64,000 nucleotides of DNA from Hydrolagus colliei (taxonomy: Eukaryota): contig CM068749.1 of assembly GCA_035084275.1 (NCBI GenBank), positions 15,686,001 to 15,750,000 of the forward strand. The letters run 5' to 3'. Each line of letters begins with the position of its first letter. Position 1 is the first letter of the stretch. A program made the translations under genes and the position numbers. The notes under the pieces were generated by a model. The model searched no databases and was not told the origin of the DNA. It was given only the letters and a program-made list of their open reading frames with translations. Of this stretch, positions 1 to 64,000 are shown one piece after another.

Positions 1-118
1 CTGCCTCGAATATGAGCTCAAATCCACAATCTGGATAATGCACAACACTATCAAACGTGATTCCTGAATTTAAAGTTAGATAATACAATATAGAGAATTG
101 TTTTTGACCACATCACAA

Positions 119-316
119 TGGAGTCCTGTAGCTCAGTGGTTAGAGCACTCACCTTGCAAACGAGAAATCTGGGTCTGATTCCAGGCAGGGTGAAACCTTG
201 GGCAAGTTTCCTTACTCCATATGTCTAATAATAATCTCTCCAAAAAAAATGGTCAATTCAATCCATAACTGTTTGTGGGACACTACTGTACGCAATTGAC
301 TGCTGTGTTCGCCACA
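119..316 (+). mobile_element. tRNA(Ala)-derived SINE, family A (SINE2-1_CM-like), 3'-truncated
   Basis: A box TAGCTCAGTGG, anticodon loop CTTGCAA, degenerate B box, and body GAAACCTTGGGCAAGTTTCCTTACTCCA shared with copies at 23988, 59927 and 62850. Confidence 0.9.
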
Positions 317-961
317 TTTTAAATTAACTGCCTTTTTAAAAAAAACATAAAGGTCTGGTTTATTATATTGGGCCAAATTTGTTAGGTTAAGTAGGGACAA
401 TTTAAAAATATTTAATGGGCCATGATGTTCCATGACCAAAGAAATGTTGTTGGAACCAGTCTTCTTTATTGCCCATTGTAATGCCTTGAATACCTAATTC
501 CAACTAGTCTGTCATTTACAGGATGAAAGATGTAGGTTGCCAGAATCATTACCTCTTCAGGGATTGTACAGGGCTGTAGGGATATTTTTTCTTCTCTTCT
601 TTGATGTTCCAGAGTATCGGTGGGATTTCAAGAAAGAGAATGCAAGACATGTAGCAGTCTGGGGAACTGACAAGTTGTTGAGAGCTGAGCTTCTGAGATC
701 TCTATTTCTAGAACATCAGCTGTCAAGTTTCCTCTTCTCCAGTGCAACAAATTTATTTGTGGTTGACCCTACTCCAGGGCATCTGATCTACGATCTCTTC
801 GTAGTGTATTGATTGATGAAGATGCATTGTGCACCTGATTAGAAGGTCCATTTTAGAGTTAGTTAACTTAAGCTGCTAAGGCACACTTCTGTGCCTCCTC
901 CATCTTTGCTCAATTTTCACTGAGACTTTGGCAAAAAACTTGGGGGTGCAATTTCATGCAA

Positions 962-1020
962 TACAATTTACTCCTGTATAGCGCCTTTCATGTCGGAAGG
1001 ACGTCCCATAGTGCTTTATA
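962..1020 (-). mobile_element. L2 LINE 3'-terminal fragment
   Basis: TATAGCGCCTTTCATGTCGGAAGGACGTCCCA matches the tail of the L2 copy at 4331. Confidence 0.75.
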
Positions 1021-1063
1021 ATTTACAATTTGTGAAATAGACATGGTACAGCAGAATACCCCA

Positions 1064-1097
1064 GATTTGCACCAGCATGTGTACGCTGGTGCAAATC
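1064..1097. repeat. Perfect 13-bp inverted repeat (possible MITE core)
   Basis: GATTTGCACCAGC (1064-1076) and GCTGGTGCAAATC (1085-1097) with an 8-nt spacer. Confidence 0.8.
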
Positions 1098-2461
1098 CTG
1101 AAAAAACAGAAAGGAGATAGCATAGATACTGTTGCCTTGCGTTTTGTGGATTTTGATTCATTTGGAAGAGAAGGAATTGCATAACATTTCAATTTGTGTT
1201 TCTTTTATGTCATTAATATCAGTATTTTAGCTAATCCATAGTAACAAACTATCACTTAATTTGCAGTTGATTTTCTGGGTAAACATTTTGTGTTTTTCCT
1301 TGGTTTAATATGAAATCCATATTTCAGTAGAGCCAAGAATTAGCACAATGATATTGATTGTATTCAAATAAGTGATACGCAGAACATGTCTGTTCTGTGA
1401 AACATTCATTAATATAATTCCATCAAATGTCAGGCAATATACCCCTAAGAACTGTATTTCTCATCTCAGTGCTGTTGTGCTGCACAAAAAGCAATTAAAT
1501 GAAGTGTGCCTTTTATGCTCGTTATTTGGAGTGCTTTTATGTAAGCTTTTGTCTGCCTAGAAAGAGATATTTCAACTGCATCTATGTTTTGGACTATTTC
1601 AGGAAACAAATATATTTTTTCTTATTATATTCTTCATTTCACATGTACAGTAATTCACTGGCTAGAAAAAAATCTCTAAAATCTACAAAATGCTCTATCC
1701 TACACAAATCGGGGTTTTAAACCAAACATATTCCCAGGTATCGTGTGGGAACTGAAATCTGGAGAGAGCTGGAATGTTAGTGTTGAGTTTAATTTGAAGC
1801 TTTGTCCTGACTTGAGACCTGATTTGAGAAGAGACTCTCCCACGCTTACCCACGAAAGTTCATATTGACTATGTGCCAGTGGATACATGCCAATACCATG
1901 CTGAAGTTTCCCGAGGACAGGCAGGGAAATCTCAAGACTGTTTTGAAGCTCCTGCCTTCATTAACATGAATTGATATGGAAGTCTTAAAGGGAAAGCCTT
2001 TTTATTTTACAGCGATTTATCTTCGCCCTGTTTGAAAATGGAATCTGGGCTTTATTTCACTTTAAATCTGAAATATTTACCTTTAAATATCAAGTATTTA
2101 CCTTAAACTGTTGGGTGTGATGCAGAATAAAAATTGGCATTGATGTTGAAGATTGATTGTCAGTCAGTTTCTACAAAGAAAAACGTTTAACATCTCCATC
2201 AAGCTGTAGGAGGGATAAGAGGGAATAATGTTCTATTTTACATTGAAGAGAAACTTTAATATATAGAGACAAAAATGACTGAAAGAATAAATAGAACCTG
2301 CAGAGATGGGCATCACTGTGAGTTGGTTCTAATCCACCTTGATATTCCATTATATGGTTCAAGGATTTGAAGCATGAGTCAATAAATATTTCCCTTCACT
2401 GCAATTCTCCACCAAGATCAACTCACATATGTGGAAATAAATGACTTGTTAAATTGATAGA

Positions 2462-2562
2462 CTCAAAGCGCTTCACAGGATATACTGTAAAGTGAGGTGG
2501 ATGTGTATTTTACATGTTAAAATGGCAGGCCATTTGTGCCCAGCACCATCCCACAAACTGCC
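2462..2562 (-). mobile_element. SINE 3' half fragment (tail shared by family A and Deu-SINE)
   Basis: CTCAAAGCGCTTCACAG.ATATACTGTAAAGTGA...CCCACAAAC matches full copies. Confidence 0.75.
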
Positions 2563-4330
2563 ATAAAGTAAATACTGCAGTTGATTGTACAGTATATTGT
2601 AGTGCCTCTGCCAGCAAAGGCAACAAAATCCTGTAACCAGCATGGATCCTCAGTCACTCTGCATGGCCACAAGAAAAATTCTTCACAACAGCTGTTGCCT
2701 ACAAATATTTGTAGCACTTTGGTTGAAGAATCTATGAGGGAGGCATAGCAAATATCCCTCATTGGTAATCTTAGACAACTTAGTGGACAGTGGTTTACAG
2801 TATAATACCCCCCACCCCATTTTAAACATATGGCATTGTGACATGGTGAAAATTAACTGCGAGATCTTTTACAAGTACTGCTTGATAATTATTAGTTATT
2901 TTCCAAATTTTAAAGTTCAATGTTATAATTAGCAGTGAAACATGTTGCTTTCTGCGGAAAGTAACTCCTGGTTTTGCACTCTTCACTGTTAAAACTGAAC
3001 GTTTGAATGGCTGTACCGGCTGTTGCCTTCCCTGGTGACAAAACGTCCCTTGATGTCCATTTCCAGTTCTGCTAACTTAATTTGGGGAGAACTACACACA
3101 AGTCCTCTGTTCCAGGAAGTCTATGAATTACTTTTTGATGCAAAATCTGCCTTAATAGTCCAGGAATAGTTTCAAGTTGTGGGCAGACATATTTTCTTCC
3201 TGGTGTGTAAGTATGCCATTGTATTTGCTTGCCCTCTTACACTTGATTTCTATTCACTCCTTTGACTGAGTTCTCATATCTTAGTCTACTTATCCACTGT
3301 AGAATCTTTTCTATGTTGATGTTCTTGTCAGAATTTATGCAGTCCAAGATGCTGCATGACTGATGTTGGCAACTCACCTTACATGATCATCGGCAAGATG
3401 GTATTTTATATTTACTTACTAATATTGGACTTTTGTATTTTATACTAAATTACATAGTGGCAATACACGCCCTTGTGTACCCTTCTTATTTGGAACGATT
3501 TCAATTGTTCAAGTTTTGACTGTGTTGCTGGTTGATTACTGCCGCCTGCGCTTGTTTTTAATATCTTTATAGGTTTCCATTTCTGTTATGTTGGCATGAA
3601 GCTTTCTGAACATGCCAGCACTGTTCATAAAGTATTTCATGGACAGCTAGTTAATGATGATGAAACATTAACTTATCTTCCATTTCAGTCACTGACCTGT
3701 GTGCATATCACATCAGGTCATCATATTTTTAATTTAAAAACTACCAAAATGTTTACTTTTAGTAACCAGAGGCATGTCTTAGAATGTTTACAAAGAATGT
3801 GTGCAAGTCTCTGATTAAATGAGATAATTCTTTCTTCCTGGTGATCAGGTGATTATTATTGTGTCTGCGACATGATCCAGTTGTGTGAAGACCATTGATT
3901 TCACTGCATGTCTGCCAATTAATGCTCATTTGTTGAGGTGCTTCTTGTGCATGTGTGTGTGCTTTTAAAAGAACCACATGTATTAAGTTTGAACTGAAAA
4001 TATTGACAAAATTTGAGTTGTAAGTTAAAAGTCAAAAGAGCTTCAATCGGAAGTGATGAAGCAAACTGCATAATATCCAAAATTTTGAAAATAATTTGTT
4101 TCAACGAGCTATATTCAATAGCTTCCGTATGGCATTTTAAAGAGAATTTAAATTAAAGTTAACAATACAATACCAGTGAAAATTAGCTCTAATTCTGAAA
4201 CTACAGCCATCGCAATTGTATGGATTAATCAGTTAACAAAATCTTAAGGATTTCTCAGATCTCACTACTTACGTCAGGAGGACTTCTAAGTTATGTAATC
4301 TTTACAATGTCCCCTCATAACCACACCATA

Positions 4331-4604
4331 CAACAACAACAATTTACATTTATAGAGCGCCTTTCACGTCGGGAGGACGTCCCAAGGCACTGCACAGGAG
4401 GCGTGTGACCCGAGCTGGGAGGGGAGTGTTTGGGAAGGGGTGAAACACGAAGGGGAGGTAAAATAGTTTGGGGTGGAACAAAAGGCACGATCGAAGAGGA
4501 AAGTCTTCAAACCGGCCTTGAAAGAGGAAAGGGAAGAGACGAAACGGAGGGATTGAGGGATGGCATTCCATAAGGTGGGAGCGGAGAAACTGAAGGCCCG
4601 GCAT
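4331..4604 (-). mobile_element. L2 LINE 3' end, relatively young copy
   Basis: Minus frame reads RAFSFSAPTLWNAIPQSLRFVSSLSSFKAGLKTFLFDRAF, typical of the L2 ORF2 C-terminus; 3' stem-loop, (TTG)n tail, CpGs retained. Confidence 0.92.
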
Positions 4605-4784
4605 AGTATACACCTATACTACCTAGAGTTATCCATTGTTAGAGGAAAGGTTTGCATTCAGTGCATGTGCAGATTGTATGTGAATCCTGGAATATTAATT
4701 CAATTGTCTGTGCCAATTTACCTCGCAAGAGGTTTCTGGGAAAAAGTACAACTGACTATTTGTTGTTTGGTAAGCGACTGCAAA

Positions 4785-4887
4785 ACATGCAGTCAATTCA
4801 TTTTACAATATATTCTGCAAAGTGATTTGAGATGTCTCGAAGACGTAATAGCGTGCCTTATGAAATGCAAGGATTATTATTATTATT
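4785..4887 (+). mobile_element. SINE family A 3' tail
   Basis: CAGTCAATTCA...GAGATGTCTCGAAGACGT...AAATGCAAGGATTATTATTATT. Confidence 0.85.
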
Positions 4888-7800
4888 ACTTTGTGAATAT
4901 TCCAATTCCTTCTATTTAAATCTGTTCTCCCTTTCTTTGGTGGCAGAAGCTGTCATTCAAAACTTTAGCATTAGTGCAACATCCCCTAACCCCAAGTAAG
5001 AGAGGAATGAATGTGAGTTTGGTACAGTTTGACATTTCATTTTACAAAATATCTAAAATAGTAGCACAGAGGTTGCCTCTGGAATAAAATATTATGGAAG
5101 CTGGTGCTACCCTCAAATAGAGGTGTGTCAGGCTGACCATAGATTGACCACAATCCTCCATACCCATCCTCCATAATTCAGAAATATCTCTTGAATTTGG
5201 GGAATTATAGAAATAGTTTCAAAATGTGAGATCTGTATGTTAATAAAAGATCAAGACATTTCTTGTTACCTGCAGTCCATAAGATTAGCACATTTTGTGA
5301 TGTGAGCTTGCCCTGAAATAAAGTTTTTAATTAAACTTTTGGTATTAGAAGAAAGCATAGTTTAGTAATGTTATGTTTACAGTTATGTTTTGAAACTGTT
5401 TTGTTTTACTCTATCAAAAAGATCTAAATAATTAGAATTATTTTTAACGACAATAAATTGCATTTATGTAGCACCCTACCTGTAGGTTAGTGTTTCAGAG
5501 TCCTGGGAAAGCAGTTTAATATGCTTCCTCTAGTTCTTAACGATTTCAACCAGATAAGCTTAAGGAACTGGTTCTCTTTCTCTCAAGCACAATTTCTCTT
5601 TGAATTGATTTAAAGATTTCACTGTTTAATTGAGGTGTGTCTGCAAATTCTTAAATCTCTATTGATTTTTGAGTCTGGCATCATATCATCAGGATTCAAG
5701 AGCTTTATTTGAAAGAGTGTAAACTCGTCCAATTTTTAGCTTGAAATATTTTAAGGAAGTTTGATCTGCTGTGAACCTCACTAAATTTGGAATCCGATGG
5801 GGGAGCTTTTTTAGATGAAAGATGAAGACAAATTTTACTCTGTATTGCACGTTAACAACAATTCACTTTCATTTCTAACTCGGAAAAGGCTTTGTGTTTT
5901 GTAGTAGAACTAATTAGTGTAAAAGGGACTTTATTTGATGTATACAAAAGTGTATTCTTGAATCTGAAAGACCAGCATCTCCAGAAGGTCAGAGAAGATG
6001 AGTAAAATATAATTAATTGTATGCAAAGATCTCTTTCAATCCAGGGCAAGAATGCATTGAAGTAGGAAATATTAATCCAGTTTCTCTTGCCCAAATGCAA
6101 CTGAAAGTAATACGACATTACTCCCAAAGTACTGAAACAGATTAATGCATCAAGCCAGACTTGATCTAAAGTGGCAACCGCAACGTCAGTCTAATTGGGC
6201 CACAATAACTAATCCTTACCAAGTCGTCTTTATCTGTTGCTTAATAATATACTGTAGCAGTATTCAGTGGAGCTGGAGCTGTTTGGTGCATGGGCCAAGA
6301 CATAACCTCTATGATCTGCCATTCTCTTCTGTGAAACTTCAACTTGATCAATGGAGCACAGGATACCTGATTTATTTTTAGTTCAAATATATTATTGTGT
6401 GAAGCGTAGGTGTCACTGATTCCATCCACATTTTCAACAGAGATTGTGATTTATCTATTTTCTGAAAGGTTAAGGCAAATTATTTTAAAAAATTTTCTAA
6501 TAAAGTGTGTTCTCCACAAATTTTATTTATAACACTGTGAAACCGCCGAAAGTGATGATGTCAGAGTTTATGACTGTTGCTTATTACTTGAAGTAATGCA
6601 ATAGTGTTTTGCTCCTGAAAGCACACAGTAGACCCATGAGTCTTTTTTTAACATCCACACAATTAACTAGACTGAAACAGATAGGATTATGCTTCAAAAC
6701 ACAGATCCACGCTGATACCATCCCATTGGGTAATTTTCAACCTTGTTTAACTTTCGTGCTGCACATGATAATTATGGGTGAGAGAACACAAACAATTTCT
6801 GAAGAGAATCATTACCTGTGTGAAGTAACAATAATTGACTGACGTGCGAAATAAATTCTTAATAGTTAAGATAAGGTGTTTCCTCAGAAACCGTATGTCT
6901 CTTGAGAACCAATTTGCGGCTCCTGTTTGGAATCTTTGCCTTTCTGCTGCTCAGTTTCACAGTCCCACTTATTTCCTGTTCTCACTGTTTACAATGGCAA
7001 CTTGCACATTATTAATTGGTGCCAATTAATAATGCACCAGAACAGACATGACCCTATTATATAACTGTTCAAATCTAAATGAGCCGGATTGCCAACTTTT
7101 TCCTTTCTGGAGCATGAGTTTCTGTTGTGTGGCATGCAGGTGTATTACCATTTACCAGATGGTCTGTTTAACAAGAAATTAAATTAATTTTGAAACTGAC
7201 ATCTCTATAAAGAGTTATCTATACAATCTGGTGGTGGGACCTGTTGATTTCCTTTGCTGAATCAAATCAGGCTTGGCCAATATTCACACTTGGGCTTCCC
7301 TCAAAATACAAGTTATTGTTCTTGTCAAGTGCAGTTCCTGCTATGAGAGGAAGATGTTGCTTTGCTAGAAAAATAAATTGGTGAATTGCCACTTTGAGCT
7401 GCCTTTACAAATAGACCATATTGAATCTTTGGAAATGACCATCTTGCAGGATTGCAACAGCCATTTGTTGTTTGAAGAATATTTGAAATAACTACAGAGT
7501 AATATTAAATAACGTTATAACAGTATAATAACTAAACCCAATTTCTGACAATGCTCATTGTGTACTCTAGAACCCACAGCAACAGCCTCAGTGAATATTT
7601 ATTTATTTATAACCATTAGATCTAATTATTAAGTTAGAAGAGAATATGATCTAATAGGGAAGGTGATGGATCATTGGCAATGATGGGAATGAACAGATCC
7701 ATAATTAATGTTCATTTTCATATCTTGGCAGCTCAAGTTGAATGTGAGCTAAGGATGATCTAGTGCACTCTGGGTGTTAAGACTTTACTACCTAGGTGGC

Positions 7801-8217
7801 CATCTGTGCAGCATAAATGGGACTCAGGGAATGTGTGCAACATAAAATGAGCTTCTGACAATGCCAGAGAAATATATTTTTCGGAGCGGTGTGTTTCATA
7901 CCCGTGCAATATTAACCTAACTAATGCAGTTTGGATCCATTATACTGTAGCATAAACACAGCAGATGAGATTCAAAGATATTCAGTAGAAAATCAAGTGC
8001 AATTTGCACCTGTGAAGTATAAATATCTTGGGTGCAGATTACATTTGACTCCCACTTCTGAAGTCAGAAACTTACATTGAACCTTTTAAAAATATTATTA
8101 CAAAGTTGAAAGCACAGAATTTGAAAAAAAAAGTCCACTCTTTCAATTTCTTATTATTTTTTGTTTGAGGGTTAAATAAAGTAAAATACAGTACTCCAGT
8201 CATACCTACTTAACAGA

Positions 8218-8351
8218 AACGAAAAATAATGCAGAAGCTGGAAATCTGAAACAAAAACAAATTGCTGGGAACACTCAGCAGGTCAGGCAGCATCTATGGA
8301 GAAAGAAAAAGTGAGTCAATGTTTCGGGTCCACAACCCTTCGTCAGAACCA
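8218..8351 (-). mobile_element. Short Penelope-like retroelement insertion with 10-bp TSD
   Basis: Exact direct repeat ACTTAACAGA at 8208-8217 and 8352-8361; minus strand carries a hammerhead core followed by GATGCTGCCTGACCTGCTGAGT, which I recall as the terminal repeat of chondrichthyan Penelope-like elements. Confidence 0.8.
8314..8350 (-). ncRNA. Minimal type-I hammerhead ribozyme motif, probably inactivated by one CpG transition
   Basis: Minus strand reads GGUU-CUGACGA-A-GGGU(UGUGG)ACCC-GAAA-C-AUU-GACU: both catalytic boxes, a 4-bp stem II and a 4-bp stem I with wobbles. Confidence 0.7.
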
Positions 8352-8705
8352 ACTTAACAGATTTGCTTGGCTCGCAAGCCGCAATTCAAAAAACATTTTC
8401 AATCAATTTAAACAAATTGCTAAAGAAATTATTTCAAGAAAACAAAAATTCAGTTGGTAGCTCCATGGTAATTTTACTTCTCATAAATGGAGCATGACTG
8501 AACTCTGTATGTGAACGAACTGAGTGGAACCTAGAATCTCAACTATATTGGCTGAATTTAAAGCCAATGTTTCAACCTGAAAGTCTCATTATGGTTGCTG
8601 ATCTGTTTTCCAATGATTGCTAAAGCGGCCTAAATAAAATGAATTTGGACAAGGCTAATTGCCTCGCTAAATTGTAAAGCCACTAGAACCCTCAGCAGCT
8701 CAAAG

Positions 8706-8752
8706 AACAACAACAACAAAATTGCACTTACATAGCGCCTTTCACGTCGGGA
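8706..8752 (-). mobile_element. L2 LINE extreme 3' tail
   Basis: (AAC)n followed by TTGCACTTACATAGCGCCTTTCACGTCGGGA. Confidence 0.8.
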
Positions 8753-8789
8753 ACAACATTTATCTGAAGAGGTGGTTTTCTTGATGCCT

Positions 8790-8960
8790 TTCGAGGTACC
8801 AACACCACCTCCAGCTGTGCCCCTTGCCATTATGGTTCTGAATTGTTTTGGATGCGCTTTGCATCACTGGACTGCACAAATCTTCCCAGAACATTGGGGA
8901 TACCCTGGAGACTGGAACTAAAAGTTGTGATCGGTGACCTTGAAACAACTGTGCATGTAT
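8790..8960 (+). mobile_element. Degenerate RTE-clade LINE ORF fragment
   Basis: Plus frame reads YGSELFW...LPRTLGIPW, resembling the RTE motif LLYGSETW...LRKILGIxW. Confidence 0.4.
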
Positions 8961-9257
8961 AAATCCGTTGAATTGGCTCCTCGAAATAAACATGACATGA
9001 AGTCCACACCACTCTTAGAGCTGTCAACAGTGATGAAGCGTTAGGCAGGGGATTTCCAATGATAAAGTGTGAGATGGATTCTGAACCCTTTTCAAACAGG
9101 TTTGATTTTTGAGGGTGATTTGCGTGGAAACAGGCGCTGTTTGTAAACCGTAAATGAGGACTGTGACTGCCAATCTTAATGAAGGGCATTTGCTGGATTT
9201 GTATTCTACAGCTGGTAACTGGTATCTGACAAAGTAGAGACTTCCTGTTTAATAATT

Positions 9258-9327
9258 CCCGCCCCCCTCCCCCCCCCCTCCCACCCGCCCCCACTCCCCC
9301 CCCCCTCCCACCCGCCCCCACTCCCCA
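9258..9327 (-). repeat. C-rich 26-27-bp tandem repeat (~2.6 units) with G-quadruplex potential on the minus strand
   Basis: Unit CCCGCCCCCACT(C)10TCCCA repeated; each unit contains a GGGGCGGG box on the minus strand. Confidence 0.85.
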
Positions 9328-10724
9328 CATATCCAAATGAAAAAGCTGCCAAATCTCTTTCTCATCCCTATAGTCTGTGCTTTTTGGCTGCACAGCTCCA
9401 ATCTAGCTTCAGGGCAAACCCGAGGTGCAAGACTAGCCGGCACTAGTTTTCTTGGGTGATGATAAGCAACAGCTGCTCAGATAGTCAGTTCATTTGGCTT
9501 CGGTGTCCAACCCCCTCCGCTTCTCTTTATAACAGTGTCTTGGAAGCTAACTTAAACAGCATGTTTTTATTTCCTGTCATTTGTGTGTAAGCGAAATTCA
9601 GTTTGTTAAACCCAGGAATAAGTCATTACTCACTCCATAATGTCTAATCCAATCTTTGTGTTATCTTAGGTCATTAATTAATGGGCTGCAATAGAAACTG
9701 TAGTTAGAATATGTTGACCATATATTTTGAAAACTTACAGATACTTTCCTGATGTTTATGGTAACTCTGTGCCTAATAAAAGCAAATGTGCTGTGTTTTA
9801 CTGTCACATACACCAACTCCCATTACTGTGGGAACTGTTTTCCCTATTTCCCTATTACACAATACACTTAAATCTCTATGAAGTCTTTAGCACAGGATAT
9901 GGAACATTCTTTTTCATGAAAGGTTTATAAAAAAAAGTGGTGAAATGATATTTAAACCATTTACTTGCATATTAACAATAAATCTGAATTGTGCTGAAAT
10001 CTGAACTAGCCTAGTGTAGTTATGAAAACATTCTTTGTATTTTGCAACCCCAAGAAAGTCTCCTCTGAACAAAAGTCATACAAGGCTATGAGGAAGTGCA
10101 TCCACCATCACTACCACAGCCTGACAAGAAAGAGCTTTACCTTTTACCTATCACAGCAGTAATTGTGGAATCAATATTGCACGTATTTCGCTAGTGAAGG
10201 GGAACAGATTCCTCTCCATAGCTGCCAAGCAACAAGCCTGTGTGTGTATATGTGTGTATGGGGTATCCTCGCAAACCATGATTAAAACCTTAAGTGCTAT
10301 AGAAAGAGAAAAGCAATCTAAACAAAACAAGCATTAAAATCTCTGGAATTGCTGCTGCCATAGTCAAAATACAGTCCACAAAGTGAAAACATAACGGCTA
10401 ACCAAATGTACATGATGTAGAATATAGATTAAAAAGTTTTGGACTTGCGTTTATTCAAGCCAGTAACATGGTTTTAGATTCCTGTGGCGAGAGATCCTGA
10501 AAGTTGGTAAAGTACTATCCTTGGTAGTGGGTGTTAAATACAGAGTCGCTACACTTACCAATATTTCCTATGAAACACTTTGCAAGGATTGTTATTATTT
10601 AATCATGATAAAGTCTCCACATTATAAGAACAAATAGCGAAGAGTGGTAATATTACTATTGTGATAGAATACCTTGACCTCTGTATAATTTCCTCCCTTT
10701 TGTTCTCACATTTTGTATCAACAG

Positions 10725-10830
10725 AATAATAATAATAATCCTCGCATAGATATAGTGCCTTATCACGTCTTCGAGATGTCTCAAAGGACTTCACAGAATA
10801 GATTATAAATGAATTGTCTGTATATTTTGT
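10725..10830 (-). mobile_element. SINE family A 3' tail
   Basis: (AAT)n CCTCGCATAGATATAGTGCC...GATGTCTCAAAGGACTTCACAGAATA. Confidence 0.85.
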
Positions 10831-12079
10831 TTGTGGTATATGCTTCTGTGTTGTTTGTCTATAATTTAAATATTCTCTTCAATAAACAGCTTGCAGCTAA
10901 AGACTGCTGGTATTTTTCAAATTGTCACAATTTCTGTCATTGGGAAGATGTACCTACTTTGAAGGAAAAGGGTGCTTTTCTCACCGGGAACAAGAATTGT
11001 GGATTGAAAAATAAACAATATGTAACATGTAATTTCTGATGTCATGCATATTTGATCAAGAGTTTTTTTTAAAAAAAAGTTTATTTATGTTAAATCATAC
11101 TTGTAAGCGATTTATTTCCCAAAAATATTTGATTGTGAAATAATAGCATAATAATAATAGAGCTATGCGAGGAACTTCATGAATGAATATGCTGTGAGCT
11201 ATTGTTTTGCAGTGTAGGAGAGATGAGTGGGAGGTGTATTATGTAAGTTCTCAATTGATGAAGCAGGCATAAACCATGTATATATTCTACTGTGAGCTAT
11301 GTTATTTTCTAAATTACTAGATAATTGAATACATTTGATCTAACCAAATGGTTGACAGAGTGGGCATTCCAAAAGTAACGGGTACCTATTAATTATAAGC
11401 ATGTATTGTCAGTCCTATATCCCCGTTCCAACCAAAAACAATCATTACCTGAGCACCTGAGTATCACACTAAGAGGCAAATCCATGCAGTATTTGTAACC
11501 ATAGACGAGAGGTATTGCAAGGAGAAATGTTAAAAACCCAGCATTAGTTACTTAGAGAAAGCAGCTAAATGTGTTGAACCATATTATGTCTGTGTGTTTG
11601 AGGTAACTATTAAAAGCTGAGTGCTACTTATGAGCCTTTGTCACCCCTGATTATTAACTGGTGTTGTGATGGCAGTTTGGATTGTTAAAACAACAGCCAT
11701 AGCAATATGGAAAAGCTAGAATTAATTAAACATTAACTTATGATCAATTTATGATGGTATAAAGTTAGAAAAGCAAACTATTGAAGTATGCGTCATAATG
11801 CAGTTTAATGGCTTCCTCGTGTTTTACCTATTGCAATATGATATGATTCATCAATAGATAACTGCAGCAAAGTTATTTTACTTTTAAATGTTTCATCATG
11901 TAAGGTACACTTGATGACCCGTGGTATGTTTTTGCAAACCATACTGGAGTGTCTTTTCACTAGTTTATATATATTTTTGAAAGTCACTGTTCCACTATAA
12001 TAGTTACCTGCTGGATAACTCTCCTATTTCATAATAAAACAACTCCTACATATTTAAATGACAACATTTTGATGAATGT

Positions 12080-12234
12080 TCAATAACAACTGTTTGTGGG
12101 ACATTGCTGTGCTCAATTGATTGCCACATTTTGCCCGCAAACAGTCAATTCCCTTCACAATATATTCTGTGAAGCGCTTTGAGACATCTTGAAGACATGA
12201 AAAGTGCTGTATCAAATGCAAGGATTATAATAAT
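12080..12234 (+). mobile_element. SINE family A 3' half
   Basis: CTGTTTGTGGGACATTGCTGTG...GTGAAGCGCTTTGAGAC...AAATGCAAGGATTAT. Confidence 0.88.
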
Positions 12235-15019
12235 TTATTTTTCCTGTATGTCACAATGACTGTAGATTTTCTTCTGTATCTTGGCCTAATATTTGATGTC
12301 TATTACATGCAGTACAATGGTTTCCAGAATGTGTTATGTATAACTAAATCACCAAGACTGCATTGTATGAATGTTAATATAGACTGAAAAACTGGTCACC
12401 ATTCAAATTCTTAAGGTATTAAGTTTCCATATGGTTATTAAGTACCATATAATGTAGTTTAATTTTGCTAATTAATACCAGACACATTACTATTAATCGC
12501 TGTTTGATTTTTTTTCTTCGATTCAGTTCAGTAGTCTTTTAAAATGTATGTCTTGGAATATTCTCTGATAATTATAAAGCTTCAACTTTGAACAAGGCTA
12601 TATTTGTTCCTTGCAACAATATGCAATTTGGGAACATACTAAGTAGATAATTGACCCCTAGTTGACATGGGTAAAAGTGATGGTGCACAAACTTGATTTA
12701 AACACACTTGTCATAGAAAGCGTACCCCTTCTATGGGTATTGTGTAATAACACTGTCCTGATATTTGAGTACAGTGGTTTATTACTGTGATTTTAGTATA
12801 TGTTTCAGCATCAGAATGTGTGACCTAAAAATGTACAAAGCCACTCATCTCACCAAGCCTGGAATGAGGCTCCATGGGCTTATGAGCAGTCCAAGGGTTA
12901 AAGGATAATTGATGTGATTTTAACTATCTTCAAGTAACTGCCTTGCCTGAGGTACACAATATTTGAATTGTTTCCTCCAGTACTGTAAGATCACTATTAA
13001 ATTCAACAATGATCAGATTACATTATTTATGCCTTTCATTATTTTAAAGTCTTAGACCAAACTCCTTCCCATTTTTCCCTTGTTGAATGCTGACAAGTTA
13101 ATTTATGGGGATATAAACCGATCTAACGACTAAGTAAGGCTGTTCCTTGGAATAATCTCAAAAAAGTGTATGCAAAATGTATATACAGTACATTGAAATA
13201 GGTACATATGTGTACAGTATTAGTATATAATCTTTGACAGTCTGCAAATTAAATCAGGTTTCAGTTGCTCTGAAAATAATTTTTGATTTGTCTGAATCCT
13301 GAACAAAGTGATTTAAGATAAAGGTGTGTTAAATATGGATGTTGTAAACTGAGAAGTTTGTGCTGTGACGAAGAAAGCTGGAAACACTTTTAGTATTGAT
13401 TCATACAATTTATTTTCTTTAGTGTACAATATATTAATGCTCCATGAAATGGAATTACAGTAACAGCTGCTTTCCTTTCCTGCTGAAGATGCCTTCGTAA
13501 ATTTTCATCCAGAATGAATGAGTTAAACAAAAAAACAAATTTCACAATATCCTTGAACATATGAAAATGAACAGATGAAGAGTTATAATACAATAATGTT
13601 TGATGAATGATTGACCCAAAGATAATCAGTGTCAAGAAGGCAGCAAATGCAACCACAGAGTGATAGCCTATAATCTGACATTGTCAGTCTATTTCCTTCT
13701 GTGTCAAAATGAAAATATTTTCTTGTGTGTCAATCCCTTCCCAATTGTTGTTCATGAACTGCTTCTTGACATGTGAATAACTGATGAAGTTTCAATCATT
13801 CTCGGCCATGACAGATCTTAGAGCTGAAAAGCTCATCACTGATTTCTGCCATGGAGCTGCAAGTGCTACAAAACCACACAGCAGGAATGTTCACTGATTT
13901 CAGGACATGTGAAAAAATTGGAGCAACGCACAACAATCACTCCACAACTTGTTGAATTCACTTTCCAGAACACGCTGATACCCTGAAACATGAAATTACG
14001 TTGAAGGCATGCAAAGCTAAAGACTGTATCACCCCAACAGCTAACAAAAAAGCTATCGGAAGTGCTGATCAGACTTGCTTATGATTTAACCATATTTCAG
14101 ATTTTTTTTAAAAAAACATCAGCTATAGTTTAAATAAATTGAACATCAGATGATTCTTTAACAACCAATATTTCATTACTAAGATAATCAGGCCAGTTTC
14201 CTTTTTCTAAACAAAAAGACAACTTAATAGAAGGCTGAAAAAGTATATTGGTGCTCGGTTGTTAAGTGTCTGTCTTGTATTTTGCAGTTAATTGGTGTGT
14301 AGGTGTTAGACTTTAGCATTTCAATCCTGATCACGCTTCGCGAGTCCACGACTCCAAATGGAAAATGCCCCATGAGGCAGATACACATGAGTGAATGTGT
14401 TGCATGTGTTTGCACAGACATAAAGAAAGGCCTTTATTAAATCAACTACAGGGGTAGAGCAAGATTGCATGAGTAAGTCTGATTGTTTGCAGACTTATAT
14501 TAACTCCTGATTGAATATGCTGTCAATTGAAGTACATACTATAATTTTAAACTGCAAGATTTTAAAAAATTCTCTGTGTACACGTATCAACATTCATAAT
14601 AACATTTTGTTTACCTCCAAGTGTATATTAATTTATTTTTTAGTGCTAGAGATAAGAATGGAAAGAAAATGACCATTATTTTATTTTCAGTTTGGAGTGC
14701 TTCCAACTCTTCAATAGCTAACCGTCAAAGTCAATTTCCTTGTACTGTTTCCCCTCATTTTCCAACGTTTTACAAGTGTAATCCATGCACTAAATAAAAT
14801 AATTTTAACGTGAGTGGGAATACTTTGATACACCATTGGTTTATGTTTCATTAAACAGGTTATTCTGGCAATTCATGAATGCTAAATAACAAATGGAAGT
14901 TAGAATTAAAAAAAGAGGGATCAGTAAATCAAAAATCAACATTCATTTAACTTACAGGTATAAAGCCAGTTCAGTTCAGACTAAAACTGTATGGCAGAGA
15001 TCTGTAATTATTCTTTGTT

Positions 15020-15053
15020 GGGGTGGGGGTGGTGGGGTGGGGGTGGAGGGTGG
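15020..15053 (+). repeat. G-rich tract, potential G-quadruplex
   Basis: Five runs of three or more G separated by 1-4 nt. Confidence 0.6.
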
Positions 15054-15623
15054 TTAGAAGATGTAAAACAATATTTCATATCTCCTCACTAGCCCCCCTG
15101 AAGGACAATTTGATGTATTTGCATTTACATTGGGACTTTTAGTTTGAGACTGTTTGACTTCCAAAGATCTATTGGAATTGCTTAGGTTACAATGGGTTCA
15201 TTGGGGATATGGTCAATTTGCTAGAATTTAGATGACAATGTGTACTGCATCAATCCCAGGCTTACATGGATAACAAGGCAGCTAATTGAAGTAGTGCTAA
15301 TAGATATGAAATGGCAATTTTGCTCAAAATGAGGGGGTGAATTGTATTGACTTAATGTAAAAGTGGGTCCTTAAGTTCAAAATAATTTTATGCCAAGGAA
15401 ATTAATAGCATCATTAAAGTGTGCATATAGAGATTCCAATTAACCTTTTGTTTACGTTCAACGCTTTATTCCCTGTCAAAAATCTTTTACTTTAATCGTA
15501 ACATGAGATATGCTGGTTTGAAGCTATTGAAAAGAGATTCAGAAAAGTACCAACTGTGGTTCTCTCATTGTCATTACAAACTATCATAAGGGATGCAAAA
15601 CCATTTGTCAATTGTTTAAAATT

Positions 15624-15946
15624 CAACAACAACAACAAAATTACACTTGTATAACACCTTTCATGTCAGAAGGACGTTCCAAGGCTCTGCACAGACATTG
15701 TTTAAGACCTGAACTGGGGTTAGCAACAGGGAGGGTGGAAGGAAAGGTGGGATTTGGGATGACCGATGGGATTGTCGAAGAAGAGGGTCTTGAGGCAGGA
15801 CTTGAAGGATGCCAGGGAGGGGGCGAGGTGGTTCGGGGGACGTGGAGCAGGCCGGAGTCTGCTGAACGGAGGAACGGGCAGGTTGATAGTGGGTTAGGAG
15901 GTCGCAGATGTAGAGTGAGGCAGTGGATGGCTTTGAATGTGAATTC
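15624..15946 (-). mobile_element. L2 LINE 3' end, internally deleted
   Basis: Minus ORF contains FKAIHCL...LRSADSGLLHVPRT (L2 ORF2 C-terminus); tail (CAA)n plus stem-loop. Confidence 0.9.
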
Positions 15947-16375
15947 CTCCCCAAGAAAATGCTCTAAGGAATGCAGGGAATAAAGCATTGAAATTGAACA
16001 GAGGAAAGGAATATGTGGTTTGGATAGGGTAATTCATGAGGGTGCTATGATCCTTTAACTTTTCTGAAAGAGCCATCTGTAGGGTTGTAGACAATACGAT
16101 TACGTCTCCTTTATGGCATTTTGAGTTTCAACTGTACAGTAAATGGGAATAAAGAAGTGCCAACTTTCAACCATATAATACTCCTAATGTTCAGTACTTA
16201 GTACAGTACAATCAAAGGTTAAAGCTATTCAATACTTTATTTCAAGTGAGTTAGATAAATGTTACCTAATAACAAATAGACCATCTGAGATGTATAATTT
16301 TAGAGCTTTGGCCAGACAGACAGGAGGCTGCTATTTATTAACAACATGATGTTAGGATCCGCCAAACTGTTTCAT

Positions 16376-16430
16376 GCGCTCCAAGACACTATCCTACATG
16401 AAAGGCACAATGTAAATGCTAGTTGCTGTT
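16376..16430 (+). mobile_element. Old L2-type 3' tail
   Basis: GCGC...ACATGAAAGGCACAATGTAAATGCTAGTTGCTGTT. Confidence 0.5.
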
Positions 16431-17744
16431 TTTAATTTTCAAAAAATATCAAATAGCATAACAGGCAACGGGAAAGAAGAAGCTTCAGCAGACGCCTCAT
16501 GCAATTTGACCTTCGTTATTACTGGCAGTACAGAAAGACTTCGATAAATTATATTGGGTATCAATTGGTAGGTTACAAAGGTTCCACAATATAATACAAG
16601 CAGTGTCTATGATCTGGGCATATTGGTCTATATACTCATGGGAGCACTGGTCTCGTGACAATGCACATGATTTAAAAAAAATCAGGGATCACATCTACCG
16701 TTGGGAATTGCATTGACAGCTTTTCTGTTTGATGGCAAGAATCAATTTGGAAAGAAGGTGAAGGAAGCTATCTTTAAAGGCCAGCAGAATCACTGAGCCA
16801 GCAAGGAAATTCCTGGTCTATGCTTCAAGAAGGGCTACAGAAAGCCATAGCTCCATCAATTATAGAGACCCTGGATTTCATTGAAAAAGCCATTTCATAA
16901 CATAAAAAGCTCATCTAGTCAGAATAGAATAGAATAGAATATCTAGTGCTGCCGCTCTTCAATTACGTTAATGGTACCTATTAAAATTTCCAGTTTTTCT
17001 GTGCATTCACCTCTTGTAATAGTCTAGTTACAGTTATAGCAGTTGAAGTCCGTATCCCACACAATCTTGGAAACCCCTGCTTATGCTCATCAACCTGCCC
17101 GAGTGGTTAACAATTCCGCTTATCAGAATTTACATGGTCAAGTGTCATGTCATCTCTTTGAGAATCTAGATGCAATACACAGAAGTTTCTTAATTGGCTA
17201 AAGCAAGATACAAAACTTAGTTGTAGAAAGCATACAAAATTAATATCATGACATGCACTATATATTACAATATCCATTCAAAATTACATAACAGGTAATT
17301 TACCTATTTAAATTGTTCTTTGTTTGTCCTTTTAAAAACTACTGGTCCAAGTCTAAATTGACTGAAATCAGGTAACTTAGGTGTGGAGATGAGGAAGAAA
17401 GTGTTCATTCCATTCTAGACAAATGGAAATATCTAAGTAAACAAATGTGGAACTCTGTCCATGGTGATGGGTCATACACCCATCTGACCCAAAAAAATTC
17501 TAAATTAATTTCTTTTTTAAATCTGCACAAATAGTTTTCTCATCCTTTGCATAGATTCGTGTTCTTGAGTTGAAACCTCTTTTTTATGTGCAAATTTGAA
17601 TAGCAAAGAAAAACCTCTTTTTTATGTACATATACTCTGTTGACTGAGTGACGTGCCTGTCCTAAAATTGCCTTTTTTAAAAAATAAAACTGATACACTA
17701 ACTGTACACAAAGTTTATTTTAATAACTTAATTGGTTATCATCC

Positions 17745-17805
17745 CTCCCCCAAAAAAATTGGTAATTTCAATCCACAACTGTTTGTGAGACACTGCTGTG
17801 CGCAA
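17745..17805 (+). mobile_element. SINE family A internal fragment
   Basis: CAAAAAAATTGGTAATTTCAATCCACAACTGTTTGTGAGACACTGCTGTGCGCAA matches 241-295. Confidence 0.75.
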
Positions 17806-18099
17806 AAACTAATGGTTTTAACCCCGGTCCTGAAAACAACCACCAAGTGGTGCATTGGGTATATTGCCAACAAATTCTACTCTCGGGTCAAGAACAGAGT
17901 CACAGTCCCAATGTGTTAGTAAAGAATTGTATTTCCAGTGATTTATTGGTCTCAGGATACCAACAAGGCTATCTTTCCATTATTCATAAAGCTAGTTAAG
18001 TGTACTTCCTGTTTTCTATCACAACTCCTAATATTTTGTTGCAATCAGAACTGTATTCAATACTTTAAATGTGAGCAGAACATTATGTGGTTGGAGCGT

Positions 18100-18331
18100 G
18101 ACATCTGGGAATCTGATTTGGTAAATGCACTACCTGAAAGGGAGGTGCATGCCAATTTCATTAAAAAATGTAAGAGAGAAGTAGCTGATCATTTGGGGAG
18201 AACACGTTTGTTGGGCTATGAGGAAAGAGTGAGAGAGTGGAGTTAATTTGTATAGCTCTTTTCAAAGAGCCAGCACAGAACAATGGGCCTTATGGCCTCC
18301 TTCTGTTCTGCATAATTCTATGATTCTATGA
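18100..18331 (+). mobile_element. CR1 LINE 3' end
   Basis: NALPEREV...KREVADHL...LLGYEERVREWS* resembles the CR1 ORF2 end; 3'UTR with AAAGAGCCAGCACAG...GGCCTCCTTCTG and an (ATTCTATG)2 tail. Confidence 0.88.
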
Positions 18332-18399
18332 AATGTCATTCAGCATCCTGTTTATCTGGTTTGTTGTGGCCTTGTGCAGTTTGAAGATGGTGAGCAGCA

Positions 18400-18715
18400 A
18401 GTTAACTAACATTTCTAACTTTCATTCCCTTTTCGCCTTTGGAAGATCATTCCACGGAGTGGCACTGTGCCTCCCAATTTTACTTCCTATTTACTGTAGT
18501 TTGAATTTATTTCTATTGAATTTTGTGTATCAATGACTAGCCCAACTAATACCCTGTTGAACTCTTTTGTAAGATCTTCGCTGTCTCCTCGCATTCCATA
18601 GTGGTGCCAGCTTCGTGTCGTCTGCAGATTTAACTAACATGCACTCAGTCTGCGAATCAATGACTTTTTCTGTATTCCAGAGACGGAAGAATCCCCTGCA
18701 TAAACTCCTGACACA
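18400..18715 (-). mobile_element. CR1 LINE reverse-transcriptase fragment
   Basis: Minus frame reads DSQTECMLVKSADDTKLA, a decayed KFADDTKLG RT catalytic motif. Confidence 0.75.
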
Positions 18716-18963
18716 TTCAATTAAATAATTATCTGTTTGTCAGCCTAGTTCCCTTCATGATTCTCCTCTGCTTCAGTCCCTTTAGCAAGTTTAAATACAC
18801 TTTCACACCTTACCAACACACTCAGTGATATTGGTGTGTAAGGGTGTTTCCAATTCCACACAATGTTGTGGTATTAATGGAGAAATTAGGTGAATTATTC
18901 CCAGTTAAGTGAAGTCCTTCATTATCAAAGTGAAAGTGCATCTCCATATATTAGAAAGCTTAT

Positions 18964-19052
18964 CCCAGGTAGCAAGCCCATGTGGGGCCCATATGGGCAT
19001 GGATCCAACCCAATTTGTCCCATATGGGGCCCATATGGGCTTGCTACCTGGG
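18964..19052. mobile_element. 89-bp palindromic MITE with CCCAG termini and 2-bp AT TSD
   Basis: About 34-bp TIRs with 2 mismatches (CCCAGGTAGCAAGCCCAT...ATGGGCTTGCTACCTGGG), flanked by AT on both sides. Confidence 0.85.
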
Positions 19053-19085
19053 ATCCTGTAAACTCTAGTCTTTGTCTGTGTCAAT

Positions 19086-19088
<3 letters not shown>

Positions 19089-19120
<32 letters not shown>
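19089..19120. repeat. (TA)n microsatellite
   Basis: Pure TA run of about 16 units. Confidence 0.95.
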
Positions 19121-19123
<3 letters not shown>

Positions 19124-21379
19124 CATTGAAGCATTCTGCTGATGTTTTATATCTGTCCTTGTGGTAATTTTGAAGCGGTTCCCAATGCAATGAAGATAAT
19201 GGCTGGTTGTTACACCAATTGGCATTTCATGCCCGGGTTTGACATGGTGCAGTTGTAATGCAAGTGGATTAAAAATGTCAATTAAGACCATTTATGAAGT
19301 GGATCCAATTAATTTTAGCCCAGCTGCAATTTCTGAATTCCTTTGTGGAATATTAATTTAGCTTTACGTAAATCCAACTCAGGCCAGGAATGAAATTTAA
19401 CTGAAGATGAAAAGTCAATCCGAGAAAGTCCTCTTTTATTATCACACAATATATGCAATTTGAAATAAGTGATCATGTTACAATGCATCATGCATTATAC
19501 TTAAATACATCCTTATTGAATCAGTACATGTGCAACATTTTTACAGTGACAACAATTTCCTTTTTGTAAATGGCAGGACATCCTTCTTGTCCTGCCAAAA
19601 AACAACCTCATATATCTACGTCCGTCACCTTTGAGGGTGTCACGTTGTTTCACTGATTTATTAAAAGCCAAACCCAATCTTTTCCATCCTTCTTGACTTG
19701 CATACAAATAAGTGATATCTTTTGGATGTGATAGATTAATGATGAGATTACTTGGGGGCATATTCCAATATTTACAAAGTGCAGCCTAATTTGACTGCCA
19801 ATATCTGAAACCAAACAGAACATAGTTTATACAAAACTAGAATTTATCAAAAACAATTTGAGATTCACAATAAGGTCGATAGGCTTTCAGCACAACTGTA
19901 ATACAATGAAGATGCAAATAAGTGTCCATCTATGTCGTATTGATTGAAGCAAACTATCTGTAATTTGCTTTAAATGCAAGTAACACATTTTTGCACCTCA
20001 TGGTAAGGATGTTTGGGTGTCTAAGAGGTAAGGAGTGGCTGAAATTAAAGATGCCCCATTAAAGATGCCTCTAGCAGGTTCTTAAAATTCTACTTCAGTT
20101 GAATTCTACTCCAGCTAAAAAGCAGCAATTGGAATATTCTTGCTTTGTCAGTAATTGTGCCAAGTTAACATCAAGACCATGTCTAATAGGCCTTGGAATC
20201 TGAACGACAAATTTTCACCCCCGATGATCTTTATGTCAATGTAATACAGCATAGTAATATAAGAGTTTAATTATGCATTAAGCCTCATAGATGAGGTGTG
20301 CACTTTGTTCCAAGGTGCGTAACTTGTATGTTGTTGTAACTGAGCTGCTTTGATCTCAAGAGTAGCTCAACCTAAACACACAGAAACATGCAAACATCTT
20401 CTGTGCTAGAGGCATTCACTTTACTTCAATAGAGTAACTTTGTTTCCCCTCAATCTTGAAAGATATGAGATAACAGTGAAATTGCAATGGTAAAATTGCA
20501 GACTTGCCCCTTAAGGTTCTATAGATTTATTTGCAGATCTTGAGCTTTAAGATCCCTTGTCTCATGAAAAGAAAAGAGATTTTCTAGACACAGGCACCAT
20601 GTGGCTCATGCTGGATAAACTTAAAAGGACAGGCATGCTTTTTCATTTTGCTGGTTACATATTATGCCTTACACATTGCATTTGAGTAAAATATTCATTC
20701 TGAAAATGATCCCTTCAAAGCAAGTTTGAAACTATTGCTTTGTACATTAGAATTTTACAGCATTCACCTTCATTTATGTTTCATTGTTAATAGCTTATCT
20801 TTTAGAGCCTGGACCATATAGTGTTATGTTCCTTTTTGGTAGGAGTCAGCTGGGTGTCTACACATGTGAAAACCCATCACTATGCTTAAGAATATCCAAA
20901 CCAAAAGTTCCATGCATTCTACCTATGCATGGAAATTTCAGATTTGTTGGAATGAAATGTGCGCTCTCTCCCTGGAGGAACACATCCTTGTTTGAAGAGG
21001 TTTGAAGAGCCAAGGCGTGGGGAACCCAGAGTATGCATTAACTTCTGTGTAGTTTGACTAGCTAAAATCACATAGCTATCCATCTATACAATTTTAGTTG
21101 TAATTTTTGGACTCAATTTGGAAATGAGCTGATACTTTCAGCCAGTGTGAAAGAAAAGGCAGAGAGTAAAGTTCAAAACAACAGTTGTATTGATCATTGT
21201 TGGTAAAATATTTAACTTTAAATCTTGTTCAAATCAATTTTATCTAAATAAATGGGGATGTTTTTGCCTCATTTCTGCACAGTGTGAAGCATTTTCCTAA
21301 AATCAGCTGCCTGGAAAAATGCATTGTAAAGGAGATTAACATTTTGCTTGATTCTGTCCCAGTGTTCAGTTACAGTCCT

Positions 21380-21437
21380 ACAACAACAACTTGGATTTAT
21401 ATAGCGGCCTCCACGCTGGACGGCACCTCAGAGTGCA
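21380..21437 (-). mobile_element. L2-type 3' tail, variant B
   Basis: (ACA)n TTGGATTTATATAGCGGCCTCCACGCTGGACGGCACCTCAGAG, same family as 31266-31335. Confidence 0.75.
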
Positions 21438-21859
21438 GTGAGATGGATTAGTAATCTTTGTGTAAGGTTAAATTCACTGTCCACATAGACTGAATGTGCA
21501 CTCAACAATTGGAACATGTGAGGCAGTCATACTGCAGGATAAGATTGAACACATTTTGGGTTAGATCTTTACAGATCTCTGGTTTCAATTAGTCTTGAGG
21601 GAAACTTCTTTCTCTCTATATATATATATCAGAAAATAAAAACCAACTCACACTGTTTAAGTACAGTGGTACCACATGACTTTGTAGTAATTGCAGTAGC
21701 CTGCAATTGCAGCTCCCTGCCGGAGGCCATGAGTCAAGCTCAATTCATACGATTGGGCAATACCTGATTAAGTACTCGGGAATATATTCACAATCTCCGC
21801 TCTGCACGGTTGTCTTGCCGTCTCCCTTTAATTCATGGTCAAACATTGAAACTTCTGGG

Positions 21860-22158
21860 TTTTATCATAGAGTGGGTGAAATGGAATGGAACGCAGCAAA
21901 CGACATGGAGGTGGTGATGGAAAATGCGAAGATCAAAAACTGTCACACAACTGTCATACGTAACACAGGGAGGGAGAGAGGAAAATAAATGAGACCAACT
22001 CTGCTCGGTTTCAGAATGGAACTGGAACAAAATGACTGGAGAGGGTATGAAAGACAGAATTGAATTGGGATGGAAAGTGGATGAGAAAAGCATGGAATCT
22101 ATACAAAGCTGAATGGATTTGAGAAAGCAAATCTGATTGGACAAGTCAGCTGACAACC
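21860..22158 (-). mobile_element. Highly decayed L2-like ORF2 fragment
   Basis: Purine-rich plus strand; patchy similarity of the minus strand to the L2 post-RT region. Confidence 0.35.
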
Positions 22159-22734
22159 TTAGGTTATCAGTGTGAGTTTTCCCAAAGTTCTTTGGCTGTT
22201 ACTCAGTGGCTGATCACATCTGCAGTTGGTTGTAGGGGCAGCTTTGTGCTCGGTTATAATCAAAGCAGCCGTGATTCTGCAACCAAAAATACGAGTTTTT
22301 ATGTAAGATATGAACGATTGCTTTAAAAAAACAAAATCTCTGGACAAATGGGTCATGAAATAAAAATGATCAAGAAGTCATCGGAAAAGGTTAAAAGTGA
22401 TTCAATTATTAAGATAGGCCCAGCCCTTGTGTCCTTCCAGTGGGACGGTTGGTAACAGCTGGTTGGGAGTGAATTGCAAGTTAATTGCACCATTGTGATT
22501 TGAATTTGACCTCGTGAGCCATTCAGAAATATCTTCTTGTGCATGAAATTATATAAGTATTTTATAAGTCCTATTTACTTGTCATCTTCTGACGTGCATT
22601 GCCAAATAGCATCGGTGACAAGACCGTGCAGATGTAGATAGTGATCCTCTCTCTGCAGCACGTGTCTGACAAAATCTGGAGTGCTCATTGAATGAAGATG
22701 TCTTACTAGGTTTTCAAGCCCAATGACTTGACAT

Positions 22735-23128
22735 GACTTCCTCAGTTGGTAGAATTCTCACCAGTGAGTCAGAAATTTGTGGGTTTGAGCTGCATGTCAG
22801 GCTTTGAATGAACCCCAGGCTAGACTGACATTCCATTCCAATGCAGTGCTGCAGGTTTGCTGCGTTGTTAGTGATTCCACTGTTTGAATGAGGTGTTAAA
22901 CTGAGGTCCCATCTGCCTGTTCCAGGAGAGTTGAAAAATCTCACGGTGCTATTTGAAAAGCGGAGAGAGATTCTCCTGGTATCTTGGCCGACAATCCCTC
23001 AAATAAAATTTGACAACTTGCTTCAAGGCTGTTTCTGGGATATTCCTGTGTGCATGTTGGTTACTGTGTTTGCCTACACATGTGCAGTCACTACACTTTA
23101 CAGTAAAATTCTCTGAAGAGATTTGAGT
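22735..23128 (+). mobile_element. Deu-domain SINE (SacSINE1/AmnSINE1-related), near full length
   Basis: tRNA-like head CTCAGTTGGTAG...GAGTCAGAA, Deu core GTTAAACTGAGGTCCCATCTGCCTG...GCTATTTGAA, L2-type tail. Confidence 0.8.
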
Positions 23129-23987
23129 TGTCTTATAAATATGATAAATGGTAGGATGATCATCATCTGTGAACATGTATCAATTTCTGTAGGATTTCTT
23201 AAAATAAAAATGAGTCACTGTGATCTGTTTCTCAGATCGAGCAGCTGAGAAGATCCCATGGTCATGGATAATTAGGGAGAGTTATTGTTAATTCTTACCA
23301 TTTTTGAAGATATTTCCCTGAATTTAATTGATAGTTTCCGTACAGATTAAGTATCCAACCACAAGAATTAATTATGTAACATTAAAGAATGCAAATTACA
23401 AACCACTGTGGCATAAACAAGTCTAAGCTTGTCAATGACATGACTAATCATAAGGTACTACAGTTATTTTCAATATTAGACACCTTATAATTTGCTTTAT
23501 TTTGCTAAAATTGCATTGCACTTAATTGCATACTTCCTGCCCGCCCCCATCCAAAGCATCTTATGTTTTGCTGTAAAATACTCTGCTCATACTTGCCCAC
23601 AGAATTGTGCTCAGCAGTAAATCGGTTTTAAAAATAAAACGGAAATAGTATCAGGCAGCTGAATCTAAGACTGAGAACACAGGACAAAGGGCTGCAAGAT
23701 CCCCTTGGGTCCGGAGGTCTGCACTATGGCTAAAGAATATTTATAGGAGGAACAACTTGACACAAAAATAGAACACATAACTTCCATCAAAATGACTGAA
23801 GGAATATCATTATGAAAAGGAGACCTGTTCTTATGAAACTTTAACAACATATCCACCATTACATACATTCTGGGAGCTTTGAATTTTTTTACGGATTTGA
23901 AGAAAGCAATCGAACCAAGTTAGCAGTCACACAGTTCCTTTATGTTAGAATGCAGTATTTATATTGATAATGCTGATCCTTATTAAG

Positions 23988-24295
23988 AATAATAATCCTT
24001 GCATTTGATATAATGCGTTTCATGTCTTCTAGACGTCTCAAAGCGCTTCACAGAATATACCTTAAAGTGAATTGACTGTATATATTTGTGGGTGAAACCC
24101 GGCAGCCAATTACACACACCAGTGTCCCACCAGTCACAGATTGAAAATTACTAATTTTTTATTGTTTTTTTTGAGGGATTATTATTAGGAATGTGGAGTA
24201 AGGAAACTTGCCCAAGGTTTTGCCCTGCCTGGAATCGAACCCAGGTCTCTCGCTTATAACTCAACTGCTCTAATCACTGGCCTACAGGATTCCAC
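23988..24295 (-). mobile_element. SINE family A, full length
   Basis: B box GGTTCGATTCC on the minus strand, complete body and (TTA)n tail. Confidence 0.93.
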
Positions 24296-24449
24296 TCTTG
24301 TTTTTGATCTTGTGCCTTATCACAACATCAAAATGTCCAAGTTAGAATTCGTGACGATTTTAATAAACTGCTTCTGCAGAAACTGTTGTGTGCGAGCCAT
24401 AGGTTTAGCTCAGTACAAATCTGTGTTTGATAACGTAGGGTTAGAACTT

Positions 24450-24668
24450 CAGGAGAAACTCCCTCCGCTTCTCAAATAGTGCCGTGGGATCTTCATCATC
24501 CATCTAAACAGACAAACCTGACCTCGGATATTTCATCCAAAAGACTGCATCAGTGACAATGCAGCGCTCCTTCTGACACTGCATTGGAATGTCAGATGAA
24601 ATTTTGAGTTCAAAGTCCCAATATGGAAAATTTGAATCTCAATACCTTCTGAATCAGAGGTGAGACTG
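24450..24668 (-). mobile_element. Deu-domain SINE 5' half
   Basis: AATAGTGCCGTGGGATCTT...CACTGCATTGGAATGTCAG...CTTCTGAATCAGAGG matches 26430-26605. Confidence 0.8.
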
Positions 24669-26204
24669 TTTGCATTTCAAAAAGCTACTTCCATAACATA
24701 TTTATAAGTTGTCTTCCATAAAATAATGCAAAACAAAATTGATTATGAAATTACATTTCAAAAGCTGAATTATTTATGGCACATTTGGTTATGAAAGTTA
24801 TATTTATTATGTGATAAAGTACAGTACACCATGATAAAGAATATGTTTACTTTATGACATATTGATCTTGTTGGAAATGCTAGAGCTCAGAAAATGAAGC
24901 TAATACTTGGTCTTCTCATTGAATATGTTAGACGAGATCGACAGCCTGATTAAAGATGTCCCTGCACAGTTGTACAAAACAGGATGTGACTTATTGCAAT
25001 TCATTTCAAGCAGCTTTTCTCTGCAGGTGGCAAAGGTCCTTGGCTTTGTTTCAAACCCTTGAAACAAACAGTAGGTTTAAATTACAGAAAGGGAAGATGA
25101 TTCCAGACTTGATTCGACTTTGGAGTTTTGCAGGCTGGTGATAGCTTTTGAGCGCAGTTTTTTTTCGCTCAGCCGGATGCAAAATCATTTCTGATTTATT
25201 TTTGTGAATGCCTCAAGTCGGTAGTGCTGAGTCATATTCATAACATTTATAATAAACTGATTCTCAAAATCAGGATTTTCTGAAGATACACTCCCTCCCT
25301 CCCGTAGCTTAAGGGCTTGCCCTACTCTCCAGCTGGTGTGCCGTAAAAGTGTATAATGAACCATTGTGTTACTATGTCAACAGATTCCGTATTTGGGGCA
25401 ATCTGAGAGTGAGTGAAATGATTGAAATTAGAAGGATTTAACAAAAGGCTACTAAAGACAAAGTTAGTTTCATAATTTCATTATGTTTTCAAAGTGCCTT
25501 TGATTATTTTTCGTTTTAACGCACATAGCAAGTTTTTGCTTTTCTTAAAGAAAAGGTTGTGCTCTTCAAGAACGCCGGCATGGGGGATCAAAGCAATTTC
25601 TAATTTTTTAGCAGGCGTTGTCATTGAGGTGTTTTTACATCGCATTTCCTTCCATAGATAAGCTCACCTCTAGCGGCAGGCCGTAATAAGAAATGGCTGG
25701 TTTTCCTGGTGCCAAATGTGTGAGGGCCCAGGTCAAAGAGTCAGATTTCCCACTGCCTCCGCACTTCTTCAGGAGAGTGCCGTCACCAAACTGACTGTCC
25801 CTCATGACTTCGCACTGATGCATGAACAACTGACATTGTGGTTCCTGGTGAGTTGATGTCAGATGTTTGCAAGTACATTGAGCGTCACAAGGAATTTATT
25901 TTGCGTTCTGCGTTGCCTAAGGAACTGAGAAGATGATTGCTGAGGAGCACCTCCCAGCCTCCGTTGCCATTATTTATGAAGAAGTTGTGAAGAAAATGTA
26001 TTTCACCAGTAAACATGAGGTCAAACTGTCACAAAATCCCATTATGCCGCAAGTGCCCTCTAGGCTGGCAGAGTCTGTGCAAAAGCAATAGTGTCTTGGG
26101 CTTGGCATGGTATCTTGAGCCTCAACAGTCACAATATACAAAAGTACCATGAGATACAGCATATGCTTTCTTTCCACATTGCTCCAGTGATAACAATTAA
26201 TAAT

Positions 26205-26627
26205 ACTAATACTGTACTTGCATTTGATATAGCACCTTATCATATCATTGAGCCATCTCAAAGCGCTTCACAAGATATACTGGAAAGTAGATTGATTGTA
26301 TTTTGCGGGTGAAAAACAGCAGCCGGTTTTACACATTGACAGCAATGTCACACAAACAGCCGTGCAATGAGAGATCAATTTTATTTGACCGACTGTTGGC
26401 CAGGACACCGGGAGAAGCTTTGTTCTCTTTTCGAATAGTGTTGTGAGATCTTTAACATTCACCTGAACAGGCAGAGTGGGACCTTCATTTAGCATCTATT
26501 CTGAAGGATGGCACCCTGACACTGCATTGGAGTGTCAGTTTAGACCATGTGATTCCAAGTCCTGTCATAGGGCTTGATCCCACAACCTTCTGACTCAGAG
26601 GCTAGAGTGCTGGGACCTTGCCAGGCT
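26205..26627 (-). mobile_element. Deu-domain SINE, full length
   Basis: Head CTTCTGACTCAGAGGCTAGAGTGCT, Deu core, and a tail of the same type as family A. Confidence 0.88.
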
Positions 26628-26899
26628 TTACACAAGAATGTGTCTTAAACTCTAATCTCTGAAGATAACCTCCTTCATTACCAATATGAACATTTCACTT
26701 GTAATGTTTCTGGCATCTCTGAACGACACTGTCAATTTATGCTGAACCATGGTCAATTTTATGCTGTGGGTTTACATCTAATTGACTTTTGGTTGAATCT
26801 CTTCAAATTCACACATACTGTATTGTGTATTTATTGTTAGAGAAGTAACTCTTATCTCAGTCCTACATCCAAAGCTTGGACTCAGAGGTGAAATGGCAA

Positions 26900-27278
26900 T
26901 ATAATAATAGTCCTTGCATTTTAAATAGCGATTTTTACGACTTGTAGACGTCTCAAAGTGCTTCACATATACTGTAAAGTGTATATAAGTGTATATAGAT
27001 TGTATATTTGTGGGCGAAACGCAGCAGCCATTTGTGTACATCAATGTCCCACAAACAGTAGTGGATTGAGTGACCAAATTGTTATTGTTTTTTGGGGGGG
27101 GATTATTATCCCTGGAAAAGTGATCCTCTATCCGACGAAGAACCAGGTTCAACTTACTGCTAGGTAAACAGAGGTGTCTGGACTATGAAACTTGCCCAGC
27201 ATTTTGCCCTGCTGGTAATAAAATCCGGGTCTCTTGCTTGCGAGGCGAGTGCGCTAACCACTGGGCTGCAAGACTCCC
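26900..27278 (-). mobile_element. SINE family A, full length, with a 50-60-bp internal insertion
   Basis: Head, body and tail are present; extra sequence at about 27110-27170 is absent from other copies. Confidence 0.9.
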
Positions 27279-29309
27279 GGAATATGCTCTGCTGTACTAC
27301 TGTAATTGACAAGACTCTCCTTATAAAGATTTTCATGTAATTGAGCTGTGTGCAAATACTCAGTATTAACTCTCTGGATAGTCGAAACAGAGTTGTGAGT
27401 GTCATAAAGTTAGAGGAAGTCAAGCCCTGTGAAAATATGTGTGAATATAATCAAACTTCTTACTGTTAAACAATTTTCTATAACGCATTTCATTCTATAA
27501 TTCTAGGGTATTTTGTTCTTCCTGAAGAATTTTACTGGGAGTAAATAATGAAAAAAAGATTTGACTTGCTAACAATGCGAAGTTGTGGAGTTGAGCCAAA
27601 GTGCACAGGCTGCTAAGATTTCTTGGCAAGTTTATGATAGCCCTGAATGTGTGTTTGGAGGAGGGGCTTGAAACAAACTCTTATTTTGAAACGGACAAGT
27701 GACGACCCTTCGTGCAAGCAGAACAACCAAAGAAAGAGCTGAATGGTTGGTCTGTTTCTGAAGCTCTCCCCTTGACGGCTCATATACATCTGACCGATAG
27801 TCAGAGTGATTCTGCTTTTGTGTCCACTCTGCTGGACAGACTGATCAGTTTTGACAAACCCAGCAATAAGGCCTTCTGCATAACCAATGATCTCCCTTTT
27901 TTTAAAAAATGTGAGGGACCTCTGGGATTGTAGACAGAGACAGGTTTATCTGTTTCGGTCCACTTTCTGTAGCTTTCAGTCTAGTGTGTATTCACTAAGG
28001 TCTTTGAGTGTACACCGCAGATGCCCAGCAGTAAATGTTCAAGCCAACCACAGAGGTGAACCTGATCAATTTTGCTCCTGTTTCATTGGCTTTCTATCTC
28101 CTATCCTTGTCTCCAGACTGGAGTCTAAAGATCAGGTAAGATAGCCGGGGAATCCGAATATTGTTTGACTGGTCTCAGCTGTCAGGTGCTCTTATTGGTA
28201 TATAAGAACAATAAATGTATTGTAAGATCACTTAGGATCAAGTAAGATAAGTTTTCTTCAGCCATTTTTCTCTTTCAACCGATCAATAAAATAAATAATT
28301 TGATAATAAGATGTATCTGTTATTGTTAAACTCAACTCCGTTAAGTGAAAGGTAGCGATGAAGTGGAGGATTAGCACAATTAGACTGCTTCATCGTCAGC
28401 GCTGAAGGCCAGCAATATTGTCTCATGATGCTTATAGGAACAGTAATAAATTCTCTGCAAACTAAAAGCCTACAGCATGGCTAATTTATTCATTAGGCTC
28501 CAAAGGAAAATAATTAAGTCTTGCTTTCTTTCTTAGTCTTCATTACAATTTAGCCTTTTTGCTGCATTCATTGACTGAATACTTATTAAATTGAATTAGT
28601 TTGGGAAGTTTTAGCTCTGCCTTAAAGAAAAACTAATCCAGTTTTCTTGACGCAACATTGATTAAATAAACCCAGTTTCACACAGGACGGACTAATTCCT
28701 TTATCCAATTTCTAATCCATCCTTCCATGTGTACATCGAAGCGTATTTAATTGGCACTGAAATTCTTTCTATTTCATTTAAGTAAACCTTTCTATTCTTT
28801 GTATGCGAATTAGATGCTTGGTCAAATCCCAAAAGTTTGCTGTGTCCAAAAGTGTCATATTTTTATGTTGTTTGTTCTATACATGAATAGGCAAAACAAT
28901 CTATGTGTAGATCTTTATATATTTTAAAAAGAAAATAATGTGTATTTGGCAAAATAAATGACATGATGCTGATTAAGAAAAATCAAATCAGCCACAGTCT
29001 AAAATGACAAACTTAGAGCCATCACTTTATTTACTTTTTTTTCATTTCAACATGTGAATGGTTGCAGAAAGTTCCCACTCCAGCTAGCTGCTCTGTAAGA
29101 CCCTATAAGAAATGTATGGTAATTTTATCATATGTCGTTCTTGTCATTTTTTGTTACACATATTTTAAAAGTTAAATTTTTCAGTCTGTTATTAGTCAGT
29201 CTCTGACTCTGTCTGTAGCTACAATTGTGTCAGTCCTAATGTGTATAGTAGAGTTCATTCATCACTGAAAACTACTTTATCAGAAACTTCTTTGATGCAG
29301 TCTGCTTCT

Positions 29310-29461
29310 CCCTTCTTACTCTTTCTTTCCTAGTCCTCTATCCTCCTATTGCTCTCTCTAGTCTACTTTTATCTTTAGTCTCCCGACCTGACTGTTCAGC
29401 GCTTTGGGATGTCCTCCTGACGTGAAAGGCGCTGTATAAGTGCAATTTTGTTGTTGTTGTT
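29310..29461 (+). mobile_element. L2 LINE 3' end
   Basis: Pyrimidine-rich UTR followed by GCGCTTTGGGATGTCCTCCTGACGTGAAAGGCGCTGTATAAGTGCAA(TTG)n. Confidence 0.85.
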
Positions 29462-31217
29462 TACTACTACTCCAATGTGAGCATTGTTGTGATCTAAATA
29501 ATCAAATACTGAGCTCCAGCAATACTTCTAATGACCATCATAGCACCAGGACCAACCCAGCAAGCACACAACAGTTTTGTGCAAAGAAGGCAAATTGTGA
29601 ATAAAGATATCAGAATTTACAGAATAAAAATGGGGCAGCAAGATTGTCATGGATTACATAATTAAATATCTCAATGCATGTTTGCACTAACTTTTATCTG
29701 AATCTTATATGCTTTTTCAGTAACCTAATTTTTTAAATTATATGTAGGTGTTTTACAATTTATTTTCATATATATTATAACATATAGTATATGTTCATGG
29801 AATGTTAGTGATGCAAATAGCTACTTTGCCTGTGTAACAACATCCATTTAATTTCTAATCATTTATATTTTACAAATTCTTCAAGACAGTTATTTTTAAG
29901 TGAAAGGTGTGATAATACATGCAATTTGTAATTATAATATATATCAACCTCATTCATCACCTTGGTATTTTGCAGTGTTCTGCAAACACATACATGTACA
30001 ATTAATCCAAATTAAATTTGGCATTGAAACGAGACAACTATGTTTCACTGGAGAACAAACATATCCAACTCCTCATTCCAGTGTAAAACACCCTAGGAAG
30101 TAAGATTATTCCAGCTAGAATCCTATGGCCATGCCAAGTTGAATCTTTGCAGCTTTTCTATTTCTCTTTGAAGCTTAACACAGTTTTGATACCATGTAAG
30201 GTCTTTTTTGCATTAAGTTAAAGATCTTGTGCAAGCACTGAGGGATATCCAAGCTAACTTCAATGTCCTATCTAAATCAAGTCCAAGGAGAAAGAGTTAA
30301 TATTTTAATGCACGTTTTATGGTTAGACCCAACTGAGTTTTGCTAATGGAAACATTTGTGTCAAGTGAAAAGAGATGATACTGTATTTCATTGAAGATAA
30401 AAGCTCTCCCTCGATACTGAGGGTTAGGTAGGGACTTTGCATTTTCCTAATTCCAACAATCAGCTGTTTTGGTGATACCAGTTAATTTGCACTCTAGCTG
30501 GAATTAAATACAATGCCAATAAAACAGATTGACAGGGATTAATACAGCCTCAATTCTAGTAAGAGTTTAGTATTAGTATTGCATCAAAAGCATGGCTGCA
30601 GGTCATACAATGTACAGGATCTCACACATTCTCTCTGTGACTTTCTTTAACTTATTCAGACTTACAATTTTATATGATGGGTCCATTATTACAATTGGAG
30701 ACCTTTTTGCTTCCACAGCTCAGTGTAACATTTCTTTAGCAATACTATGTGGGCAAATAGTGAAACTATGCCTAGAATTTCTTTTACGGCTTTTTTTTAT
30801 GAGATTTATTATTGTATGAGAAATAATGTTATATTAAAATTTTGTCTGATAATCCCTGCAAGAATGATTTATGCAAATTAAAATTGAAGAATCTCTGTTA
30901 AGTTTCTTCCACACTAACTGAGAAAGTTACAGGTGGAACGTGACTGATGACATTATTAACACAATGGAAGTTGTCATTAGTTATAGGTCTCATTATGAAG
31001 ATGTAATGAAAAGACTGTTAATTTTTATGATTGGTATATACGTGACCTCAATGTTTGTCAGCCTAGCTCACACTCTTGCCTCTGAGTCTGAAAGCTGTGG
31101 GTTTGAGCCCTGCATCAGGACTTGAACTCCCATTCTCTAAACTGACACTCCAATGAAGTGCTGGGGTATGTCGCCTTGTCAGAGGTGCCGTTCTTCAGAT
31201 GAGATGTTAAACTGAGC

Positions 31218-31263
31218 CCTGCCTGCCTGCCTGCCTGTCTGCCTGCCTGCCTGTCTGTCTGTC
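31218..31263 (+). repeat. (CTGC/CTGT)n tetranucleotide microsatellite
   Basis: About 11 units. Confidence 0.9.
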
Positions 31264-31265
31264 CG

Positions 31266-31335
31266 AACAACAACAACAACAACAACTTCGATTTATATAG
31301 CGCCCTCCATGCCGGACGGCATCTCAGAGCACTTA
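31266..31335 (-). mobile_element. L2-type 3' tail variant B nested in the Deu-SINE
   Basis: (AAC)7 TTCGATTTATATAGCGCCCTCCATGCCGGACGGCATCTCAGAGCAC. Confidence 0.82.
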
Positions 31336-31611
31336 AAGAAGGACATTCAGGTGGACATTAAAGATCCCATGGCACAACTGAAATGAGAAGTTTCGCCTTG
31401 TGCCCTGACCCTTTCTTGCCTATTTGTTTGCCATTGAAACAGGATAAATCACTGTACATCATGTGAAGTGCTTTGTGATGTCCCCCCGACATGAGAAACA
31501 CTACACCAAACATAATGGTTATAATTAGAATAGTGAAATTTGAATTCGGAATATTTTAGTGTATTGTTAACAAGTTAGTGCCTTTTGCTGTTGTGTTAGA
31601 ATACAATAATA

Positions 31612-31672
31612 TAATAACTACATTCAATGTAGTGCTTCTCATAACAGGAGGACATCTCAAAGTGTTTCACAG
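31612..31672 (-). mobile_element. L2/SINE-type 3' tail fragment
   Basis: CATTCAATGTAGTGC...GGACATCTCAAAGTGTTTCACAG. Confidence 0.55.
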
Positions 31673-32444
31673 GGTTTACTATAAAGTGTAGTGACTGTGT
31701 ATCTTGTAGGTGAAGAAATTGGAGTCAGTCATGGTATTTGAAAGCAGTGTTATTGTTTGAACTCTGCATTCAAATCCGATTAACTGTAGTTGGGGGAATA
31801 TTGAAGATACCCTCATGCACTTGTAACAGGATATGAAATGATCACTGTTCAGCATATTGGATTTCAGTTCAGAGTTCGGTGGTTCACTTCGAGCAGTGGA
31901 AATGATGCTCAAAAGCTGCAAAATAAAAAGCAGAAACCAAAGAAATTGACTCAGGCAATAGCAGAAATCCTGATTGAACAGTAATAACTGATTCTGTCTA
32001 GGGGATTGGTACTTTATCTGTGGATATGGTACCACAGGACTGAGTATAATAGGCCAATTGAAGGGATAATCTCACACTTTATCCTAAACTGCTTTTCTTC
32101 ATTTCATTTTGTGCAATCCAGGTGCCAAATATTCTTTAAACAGTGCTCACATCCGCTTGTACATAAAGAACAAAAAACATTTATGTATGACACATTATTT
32201 GTATTCAAAACTCAAAAAGACTCTCTATCTATACACATGAAAGATTTGCATCAATTAACTAAGGAACCCTACTTGACGCATATGTACACACATATCAATT
32301 GGCAATCATGAAATGTTCTGCACTGCTGGAAATGTAAGTACACTGCGCTATAATTGAAATACATAATGAATTAGTTTTGTTAAAAGTGATTGCATTTAAT
32401 CTATTTTCTTCGAATAATCTGACCAGAGAATGAGAGAGTGCAAT

Positions 32445-32595
32445 GGCCATTTACTGCTGGGACCTGGGTTCACTGGGGATAAAGAGACTTGCGTTTGATG
32501 AATAAAAAGCCTTCTCTCTCTGAAGGCTATTTCAATTTTGAGTGAAGTCTGACTTGTCTTGATTCCATTTCCCATGGGAAAATGTTCACAACAAA
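32445..32595 (+). mobile_element. Decayed LF-SINE-like 5' portion
   Basis: CTGGGACCTGGGTTCA head and downstream GTGAA...TCC.TTCC...GTTCACAACAAAC follow the LF-SINE layout as I recall it. Confidence 0.3.
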
Positions 32596-32937
32596 CAGTC
32601 CCTCCAATGCATAAGTGTCATACATCCAAAATTAGAAAACAAACAAGTGTGGAACTAAAGTTTTGTTGAAGTGTTTCACTCGTTTGTGGAAGTAACAGTA
32701 AAACAAAAGTATGCTGTACTAATATTATTTCTTTCTGGGCATACAGAGGCAGTGGGGTTGTCAAAATGTCTCCAGGAACACTGAGTTACTGTTGCAAACC
32801 CACAGGAGCATTTCAATGGGAGCCCCATCTTCCCATTACACTACTAAGGTGTTTCTTAAATGAATTAAGCCATGGCCTCAGCAATTTTTCCTGGTAACCA
32901 ATCCAGCTCCAGTTGTTGATTACTCTCTGGGTTATCC

Positions 32938-33000
32938 ATCGCCTCGGGATGTCCTCCTAACACGAAACACACTATATAAGTGCAATTTGTTGTTGTTGTT
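32938..33000 (+). mobile_element. L2 3' tail
   Basis: CGCCTCGGGATGTCCTCC...CTATATAAGTGCAATTT(GTT)n. Confidence 0.75.
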
Positions 33001-34016
33001 TCTGTTGTGAAATACTCTCTGGTTTCTGTCCTAATGAGTCTCTTTGGAACCTGTGAAACTGTAATCTCTTGTTTGGCAGATCTAAAAGTATTAAAGGCCT
33101 GGCACCCCGCCCCCCCACCCCATTCACCAGCAATGCACCAGGTGTGACTTGACCAGAGGCATGTGCTTGACCTCTGGATTGCCTGTTGTTTTGTATTGAG
33201 GTGCTTAAGTGACACAGTCTTCTCCTGTATATGGTATGCAAGAAATGTTTTGGGATCAGCAAACAGATTTAGTAAAGTTACTTTCAGATTAAAGAGAACC
33301 ATTTACCGCTTTTATGTCCAGATAAATCCTTTATAAAATTGTAAAATGGAACATTCTTTTGTTTCGGTTCCAGAACATTCCTTTGGACATATTTGAGACC
33401 GTGAGCTGCGTTTGAGAGGTATGTACTACCGAGGTTTCTGGGTTTTTTTCCCTCATATATCTTCTTGACTTTTATTTCACTTCATTCCCTTGGTGGCAGT
33501 TGTTAAAATACGGGTTGCCTACCTTTGACTTGCTGGAAGAGAAGCAATATGTAAATTTGACTGCTTTCCTCAAACTGCCTCAAAGCCCAAGCTGCCTGTC
33601 TAGTAGCTGAACTCTGGCCAGTTTTGTTTGAGCCCTGGTCCCCCACTGATAGCATCAGCTCTGCGCCATTTCCAGTTTGTTCACAGCGGGGCATCTGTTT
33701 CTGCAGATTAGCTAGCATGTGAGCGCAGAGCCAGCCAAGCCATGCAGTTCACTTCATGTCATACAAACCCAATGCAAATTCTGCCTCTCCATTCACAAAA
33801 ACAGCAGCACAAAGGCCGTCAGGATAGCAGCACTGGTTTCACGCTGCATAAATATGAGAAGAAGAAGACTGTGAAACGCGGGCTGGGAGAGTACATTTAA
33901 CTGTCAGTTTCAGTTTGATGGGGCATTTGCATCTTTACATCAGCATGATTTTTATACAAGTTCCATATTAATGTCCAGGTGGTCTTGCAAACAGGGCTCG
34001 TTGTAGGTTAAAGGTA

Positions 34017-34420
34017 ACCCTGGACTAGGGAGTGTAGAAATGAGCTATAATTCCCACTTCTATTTGCTAAAATGGTAACTGTAATGTTATTTCATCCAAA
34101 ACACAATGTATATTCACTCAGTCTTTTATTCGAACTCTACAAATCAACCTCTTTCAAAATCTGCAAGTCACTCTTCCCAGAATCCTTTGATACTTGCATC
34201 CTCCATATTCAATTGCCACTCAGGTCGTTAAAGCAATATGCAACAGTGTTTATCAAAGAGAAGGACACGATCGGCCACAGTTGTGATATGCTGCACAGTT
34301 ACATAACGTGCTCAATGTCTTGGGCTTGTACTTGAAGAATGGCCACTTGGGCAAGTTCCTGGAGCAGGACTCGTTCTCATGCAACAACCCAATGCAAGTT
34401 CAGGAGAGGAGGGATGAAAA
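34017..34420 (+). mobile_element. AmnSINE2-like ancient SINE, central and 3' part, with an internal insertion of about 160 bp
   Basis: CCCTGGACTAGGG, GGACACGATCGG..TGTGAT, TGAAGAATGGCCACTTGGGC and TTCAGGAGAGGAGGG are collinear with the AmnSINE2-type consensus as I recall it. Confidence 0.55.
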
Positions 34421-35079
34421 ATTTTATGTGGTTCCAAAGTAATTAGGAAAGCTTTCTAGACTCTATAATGCTCAGATGGATGGATGGTTTATAAGTGGAG
34501 AGTTTAACAACGTAGGAAAAGGTAAATGTTTGAAAAGCCTAACTGTTATAAAATGGAATGATGTAAACACATGGAACTGTTAGTCTGAATTGTTAAAATC
34601 TAATGTAAACAGGTGCAAGTTTAATTAAATAAAATATAACAAGTTTACATTGCAAAAACCAAATGCGTACTAGGATTAGAATGGATTTGTCATTCACTCT
34701 CAGAGACGCCAGACAAACTTGACAATGTACAGCATCCGCCACAAAGGCTTCAACTGCATGGGAAGGACGGTTGTCGGAAACAGAGTAGAGAAAAATAAGC
34801 TTGTTTTTCGTAGGTTCCCATCAAAACGTCCCATCTTTTGGAAAAAGAAAATGCAATTCCTTTTGGGGGAAAAATATTCTGCTTCACAAAATTTCACTGT
34901 TACTGCTAGCAGTGTGATTAATCAAATCCTTCCAGGGAAAGTAAGGCAAAGGAGAAAGGAAACAGAGCCCACATCGCCTCAGTAGCAGAACTGAAAACAT
35001 TCTGCTAAATCTATACAGCTTGTACTTTTTAGACTCCCAACTACTGCTGTGATTGCTGGACTGGTAGAAGTTGCAACCA

Positions 35080-35144
35080 CCTTGGGATATTCTCCCGACG
35101 TGAAAGGCGCTATACAAATGTAATTTTGTTGTTTTTGTTGTTGC
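35080..35144 (+). mobile_element. L2 3' tail
   Basis: CCTTGGGATATTCTCCCGACGTGAAAGGCGCTATACAAATGTAA(TTG)n. Confidence 0.82.
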
Positions 35145-35761
35145 ATGGCTGTAAGACATTAAGAATGAATGGCCGTGTTAATATGAGTTTGGTCTCCCAA
35201 CTGGAGATGGGAGATTGGTGTCTCACACTCCTGCTGAATGCAAGTTGCCCAGTCTCTGGAGCCAGCCCAGGTGTTGGTATCCTCTACATATTATTGGGAA
35301 GATTGGAAGTACAGTATAATAATAGGAGAAAAATGAACTAATACAAGGGTGATTTTTGATGTTTTCTCTGCTGTCACTCATTGTGTTCAATATTACAAAA
35401 CTAATCTTTCAGCACTAAATTGTTTATGTGTCTGTAAGTGAATTTTGGTGTTTGAAGGGGGTTCTAATGGAATGTTATGGGTTTTGTTTCCAGTGCACAG
35501 GGCATTCTGGTTTGATTTGCACAGAGGGTGCATAAATGTGAAAGATTGCTCTGATATATATACCACGCAATATATGATCAGCATGCTGGGAGAATGAGTA
35601 TCACTTTCATCCATGAAGATACCCATTCCTAGTATTCATTCAACTCCGAGTTTGGTTTGTGTCTGTATCTTACTTAAATATATTGTGTTCCTCAGTTCAT
35701 CTTTTGGTTCCTTTGCGAGGCGAATTCTAGCTTTATAGGACATAAATGTTAATTTTTTCTT

Positions 35762-36140
35762 TGGAAAGGTTTAAGCGGAGATTTGTTTGAGATATTTAAC
35801 ATAAAGGAAGTAATTGACAGATGAGATAGTGGATGACTTTTCCCTCTGGTGGAGGGATCCATTACAATATATCTATTTGGCTTAAAGTCAGGCCTGAGAC
35901 CGTTTGAACTTGCGTCTGGAAATATTTCTCCACACAAAAGGTTGTGAGGGTATGAAATGCTCTCCCTCGGAAAGTTGCAGAGGCAGAATCAATGGGATTG
36001 TTTAAAGGAGAGATAGACAGATAGTGAGAAATAGACATATTATGGGATACAATGAAAGTATAGGGCAGTGGGACTAAAAAATCTGTCAAGATCTGATAAA
36101 TTGGTAGAACAGGGTTGATGGGCCTCCTGTTCTTGTTTTT
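35762..36140 (+). mobile_element. CR1 LINE 3' region
   Basis: Frames give LSGDLFEIF, FPLVEGS and FSTQKVVRV*NALPRKVAEAESMGLFKGEIDR; UTR ends GATGGGCCTCCTGTTCT. Confidence 0.85.
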
Positions 36141-37547
36141 CTGTGAAACGGTGACTTCACAATTTATTCCATATATAAACAATTTTGTACCTTAGCGAAT
36201 TGTCATTGAACTTCTAAATGGAGCTGAGTTGATACAATCAGACTTGCCATTCCTTGTTATAAACCTCAGCTTCTCTTGCAGTTTCACTGCACAGAAATCA
36301 AGTCAGTTTGAAAAGCTTGGAATTGGTTCTCTTTCATTCAACATTGCTATAAGACCGATTGTACAGAAAATAATGTGTTGATACAAAGGAAGACAGAAGT
36401 ACTGTCTATTATGCAATTATTTTTCTCTTTACGCTATGAGATTCTGAAGTTAGTGAAGGGTTTGGAGGATACGGTTCAGAGGATCCACCAGGTTGGTGGA
36501 TGTCTCTGTATCTGTGACCACTGGTGTATAACTAAAATGTCTGAAGCTATAGTTTCTTCAAACTCTGGCCTCTAAATACGTGATAGGGTAGCAATGACAG
36601 TACATCCGCTCTGACCTTTTGGAGTTTTCTGAAGTACTGCTTTCCCATGTTTCGTCACACAATGGTATGGAGAGACTGTCATCTGAAAGTCTTGATGGAC
36701 TGCAGTGTTCCTTTGTTCCCCTATTTAATAGCACTCACTTAAGTTGGTATCTGAACTGCTCCCAAAATACTGTATCAAGCCTCTGTCTGTCCTTGGTATC
36801 AATTATACAATGTCACCTGTGTATCCTGACAAGCGTCGGGAGAGAATAAAAGCTTTCTATTGTTAGTATTTCACTGAAAAGACATTTTCCATAAATTGGT
36901 AGTAGTTTCACTTCCTGTTCAATGTGATAAACACTCAATGAGCATTTAAGCTGCGTCTGACATATTCATGGAATTCATTCAGTAAATGGTGCTAGGTTTG
37001 TTTTTCAAAAATTGCAATCAAATGCAAAAAAATACATTAAATCCTTTTATTAGATTCAGAAAGGCATATGTTATATGTGTGTTTGTAGAAATTTATTGTT
37101 AACATTTCCACAGTAGTTCAGATTGTGTGCGCACACATTATAGATAGAAATATATCGTTCTATATTTTGTAGTTGAGACAAACTGAAGCAGCTAAAAGCT
37201 TTGAGTTTCAGTCAACTGTTTTTTTAAAGGTAGACTGGTATTTGTTTTCACTGCTCTAAACTTCTCATATTTTAATTAACATCTAACAATGTTTAAGTCA
37301 ATAGGCAAATAGGTTTACTTTATTTTATTCTGTTATAATTTCTGTTTTTTTTATGTCTAAGCACACTCGTAAATAGTTTGAACTTGATTTCCAGTAAGTA
37401 AGCAAATGTAAGGAGGAAATATAAGGAATGTTTTTTGGTGAGAGAGAGAAAGGAGATGTGTGAGCACGTAGAGTGCAGAGGGTATGTCAGGGCAAACAGA
37501 TGAGAGAGTTCAGTGGTTGGTCTTTAACTTGTATTACTTAGGTAATG

Positions 37548-37786
37548 ATAATTTTTTTTGCGTTTGATACAACACTGTTTATGACAGAATAATTCACACA
37601 GAGCTTCATAGAATCCACTGTATAGTGGAGCGACTGCATTTTGTTGGCGAACACAGCAGGCAGTTTGCACGTAGGCAGTCGCACAAACAGATATGAAGTG
37701 ACCCAATTTCAAGACCTGTTATGAGGTTTAAACCCTCAACCTTCTGACTCTGTGTTGAGAGTGTTACCAACTGAGTCAGGCTGACA
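37548..37786 (-). mobile_element. Deu-SINE derivative with head joined directly to tail (Deu core missing)
   Basis: Head CCTTCTGACTCTG..GAGAGTGTTACCAACTGAGTCAGGCTGACA lies adjacent to tail GCACAAACAG...GAGCTTCATAG. Confidence 0.65.
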
Positions 37787-38145
37787 GATGGATAGTTACA
37801 ATACAAGGAGAGGCTATCAGAGAAGGAAGTGCAAATGAAGAGCCTGTCCAAGTGATGAAAGCACATTTGAGTGTTTCCTGGTTTATATTTAGGCCATAGA
37901 GGAGCTGGACAGATAGTATTTAAGGGGCTATCAGGACAAGCAGAACAATTAGACCACATAACAGGGCTTATCACAATACGTGGAGCATGTGCAAGGGTTA
38001 TCCGACTTGCTTCTTTACAGATATCAATTCATCCACAAGAGGGATTATCAGCCACTGTGTTCAGAGATGTTTTGTGTGTGTTACTCTGCTGATATATTTG
38101 CTTTTGGAATTTGTGTCTGTCCTTCTCTACCTAGTACTGTAGATA

Positions 38146-38183
38146 GTAGATATATATATATATATAGATATATATAGATATAT
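38146..38183. repeat. (TA)n/(TAGA) compound microsatellite
   Basis: Visible run. Confidence 0.9.
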
Positions 38184-41100
38184 CAGTCCTATTGTTTTGT
38201 ATCCACCATTAAAGCAAAAATCCAGTTCATATTTTTCTAAGTGATGAAACGTAATTCTGAATTGTTGATCCAAACTGAATTTGATCCTCTTCAGTTTCAC
38301 ACACACCTGTGGCAAAGCCGTGTGCCAGACCCTATCAAATTACCTGTCACACACGTATGGTGTAAGATCAGCTGAAACGCAAGACAATCCTGATTATATA
38401 AGCTGTTTTAAACTGTGAACAGGATGTGGGAGTTTCTGATGATATTTAATGCCAGAGTAAATTAATTTTCACTGTTTAGTTGGTGCAGTTTGCTTGAAAA
38501 AAAGCTCTAAATGACAAACAATTTAAACATAGAGCTGCATGTTTAAGCAGGCATAAAAACCTTAAGAGTAAAGAGCACGTATATCTTTATAATCCTAACT
38601 GTGTTCAGGATTGCATCAACTGTATAAACATGAGCAAAAGTGTCTGTTACACCAGGAAACTGGGATAAATTCATCACGCTCAGAACCAGCACAGAAGAGC
38701 AACAGAGAATGGCAAAATTCCTTTGTTCATTGAGAAGGACATACATCCTGTTTAAAATATCATGATGAAATCACAGCCGACAACCATCTTAACAATGTAA
38801 TAATTGGCTCATGCTTCTAAAATAGATGTTGAGTATTATAATAGGTGAAAATTTGTGGATAAAGGTACTGCCCATCTACGGAGACTAAGTCTTTCCTGTT
38901 CTCTCTCGAGGCAAGCATCAAGGAATTCAAGCCGTTTTTGATCCTAGCTAACCATAGACGAATTCGGACATCGAACAGGATTTTTTTTTAACTTGCCCCT
39001 TGTTTAAGTCTTGAGCTGTCACTGTGGATGTAGGCGTAGAGTATTCCATTGAGATTTAACCTCTCCCTTTGTTGAAGGTAGGAATCTCTATGTATGGATA
39101 ATAAAAATGTAGAAATTGACTTAATGGAAATACTGTAAGTCTCATCTGTCTGCAAATACCCATCTCAGTACCAGATTCCTAAAATGTACCCACAGTTTAT
39201 TGTACAGTATTAAAGAATACATAGTTTGAAGATGAAACAAAATTTAAATGAATGACAATTAGGATGTACATATCAAAGAACATCAGAATGAAATAGATAA
39301 ACTGCCAGATGCATTTCTATGCATTTTTTTCACATCTGCCACCTTCTGGCATGCAACATATCTCCGTGTGTAATTATATTAAGTATTGCTCTGTTTTGAC
39401 TTGATAGTTCTGCAAAATATCTTCATATTCTTCCTGGAGTGCAATTTTTTGTATCTTAAATATATTTTCCTTAATTACTGAAATAATTATTTCAGGCATT
39501 TCCAACAGAACACTCTGAAGTTCTAAACGCTATTTACTTTACCATCCTCTTGATAAACTTCACAACTATGGCACCTGCAAGTTACTTTAATTAGTGAGGA
39601 TAATTAAAATTACTGCTGTATTCTGTAATTAAGAAGGAAATTAAATCACATTATCCAACAGGAACTCCAGAGGTTATTGGTTTTGCTTTAAATGCAATTC
39701 AAATGCTTTTTAAATGATCATTCAGGAAGCAGGAGCCGGGTTTGATGTTGACATGTGAGAAAGTTGCACTGGAGAGGGAGCTAGTTCAGTGGTAATTCAA
39801 TTTCCTTGTAAATTAGGGTGAAACAGCAGGTGATATTAAAAAAAAGTAGCAAACATTCATTGAGTGGTGAGTGATAACCCATTGCTATTGTTCTACTCAT
39901 TCTGTGAGATATATCACCATAATGAGGAAGAGATATCTAAAGAAAAAGGTTTGTAACTCCAAATGAACAATAAATAGTTTTAAATATATGAAATCTTATG
40001 CCATGTTATTCATATTAAGAACAGTGGTCCTGAGAGCGAGCCTCCTGACATTTTGTCCTTCCTGATAAAGACTTGGAACATAGCCCTAATGTTGAGAATG
40101 CTGGCTTGCCAAAGCTCCTAGCTAAATATAATTTATGCTATTAAATGAATATTCTCAAAGAATAAAAGTTATCAAGGAGATCCCATAAGGTACATGGTAC
40201 AGTAATTATGCTCAGTAGTAAATGTTTATGGGCAGTTCACAGATGAAGGAACTTTCATTGTGCACTTGCCTCATTCAGAATAAACCTTGTGAAATTGACT
40301 GCAGATATTACTGAACTGACGAAATGCATCATAACAAACCTGTTTTATGTTATTGTGATAACTCACATCAAAGAATAATAGATTACACATCTGCTCTCTG
40401 TTCTTTATACATGTCATTTGATATTTTCACTTGTGTACCACAGTTTGTTGACACGAGTTCCATAAGGTAGTAAACAATAATTTTGTACTGGCTCCTTGTA
40501 TTCAATCAGGAAACCTTGCCTGATAAGAAGCAGATTTGTTACAAGAATTTACGGTCAAACTGAACATGCAGATCAAATGTTGGAATCATAACATTGTCTT
40601 TGCTGCCACTTTACATTGCATGTTGCATAGTGTAAACTTAGTGACATCTACAAGCTGGTAACTATGAATATACAACTGTGGCCAGCAGATGGAACTTTTT
40701 ATTTGAATGCACTTTTCACTCACTTTATACATGAAGGCATTAGGCGTCAAACAAAGTTACTGTCCAAATAATGATGAGACGGTGATTTATTGTTTAAAAT
40801 GTGGTAACAGCATTTTAAAATTGTAATTCTGATACCAGCTTGGAATCATATACTCTGTTTTCACTTTCTGAATTTTCCCCCTAAATTATGGTACTGGACA
40901 GTGGCGCTTTGAGTTGTTTTCAGGGATCCACAATTTTGTTTGATCCAACGCTGGGTCAAAGGAATTGTTGCAACTAATTCTCTGACAGCCAGTGTTAATG
41001 CAAAACTTAAATGTTAGAAGTGCTTTTCTTTTTTTAAAAAAAGAGCAAGGCCCTCAGCCTTGGCAAATCCGTATAGGTTTTAAAATAAAAATGTAACTGA

Positions 41101-42281
41101 TAATTAGATTATTTAATCTTGGTTTGTGCCTGCTATCCAGTAGATTCTGGAACCAAATCCAACCAAGCTGCCCCACAGGAAAAAGGCTGTCCACTATGTG
41201 GTGAAGCTAAATGAATTCATTTGAAAATAAATACAGACCAGTAACATCATACAGTGAAACCATGTTATTTGGGTCTATAAACCTGAACATCACATAATAA
41301 ATGCCAATGGTGAAAATAACTGCCTCTGATGTAGTTTCCCCTACTTTGCATGCATGCAGAGTGCAAGAAGAGAGGCTGGGCCTTTAGTCCTGATAAACAG
41401 TCCACCGCTGACATCATTCATGTGCGCAGCAGCATGCTGGATGAACGACTGTGCATGCAAAAAATCTGGCAATTGCCCTCGTGGGTCGAATGAGTTCTAA
41501 TCAAACTCGCGTAATAGCGAGGTGTGTTATAATGCGATTGTAGCCAGGTGTAAACCCGATCCATTCAAAATGGTCCATTGAATAGGCCTAAATTAATTAG
41601 GGACACCCTATCCTAACCGATAACCAACCATTAGTCAGGCTATTGCCATTAACAGTCAAACTACCACATTTTAACAGGTCATGTGATGCAGTTTATCCTC
41701 TCACCTTCTGTGATACCCATCGGATGCTGTATGTTGTGTTTGGGGAAATGCCATTGCAAGATTTATCCAACCCTGATTTCAACCATCAATTTGTGGACTT
41801 TGCCGAGATTCAACAAACCGATGTCTGCTCACTTTATTCTCTTTGCTTCATTTATAAGGAAAAAGAGTTCATACTTGAAGGGTTTAACGATTGAATGCCT
41901 GCTCAATAAATATGATGCGTGTAGTCTATCAGAAAAAAAACACTTGATTGACAACCCCATGGATATGTTCAGAGACTGATAATACAGGGTATGTCAAAAT
42001 GTCAAAAGAACTGTGTGAGCAATAGCTTAGAATGGTAGAAAAGGTCTGTCTCAAGTTTCTTAGTGGCTATTCTATTCCCATGCCTATACCACAGAGCTTG
42101 CAACTGGAGAAAAGAACCAGCTTCATTCTCTCACTGCTCAGAAAAAAAGAAGTTGACATTCATTTTGCCTCAACGTGTGTCAACATTTTTTTTTAAAGCC
42201 TGTCATTTTCTGCGTTTTCAAAATTGTTCCCTTAAGAAATCTTAAGATGTACCTTCTCCCAGATTTAAGGAGGAGAGGGAA

Positions 42282-42702
42282 TGATAAGACCTGCTCCAGC
42301 TATTTTTACTTTAGCCTTCGATCGGCAACAAAATGTTGTTGAGGCTGCACTGTGGCACATATATTAAGTGATTGGGCTGAATTCTTTTTTTAAAAGTGTT
42401 CCACTCCATGAAAGTAAATCTTTCTCTCTGTAATTGCAGCTTGTTTCTTTTTGTTCATGGTAATAAAAGTGCTCACAAGCCACAATACGTGCATCCCGGC
42501 TTGTCGTACACTATACAGAGATGCCAACACTGAAAATGTCAAAATACTGAGACGCAGAGCGAGGCGAGGATCAGGCAGAGAATGAATGTCGCACGCTTCA
42601 AATCTCTCCTGCTCAAGTACAGGATTTTCAAACCCGAAACTCAAAGCAGCCTTGGACAACCCGATTTGACATAAACACTCTGAGTCTCCATACCAAATAT
42701 GG
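42282..42702. promoter_or_regulatory. Candidate cardiac/muscle enhancer module
   Basis: GATA TGATAA at 42282, MEF2-like CTATTTTTAC at 42300, NKE TTAAGTG at 42364, perfect CArG CCAAATATGG at 42693, and local CpG retention. Confidence 0.35.
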
Positions 42703-43429
42703 CCATTTGGCATCTCTGAAGGTTTGAAATCTCTCGCAAGCCTCGCTGCTCAAGATGCAGTGCTTCTTTGTGTTTTTGATGATGGAGCTGAGCTAATAGA
42801 AGGATAAATGAGTGAGGCAGAATGTGAGGCACAGAAGTCCAATGTACTCAAGTAAAGTTTAGATGAAGATATTACTTGTAAATTCCATCCACTGCGCCTG
42901 TACATCATAAGATTTTTGATCTATTCCATTTCTGAATAATTGCTGTCTTCTTTTGTCTTATATGCAGACTGTCGTCGTCGTCCCCCGTCCCCCCCGTCCC
43001 GTCCCCCCCACCTCAGCTTCGATGTGTGGCCATTGGAAAGCAAAGGAAATGGTCTTGGCAAGGCTAAAATGCTTTTGATAATATTCTCCTTGTGAGGGCA
43101 ACACAAGGGGAAAGATTAAAAAAAATGTTTATAGCAATTAATCTTACAAAGTTCGCTGGATTATTTTGGCAACCCTCGCAGATGCAACTTTGTGAGCCTT
43201 CTCTGGAGTTTTTTTAATGTACTTAGGAAATCATAAATTACATACAGATCCCTCTTCAATTATATTATTTCAAACGAGAGTGAAGCAAAACAAAATTGTT
43301 GGCATCTGTTTAAAAATAACTTTCTTGCACTCATTCCTCCTCTGAAGCCGCCTTAACAGTTTTCTTTCAATAAGGCTCTTGCTCAGATTTTTTTTTGGGG
43401 TGTGTGGGGGGAGACTTTTTTTTAATGCT

Positions 43430-43712
43430 GCCCTTTGTTTCAAAATCACTCTCTTGTCATTTCTCTCTCGGAGTGCTCTGATATCTCTCCTCCTTTCAAC
43501 ACCTCAGTTTCTTGTTTCCTGCTGCTTCCTATTTGCTTCCCTGACTCTCCATTGAATTTTTATATCTCTTTCCTTCCTCCCCACACCACTCCCTCACCTC
43601 CCTATCACACTCCCCACCTTTCTCTTTGTTCCCATCTGCAACCTCATCACTATCCACCGCCAGGTCCTAACTGTGATCCCCCCTTTCTGCCGTATTAAAA
43701 CCCAACACAAAA
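43430..43712 (+). mobile_element. Pyrimidine-rich, probable decayed Penelope-like 3'UTR fragment
   Basis: CCCTATCACA...CTTTGTTC...TTAAAACC layout resembles the UTR I recall upstream of the hammerhead in chondrichthyan Penelope elements. Confidence 0.3.
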
Positions 43713-45916
43713 ACTATACCATCAGGGATCAGTTAGATGCTTGGTATCGTTTTACATATACCAGCCAGCAAAGGATACACTGATATTTTACACACCACTG
43801 ATCAGCTGTTTTCAAACCACGTTTGCCTTTCAAACCCCTGCTATTCTAATACCCGCTGACACTATGCTACAAGAACAATATTAAACAAAAATAAGGTTAA
43901 TCCGAAAAAGTCCCAATGTGCACAAAAGCACAGCATGCCAGTGACAAATCAATCACACGCTTTGGTTTATAATTCCTTATCACAACAACGGGTGCCGATC
44001 AAATACTATACTGTGCAGTGAATGGGGAAATTTACTTTTACATCCAGATTTCGTTTTGTTGCCTTTGAATCTTCCTGCAGGAAATTTGTGAGACAGGGTT
44101 TCCCGGAAAATTATACAGGATATTTGTATGAGGATCTGAGAGATTAAACTGCAGGTGGTCACCATCCAGAACGGGCTGATTTTTTTTTGTAATCCTCCTC
44201 CACACTGGTAAAATCATAGGTTTATAAAAGCATTGCGCACCAAGGCAATTAATATTCAAAGGGCAAAAGACTGGAATCTAATTGAAAATGCAATGGAGGC
44301 TACCTCCCCACCGTAATTAAAGAAAAATGAAATAATATTGTACAAAATGGGTTAGAATTTTCTAAAGCTCCCTACCACCCCTGTCGATTGGAAGGTTTCA
44401 AACACTCACCCAAGTAACTTTACACGTCAAATCCAATTTGGTGCTCAAGACTGGTGTGGAGTAAATTTCTATGTACTGTATTTCAAACAGGTCGCATTTA
44501 ATATGATGCTGCTCTGGGACTTCGGATTTAGATTAGCAAGAGTCTTGACTTCCAGACTGTGCAAAATAGCAAAACTCCAGTCATGTCATTGCTGATGGAA
44601 ATGCTTGAACATCATAGAAAATATAATTTTCCCCTGATGTGAGGCATAATGCTGATGAAAGTAGGAAATACTGTACTGTAGACCTCTTTGTATCCATCTG
44701 TTTGCTGCTTATGAATGGCACACTGAGTTTTGTTGCAGGCCAGTGGTAAAACCAGCATAGGAAAGACTGTGCTCTGGAAGACTTTTCACGACCATAGATA
44801 GCATTGATTACTACAAAATCGTTTTACTCACAACATGAAGCATTTAGGGAAAAAGTGTGAGCTTTTTCTGTTCACTTTTTTTTGCCTCCTTTCCTTTGAC
44901 TTCTGTCTCTCAGGGTGAAGGGCACTATATCAATGTTACCTTGTCTATCTTGTGCCATTCAGAGTTTAGACTTATCAGGCTGCTTTGAGGCTCTTGACCG
45001 TCCCTGAAGTTTCTGAAATTCCAGTCTGTGTTTTGCCTCTCATGTTTGCATGGGAGTTGACTTTATAACCTCTGTGTTGGTGCAGTTGTTGGGGAAATGA
45101 ACTGCTCGAGAATGACTGGACCGATGGAGAATTTTGTCTGAGGAGGCAAGCAAGCCAGCCACCGCAATGCATAATTGTTCAACAAACCACAGATTGCTTC
45201 CCTTTGCATAAATCCTGCCCAAAGCAAAAAAATCTAGATATGTCTGGGTATGAAATGCTGCAGTTGAGATCCATTCTTCCCAGCCAGGGAACTCTATTTA
45301 ATCACATTACCCTTTATTAGTTTATCTTCGGGGTGGTGCACCTGTATTGATCAACTTTATTCCAGTGGTGAATATCTTTACATGGCCATATACTGCTGTT
45401 CACCATCAACTATTGTCTCTTTCATATTTGATGTTTGCATTGTGTGTTGACGGTTAATTATGTAAAGTGAATTCAGCATGTTTTAAACAAGATTCTGCCC
45501 TGCCCATGCAATTTTTAAATCTGACTTTGATAGCTTTTTAAAATGTCCAGTGATATGGATGTAGCTTTGCTTCATTTCTAACACCACTAACATAGTAGGG
45601 AGCCAACATATATTATTTAATGTACATATATATATATATTGCCAATCTGTACCTAATACTTTCTGGAATATATATATAATATATAATTACCCATTATTAC
45701 TTTAGTATGTTATTTTTATGTGCAGGTGGATGTATGGAATCGCAGTTTGGTTTGGATATTCTTAAACACTTAAACATTGTGATGGGTTTCCATATGACCA
45801 GAAAAATAGGGAGTCAAACCAGACTATCTTGCTAATTTAGTTTACATTGTGCAGTATTTTGCTCTGTTCAGATCATTCCTGATTCACAATTAAATTGTCC
45901 CTTTCTCTATATACTG

Positions 45917-45942
<26 letters not shown>
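45917..45942. repeat. (TA)n microsatellite
   Basis: Pure TA run. Confidence 0.93.
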
Positions 45943-45947
<5 letters not shown>

Positions 45948-47249
45948 ATGGAGAGTTTGGTGAAGTGTTTGTCTTCTTGGTTGTCATGCTGTTGGAAAAT
46001 AATGCTGCCCGTGTAAAGGAAGACACTTTAATCTAATTATATGAGGTGAAACAGTTTCACGAAGCTTGCAGAAACGGAGGAGCTATAATTGCATTGTTCG
46101 GTGCCACGGATCGTAGAATAAAACAATAAGGTGTGATTAAATGGTCTTATTTCACGTCCAAGATTAAGTGGTCTACAATGTCCCATCTGCAGGTTTGATA
46201 CTGAGGCAAACCTCACTGAAGGATAAGTGAATTTTTTTTACATTAATGCTTGGAACCCAACAAAGCTCTTATTTTCCCCTTCTCTTCTCTCACTCCCCAC
46301 AACATACCCCTGTGCCATAAGCCTCAATATCAATGATTTGCACTCATCTCACACAATAGCTTGTGGAAGACTTTTCCTTCTGGATTAGTCACTATCGCTG
46401 CCCTCGATACTGTGACCAGTGTGAGCACTGTGTTGGGTGCTCTACTTGATTTGTGAGCTTACAGTACATTGGACAAACTGCCGTTATCATCGCTGTTTCT
46501 TGTCCCACCACCATTTTATCGTCCTAAACTATTCAGTTTGCATTCACTTGAGTGATGCGGCTTTCATTCCTTTTTTTAAAAAAAAGGAGGCATCTTAAAT
46601 TATTTTGTCTCATCTTTAATCCAAGCTGTAGCTTGAATTGTGTCTTTTGTTAGTGACTGAAGTGGCCGATTCACAGCAATAGGACGGACCATCAATCGGT
46701 TTATTGCACCCGTGAGAAATCACTGAAGGTCACACTGTCCTTATAATACCTGCAAGTCTATAGATTCCTTTATGCCATTCCAGTGCCTCCAAAGCATGAC
46801 CTAATGGAATACTTGAGCCTGTTCCTAGGAATGTAGCCTCAGTTAAAGTGACAATGTTTATTTGTTTCCTGCCTCATTATGTCAGTGTAGGCACAGTCTG
46901 AAGCACTGGTCTCTATTTATCAGCACCACTGCTGTCAGCTTTTTCTCTCTCTCTCTCTCCCTTTCTCCTTATCTGTTGAACCTATTTTTTTTAACAACTG
47001 ATAAACCTTTCAGCTCCTTCGGTGGTTTGAAAATTTGATGATCAAAATGAAGCGCTGCCTTTACTCAAACATTCCTGGTTGTTGAGACAGTTTTTTTTAT
47101 TGCCGGAGCAGAGAGGGTTAAGGGTGATATAATCGTGGATTTCAAAATTAATGAATAATTGTTTCTAAATAAAGCGAGCGTGTGAGTGAGTCGGTGACTG
47201 AAGGGCGTGAATAGAGAATTATTATGAGGTTGGGGGGGTGGGAAAGGGA

Positions 47250-47493
47250 GATTCAGGGAAAACAATTACACTGAGGACAGTTAGAATGTCAAAAGGTTGT
47301 GGAAGCTTAGACCAAAACAACATTTAAGAGAGAATTGGTTGAATATTGTAGGAAACAATAACATTACTGGATATGGGAAAGGAACAGTGGAATGGAATGA
47401 GAGTAAATAGCTTCAAATGCAGGAGCGAGCAGCAGCACAAGGCAGAAGGTGCTAAATTGACTCATTCTCTGCTGTAAAAATTGTATTATTCTG
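47250..47493 (+). mobile_element. Old CR1 LINE 3' end
   Basis: GGTTGTGGAAGC...ACATTTAAGAGAGAATTGG...GGATATGGGAAAG...CAGCACAAG...TCTGCTGTAA is collinear with 18100-18331. Confidence 0.65.
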
Positions 47494-50400
47494 CACACAG
47501 CATAGGTAGCAATAGTCATATGAAGGAACACAACTTCTTCATAAAAGTCTTTCCTAACAGGACAAGTTTCATTAGACCTGGGAGGAACAGCATTAATGAG
47601 ACAATCAGGACTTAATAGGTTAAAACTCAATTAAACTCTATGGATCATTGCAGTCACAAGCGCAACACTAAATGCACCAAATTGCCAAACTAGCTGCCTT
47701 GCTTTGTTTAATTGTTGTTTATTGGAAAATTGTGACATTAAAAAGTGAATGGGTAAGCTTTACGACGAGTTTATTCCTGCCTAGATCTCAATCCTGTTAA
47801 TTTTACAGTAATAACAAACAATTACAGTTTAATTTGATTCATCCGTATCGGGTCTGAGAGGTGATTAGTTGTCTTGTTTTGAAATCGAGCTCGCACATTT
47901 CAGTCTTGTTTATCTGAGGGTGAAAAATAGATTCATGCTTGCCACAGTGTGTTTTGAAGAGGGGCAAAAAGGGTGTCAGTGCGGCTGAATAAATCTAAAA
48001 TGCAAATCAGTTGCCCAAAATAGTCATTGTGATACATAAAATCTATCAAAGAACACCACATTAAATTCTTGGTGATTATTTGCTAGAATTAGATTATTTG
48101 CCAAATATTGTCAGACTAAAACTGGACGTTTGGTGTGTGCATGGAATAGGAGAGCAAGATAAGAACATTATTAAAGTCATTACCCTGGGGGGATTCACTA
48201 TGCGGGTTACAATATCTCTCTTTTTAAAAGAAAAAACTTTCATTGGCAATAACGCTGTTGAGGCAAAAAGGCCATGTCATGCGATGAGTTAGATGGGCTG
48301 CAATTTGGAACACAGTTTAAAACAAAATTGAGGATAACTACTGGGTTTTCGTGTGATACAATTTTTCACAGTCAGTGACCCAACCAAATAGCAACTGAAC
48401 AACAAAATCACAAGCCGATTGAGGGGGAAAAATAGTCTCATTGGAACCGTTCAGCTATCTGTACAAAGTGCTGAGAAATATCACACGTTTAGCATATTGA
48501 AGAGCTGGATTTCTAGTTTCTAAAGCTCAGTTCTCGAGTGTAGGTACAAATTGTTTGCAGCCACACCTTGCACCCGACATTGCAAGAAGAATGGTTGAGC
48601 TGTTTGGGCATTTTGCTATCTTTCTTCTGGCCCCATGGGATACACTAGCCTGCTGAGGTGTCATTGTGATCATAGGTCACTCTCATTATATAAAACGCAC
48701 AAGACAAGGGGATCTATGGTACTTTTATATACACCAGATGTTCTCACTTTTAGCAGTATGTACAGTTAATTGTTTTTGAAAGGTATTGGATAGACATAAT
48801 GCATGAATTATGGATATAATAGCATATTGAATTGGGATTGTGTTTAGGCAGCAGTTTTGTAATTGCAGTTTTAACAAAAACTGTCTTCAAGTTGATGTCT
48901 CTGAACTCTTGTGCCCAATCATCTAAAGTGAACAAGTAAATTATTGTTCGATAGTTGGGGCTGCAAGTTCCTCAATTTTTCTTTGGAAATTTATATCTTT
49001 CAAAAGAGCCACCACAATATATTCCCAGGTCTATTTGGAAATACTAGTAAACTAATGAATTTACATAAATGCAGTGACTGATCTTCTGATTGTCTTATTT
49101 ACCTTCAGTAAATTGAAATAAATGCTGCCACTGAGATGGTGTGGATCTGAAAAAAAACAATTGATCGAATCAGTGGAAATATGTAATCAAGGATGACCCA
49201 GGTCACTACACAGCCTCAAGTGTATCAGCACATAGTGGAGAACACAAATCTTCATGCAGCACAATTTTAAATTTTAACGGTGTTTGCTACAATAACCATA
49301 ACTAGGTCTCCTATGCATATTTCACAGTGCATTGCACATCTTTAAAATATTGTTGTACCCCATTTTAACCCAGAGCTTACAAATGGACTTTAAAAGCTCC
49401 TCTTCTCTGTGGGCTGATCCACTGTGTCCTACAAATATAGTCACCACACAGTAGAAACTTTATGAAGCCTTTTAAGACATTCTCGATTATACAGGTGCTG
49501 AATCAAATACACGGATTATTATTACTTTCAGCTCATGTATTATTTGTGCTGAGAAATTATGAACATTACAATAACAAAGCTATTAAAACAAGAAAGACCT
49601 ATTAGTGACATATTAATTCTAAACCATCTACTTGAATTGTTAAGCCCAATTTACTAAAATAATTGCAAATCAATACTTGTGCTCACTGTTCCGACACTGC
49701 CAGATACTATAATATATAAAATGTCGCCTGTGCAGAAGAATTGCACAGCCTGATTATTAACCAACCTGCTTAGCCTTGATCCACTAGCCAGTATGAAGAT
49801 TTGACTTAGTTCGATAAATTTAACCAAGTTTGGTACCAGGGTTTAGCCCATTTTCCAAAAGTCGACAGAATATATTTTAAAAAGTCTGCTTCATTTTTTC
49901 ATCTCATTGTCATCATGACGCTGAATTGAAATAAAGAATAAAGAACATTCCATCGTGACACAAAGGTTTGTAAGCAGTAAAGTGAAGCCTAAAACTGTGA
50001 CTGAGTAGTTTAAAGAGTTTTAACATGTGACACAAAAGGGTAATAGACTCGAAGAGGAAGTTGCCATAGAGGGCCGTTGAAGCAAATTGTCTTGATTTCA
50101 ATTCAAGAGGCAACCAGGTGCATTTCTGGAGAAAAGGGGGATCTGTAGGCAACAATTTACAGAATGGTTCAGCTCTATAGATACTGTAATAAGAAAGTGA
50201 GTAGTTGGAGTTGAAAGAGAAAAGAGGGCCAAATAAGATTTCCTTGTCTTTACAATGTTCCGCCTCTGTTATATGCTATTATATGAGATGGCAAGATGGC
50301 ATAAAGCAGAAAACAAATTATCATTTTGAAAATAGTGTAGAAATCTGATGCTCAGAACTTTAAATGATCTGTTTACAGAATTAATCGCTGATACTGCATT

Positions 50401-50619
50401 ACGTATGAAGTAATCAATGGATTGCATACTAATTTTAAAAATTATGAAATGTTGATTTGTATATTTATCTCATGAATGTTAGTGGCAATTTTAAATGCAA
50501 CATTTACACGTTTCTGACAATCCAAAGTCCAAACAATAGTTGTGACCATAAAAATTCTGTATGGTGATTAAACCAATTCCTTGGTTTATCCTTTGACTTT
50601 GTGCTATGTACACAATTCC

Positions 50620-50860
50620 CCCGACGCTTCCACATACTTTCAGCCACTGTACCCCGGCCACAATGTCACACTAATAATAAACCTCTCCACCTTGCCCCTT
50701 CTTTATCTATCTTTAAATCCAATTTTAACATTTAACTTTTAGACTGCACCGAGAGTCAGATTCCTTTCCTCCCCATGTTTGCCATCAATCCCTTCTATTG
50801 TGCAGGTGTCCAACACAGTTTTCTGGGTGAAGGGTGTTATTATAAATACTATTATAGTTT
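50620..50860 (+). mobile_element. Old L2 3' end
   Basis: TAAACCTCTCCACCTT...CTTTAAA and terminal GTGAAGGGTGTTATTATAAATAC. Confidence 0.4.
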
Positions 50861-53800
50861 TTTTTTCCACAGTATCAGATTTTTAGAAACTCAATTACAT
50901 TTTGAAAGAGGACTGTCTTAGTTGGTCCTGGGTCATGGAGTTAAACTATCACAATTGGCCCAGGTTTGACTTTCCATGTGTAGTGGCATTATTTGGAGTC
51001 CTCGGGGCTGCACAGGAAATAAATTGTATTTATTACCTAAAGACAGGAAGAAATTAAAAAAGATTAGCTTTCTAATTTTGGCTAAATAGAAAACATATCT
51101 ATTTGGAGTAATCGGTTTCACGGTAAAAACAACAAAGCTTTATGTGAATCAGACATTGGATTTGCATCAGGAAATGTATGGCTTTGTTGCTTTTACAGAT
51201 AATTTTTATTTGTGTGGTTATATCTTTATTTTGAAATACAGGTCAACCTATATGTTACCCAATATTTTACAATAGACATTACATGTAAAAAAAAATAACC
51301 CTCGAGTTCCCCTGGAAAAGCTGAATGCTTTCTTGTTTGTGGTTAAAAAAAAGCTCATTGCTTCTAACAAGATCAGACACCCACATTACAGATCTGGATC
51401 CAATCTTTATTGAAAATAGCAATGACTCAAGATATTATGCTATCTTTGTGTCTTTTTGGACCTTGTTTCTCAACCACTGCTTTGAACAAGACTAAGGATA
51501 TCCTGCTCTTGTAATTTGGCTTACATTGCGAGCAATATTATTTTGCTGCTTTATTCATTTAAAGATTCATACTTAAACAAAAATGAGGCATTTTTTGGTC
51601 CTTAGTTTTTTTGGTTCCATACAGGACAGTATACCTATCCTCCACTATCACTTCAAGAGACCTAAAATACTTCTTTGTGAAACATGTAATGAATGCATTG
51701 AAGACTCAATAGATGAAAAGCCTGATGATTCCTGTCTGTGTGGCATAAAATGTGAAATGCTTAAAAGATAATGTTTGGTTCCTCAGTAATCACCGATGTT
51801 AAATGAGCAGGAGCACTCTGCATTTTGGAGCATCATTGCACTAGTCACGGTTTTGATTATAATTGAACAAATGTAACAGATTTTATCTTTAGATACCACA
51901 ATGCTTCAGAAATCTACTGCAAAACTTTGGTAAACAATTTCATGTAATAAAGGCCTGGTTCTAACTTATTAGATCAAAACCTTATTGCAGCCATATGAAA
52001 ATGGATTGTGAAGGATTTGCAGGATTTTGTTTGCGATTTTTCTGTTTGATAATGGTGAATTTAGGCATTTGCCTACAAGATGCAGTCTTTCCTCTTGAGA
52101 AACAATAGCAAATGCAAGAATTATTATCAATGATAAATTTAGTGGAAGGAACTGCAGTTTCAGATAATGTTGCATCGCTCCCAAATGATGAGTTGATTGC
52201 TGATGTGATTTGGGTCTTGATTCGTAGATTTATATTGTGGAAAAATGGAAACACAATTTCCAAATCTGTGCAGGCATATTTTTGCTGCTTTACTAACCAC
52301 TGAAGCAGTCTGTGAATAAAGAGACTATGTTTTTCCTGTATTCATGCATCCTTTTTTCAGTCATTTGTTTTATTTTTCTGTGTTTTGGTGTAGTCTTTTT
52401 TCAGTCATTTGTTTTGCACTCTTTAGGACCTCTCAGCCGTAACCCACAAACAAGACGTTGAGCTGGTGACCCATTTCCAAGATCCTATTATTCAGTTCTT
52501 GAACTCACTGTTGGGAGACATTCGAAAGCTATGCAGCTTGATCCATCCTCCAGTTTTCTCTCTCCCTCTAGAGTCTCAGTCTCAGACAGCTCAGACAGAC
52601 TGCACACTATGGCAGGAGATATTAGCACACCAACACATTGCTTCATTGGGCTAGTCATTGAAGTTGTTTTTGTACATCCACTCGAAGGTAATCTTTTGCC
52701 TACTTTCTGTTAAAATATGACATTTGAATAGGGAAAACTCTTTGCCTTTTAAAGACTAAATAAGTTGACTTGTTCTCTAAACCAGCAGGGCTGCTCAGGT
52801 AATGCCTCACAGCTCTGTTGTGTGAAGATGTCTCAATGTATTTCCCCAGAAAGGGAAAGCAACACTTCCCAAATAATGTCTTAAATGTTTATTATTTTTG
52901 GCTCAGACTACTCTGCTCACAGGATATTGGGTAAATAGTGCCAGAAATCCTTCACTATCCCCACATAAAGTTATTTGGCATATTTTTGAAGGCACAAAAA
53001 ACACAGAAGTAATTGGCACAACATTTTTTCAATAAACCATTCCTTGAAGCAATGATCTGGGCTTGCAGCTTGTGACCTCTGGAAATCTCATAATTTATAA
53101 AACTTTATTTTATGTTAAACACATTCATATATTAGGAATAATAGGTTCTCCAGAGAGATGTGATTTACTGCTGCATGAGAGAGTGTTGGCGTATTGTTCT
53201 AATGCATTACATCAATAAATGTTAACCATCTGTAACTTAATTATTGCTATTATTAAACCTTAGAGGGCTGTAGTGGCATTTCTTCCAGCATTCTATTTCA
53301 GCGGATCTAGTCTGAAGCAACTATATGTAAAATTATTACAATATAATTGAATATTTTATGGAAATTATTGTATTTTACATAATAGGGTGCGGCAAATGTG
53401 TACATAACTTGCACGGCTTTTTTTTGAGTACTTGCCAGCTGTCTCATTCGTAATGACATTGTCTTCTGGAAATTGATCCTTGGTTGTATAATGTTTTTGC
53501 TTCTTAGATCAGTTCACAGGGTAATGTTAGCTTTTTATGATGATGGGGATTTCGAATGCAGACATTGCTTGCTTAATTTATGCTCAAGTCATTGGTGCTG
53601 GGAAGAGATTCCTTGGGTTGCTTGAAGTAATGAGAGGCTCATTGTGTAAAAATGTAGGGGGAAAAGGTCAGATGGGGACACACTGGAGTGACCAGAGTGG
53701 AGTAATTAGAGCTTGGATTGAATGATCAATGGAATGTAAATGGAGCTAGGCATCTTTGCTCGGCATTTGATGTAGACCAACTAAATTTGGTTGCATCTCT

Positions 53801-54404
53801 TCCAAAAATTGTGGTGATTGTTTGAATGTTTATGTGGAGAATCAGCCCCCCCAAAAAAAATCACAAGAGGATTGTATCTCTGTGATTGTATAAAATATCC
53901 TATGTTTGATGCGTTGACTGCTTCTAACAGGTGGGAAAGAACTTCAACAACCAGAGTTGAGAGGGGACAGACCCCAGTGGTCAAACATGTCACCGTGTAG
54001 ATCACCTGCACGACTTCATTGGACAGTTGTTATTTGATTGGATACTTTCCAGCCTTGTGTTAAAATAAAACCTGGATATGCTATTTGTCTTAAGTTCCTC
54101 TTTCTCTGAGATTTTCCTATATTTTTGCTCGAAAAACTTGCAGTATGAGATGAGAGGTGGCAAAACTGACATAAACCACACAAAGGGCAGAGATGGCTGG
54201 TGATACATCTCTGTGGGAGACAAGAAAGTTTGTCAGGGTCTTGGTGGCCAGCCAAGACCCCAGTCAGTTTGAATTCTGTTCCGTCACCAAGGCAGATTGT
54301 TTGGTCAAAATATAATTCCCCTTTGGCAATGCTCTCATTTGATATTAAGTGTCAAAATAGTTTTAATCTTTGGATACATAACCTTTGCGCACAGATTATA
54401 ATGC

Positions 54405-54690
54405 TAAGCGAGTTGCTTATTTGGTTGATTCGGTACTGGTAGTCTGAACAATGCAAAGTCCCAGGTTTGACCCAGGAGTGTTGTAATTGATCCCACTGCT
54501 CCCAAGGCATTCCAAGGAAAAATAGGTTTACGTCTGTATGTTGGTTGCACGTTGGTTAATGGCACGATCAAGGGTGGCAGTGGGGATTGCCACAATCCTC
54601 CAGGCTACATACTGAGAACACCTCACATATGTTGAAGCATTCTCCAACACTTGTCAACACCTTCTGGAGGAGAGAGGGGAAAAAATGTGA
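54405..54690 (+). mobile_element. AmnSINE2-like ancient SINE (head plus 3' end)
   Basis: GTCCCAGGTTTGACCC, GGGTGGCAGTGGGG..CACAAT and terminal GTCAACACCTTC.GGAGGAGAGAGGGGAAAAAA, matching the end of the copy at 34395-34420. Confidence 0.45.
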
Positions 54691-54725
54691 CACTAATAGA
54701 AAAGTAGCCCAGTAATGAAATACCA

Positions 54726-54871
54726 TAATAATCCTTGCATTTGATATAGCAGTTTTCACATCTTCTAGACGTCTCAAAGCACTTCACAGAATATGCTGAA
54801 AAATGAATTGACTGTATTTTGTGGGTAAAACGTGGCAGCCACAAACAGCCGTTGATTGAAATGACCAATTT
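54726..54871 (-). mobile_element. SINE family A 3' half
   Basis: AATCCTTGCATTTGATATAGC...TCTAGACGTCTCAAAGCACTTCACAG. Confidence 0.9.
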
Positions 54872-54884
54872 ATTATTATTTTAG

Positions 54885-55410
54885 GAAAGTGAGCAGGGAG
54901 GTCTGTTGGATTGCATGAGATAACAGAGATAGGGTGGGATGAGGGTATGGAAGAAATTAAAAGTGAACATGAGGGTCGTGCTGGTGGTTTTTAAAGCATG
55001 TATTGGGGAGGGAAAGTACTGCAGTGGTGGAGATGTGGTTGTTGATATTGGCTAGGAGGGGAAGCTTGGAGGCCGGTTGTGGTGTATGGATTGGGTCAAG
55101 GGAGCAGATTGTGTGGTTCATACAGGAAATAAGGGAGAAGGGAAAGACAAGTTTGGAGGTCTGATAGGCAGGGCAAGTGGAGTCCATGCGATGGGTTGGG
55201 AAGATTCTCGAGGTGGTAGAGAGGGTGGAGGCAGCAGCGTCACTGGGGAAAGTAGTAGCAGTTGAGTGAATCTTCTTGAGGATGGACTCAGTGCAGATGT
55301 CAATGTTGGAAATACAAACTAAAGTGAGACGTTCATTCATTTTAACGACAGAAGGAGGAAAAGTGGCTTGAAAGCAGTTAGTGGGGATTTAAAAGTCTCG
55401 GAGGCTGGAT
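54885..55410 (-). mobile_element. Decayed L2 ORF2 internal fragment (endonuclease and downstream region)
   Basis: Strongly purine-skewed plus strand; patchy similarity of minus frames to the L2 EN and linker region. Confidence 0.45.
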
Positions 55411-56787
55411 TGTATTAATTATTCTAATATATTCCTTAACCAGGCTAGAATGCTGACAAAGGATTCTGAGCTGGACAATTGCAAGAAAAATAAACTGCCC
55501 TTTCTCAACATCTCTTAGGAATATTTTACCTCTGTTTTGGGATTGCTCATATCTCAACCATCAAAGCAACATCTACTAGACCAGAGCCATTGCCACATTC
55601 AAATACCATATAATCATTAACAGGCCCTTGCAGCACAACAAATCTATTTCCGAAACGTAAGGAAATGTTGGTGGAATGCCAAATTGTTAAAGCTTTGTCA
55701 GGAGCAAGTGGTTTTCTTTCATTGTAGATTCATTAAAATTGGTGGTTTCTTGAACTTTGAGGTGTTTTTAATACCATAAATTGCTGCATGTCAGGAACTT
55801 AGTTCAAATTTGAACAAGGATCATTGTTATTCAACTTGCCTGCCCATGTCATTCATGCTTCTGGCACCTGAAATTACAGGCCCTTTTTGTGAAATTGGGG
55901 ACTTAAACAAGAGCAAGATGCATACAGTTACAGGGAATCTCCAGTGGCCATTATTCCGGCATAACATTTCAGTTACTAAAACGTCATTAAAATATTTTTT
56001 ATCTAGTCATGTATAGAATGTACAAACAGACAACATGTCTGCAAAAGGTTAATTATTTGCCTTTTTTAAAAAAAAAGAAAGCTGTGCATTGGTCCTGTCA
56101 TTTTCGAAAAACATGAAAAATATGACGATATTTAATCTTCGACCTTGAAAGGAAATGTGTTACAATTGCATCTTCTGCAATTTAACAAAAAATGGATTTG
56201 TTATACCACTTCAAGTACATTTGTACATCAGTATTTGTCAAAAAATGCCTAACCTGTTTCTTATCACAATAGTTTCATTGATCAGGAAGATTTCCCATCA
56301 AAATTACACAGGGGTCTTTAATCGAACTGTTGTTGAAAATAACGTGAACAGTATATTGAATAGAATCATTCATTGAGAAGCAGGAATGGTAAATTTGTTT
56401 CACATTTTGCTGGAATACAAACAATATTTTTGGCAGTCAAGAGTCACCAACAGGGTTTTCTTTGCTCTGAATTATTTTGTCAAGTGAGCCACAGTGTAAT
56501 AAGAAAAGTGTCTTATTTGCTTCCTGAAATGTTGTCAAGCATGATGTTGACTGTATTATCTTCGCAATATAATTGGCCTCATAAATGGGCATTAGTGCGT
56601 GATAAAATGTTATATTCCTGAAATGAGCATGGCAGATCGAAGGATGCGCTGTGTGAGGGTTCTTAATGGCTGCATGCTGCCACATTCTTGGAATGAATTT
56701 CAGAATCAACCTATTTACTTGTGGTTTTCAGAGTGTGATGACGGCAGCAGTGTTTGTTTTGTACGACTCAGTTGAAGCATTATATCA

Positions 56788-56999
56788 GGGACAAATTCCA
56801 CCCAGGTCTCGACATCCAACTCTATTTATGCAGCATTGCTGAATTCAATGTTAACTTTGAAGTTGGTTTTCTTTAATTATTCAAAGATGTCCAGAGAAAC
56901 GGCTTCAAGATTAAGGCTGTTTTGAAGAATTTGTCAGTTTTGGAAAGCTGTGAAATGTTACAGAACAGAGTAAATCTAGACCTAGATGGAATTTCTCCC
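56788..56999. mobile_element. 212-bp MITE with GGG...CCC termini
   Basis: TIR GGGACAAATTCCACCCAGGTCTCGA versus the reverse-complemented right end GGGAGAAATTCCATCTAGGTCTAGA (21/25 identical). Confidence 0.7.
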
Positions 57000-57025
57000 G
57001 TGTGTGGGCAAGTTTCAATCTGATA

Positions 57026-57138
57026 AATAATAAGAATGATAAACCTTGCATTTGATATAGCGCCTTATCACGTCTTATAGACGTCTCAAAGTGCTTCACA
57101 GAACATAAGTGAATTAACTTTGTTTTGTAGGCGAAACC
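57026..57138 (-). mobile_element. SINE family A 3' tail
   Basis: CCTTGCATTTGATATAGCGCCTTATCACGTCTTATAGACGTCTCAAAGTGCTTCACAG. Confidence 0.9.
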
Positions 57139-58734
57139 ACTGGGAGTAAATCTTGTGGCGTTTACTGTCTGCATGTTTTTTTGCAAACCAGACTTTTAAA
57201 TAATCTACAAGTCTGTGTGTAAATGTAGCACAGATCTATAGATTATCAATAAACACTTGAAAGCAACAATTAAGTACTTGTAAGGAATCATCTTCATGTA
57301 TTGAGTTCCCAAGACTTTAACAAAATGGTAACTTGCTGGTGCTGTGCTTCAGGGAAACTGTTAGTAATTTTAGAATTATTGGATATTCGAAAAACTATAA
57401 AGTGAACAACACTAAATCGCACAGTACTTCTTGCCTAGTAAATCTGGCACCTTAGCTATCCATATTCTTAACAATTTATCAATATTAAACTTGTCACCTT
57501 GCCTTAATGAACAGCATATTGAGTACAGAAAATATTACTACTGTTCTAATGAGTAGCATTATTGATGACAAGTTGTTAGTGCAGCAAAGAACCTACAGAG
57601 ATCTTTACAGTTGCATTTTATTGCTATAAAAGCTATCATGGTCTTCGATAGCTAAGGATGCAGACAGCTGGTGGCATTGCTTTCCGTGAATATGAAATCT
57701 GATGCTGAACATTAGCATATAAACAGAGTTGTTGAATGGCCAATGCTAGGAATACTGAAATGGCTGCTGCATGGTAAGCACTGATCTTTCATCCGGGCGT
57801 CAGGTGAAGTGACTATGTAATGGTACAAATAGCGCTGCAACTGTAGCCTGCAAATTAAAAACAAAGCAAGCATTCCTTCTGCCGGGAATGGAGAATGGAA
57901 TAAGTACAATGTATTCAGGAGGACATCAAAATTCTAATTACATTTGCATTATTTCAAGGGCACCAGAAAGCTTTGAAGAAACTTACTCTTAACGAAGCGA
58001 GCCTTTTAGGATGAAGTGACACATTTTCCTCTTTCTAATTAACAAATGATAAGCTAAGCTTCCTAATGTCGAAGCATATTAATCAGCATTATTTAACAAA
58101 GAGCTCTCTGAACAGAACATTTGCTGTTTAAAATTGCCTGTGTTAATTCATCTGTGATTTTTTGTTCACCCCCGTTCTCTCAATATTCTAACACTGTGGT
58201 GTTGTGGTCACTGGAGGGCAGCCATCGTCTGTAGCCACGGCAGACATTGGTGCTTTGTAAAATGACTGCCCAATTGCAGGCACATTTAGCATGCCCTTAG
58301 ATCTTGCCCCACGTCTCTGCTATGTTAATTTGCAATGCTTGTGACAGTCCATCTACTCCATTCAAGGCCACATGTTCAGGAATGAGTAGTGTGTTTTCTG
58401 GCCTTTTCATGAGGCACAGGAGCTTGTAACCATAGTGAAAGGAACGCAGTGTGGCAGAAATTGACTGAGCTTTTTGATCAAAGACGAACTGACAGCTCCT
58501 CAGCACATCCTTATCTTCATTGCCCTGTCATGGGAAGAAGGTTACGAATTGCAGAAGGAATATGTACATGGTCCTGGCACTGCTTTGACAATTTCTGCAA
58601 AATAAATGTTGTGGTGTTTCATTCATCTCCTTGTGGCTGTCAAGTTTCAAGTGAAGTGGGATTTTTCATTTTCAATATGCATAATTGTCAGGGAATCTAC
58701 ATCTGTACATCCATTTTAATTTAAGCTTTACACT

Positions 58735-58775
58735 TCATTATTAATTTGCATAAGCAAAATGCTGTCAATCATCAG
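58735..58775. promoter_or_regulatory. POU octamer plus PBX-MEIS/PKNOX decamer pair (candidate conserved enhancer core)
   Basis: ATTTGCAT at 58744-58751 and CTGTCAATCA (reverse complement TGATTGACAG) at 58762-58771. Confidence 0.45.
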
Positions 58776-59547
58776 CAATTCCAAGATGTATTTCAAAAAC
58801 ATGTTATTTAGCATTTTATACAGAGAAATGTATGTCGCTTCAGAGTATTATTGACATGCACTAACCTGCTTCTTTTGAATTGAATTTTAAGTTTATCTAA
58901 CCTGCTTCAATGTATGTTTGTGCATGCATTAAATAGGATATCTTCTGAATCTTTCCCAATTCGGCTAGAATTAGCTCATTACTTGTGAGATAATTATGAC
59001 TTCTTAGCCCTATCTTAGCGGATATCAAAATTGACCAGTTTCCATCATTATGTTAGGGCAATGTGCTGAATTACCAGTATCGACCTTCCACACTCCTAGT
59101 AAATCTGCATTATAACAGAATTCTTTTTTAATCTTGCTGGAGGTCTGCGGCTATGTAAAACTGAGGATTAATAAGGAAATAAAAACTCACATTGAACCTG
59201 ATGTATTGATGTAGATCTCCTGTTATTTAGATTTATCAAAAATGTAAAATGGCACGTTTTTGAGATTTAACAATCGAAGTGGAAAGATTTAAAGGAAGGT
59301 AAACAAATGATCATGTTTTTATATTGAACACAACTTTAAGGTTTGCTGACGGGATGAACCACAAGATTTTTGTAGAACCACATGTGATATGCCGTTGCAC
59401 TCTTCTTTTGAGACTTTGTTTAAAGGGTAAAGTTCTTTTTTTAATTTTGTTGGGAAAAGCAATAGGGTTGCTCTGATTTTTGTTGGATGTTTTTTAGAAA
59501 TGTAGGGGAAGAATCAAGGAACGTAGTGTATGAATCCATCAAGGCTG

Positions 59548-59879
59548 AATAATAATAACAATCCTTACATGTGATATAGTAACTCATCACATTCAAATGG
59601 CTCGAAGCAATTCACAGAGGTTTTTTTCTGTAAGATGTTGACTGTATATGTGCAGGTGAATGCAGCAGTCAATTTGTGCCCAGCAATATCCCACAACCAG
59701 ACAAAAAGTAAAAACATCACTTTACCAGATACCGGAACAAACTCTCTTCCCTTTTTGAATACTGTCAATGGGATCTTTAACATCCAACTAAACAGGCAGA
59801 GAGTATCTTAGCTCTGCTTCTCATCTGAAGCATGGCACCTCTGACAATGCAATATTCCCTCAGCCCTGCATAGGATCAG
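59548..59879 (-). mobile_element. Deu-domain SINE lacking its head
   Basis: GGGATCTTTAACATCCA...TCTCATCTGAAG.ATGGCACCTCTGACAATGCA plus tail. Confidence 0.82.
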
Positions 59880-59926
59880 TATGACAATTCCCACAAGGAG
59901 AAATTAGCTGAATCTCGATGTAGGAG

Positions 59927-60263
59927 TTGAGCTCCTGTGGCGTAGTGGTTTGAGCACTTGTCTTGCAAGCTGGGGAGACCAAGCTGGGGAGATCTGTGTT
60001 CGAATCCAGGCAGATCAGGGTGAAACCTTGGGCAAGTTTCCTTACTCCACACGCCTAATAATAATCCATCCCAAACAAAATCCACAATAATAAAATTAGT
60101 CATTTCAGTTCATGACTTTTTGTGGAACACTGCTGTGCACAATTGGCTGCCACGATTCACCCACTAATATACAGACAATTCACATTACAGTATATTCTGT
60201 GAAGCACTTTGGGACACCGATAGATGTGAAAAGCACTGTATCAAATGCAAGGATTATTATTAT
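59927..60263 (+). mobile_element. SINE family A, full length, with a 14-bp tandem duplication in the head
   Basis: B box GTTCGAATCC, body and tail; CAAGCTGGGGAGA duplicated. Confidence 0.92.
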
Positions 60264-60555
60264 ATTAAGCCATACCAGAATTATGATTTTAAAACCTTTG
60301 CAGATTGTAAGAAAGAGGTAAAACTGAGGGAGGTAAATAAATGTCAAATAGTCCTGAGATCTGAAAATGAATACATAGACTGTTCAACACATTTTTCGAA
60401 CAGAGGCAGGAGAAATAATATGTAGGATGGTTTTATTTGGAGTATGGAAGAAATCAGAGAATACAATTGTAGAGGAATAAACACTGCAGTTGTATCAATA
60501 ATACATTCGGGTTCTAATAAATGAAGTCTTCAAGAGGAAAGCACTTCCTATATCC

Positions 60556-60667
60556 ATTTCGCCCACACGTATCCAGTCAATTTACTTTACAGTATATTCT
60601 GCGAAGTGCTTTGAGACATCTAGAAGACATGAAAAGCACCAAAGCAAATGCAAGGATTATTACTATT
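60556..60667 (+). mobile_element. SINE family A 3' tail
   Basis: TTTCGCCCAC...GTGCTTTGAGACATCTAGAAGACATGAAAAGC...GCAAGGATTATT. Confidence 0.88.
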
Positions 60668-62849
60668 GTTATCCTTCCAATGTGCGAGAGCCATAAGGAG
60701 AATCTCCCCAGATGTGGGAACAGTATTTGAGACATGACTTAGACTTTACAGAATATGAAGCCTGTTGAGGGAGAAAATAAACGTGAGGGGAAAAAAGTTT
60801 TGGAAGTGTATAAGCTCATATGTTTGCTGTAGTGTTAAAATAAGCACTCTGAGCCACTTCCCATGTGAAGGGCATTATATAAATGCAAAATACCATCTTA
60901 AGGAAAGCTGTTATTATATCAGTCAACCTTCCTCTTCCTTGCCTTTCACTTTGTTGAAATCAGAACTCATTCCACTGCCTTTTTTTATTCAAACCTTTCC
61001 TGTGATTTACAAATCTTGAAACTGATTTAAAATCTTCACATCAAACATCCACTTCTGGTTTATTTATTTATCTGCGTTTTCTCTTCTACATTTTTGCCAA
61101 TGGCGGGCCCTTACCGTTCACCTCGGCTTCCCCAACAATAAAAGCTTCTGTGAGCAGAGAGTCAGCATACTGACTGTAAAGGATGCACACTGTGTACACA
61201 AGTCTGCCTTCACAGTAACGCTTGACATCATTATATTGACAACAGTACATTGGATTGCATAGCCAATTTTCCACAATTTAACATGCTTGAGAGAAGGTAA
61301 AGAAACTAGGTTCAAATACAGTATTGCACAATAAGAGGCAAGAAAGGAAGGAATGCGACAAGGACTATTTACCCCATTAAACAATCGCTCCAGACCTTGG
61401 AAAACTCACAGACCATGAAAAACTTACCCCACCATTAACTTCACTCCACTCAATCTATCTCCTGGGAGGAATTCTGCAGAAATTCCCTATTTGCAAAGGA
61501 ACAATATTCAGCTATGACATTGGTGTGATGAATATGGTAAACTCTTGATAACTCATAACTCCAAGGGAAAAGGGCTCAGGAGTGAGTTACCTGGAGTGGC
61601 AAGTTAGGCATTGTATAAATACATAAATAAATGTGGTTGGATTATTGATACCGTGTTGCCTTAGATGGTAGTAACATGTTGAACCAAGGTCAAGCGATCA
61701 GTTTACTGTATTTGGGAGTCAATGTAAAATTGGTCATTCACACCATGTCTGAAGATTTTTTTAATTCATAATAATAATACATTTGGTATAGCACAGACTT
61801 TGTTTTCTGGTGCAACTAGCACACTGGATTAGACAGTATATCATTTTAAATAGGTTAAGGGAAATAGCTTTCCCTTCCAGTTAACATTACAAAGGGCATG
61901 TGTCAAATCCTGTGAGACAAGCTAAATCACAATTAAATTCAGACTTACTCTAACAAGATATTGACATTGTGGCTCACAATTAGAACTGTACTTTTAAGAT
62001 GCTGAGAAGTAGTCTGTGCAATAATAAGTGCAATCACATCATTTTTGCTTGATATAACTATTCTGCACAACTATGCTGTGAAATCTGCCCTCTCTTTGCT
62101 TGTGTAAGTCTCAATTTACTACTGTATATCCATGCACAGAATGGCAATGTCTCCAAGTGTTTAGCTCCACTTGCCGTGATCACGCCAGATGTGGAACACT
62201 GGTCCTGTGTCAGAAAGCAAATGAAATGATTGACGTAACTAATTTTTGGGGGGATCAGAACCCTACCAGAAGTCTATTATCTCCTTTAATCATCAGCTTT
62301 TATTTTATACACATGCCTGCGGCAAAATCCTGTTTTCTGTATATAGACATAACCCCCTGCTGAGTGTTGGCTCCAAGATGAGAAGGGGTCCTGAAGAATC
62401 ACTTAAAGGAAAATAGCTTTCCTTCTCAGCAGATTGCGTTTACATTAGCCTTGTGAATTCAGACGAGTTAAAATTGATTTCAGCCTTTTGCCAATCACAC
62501 TAATAGATTGTCACCAAGCTGAGATGGTAGTTCTGTTGCTGAGTTTATTTCTCTTTAAAGCTGAATCCAGGAATGCAGCCAACTGCTCTGATTTGTGATT
62601 GAATAAGAAAAAAAGTGTCATTATTTTCATGAGGATTTCTGTTATTCACTAGTGTATTGTTTGAACAACTAGATGATTGTGTACCTTTTTAAAAGAAATT
62701 CATACTCCATTATTGTACTAAAGAGTAATATCACTACATCAGGTGTACTCTCACTCACTTTCACCTTTCATTCTCATTCTCATTGATTCACTCTCAGTCA
62801 TTCACTTGCTTGCTCAGTATAGAGTATAAAGTGTAAATGCTCCTACATT

Positions 62850-63154
62850 ATAATAAAAAGATGCATTTGATACAGCGCTTTCCACATTTTCTAGACATCT
62901 CAAAGCGCTTCACTGAATATACTGTAAAGTGAATTGATTGTATATTTTGTGGGCAAATCACGGACGCCAATTGTGCACAGCAATGTCCCACATGCAGTCA
63001 TGTGACCAAATTATTTTTGCTTTTTTTCTTGAGGGATTATTAGCAGGTATATGGAGTAAGGAAACCTCCCCAAGCTTTCGCCCCGCTGGGAATCAAACCC
63101 AGGTTTCTCGCATGCGAAGCATTTGCTTCTATCCAGTGAGCTACAGGACTCCAC
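62850..63154 (-). mobile_element. SINE family A, full length
   Basis: Ends GAGCTACAGGACTCCAC (reverse complement of the head at 119); body and tail intact. Confidence 0.92.
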
Positions 63155-64000
63155 ATTAGATGCTACACTGAACTCAGTCTGCAATCAATGAAAATGTGCA
63201 ATTTGTAGACATGAGAAAAGACAAGCCTTTCATGAAAATTAAGTCGATCACTGCAATTGAGTTATGTGTGTGATATTCAGTGAATATCATCTGACATACA
63301 AATTATAGAGTGTGCAATATGACATATATTTGGACAATATTCCTCAACAAGGATGCACAGAAATGGTCAGGAGGGATATTTTGGGGCATTTTATGGCATT
63401 TTAAATTTTGATTATTAAAATGCAGCCATTCTTCACACCCAGCAAGATTCATATCAATAAAGTGAGAAAGCTTTTGTGACAGAGGTAAGGAGGAATTTTA
63501 TACTGGGCTGCAAAATGAGATAAGTGACGTTCCAAAGAGGAACTTAATTATTTTTTTACATCTCAATGTAAAGGTTGAACGTCAAGATGAAAGACGAAAA
63601 AATGTTATGGACAAGTCTGGTTTACGGTCATTGGAATGAAAGTGAGGATTAGTTGTTTCGGGTTCACTGGTTAAACAAACTTGTATAAAGAAACAGAGCC
63701 ACTCAAGGAAGTTGTATCGATATCGCTTTTTGAAGCAACTGAAATGACATTATGTCTGATCATTTTGCGGTAACTTCTGATATATAAAATAAATAGTGTA
63801 TGATCTGGCAGAGTATTAAATCTTGAGAAACAATATGAAAGAGCTGAAATTTCAAAAGCAAAAGAGATAGTTGGGCTACTGAATGATAATTCTGAATAGT
63901 GTTGAATCTGGCTATTATTAAAATAACACTATGGGGAGAAAAACTGTAGAAGGCACTTTTCAAAAATAATTGAAAATAATTGCAGAATGAATTGATCAAG

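What the first reader, a model, noticed from the sequence alone, without database searches (positions are those of the whole stretch)
8208..8361. TSD-bounded 134-bp mini-retroelement built around a hammerhead ribozyme
Seen: an exact 10-bp TSD (ACTTAACAGA) encloses a non-coding unit whose minus-strand 5' end starts about 5 nt before CUGACGA. Stem II (GGGU/ACCC), GAAAC, and a 3' GACU that pairs with the 5' GGUU (stem I) follow. Established: Penelope-like elements and retrozymes carry minimal type-I hammerheads with a loopless palindromic stem III (AACGUU) that act as dimers. Inference: this is a ribozyme-bearing short mobile unit, either a non-autonomous retrozyme-like family or a truncated PLE terminal repeat. 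AACAUU instead of AACGUU (position 8320) looks like an inactivating CpG decay, and the predicted cleavage site lies between 8318 and 8317.
Basis: partly seen in the sequence, partly recalled or inferred. Interest (0 to 1): 0.8.

Follow-up and report, generated by a model that had tools for sequence, protein, structure and literature searches.

The report
Dead Penelope-type retroelement stub with hammerhead
This is one old, solitary copy of a hugely abundant short repeat that carries the minimal hammerhead-ribozyme motif typical of Penelope-like retrotransposons, so it is a real but essentially ordinary piece of junk DNA.

Summary
An exact 10-bp repeat (8208-8217 and 8352-8361) brackets a 134-bp unit. 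Its minus strand starts with a complete minimal hammerhead descriptor, which matched once in the window and in 0 of 300 shuffles.

The 10-bp repeat is not rare by itself: the window holds 55 comparable pairs. It counts because it coincides with repeat boundaries found independently by laying contigs.

The unit belongs to a very large family shared by four coded organisms (26744, 24066, 11507 and 2962 contigs laid). Organism B has the same insertion at the same site.

Motif details match the published Penelope-like element (PLE) minimal hammerhead. The distance from the ribozyme to the 3' end, and the head-to-head inverted joints in other copies, match published PLE biology.

Most copies that reach 8349 break into unrelated flank there. 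This suggests a fixed 5' end, which I read, by inference, as the RNA start.

The A at 8320 is carried by 54-72% of family depth, so it is probably inherited and not a private decay.

There are no Rfam hits, no thermodynamic signal, no tandem copy and no RNA evidence. No polymerase-bearing parent could be fetched. This scan has already reported the same family elsewhere in this genome.

The parts
8208..8217 (.). Left copy of the target-site duplication (ACTTAACAGA)
   Evidence: Exact match to 8352-8361. It abuts the left limit of family homology; the longest laid pieces start at 8212-8226 (table 8).
8218..8351 (-). 134-bp insertion, a short Penelope-type terminal unit. The sense strand is the minus strand: 5' end at 8351/8349, 3' end at 8218.
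   Evidence: Summed depth runs from thousands to millions over 8208-8350, against about 47 in the flanks, in 4 of 4 runs laid (table 2). No second copy in the window. The left junction is present in organism B (record 17).
8314..8350 (-). Minimal type-I hammerhead motif. Helix I: 5' strand 8350-8347, 3' strand 8317-8314. CUGACGA 8346-8340. Bulged A 8339. Helix II 8338-8326. GAAA 8325-8322. C15.2 at 8321, A16.2 at 8320, U16.1 at 8319, U17 at 8318. Predicted cut between 8318 and 8317.
   Evidence: Read. The descriptor gives 1 hit in the window and 0 in 300 shuffles. The fold with stems I and II scores -7.1 against an MFE of -7.3 kcal/mol. No Rfam hammerhead hit.
8273..8294 (-). Most conserved core of the family, a 22-mer. 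It holds the only ATG-led open frame of the unit (ATG at 8293-8291).
   Evidence: No variant at 10% or more in any of the 4 runs, and the depth peak lies at 8276-8309 (tables 2 and 3). Unique in the window even with 3 mismatches allowed. The frame reads 27 codons to a stop in the flank, with an in-frame TAG just upstream. Coding is not shown.
8352..8361 (.). Right copy of the target-site duplication (ACTTAACAGA)
   Evidence: It lies 2 nt beyond the last family-homologous base, 8349 (table 7).

Best explanation
This is a dead, solitary insertion of the short terminal unit of a Penelope-like retrotransposon (PLE) family.

How it arose: the PLE enzyme nicked an AT-rich target with a stagger of about 10 bp. 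It began reverse transcription at an internal start site of the element's RNA, about 120 nt downstream of the start of hammerhead stem II. It then copied back through the minimal hammerhead to the 5' end of the RNA, 3-4 nt upstream of CUGACGA. The result is a 134-bp stub flanked by a duplication.

Shown: the motif, the duplication, the very large family, the shared insertion in a second organism, and that most copies reaching 8349 break into unrelated sequence there.

Inferred: that a PLE enzyme did the work, that 8349/8350 is the transcript start, and that 8218 is the internal reverse-transcription start.

The ribozyme here is a passenger and very probably inert. It stands alone, with no partner for the dimer that such loopless motifs need. 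C15.2 faces A16.2. Helix I is 3-4 bp with wobbles.
For: 1. The motif matches each feature that Cervera and de la Pena 2014 (PMC4209133, whole text read) list for PLE minimal hammerheads.
- There is a G10.1-C11.1 pair (8338/8326).
- Helix I is short, 4 bp.
- There is no helix III loop.
- Positions 15.2/16.2 are palindromic C-G in 28-46% of family depth.
- The same paper says most such motifs are solitary and 'probably related to truncated PLEs'.

2. Non-randomness: the descriptor gives 1 hit against 0 in 300 shuffles.

3. Family size: 26744, 24066, 11507 and 2962 contigs were laid in runs X1, X7, X8 and X12.

4. Geometry: in the Anolis Poseidon element the ORF starts at stem II and reverse transcription starts 111-118 nt into it (PMC11167929, main text read). 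Here the distance from the start of stem II (8338) to the 3' end (8218) is 121 nt.

5. Inverted copies: 'opposite strands' joints link a variable point (8259, 8300-8309) to a fixed point (8346-8349). The 8309-to-8349 joint is seen in 10, 7 and 3 contigs of X1, X7 and X8. This fits the inverted 5'-truncated copy abutting the 5' end described for PLEs (PMC8557442, passages). It also fits nicking and extension of both strands.

6. Fixed 5' end:
- 446 (X1) and 342 (X7) contigs have loose ends behind 8349. Their consensus agreement is 0.38 and 0.36.
- True random flanks at the start of the neighbouring SINE-like repeat (about 8706-8752) give 0.33-0.36. A homologous continuation at 8752 gives 0.52-0.53 in the same two runs (table 7).
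- If truncation were random, copies reaching 8349 would nearly all run on.

7. Not a Pol III SINE: there are three runs of five Ts on the sense strand. There is no tRNA-like signal here.

8. Age: organism B's contig crosses the left junction with 12 differences and 4 gaps over 453 nt (record 17).

9. A fly Penelope has a LINE-like internal promoter. Its start site lies 46 nt upstream of a 75-nt intron (PMC2377424, passages). That intron ends at the 5' end of hammerhead helix I. A transcript start just upstream of the ribozyme therefore has precedent.
Against: - The metagenome scan gave only 8 chance hits in DNA of 60-67% G+C. The viral scan gave 0. The link to PLEs therefore rests on resemblance.
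- No Rfam hammerhead model matches, even at E up to 10 in a 361-nt search.
- Folding gives no signal: z = +0.61 for the 134 nt and +0.57 for the 42 nt.
- Family figures are depth-weighted, come from assembled contigs at 80% likeness or more, and show only the best-supported rows (903 loose ends and 92 joints are hidden).
- Any copy longer than this one is clipped at 8349 by construction. The first loose letters after 8349 (TGRGGYAT) show that a minority does run on.
- The depth peak is in the middle (8276-8309), not at the 3' end as simple 5' truncation predicts. This may reflect conservation and not copy number.
- No covariation could be counted, because no individual copies were available.
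- Apart from the 8320 split noted above, the only variants of 10% or more in 8310-8349 are at the 8325/8326 CpG, 9-15% in each direction.
Confidence: 0.72

Rival explanations
1. It is a self-propagating, non-autonomous short family, SINE-like in lifestyle. The 134-bp unit is itself transcribed from an internal Pol II promoter and is copied again and again by PLE enzymes. It would not be only a by-product of full-length PLE transcripts.
For: - The 5' end is fixed in most copies, and the copy numbers are very large.
- The fly Penelope promoter is internal and LINE-like, so a copy that starts at the transcript start could keep it (PMC2377424).
- At least 10 separate X1 contigs at about single-copy depth share the identical 8309-to-8349 inverted joint. 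This looks like amplification of a structured master copy.
- A 2026 preprint argues that vertebrate hammerhead repeats are non-autonomous PLE derivatives (10.64898/2026.07.22.740005; abstract, Results part 1 and passages read).
Against: - No promoter was shown.
- No discrete small RNA was seen. The one run guessed to be RNA (X12) shows the element inside contigs up to 1757 nt long and may in fact be DNA.
- Subfamily structure could not be examined without individual copies.
Confidence: 0.17
2. It is an ordinary, randomly 5'-truncated PLE copy. Its end near the ribozyme is a coincidence and there is no preferred start.
For: - Heavy 5' truncation is the rule for PLEs (PMC8557442; PMC4209133).
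- Some copies do continue beyond 8349 (table 7 first letters; table 5c X7 8309-to-8288).
- The clip position at 8349 is partly imposed by this copy's own end.
Against: - Loose-end agreement behind 8349 is near the random-flank baseline (0.36-0.38 against 0.33-0.36), not near the value for a homologous continuation (0.52-0.53).
- The inverted joints always use 8346-8349 on one side.
- An earlier follow-up on other DNA of this genome noted the same common start. That is a lead, not independent evidence.
Confidence: 0.07
3. It is a non-LTR retrozyme monomer: a tandem-repeat element that spreads through self-cleaved circular RNA.
For: - It has a type-I hammerhead and low G+C, and non-LTR retrozymes have duplications longer than 4 bp (PMC7229834, passages).
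- Solitary 'monomers' of retrozyme families exist in vertebrates.
Against: - There is no tandem partner in 64 kb.
- No head-to-tail joint of this element is among the 15 best-supported joints shown, of 107. Only a few single-locus 'back' joints with inserted letters appear in table 5c.
- The ribozyme is the minimal PLE type, without helix III or the loop-loop contacts that define retrozyme hammerheads.
- The unit's ends are not at the cleavage site.
Confidence: 0.03
4. It is a chance hammerhead-like string inside an unrelated repeat, such as a LINE tail or another SINE.
For: - The loose motif alone is expected 0.91 times per window.
- There is no Rfam hit and no folding signal.
Against: - The full descriptor hits 0 of 300 shuffles.
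- The core boxes show no variant at 10% or more across the family, except at one CpG.
- Unsearched-for details match the published PLE motif: the extra nucleotide after A9, the G10.1-C11.1 pair and the palindromic 15.2/16.2 positions.
Confidence: 0.01

Closest known systems
Minimal hammerheads (min-HHR) of metazoan Penelope-like elements (Cervera and de la Pena 2014, PMC4209133)
   Same: - Type-I topology with no helix III loop.
- An extra unpaired nucleotide between A9 and 10.1.
- A G10.1-C11.1 pair.
- A 4-bp helix I.
- A palindromic C-G at 15.2/16.2 in many family members.
- Thousands of solitary copies per genome.
- Pairs on opposite strands.
   Different: - Helix II is 5 bp, against 6-8 bp in the described fluke and fly families.
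- This copy has C facing A at 15.2/16.2.
- No flanking polymerase gene was seen here.
- Whether this exact family is in that paper's supplementary alignments could not be checked, because supplements are closed.
Poseidon element PAc of Anolis carolinensis (Frangieh et al. 2024, PMC11167929)
   Same: - The hammerhead sits at the junction of the terminal repeat and the gene.
- Reverse transcription starts internally, 111-118 nt after the start of stem II. Here the distance from the start of stem II to the 3' end is 121 nt.
- The target is AT-rich.
- Both strands are extended, which would give inverted copies.
- The ribozyme is not needed for insertion.
   Different: - In PAc the gene's start codon lies at stem II. 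Here the only ATG-led frame starts 24 nt after the cut site and runs 27 codons.
- No biochemical data exist for this family.
- Short run-off units with a fixed 5' end are not described in the sections I read.
Non-LTR retrozymes of animals (Cervera and de la Pena 2020, PMC7229834; Li et al. 2026 preprint)
   Same: - Small and non-coding, with low G+C.
- A type-I hammerhead.
- Thought to depend on PLE enzymes.
- Solitary monomers occur.
   Different: Retrozymes are tandem repeats of 150-450 bp. They carry canonical hammerheads with loop-loop contacts and give circular RNA. This unit is solitary, carries a minimal motif, and does not end at the cleavage site.
Schistosome SINE-like hammerhead elements (as summarised in PMC6765202, passages)
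   Same: A short interspersed retroposon with a hammerhead near its 5' end.
   Different: Those carry a promoter followed by a canonical, active hammerhead. This unit has T-runs that would stop Pol III, and it has a minimal motif.

Membership tests
PLE minimal hammerhead (min-HHR) | Core boxes CUGANGA and GAAA in type-I order, with the N-U-H cleavage triplet directly after a loopless helix III | tested here: met
   Positions 8346-8340, 8325-8322 and 8320-8318. The descriptor hits once in the window and in 0 of 300 shuffles.
PLE minimal hammerhead (min-HHR) | [quoted passage not shown] | tested here: met
   A8339 is the extra nucleotide. G8338 pairs with C8326. The feature list comes from PMC4209133.
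PLE minimal hammerhead (min-HHR) | Palindromic 15.2/16.2 positions that allow a dimeric helix III | tested here: not met
   This copy has C8321 facing A8320. In the family, 28-46% of depth has the pairing letter.
PLE minimal hammerhead (min-HHR) | Compensatory changes in helices I and II across family members | not testable with these tools
   No individual copies could be fetched. Only one wobble-preserving change was seen: U8334 where two loose-end consensus strings have the pairing C.
PLE minimal hammerhead (min-HHR) | Self-cleavage as a dimer or with the element's protein | not testable with these tools
   This is a bench assay. The native homodimer fold shows no helix III pairs.
Penelope-like element (insertion product) | Derives from an element that encodes a reverse transcriptase plus a GIY-YIG endonuclease | not testable with these tools
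   None of the 26 ORFs of 90 aa or more looked like a polymerase by eye; none was scanned against Pfam.
Penelope-like element (insertion product) | 5'-truncated or short copies that keep the hammerhead, have no poly(A) tail, and are flanked by a duplication | tested here: met
   The 3' end reads ...UUUUUCGUU with no A-tail or microsatellite. A 10-bp duplication flanks the unit.
Penelope-like element (insertion product) | An inverted 5'-truncated copy often abuts the 5' end | tested here: inconclusive
   Not in this copy. In the family, 9 of the 15 joints shown link 8300-8309 to 8342-8349 on opposite strands. The sequences of those contigs were not visible.
Non-LTR retrozyme | Head-to-tail tandem repeats | tested here: not met
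   One copy in 64 kb. None of the 15 joints shown is a head-to-tail joint of this unit; 92 further joints are hidden.
Non-LTR retrozyme | Canonical type-I hammerhead with helix III and loop 1 - loop 2 contacts | tested here: not met
   There is no helix III and no loop 1. No Rfam hammerhead model hits at E up to 10.
Non-LTR retrozyme | Circular RNA of unit length | not testable with these tools
   Only assembled contigs were laid, and the run labelled 'RNA?' is a guess.
tRNA-derived (Pol III) SINE | tRNA-like head, and no internal Pol III terminators | tested here: not met
   No tRNA or tRNA-like hit in 8100-8460. There are three runs of five Ts on the sense strand.

The most novel reading that the evidence does not exclude
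The short hammerhead units of this genome are not random truncations. They are a defined product: the stretch between the element's transcript start (an initiator-like YYCA|GUU, 3-4 nt before CUGACGA) and its first internal reverse-transcription start site. Each such unit would be a run-off cDNA of the RNA leader. That would make internal initiation, known so far from one lizard element in vitro, the main source of tens of thousands of insertions in a vertebrate genome.

In the recurrent head-to-head form (the 8309-to-8349 joint), the two arms would pair and lengthen the 3-bp helix I. The minimal ribozyme would then sit at the tip of a long hairpin, which might make it active without a dimer.
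Probability: 0.25. Interest if true: 0.5.

Novelty: new member of a known kind. Interest (0 to 1): 0.22.

Why it matters
As it stands, this is one more solitary minimal hammerhead of the kind known since 2014 to litter fish, amphibian and reptile genomes. It has no sign of present function, and this scan has already flagged many copies in the same genome.

Two things give it limited value. First, the size of the family: tens of thousands of contigs in each of three organisms. Second, the hint of a fixed 5' end. If that end is the transcript start and the 3' end is the internal priming site, the copies are a natural record of how Penelope-like enzymes choose their template ends. That mechanism has been studied in vitro for only one element.

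Tried and rejected
Fetching other copies
- The viral-contig scan with the conserved 22-mer found 0.
- The metagenome-contig scan with a 21-mer found 8 loci. All have 60-67% G+C and match only the 21-mer, so they are chance bacterial hits.
- As a result I made no alignment, no covariation count and no covariance model.

Rfam
- The gathering search of the whole window found only a tRNA-like hit at 122-193.
- The E-value search of 8100-8460 found four weak, irrelevant hits and no hammerhead.

Thermodynamics
- There is no signal.
- The two-stem hammerhead fold lies within 0.2 kcal/mol of the MFE, but helix III never forms. The native homodimer swaps stems I and II instead.

Linking the unit to a PLE gene start
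- The only ATG-led frame has 27 codons. That is below the 30-aa minimum of the protein searches, so I did not search with it.

Other readings
- The 'skips' joints from 8259, 8302 or 8349 to 8706 first suggested that 8706-8752 belongs to the same element. I rejected this. Positions 8706-8752 are the 5' start of a different abundant repeat. The joined sides are only 18-24 letters long. The 356 bp between are single-copy (table 2).
- Codon-position bias among the 8 variable sites of the short frame: 4 of 8 are third positions, which is uninformative (my count).
- Variability of the ribozyme part against the rest: 3 variable sites in 40 nt against 11 in 92 nt, no clear difference (my count).

Literature
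- A full-text search for a 16-mer of the core found 0 papers.
- Lunse et al. (PMC5785218) is not held. I know it only from the title and a review's summary.
- Supplements were closed. The supplementary alignments of PMC4209133 and the tables of the 2026 preprint may already contain this family or its host group.

Organism
- I recall that the neighbouring repeat looks like an elasmobranch SINE. This is memory, not tested, and no conclusion rests on it.
- The initiator consensus I compare with (BBCA+1BW) is also recalled.

Full report
1. WHAT IS IN THE SEQUENCE

The window has 37% G+C and a CpG observed/expected ratio of 0.33, which is vertebrate-like.

ACTTAACAGA stands at 8208-8217 and at 8352-8361, and 134 bp lie between the two copies. 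Read on the minus strand, the unit starts as follows:
- UGGUU.
- CUGACGA (8346-8340).
- One extra A (8339).
- A 5-bp stem II, GGGUU/GACCC, closed by G8338-C8326, with a GUG loop.
- GAAA (8325-8322).
- C8321, A8320, U8319 and U8318.
- GACU (8317-8314), which pairs back to GGUU (8350-8347) with two wobbles.

The remaining 96 nt are T-rich, with three runs of five Ts. They hold a 22-mer (8273-8294) that turns out to be the family's most conserved part.

2. IS IT MORE THAN CHANCE?

The two core boxes at a suitable distance are not significant: 0.91 are expected per window. A descriptor that also asks for the G-C-closed stem II, an optional single bulge, the U-H triplet and a helix I of at least 3 bp hits only this place. 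It hits none of 300 dinucleotide shuffles.

The 10-bp repeat alone is also not significant. The window holds 85 such pairs at 60-400 bp spacing, 55 of them not low-complexity.

What makes it a target-site duplication is that it sits at the edges of a repeat whose limits were found independently:
- Summed depth rises from about 47 in the flanks to between 3.4e5 and 3.3e6 inside 8208-8343 in run X1, with similar profiles in X7, X8 and X12.
- The longest laid pieces start at 8212-8226.
- 20 of the 27 listed pieces on the element end at 8345-8350.
- My arithmetic puts a chance 10-mer at those edges at about 2e-4.

Family homology stops at 8349. So 8350-8351 may be extra letters, or the duplication may be 13 bp with one mismatch.

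3. THE FAMILY

All 4 runs laid hold it: 26744, 24066, 11507 and 2962 contigs for coded organisms A, B, C and D.

Organism B's 1563-nt contig (record 17) covers 7800-8252 with 12 differences and 4 gaps. It crosses the left junction, so the insertion predates the split of A and B. Nothing can be said about an empty site in organism C, which covered only 7886-8022.

Listed copies differ from this one by about 10-15% (table 8).

Within 8310-8349 only three positions vary at 10% or more, and all are CpG positions. At 8325 and 8326 the variants take 11-15% and 9-14%, symmetric as post-insertion decay should be. At 8320 the + strand reads C in 41%, 46%, 28% and 34% of depth. The opposite-strand decay at 8321 is not listed in any run.

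That asymmetry suggests the A at 16.2 marks a large subfamily and was inherited, not acquired by this copy. A family half of whose members carry a mismatch in the only helix III pair fits the published finding that hammerhead mutants insert normally.

No covariation analysis was possible.

4. WHY PENELOPE-LIKE

Cervera and de la Pena (PMC4209133) list the unsearched-for hallmarks of PLE minimal hammerheads:
- A nucleotide between 9 and 10.1.
- G10.1-C11.1.
- Palindromic 15.2/16.2.
- A short helix I.
- Thousands of solitary copies.
- Pairs on opposite strands.

All are seen here or in the family, except that this copy's 15.2/16.2 positions do not pair.

Frangieh et al. (PMC11167929) place the lizard element's gene start at stem II. 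They place the internal reverse-transcription start 111-118 nt further on. Here the distance from the start of stem II to the 3' end is 121 nt. They also show that both target strands are nicked and extended.

Craig et al. (PMC8557442) describe an inverted 5'-truncated copy abutting the 5' end. One search shows that pattern. Nine of the 15 joints shown link a variable point (8300-8309) on one strand to 8342-8349 on the other, and a tenth links 8259 to 8349.

The link is still by resemblance. No parent with a polymerase gene could be fetched.

5. THE 5' END

Because this copy stops at 8349-8351, every longer copy is clipped there too. If truncation were random, nearly all copies reaching 8349 would run on into shared sequence.

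Instead, the 446 (X1) and 342 (X7) loose ends behind 8349 agree at only 0.38 and 0.36. True flanks score 0.33-0.36. A genuine continuation at 8752 scores 0.52-0.53 in the same two runs (table 7). By rough interpolation about one copy in six runs on. Their first letters give an upstream ...YYCA before G8349, and one X7 contig shows this directly (table 5c).

So most copies start at the same place. An earlier follow-up on other DNA of this genome said the same (s1-138833). I treat that as a lead that my data partly confirm.

My reading, which is inference, is that 8349/8350 is the transcript start. The upstream letters resemble an initiator (recalled consensus). A fly Penelope has a LINE-like internal promoter with its start site shortly upstream of the ribozyme. 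The unit would then be the run-off cDNA from the first internal priming site to the RNA's 5' end.

6. WHAT IT DOES NOW

Very probably nothing.
- It is solitary, so it has no dimer partner.
- Helix III cannot form: the A15.1-U16.1 pairing probability is 0.
- Helix I is 3 bp inside the family limits.
- Folding energies are no better than shuffles.
- There is no evidence of a discrete RNA. The run guessed to be RNA shows the element inside longer contigs.

7. COMPARISON AND NOVELTY

It works like, and most likely is, a PLE terminal stub with a minimal hammerhead, which is a known kind.
- It fails two defining features of non-LTR retrozymes, tandem arrangement and a canonical ribozyme.
- It fails the Pol III SINE features.
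- A text search found no paper that prints the core sequence.
- Supplements that might show the family were closed.
- The scan holds 180 notes with the word 'hammerhead' in this genome, so this is a repeat find.

8. VERDICT

I class it as a new member of a known kind, with low interest. The fixed 5' end and the recurrent head-to-head form are worth one genome-wide tabulation.

Noticed in passing
window 8706-8752 (+): This is a 47-bp 5' fragment of a second, equally abundant repeat. It starts after an AACAAC run and reads TTGCACTTACATAGCGCCTTTCACG. Summed depth is up to 2.5e6, and other copies continue beyond 8752 with a shared sequence. A second copy lies at 29421-29445 on the minus strand with 2 mismatches. 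It is cut off on the 3' side, which is unusual for a retroposon.
   Followed up: partly
family level, joints 8309-to-8349 and neighbours (table 5): Many separate loci in three organisms share the same head-to-head junction. An antisense copy ending at about 8305-8309 is joined directly to a sense copy starting at 8349. The two arms would pair in RNA and put the hammerhead at the tip of a long hairpin, which would lengthen helix I. First-stage notes from other windows describe such palindromic units. The contig sequences were not visible.
   Followed up: partly
window 122-193 (+): A 72-nt tRNA-like sequence scores 36.2 bits with the Rfam tRNA model, above gathering. ARAGORN does not call it. 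It is probably the head of a tRNA-derived SINE or a decayed tRNA gene.
   Followed up: no
window 8830-9393 (-): A 187-aa ORF contains a repeated GAGGRGGG stretch. It looks like a low-complexity artefact and not a gene.
   Followed up: no
window 15612-15988, 32865-33302, 34884-35159: ORF translations here begin or end with runs such as QQQQQNYTCITPF, TTTTNCTYIV and TTKTTKLHLYSAF. They look like further copies of the AACAAC-headed repeat seen at 8706. They were judged by eye only.
   Followed up: no
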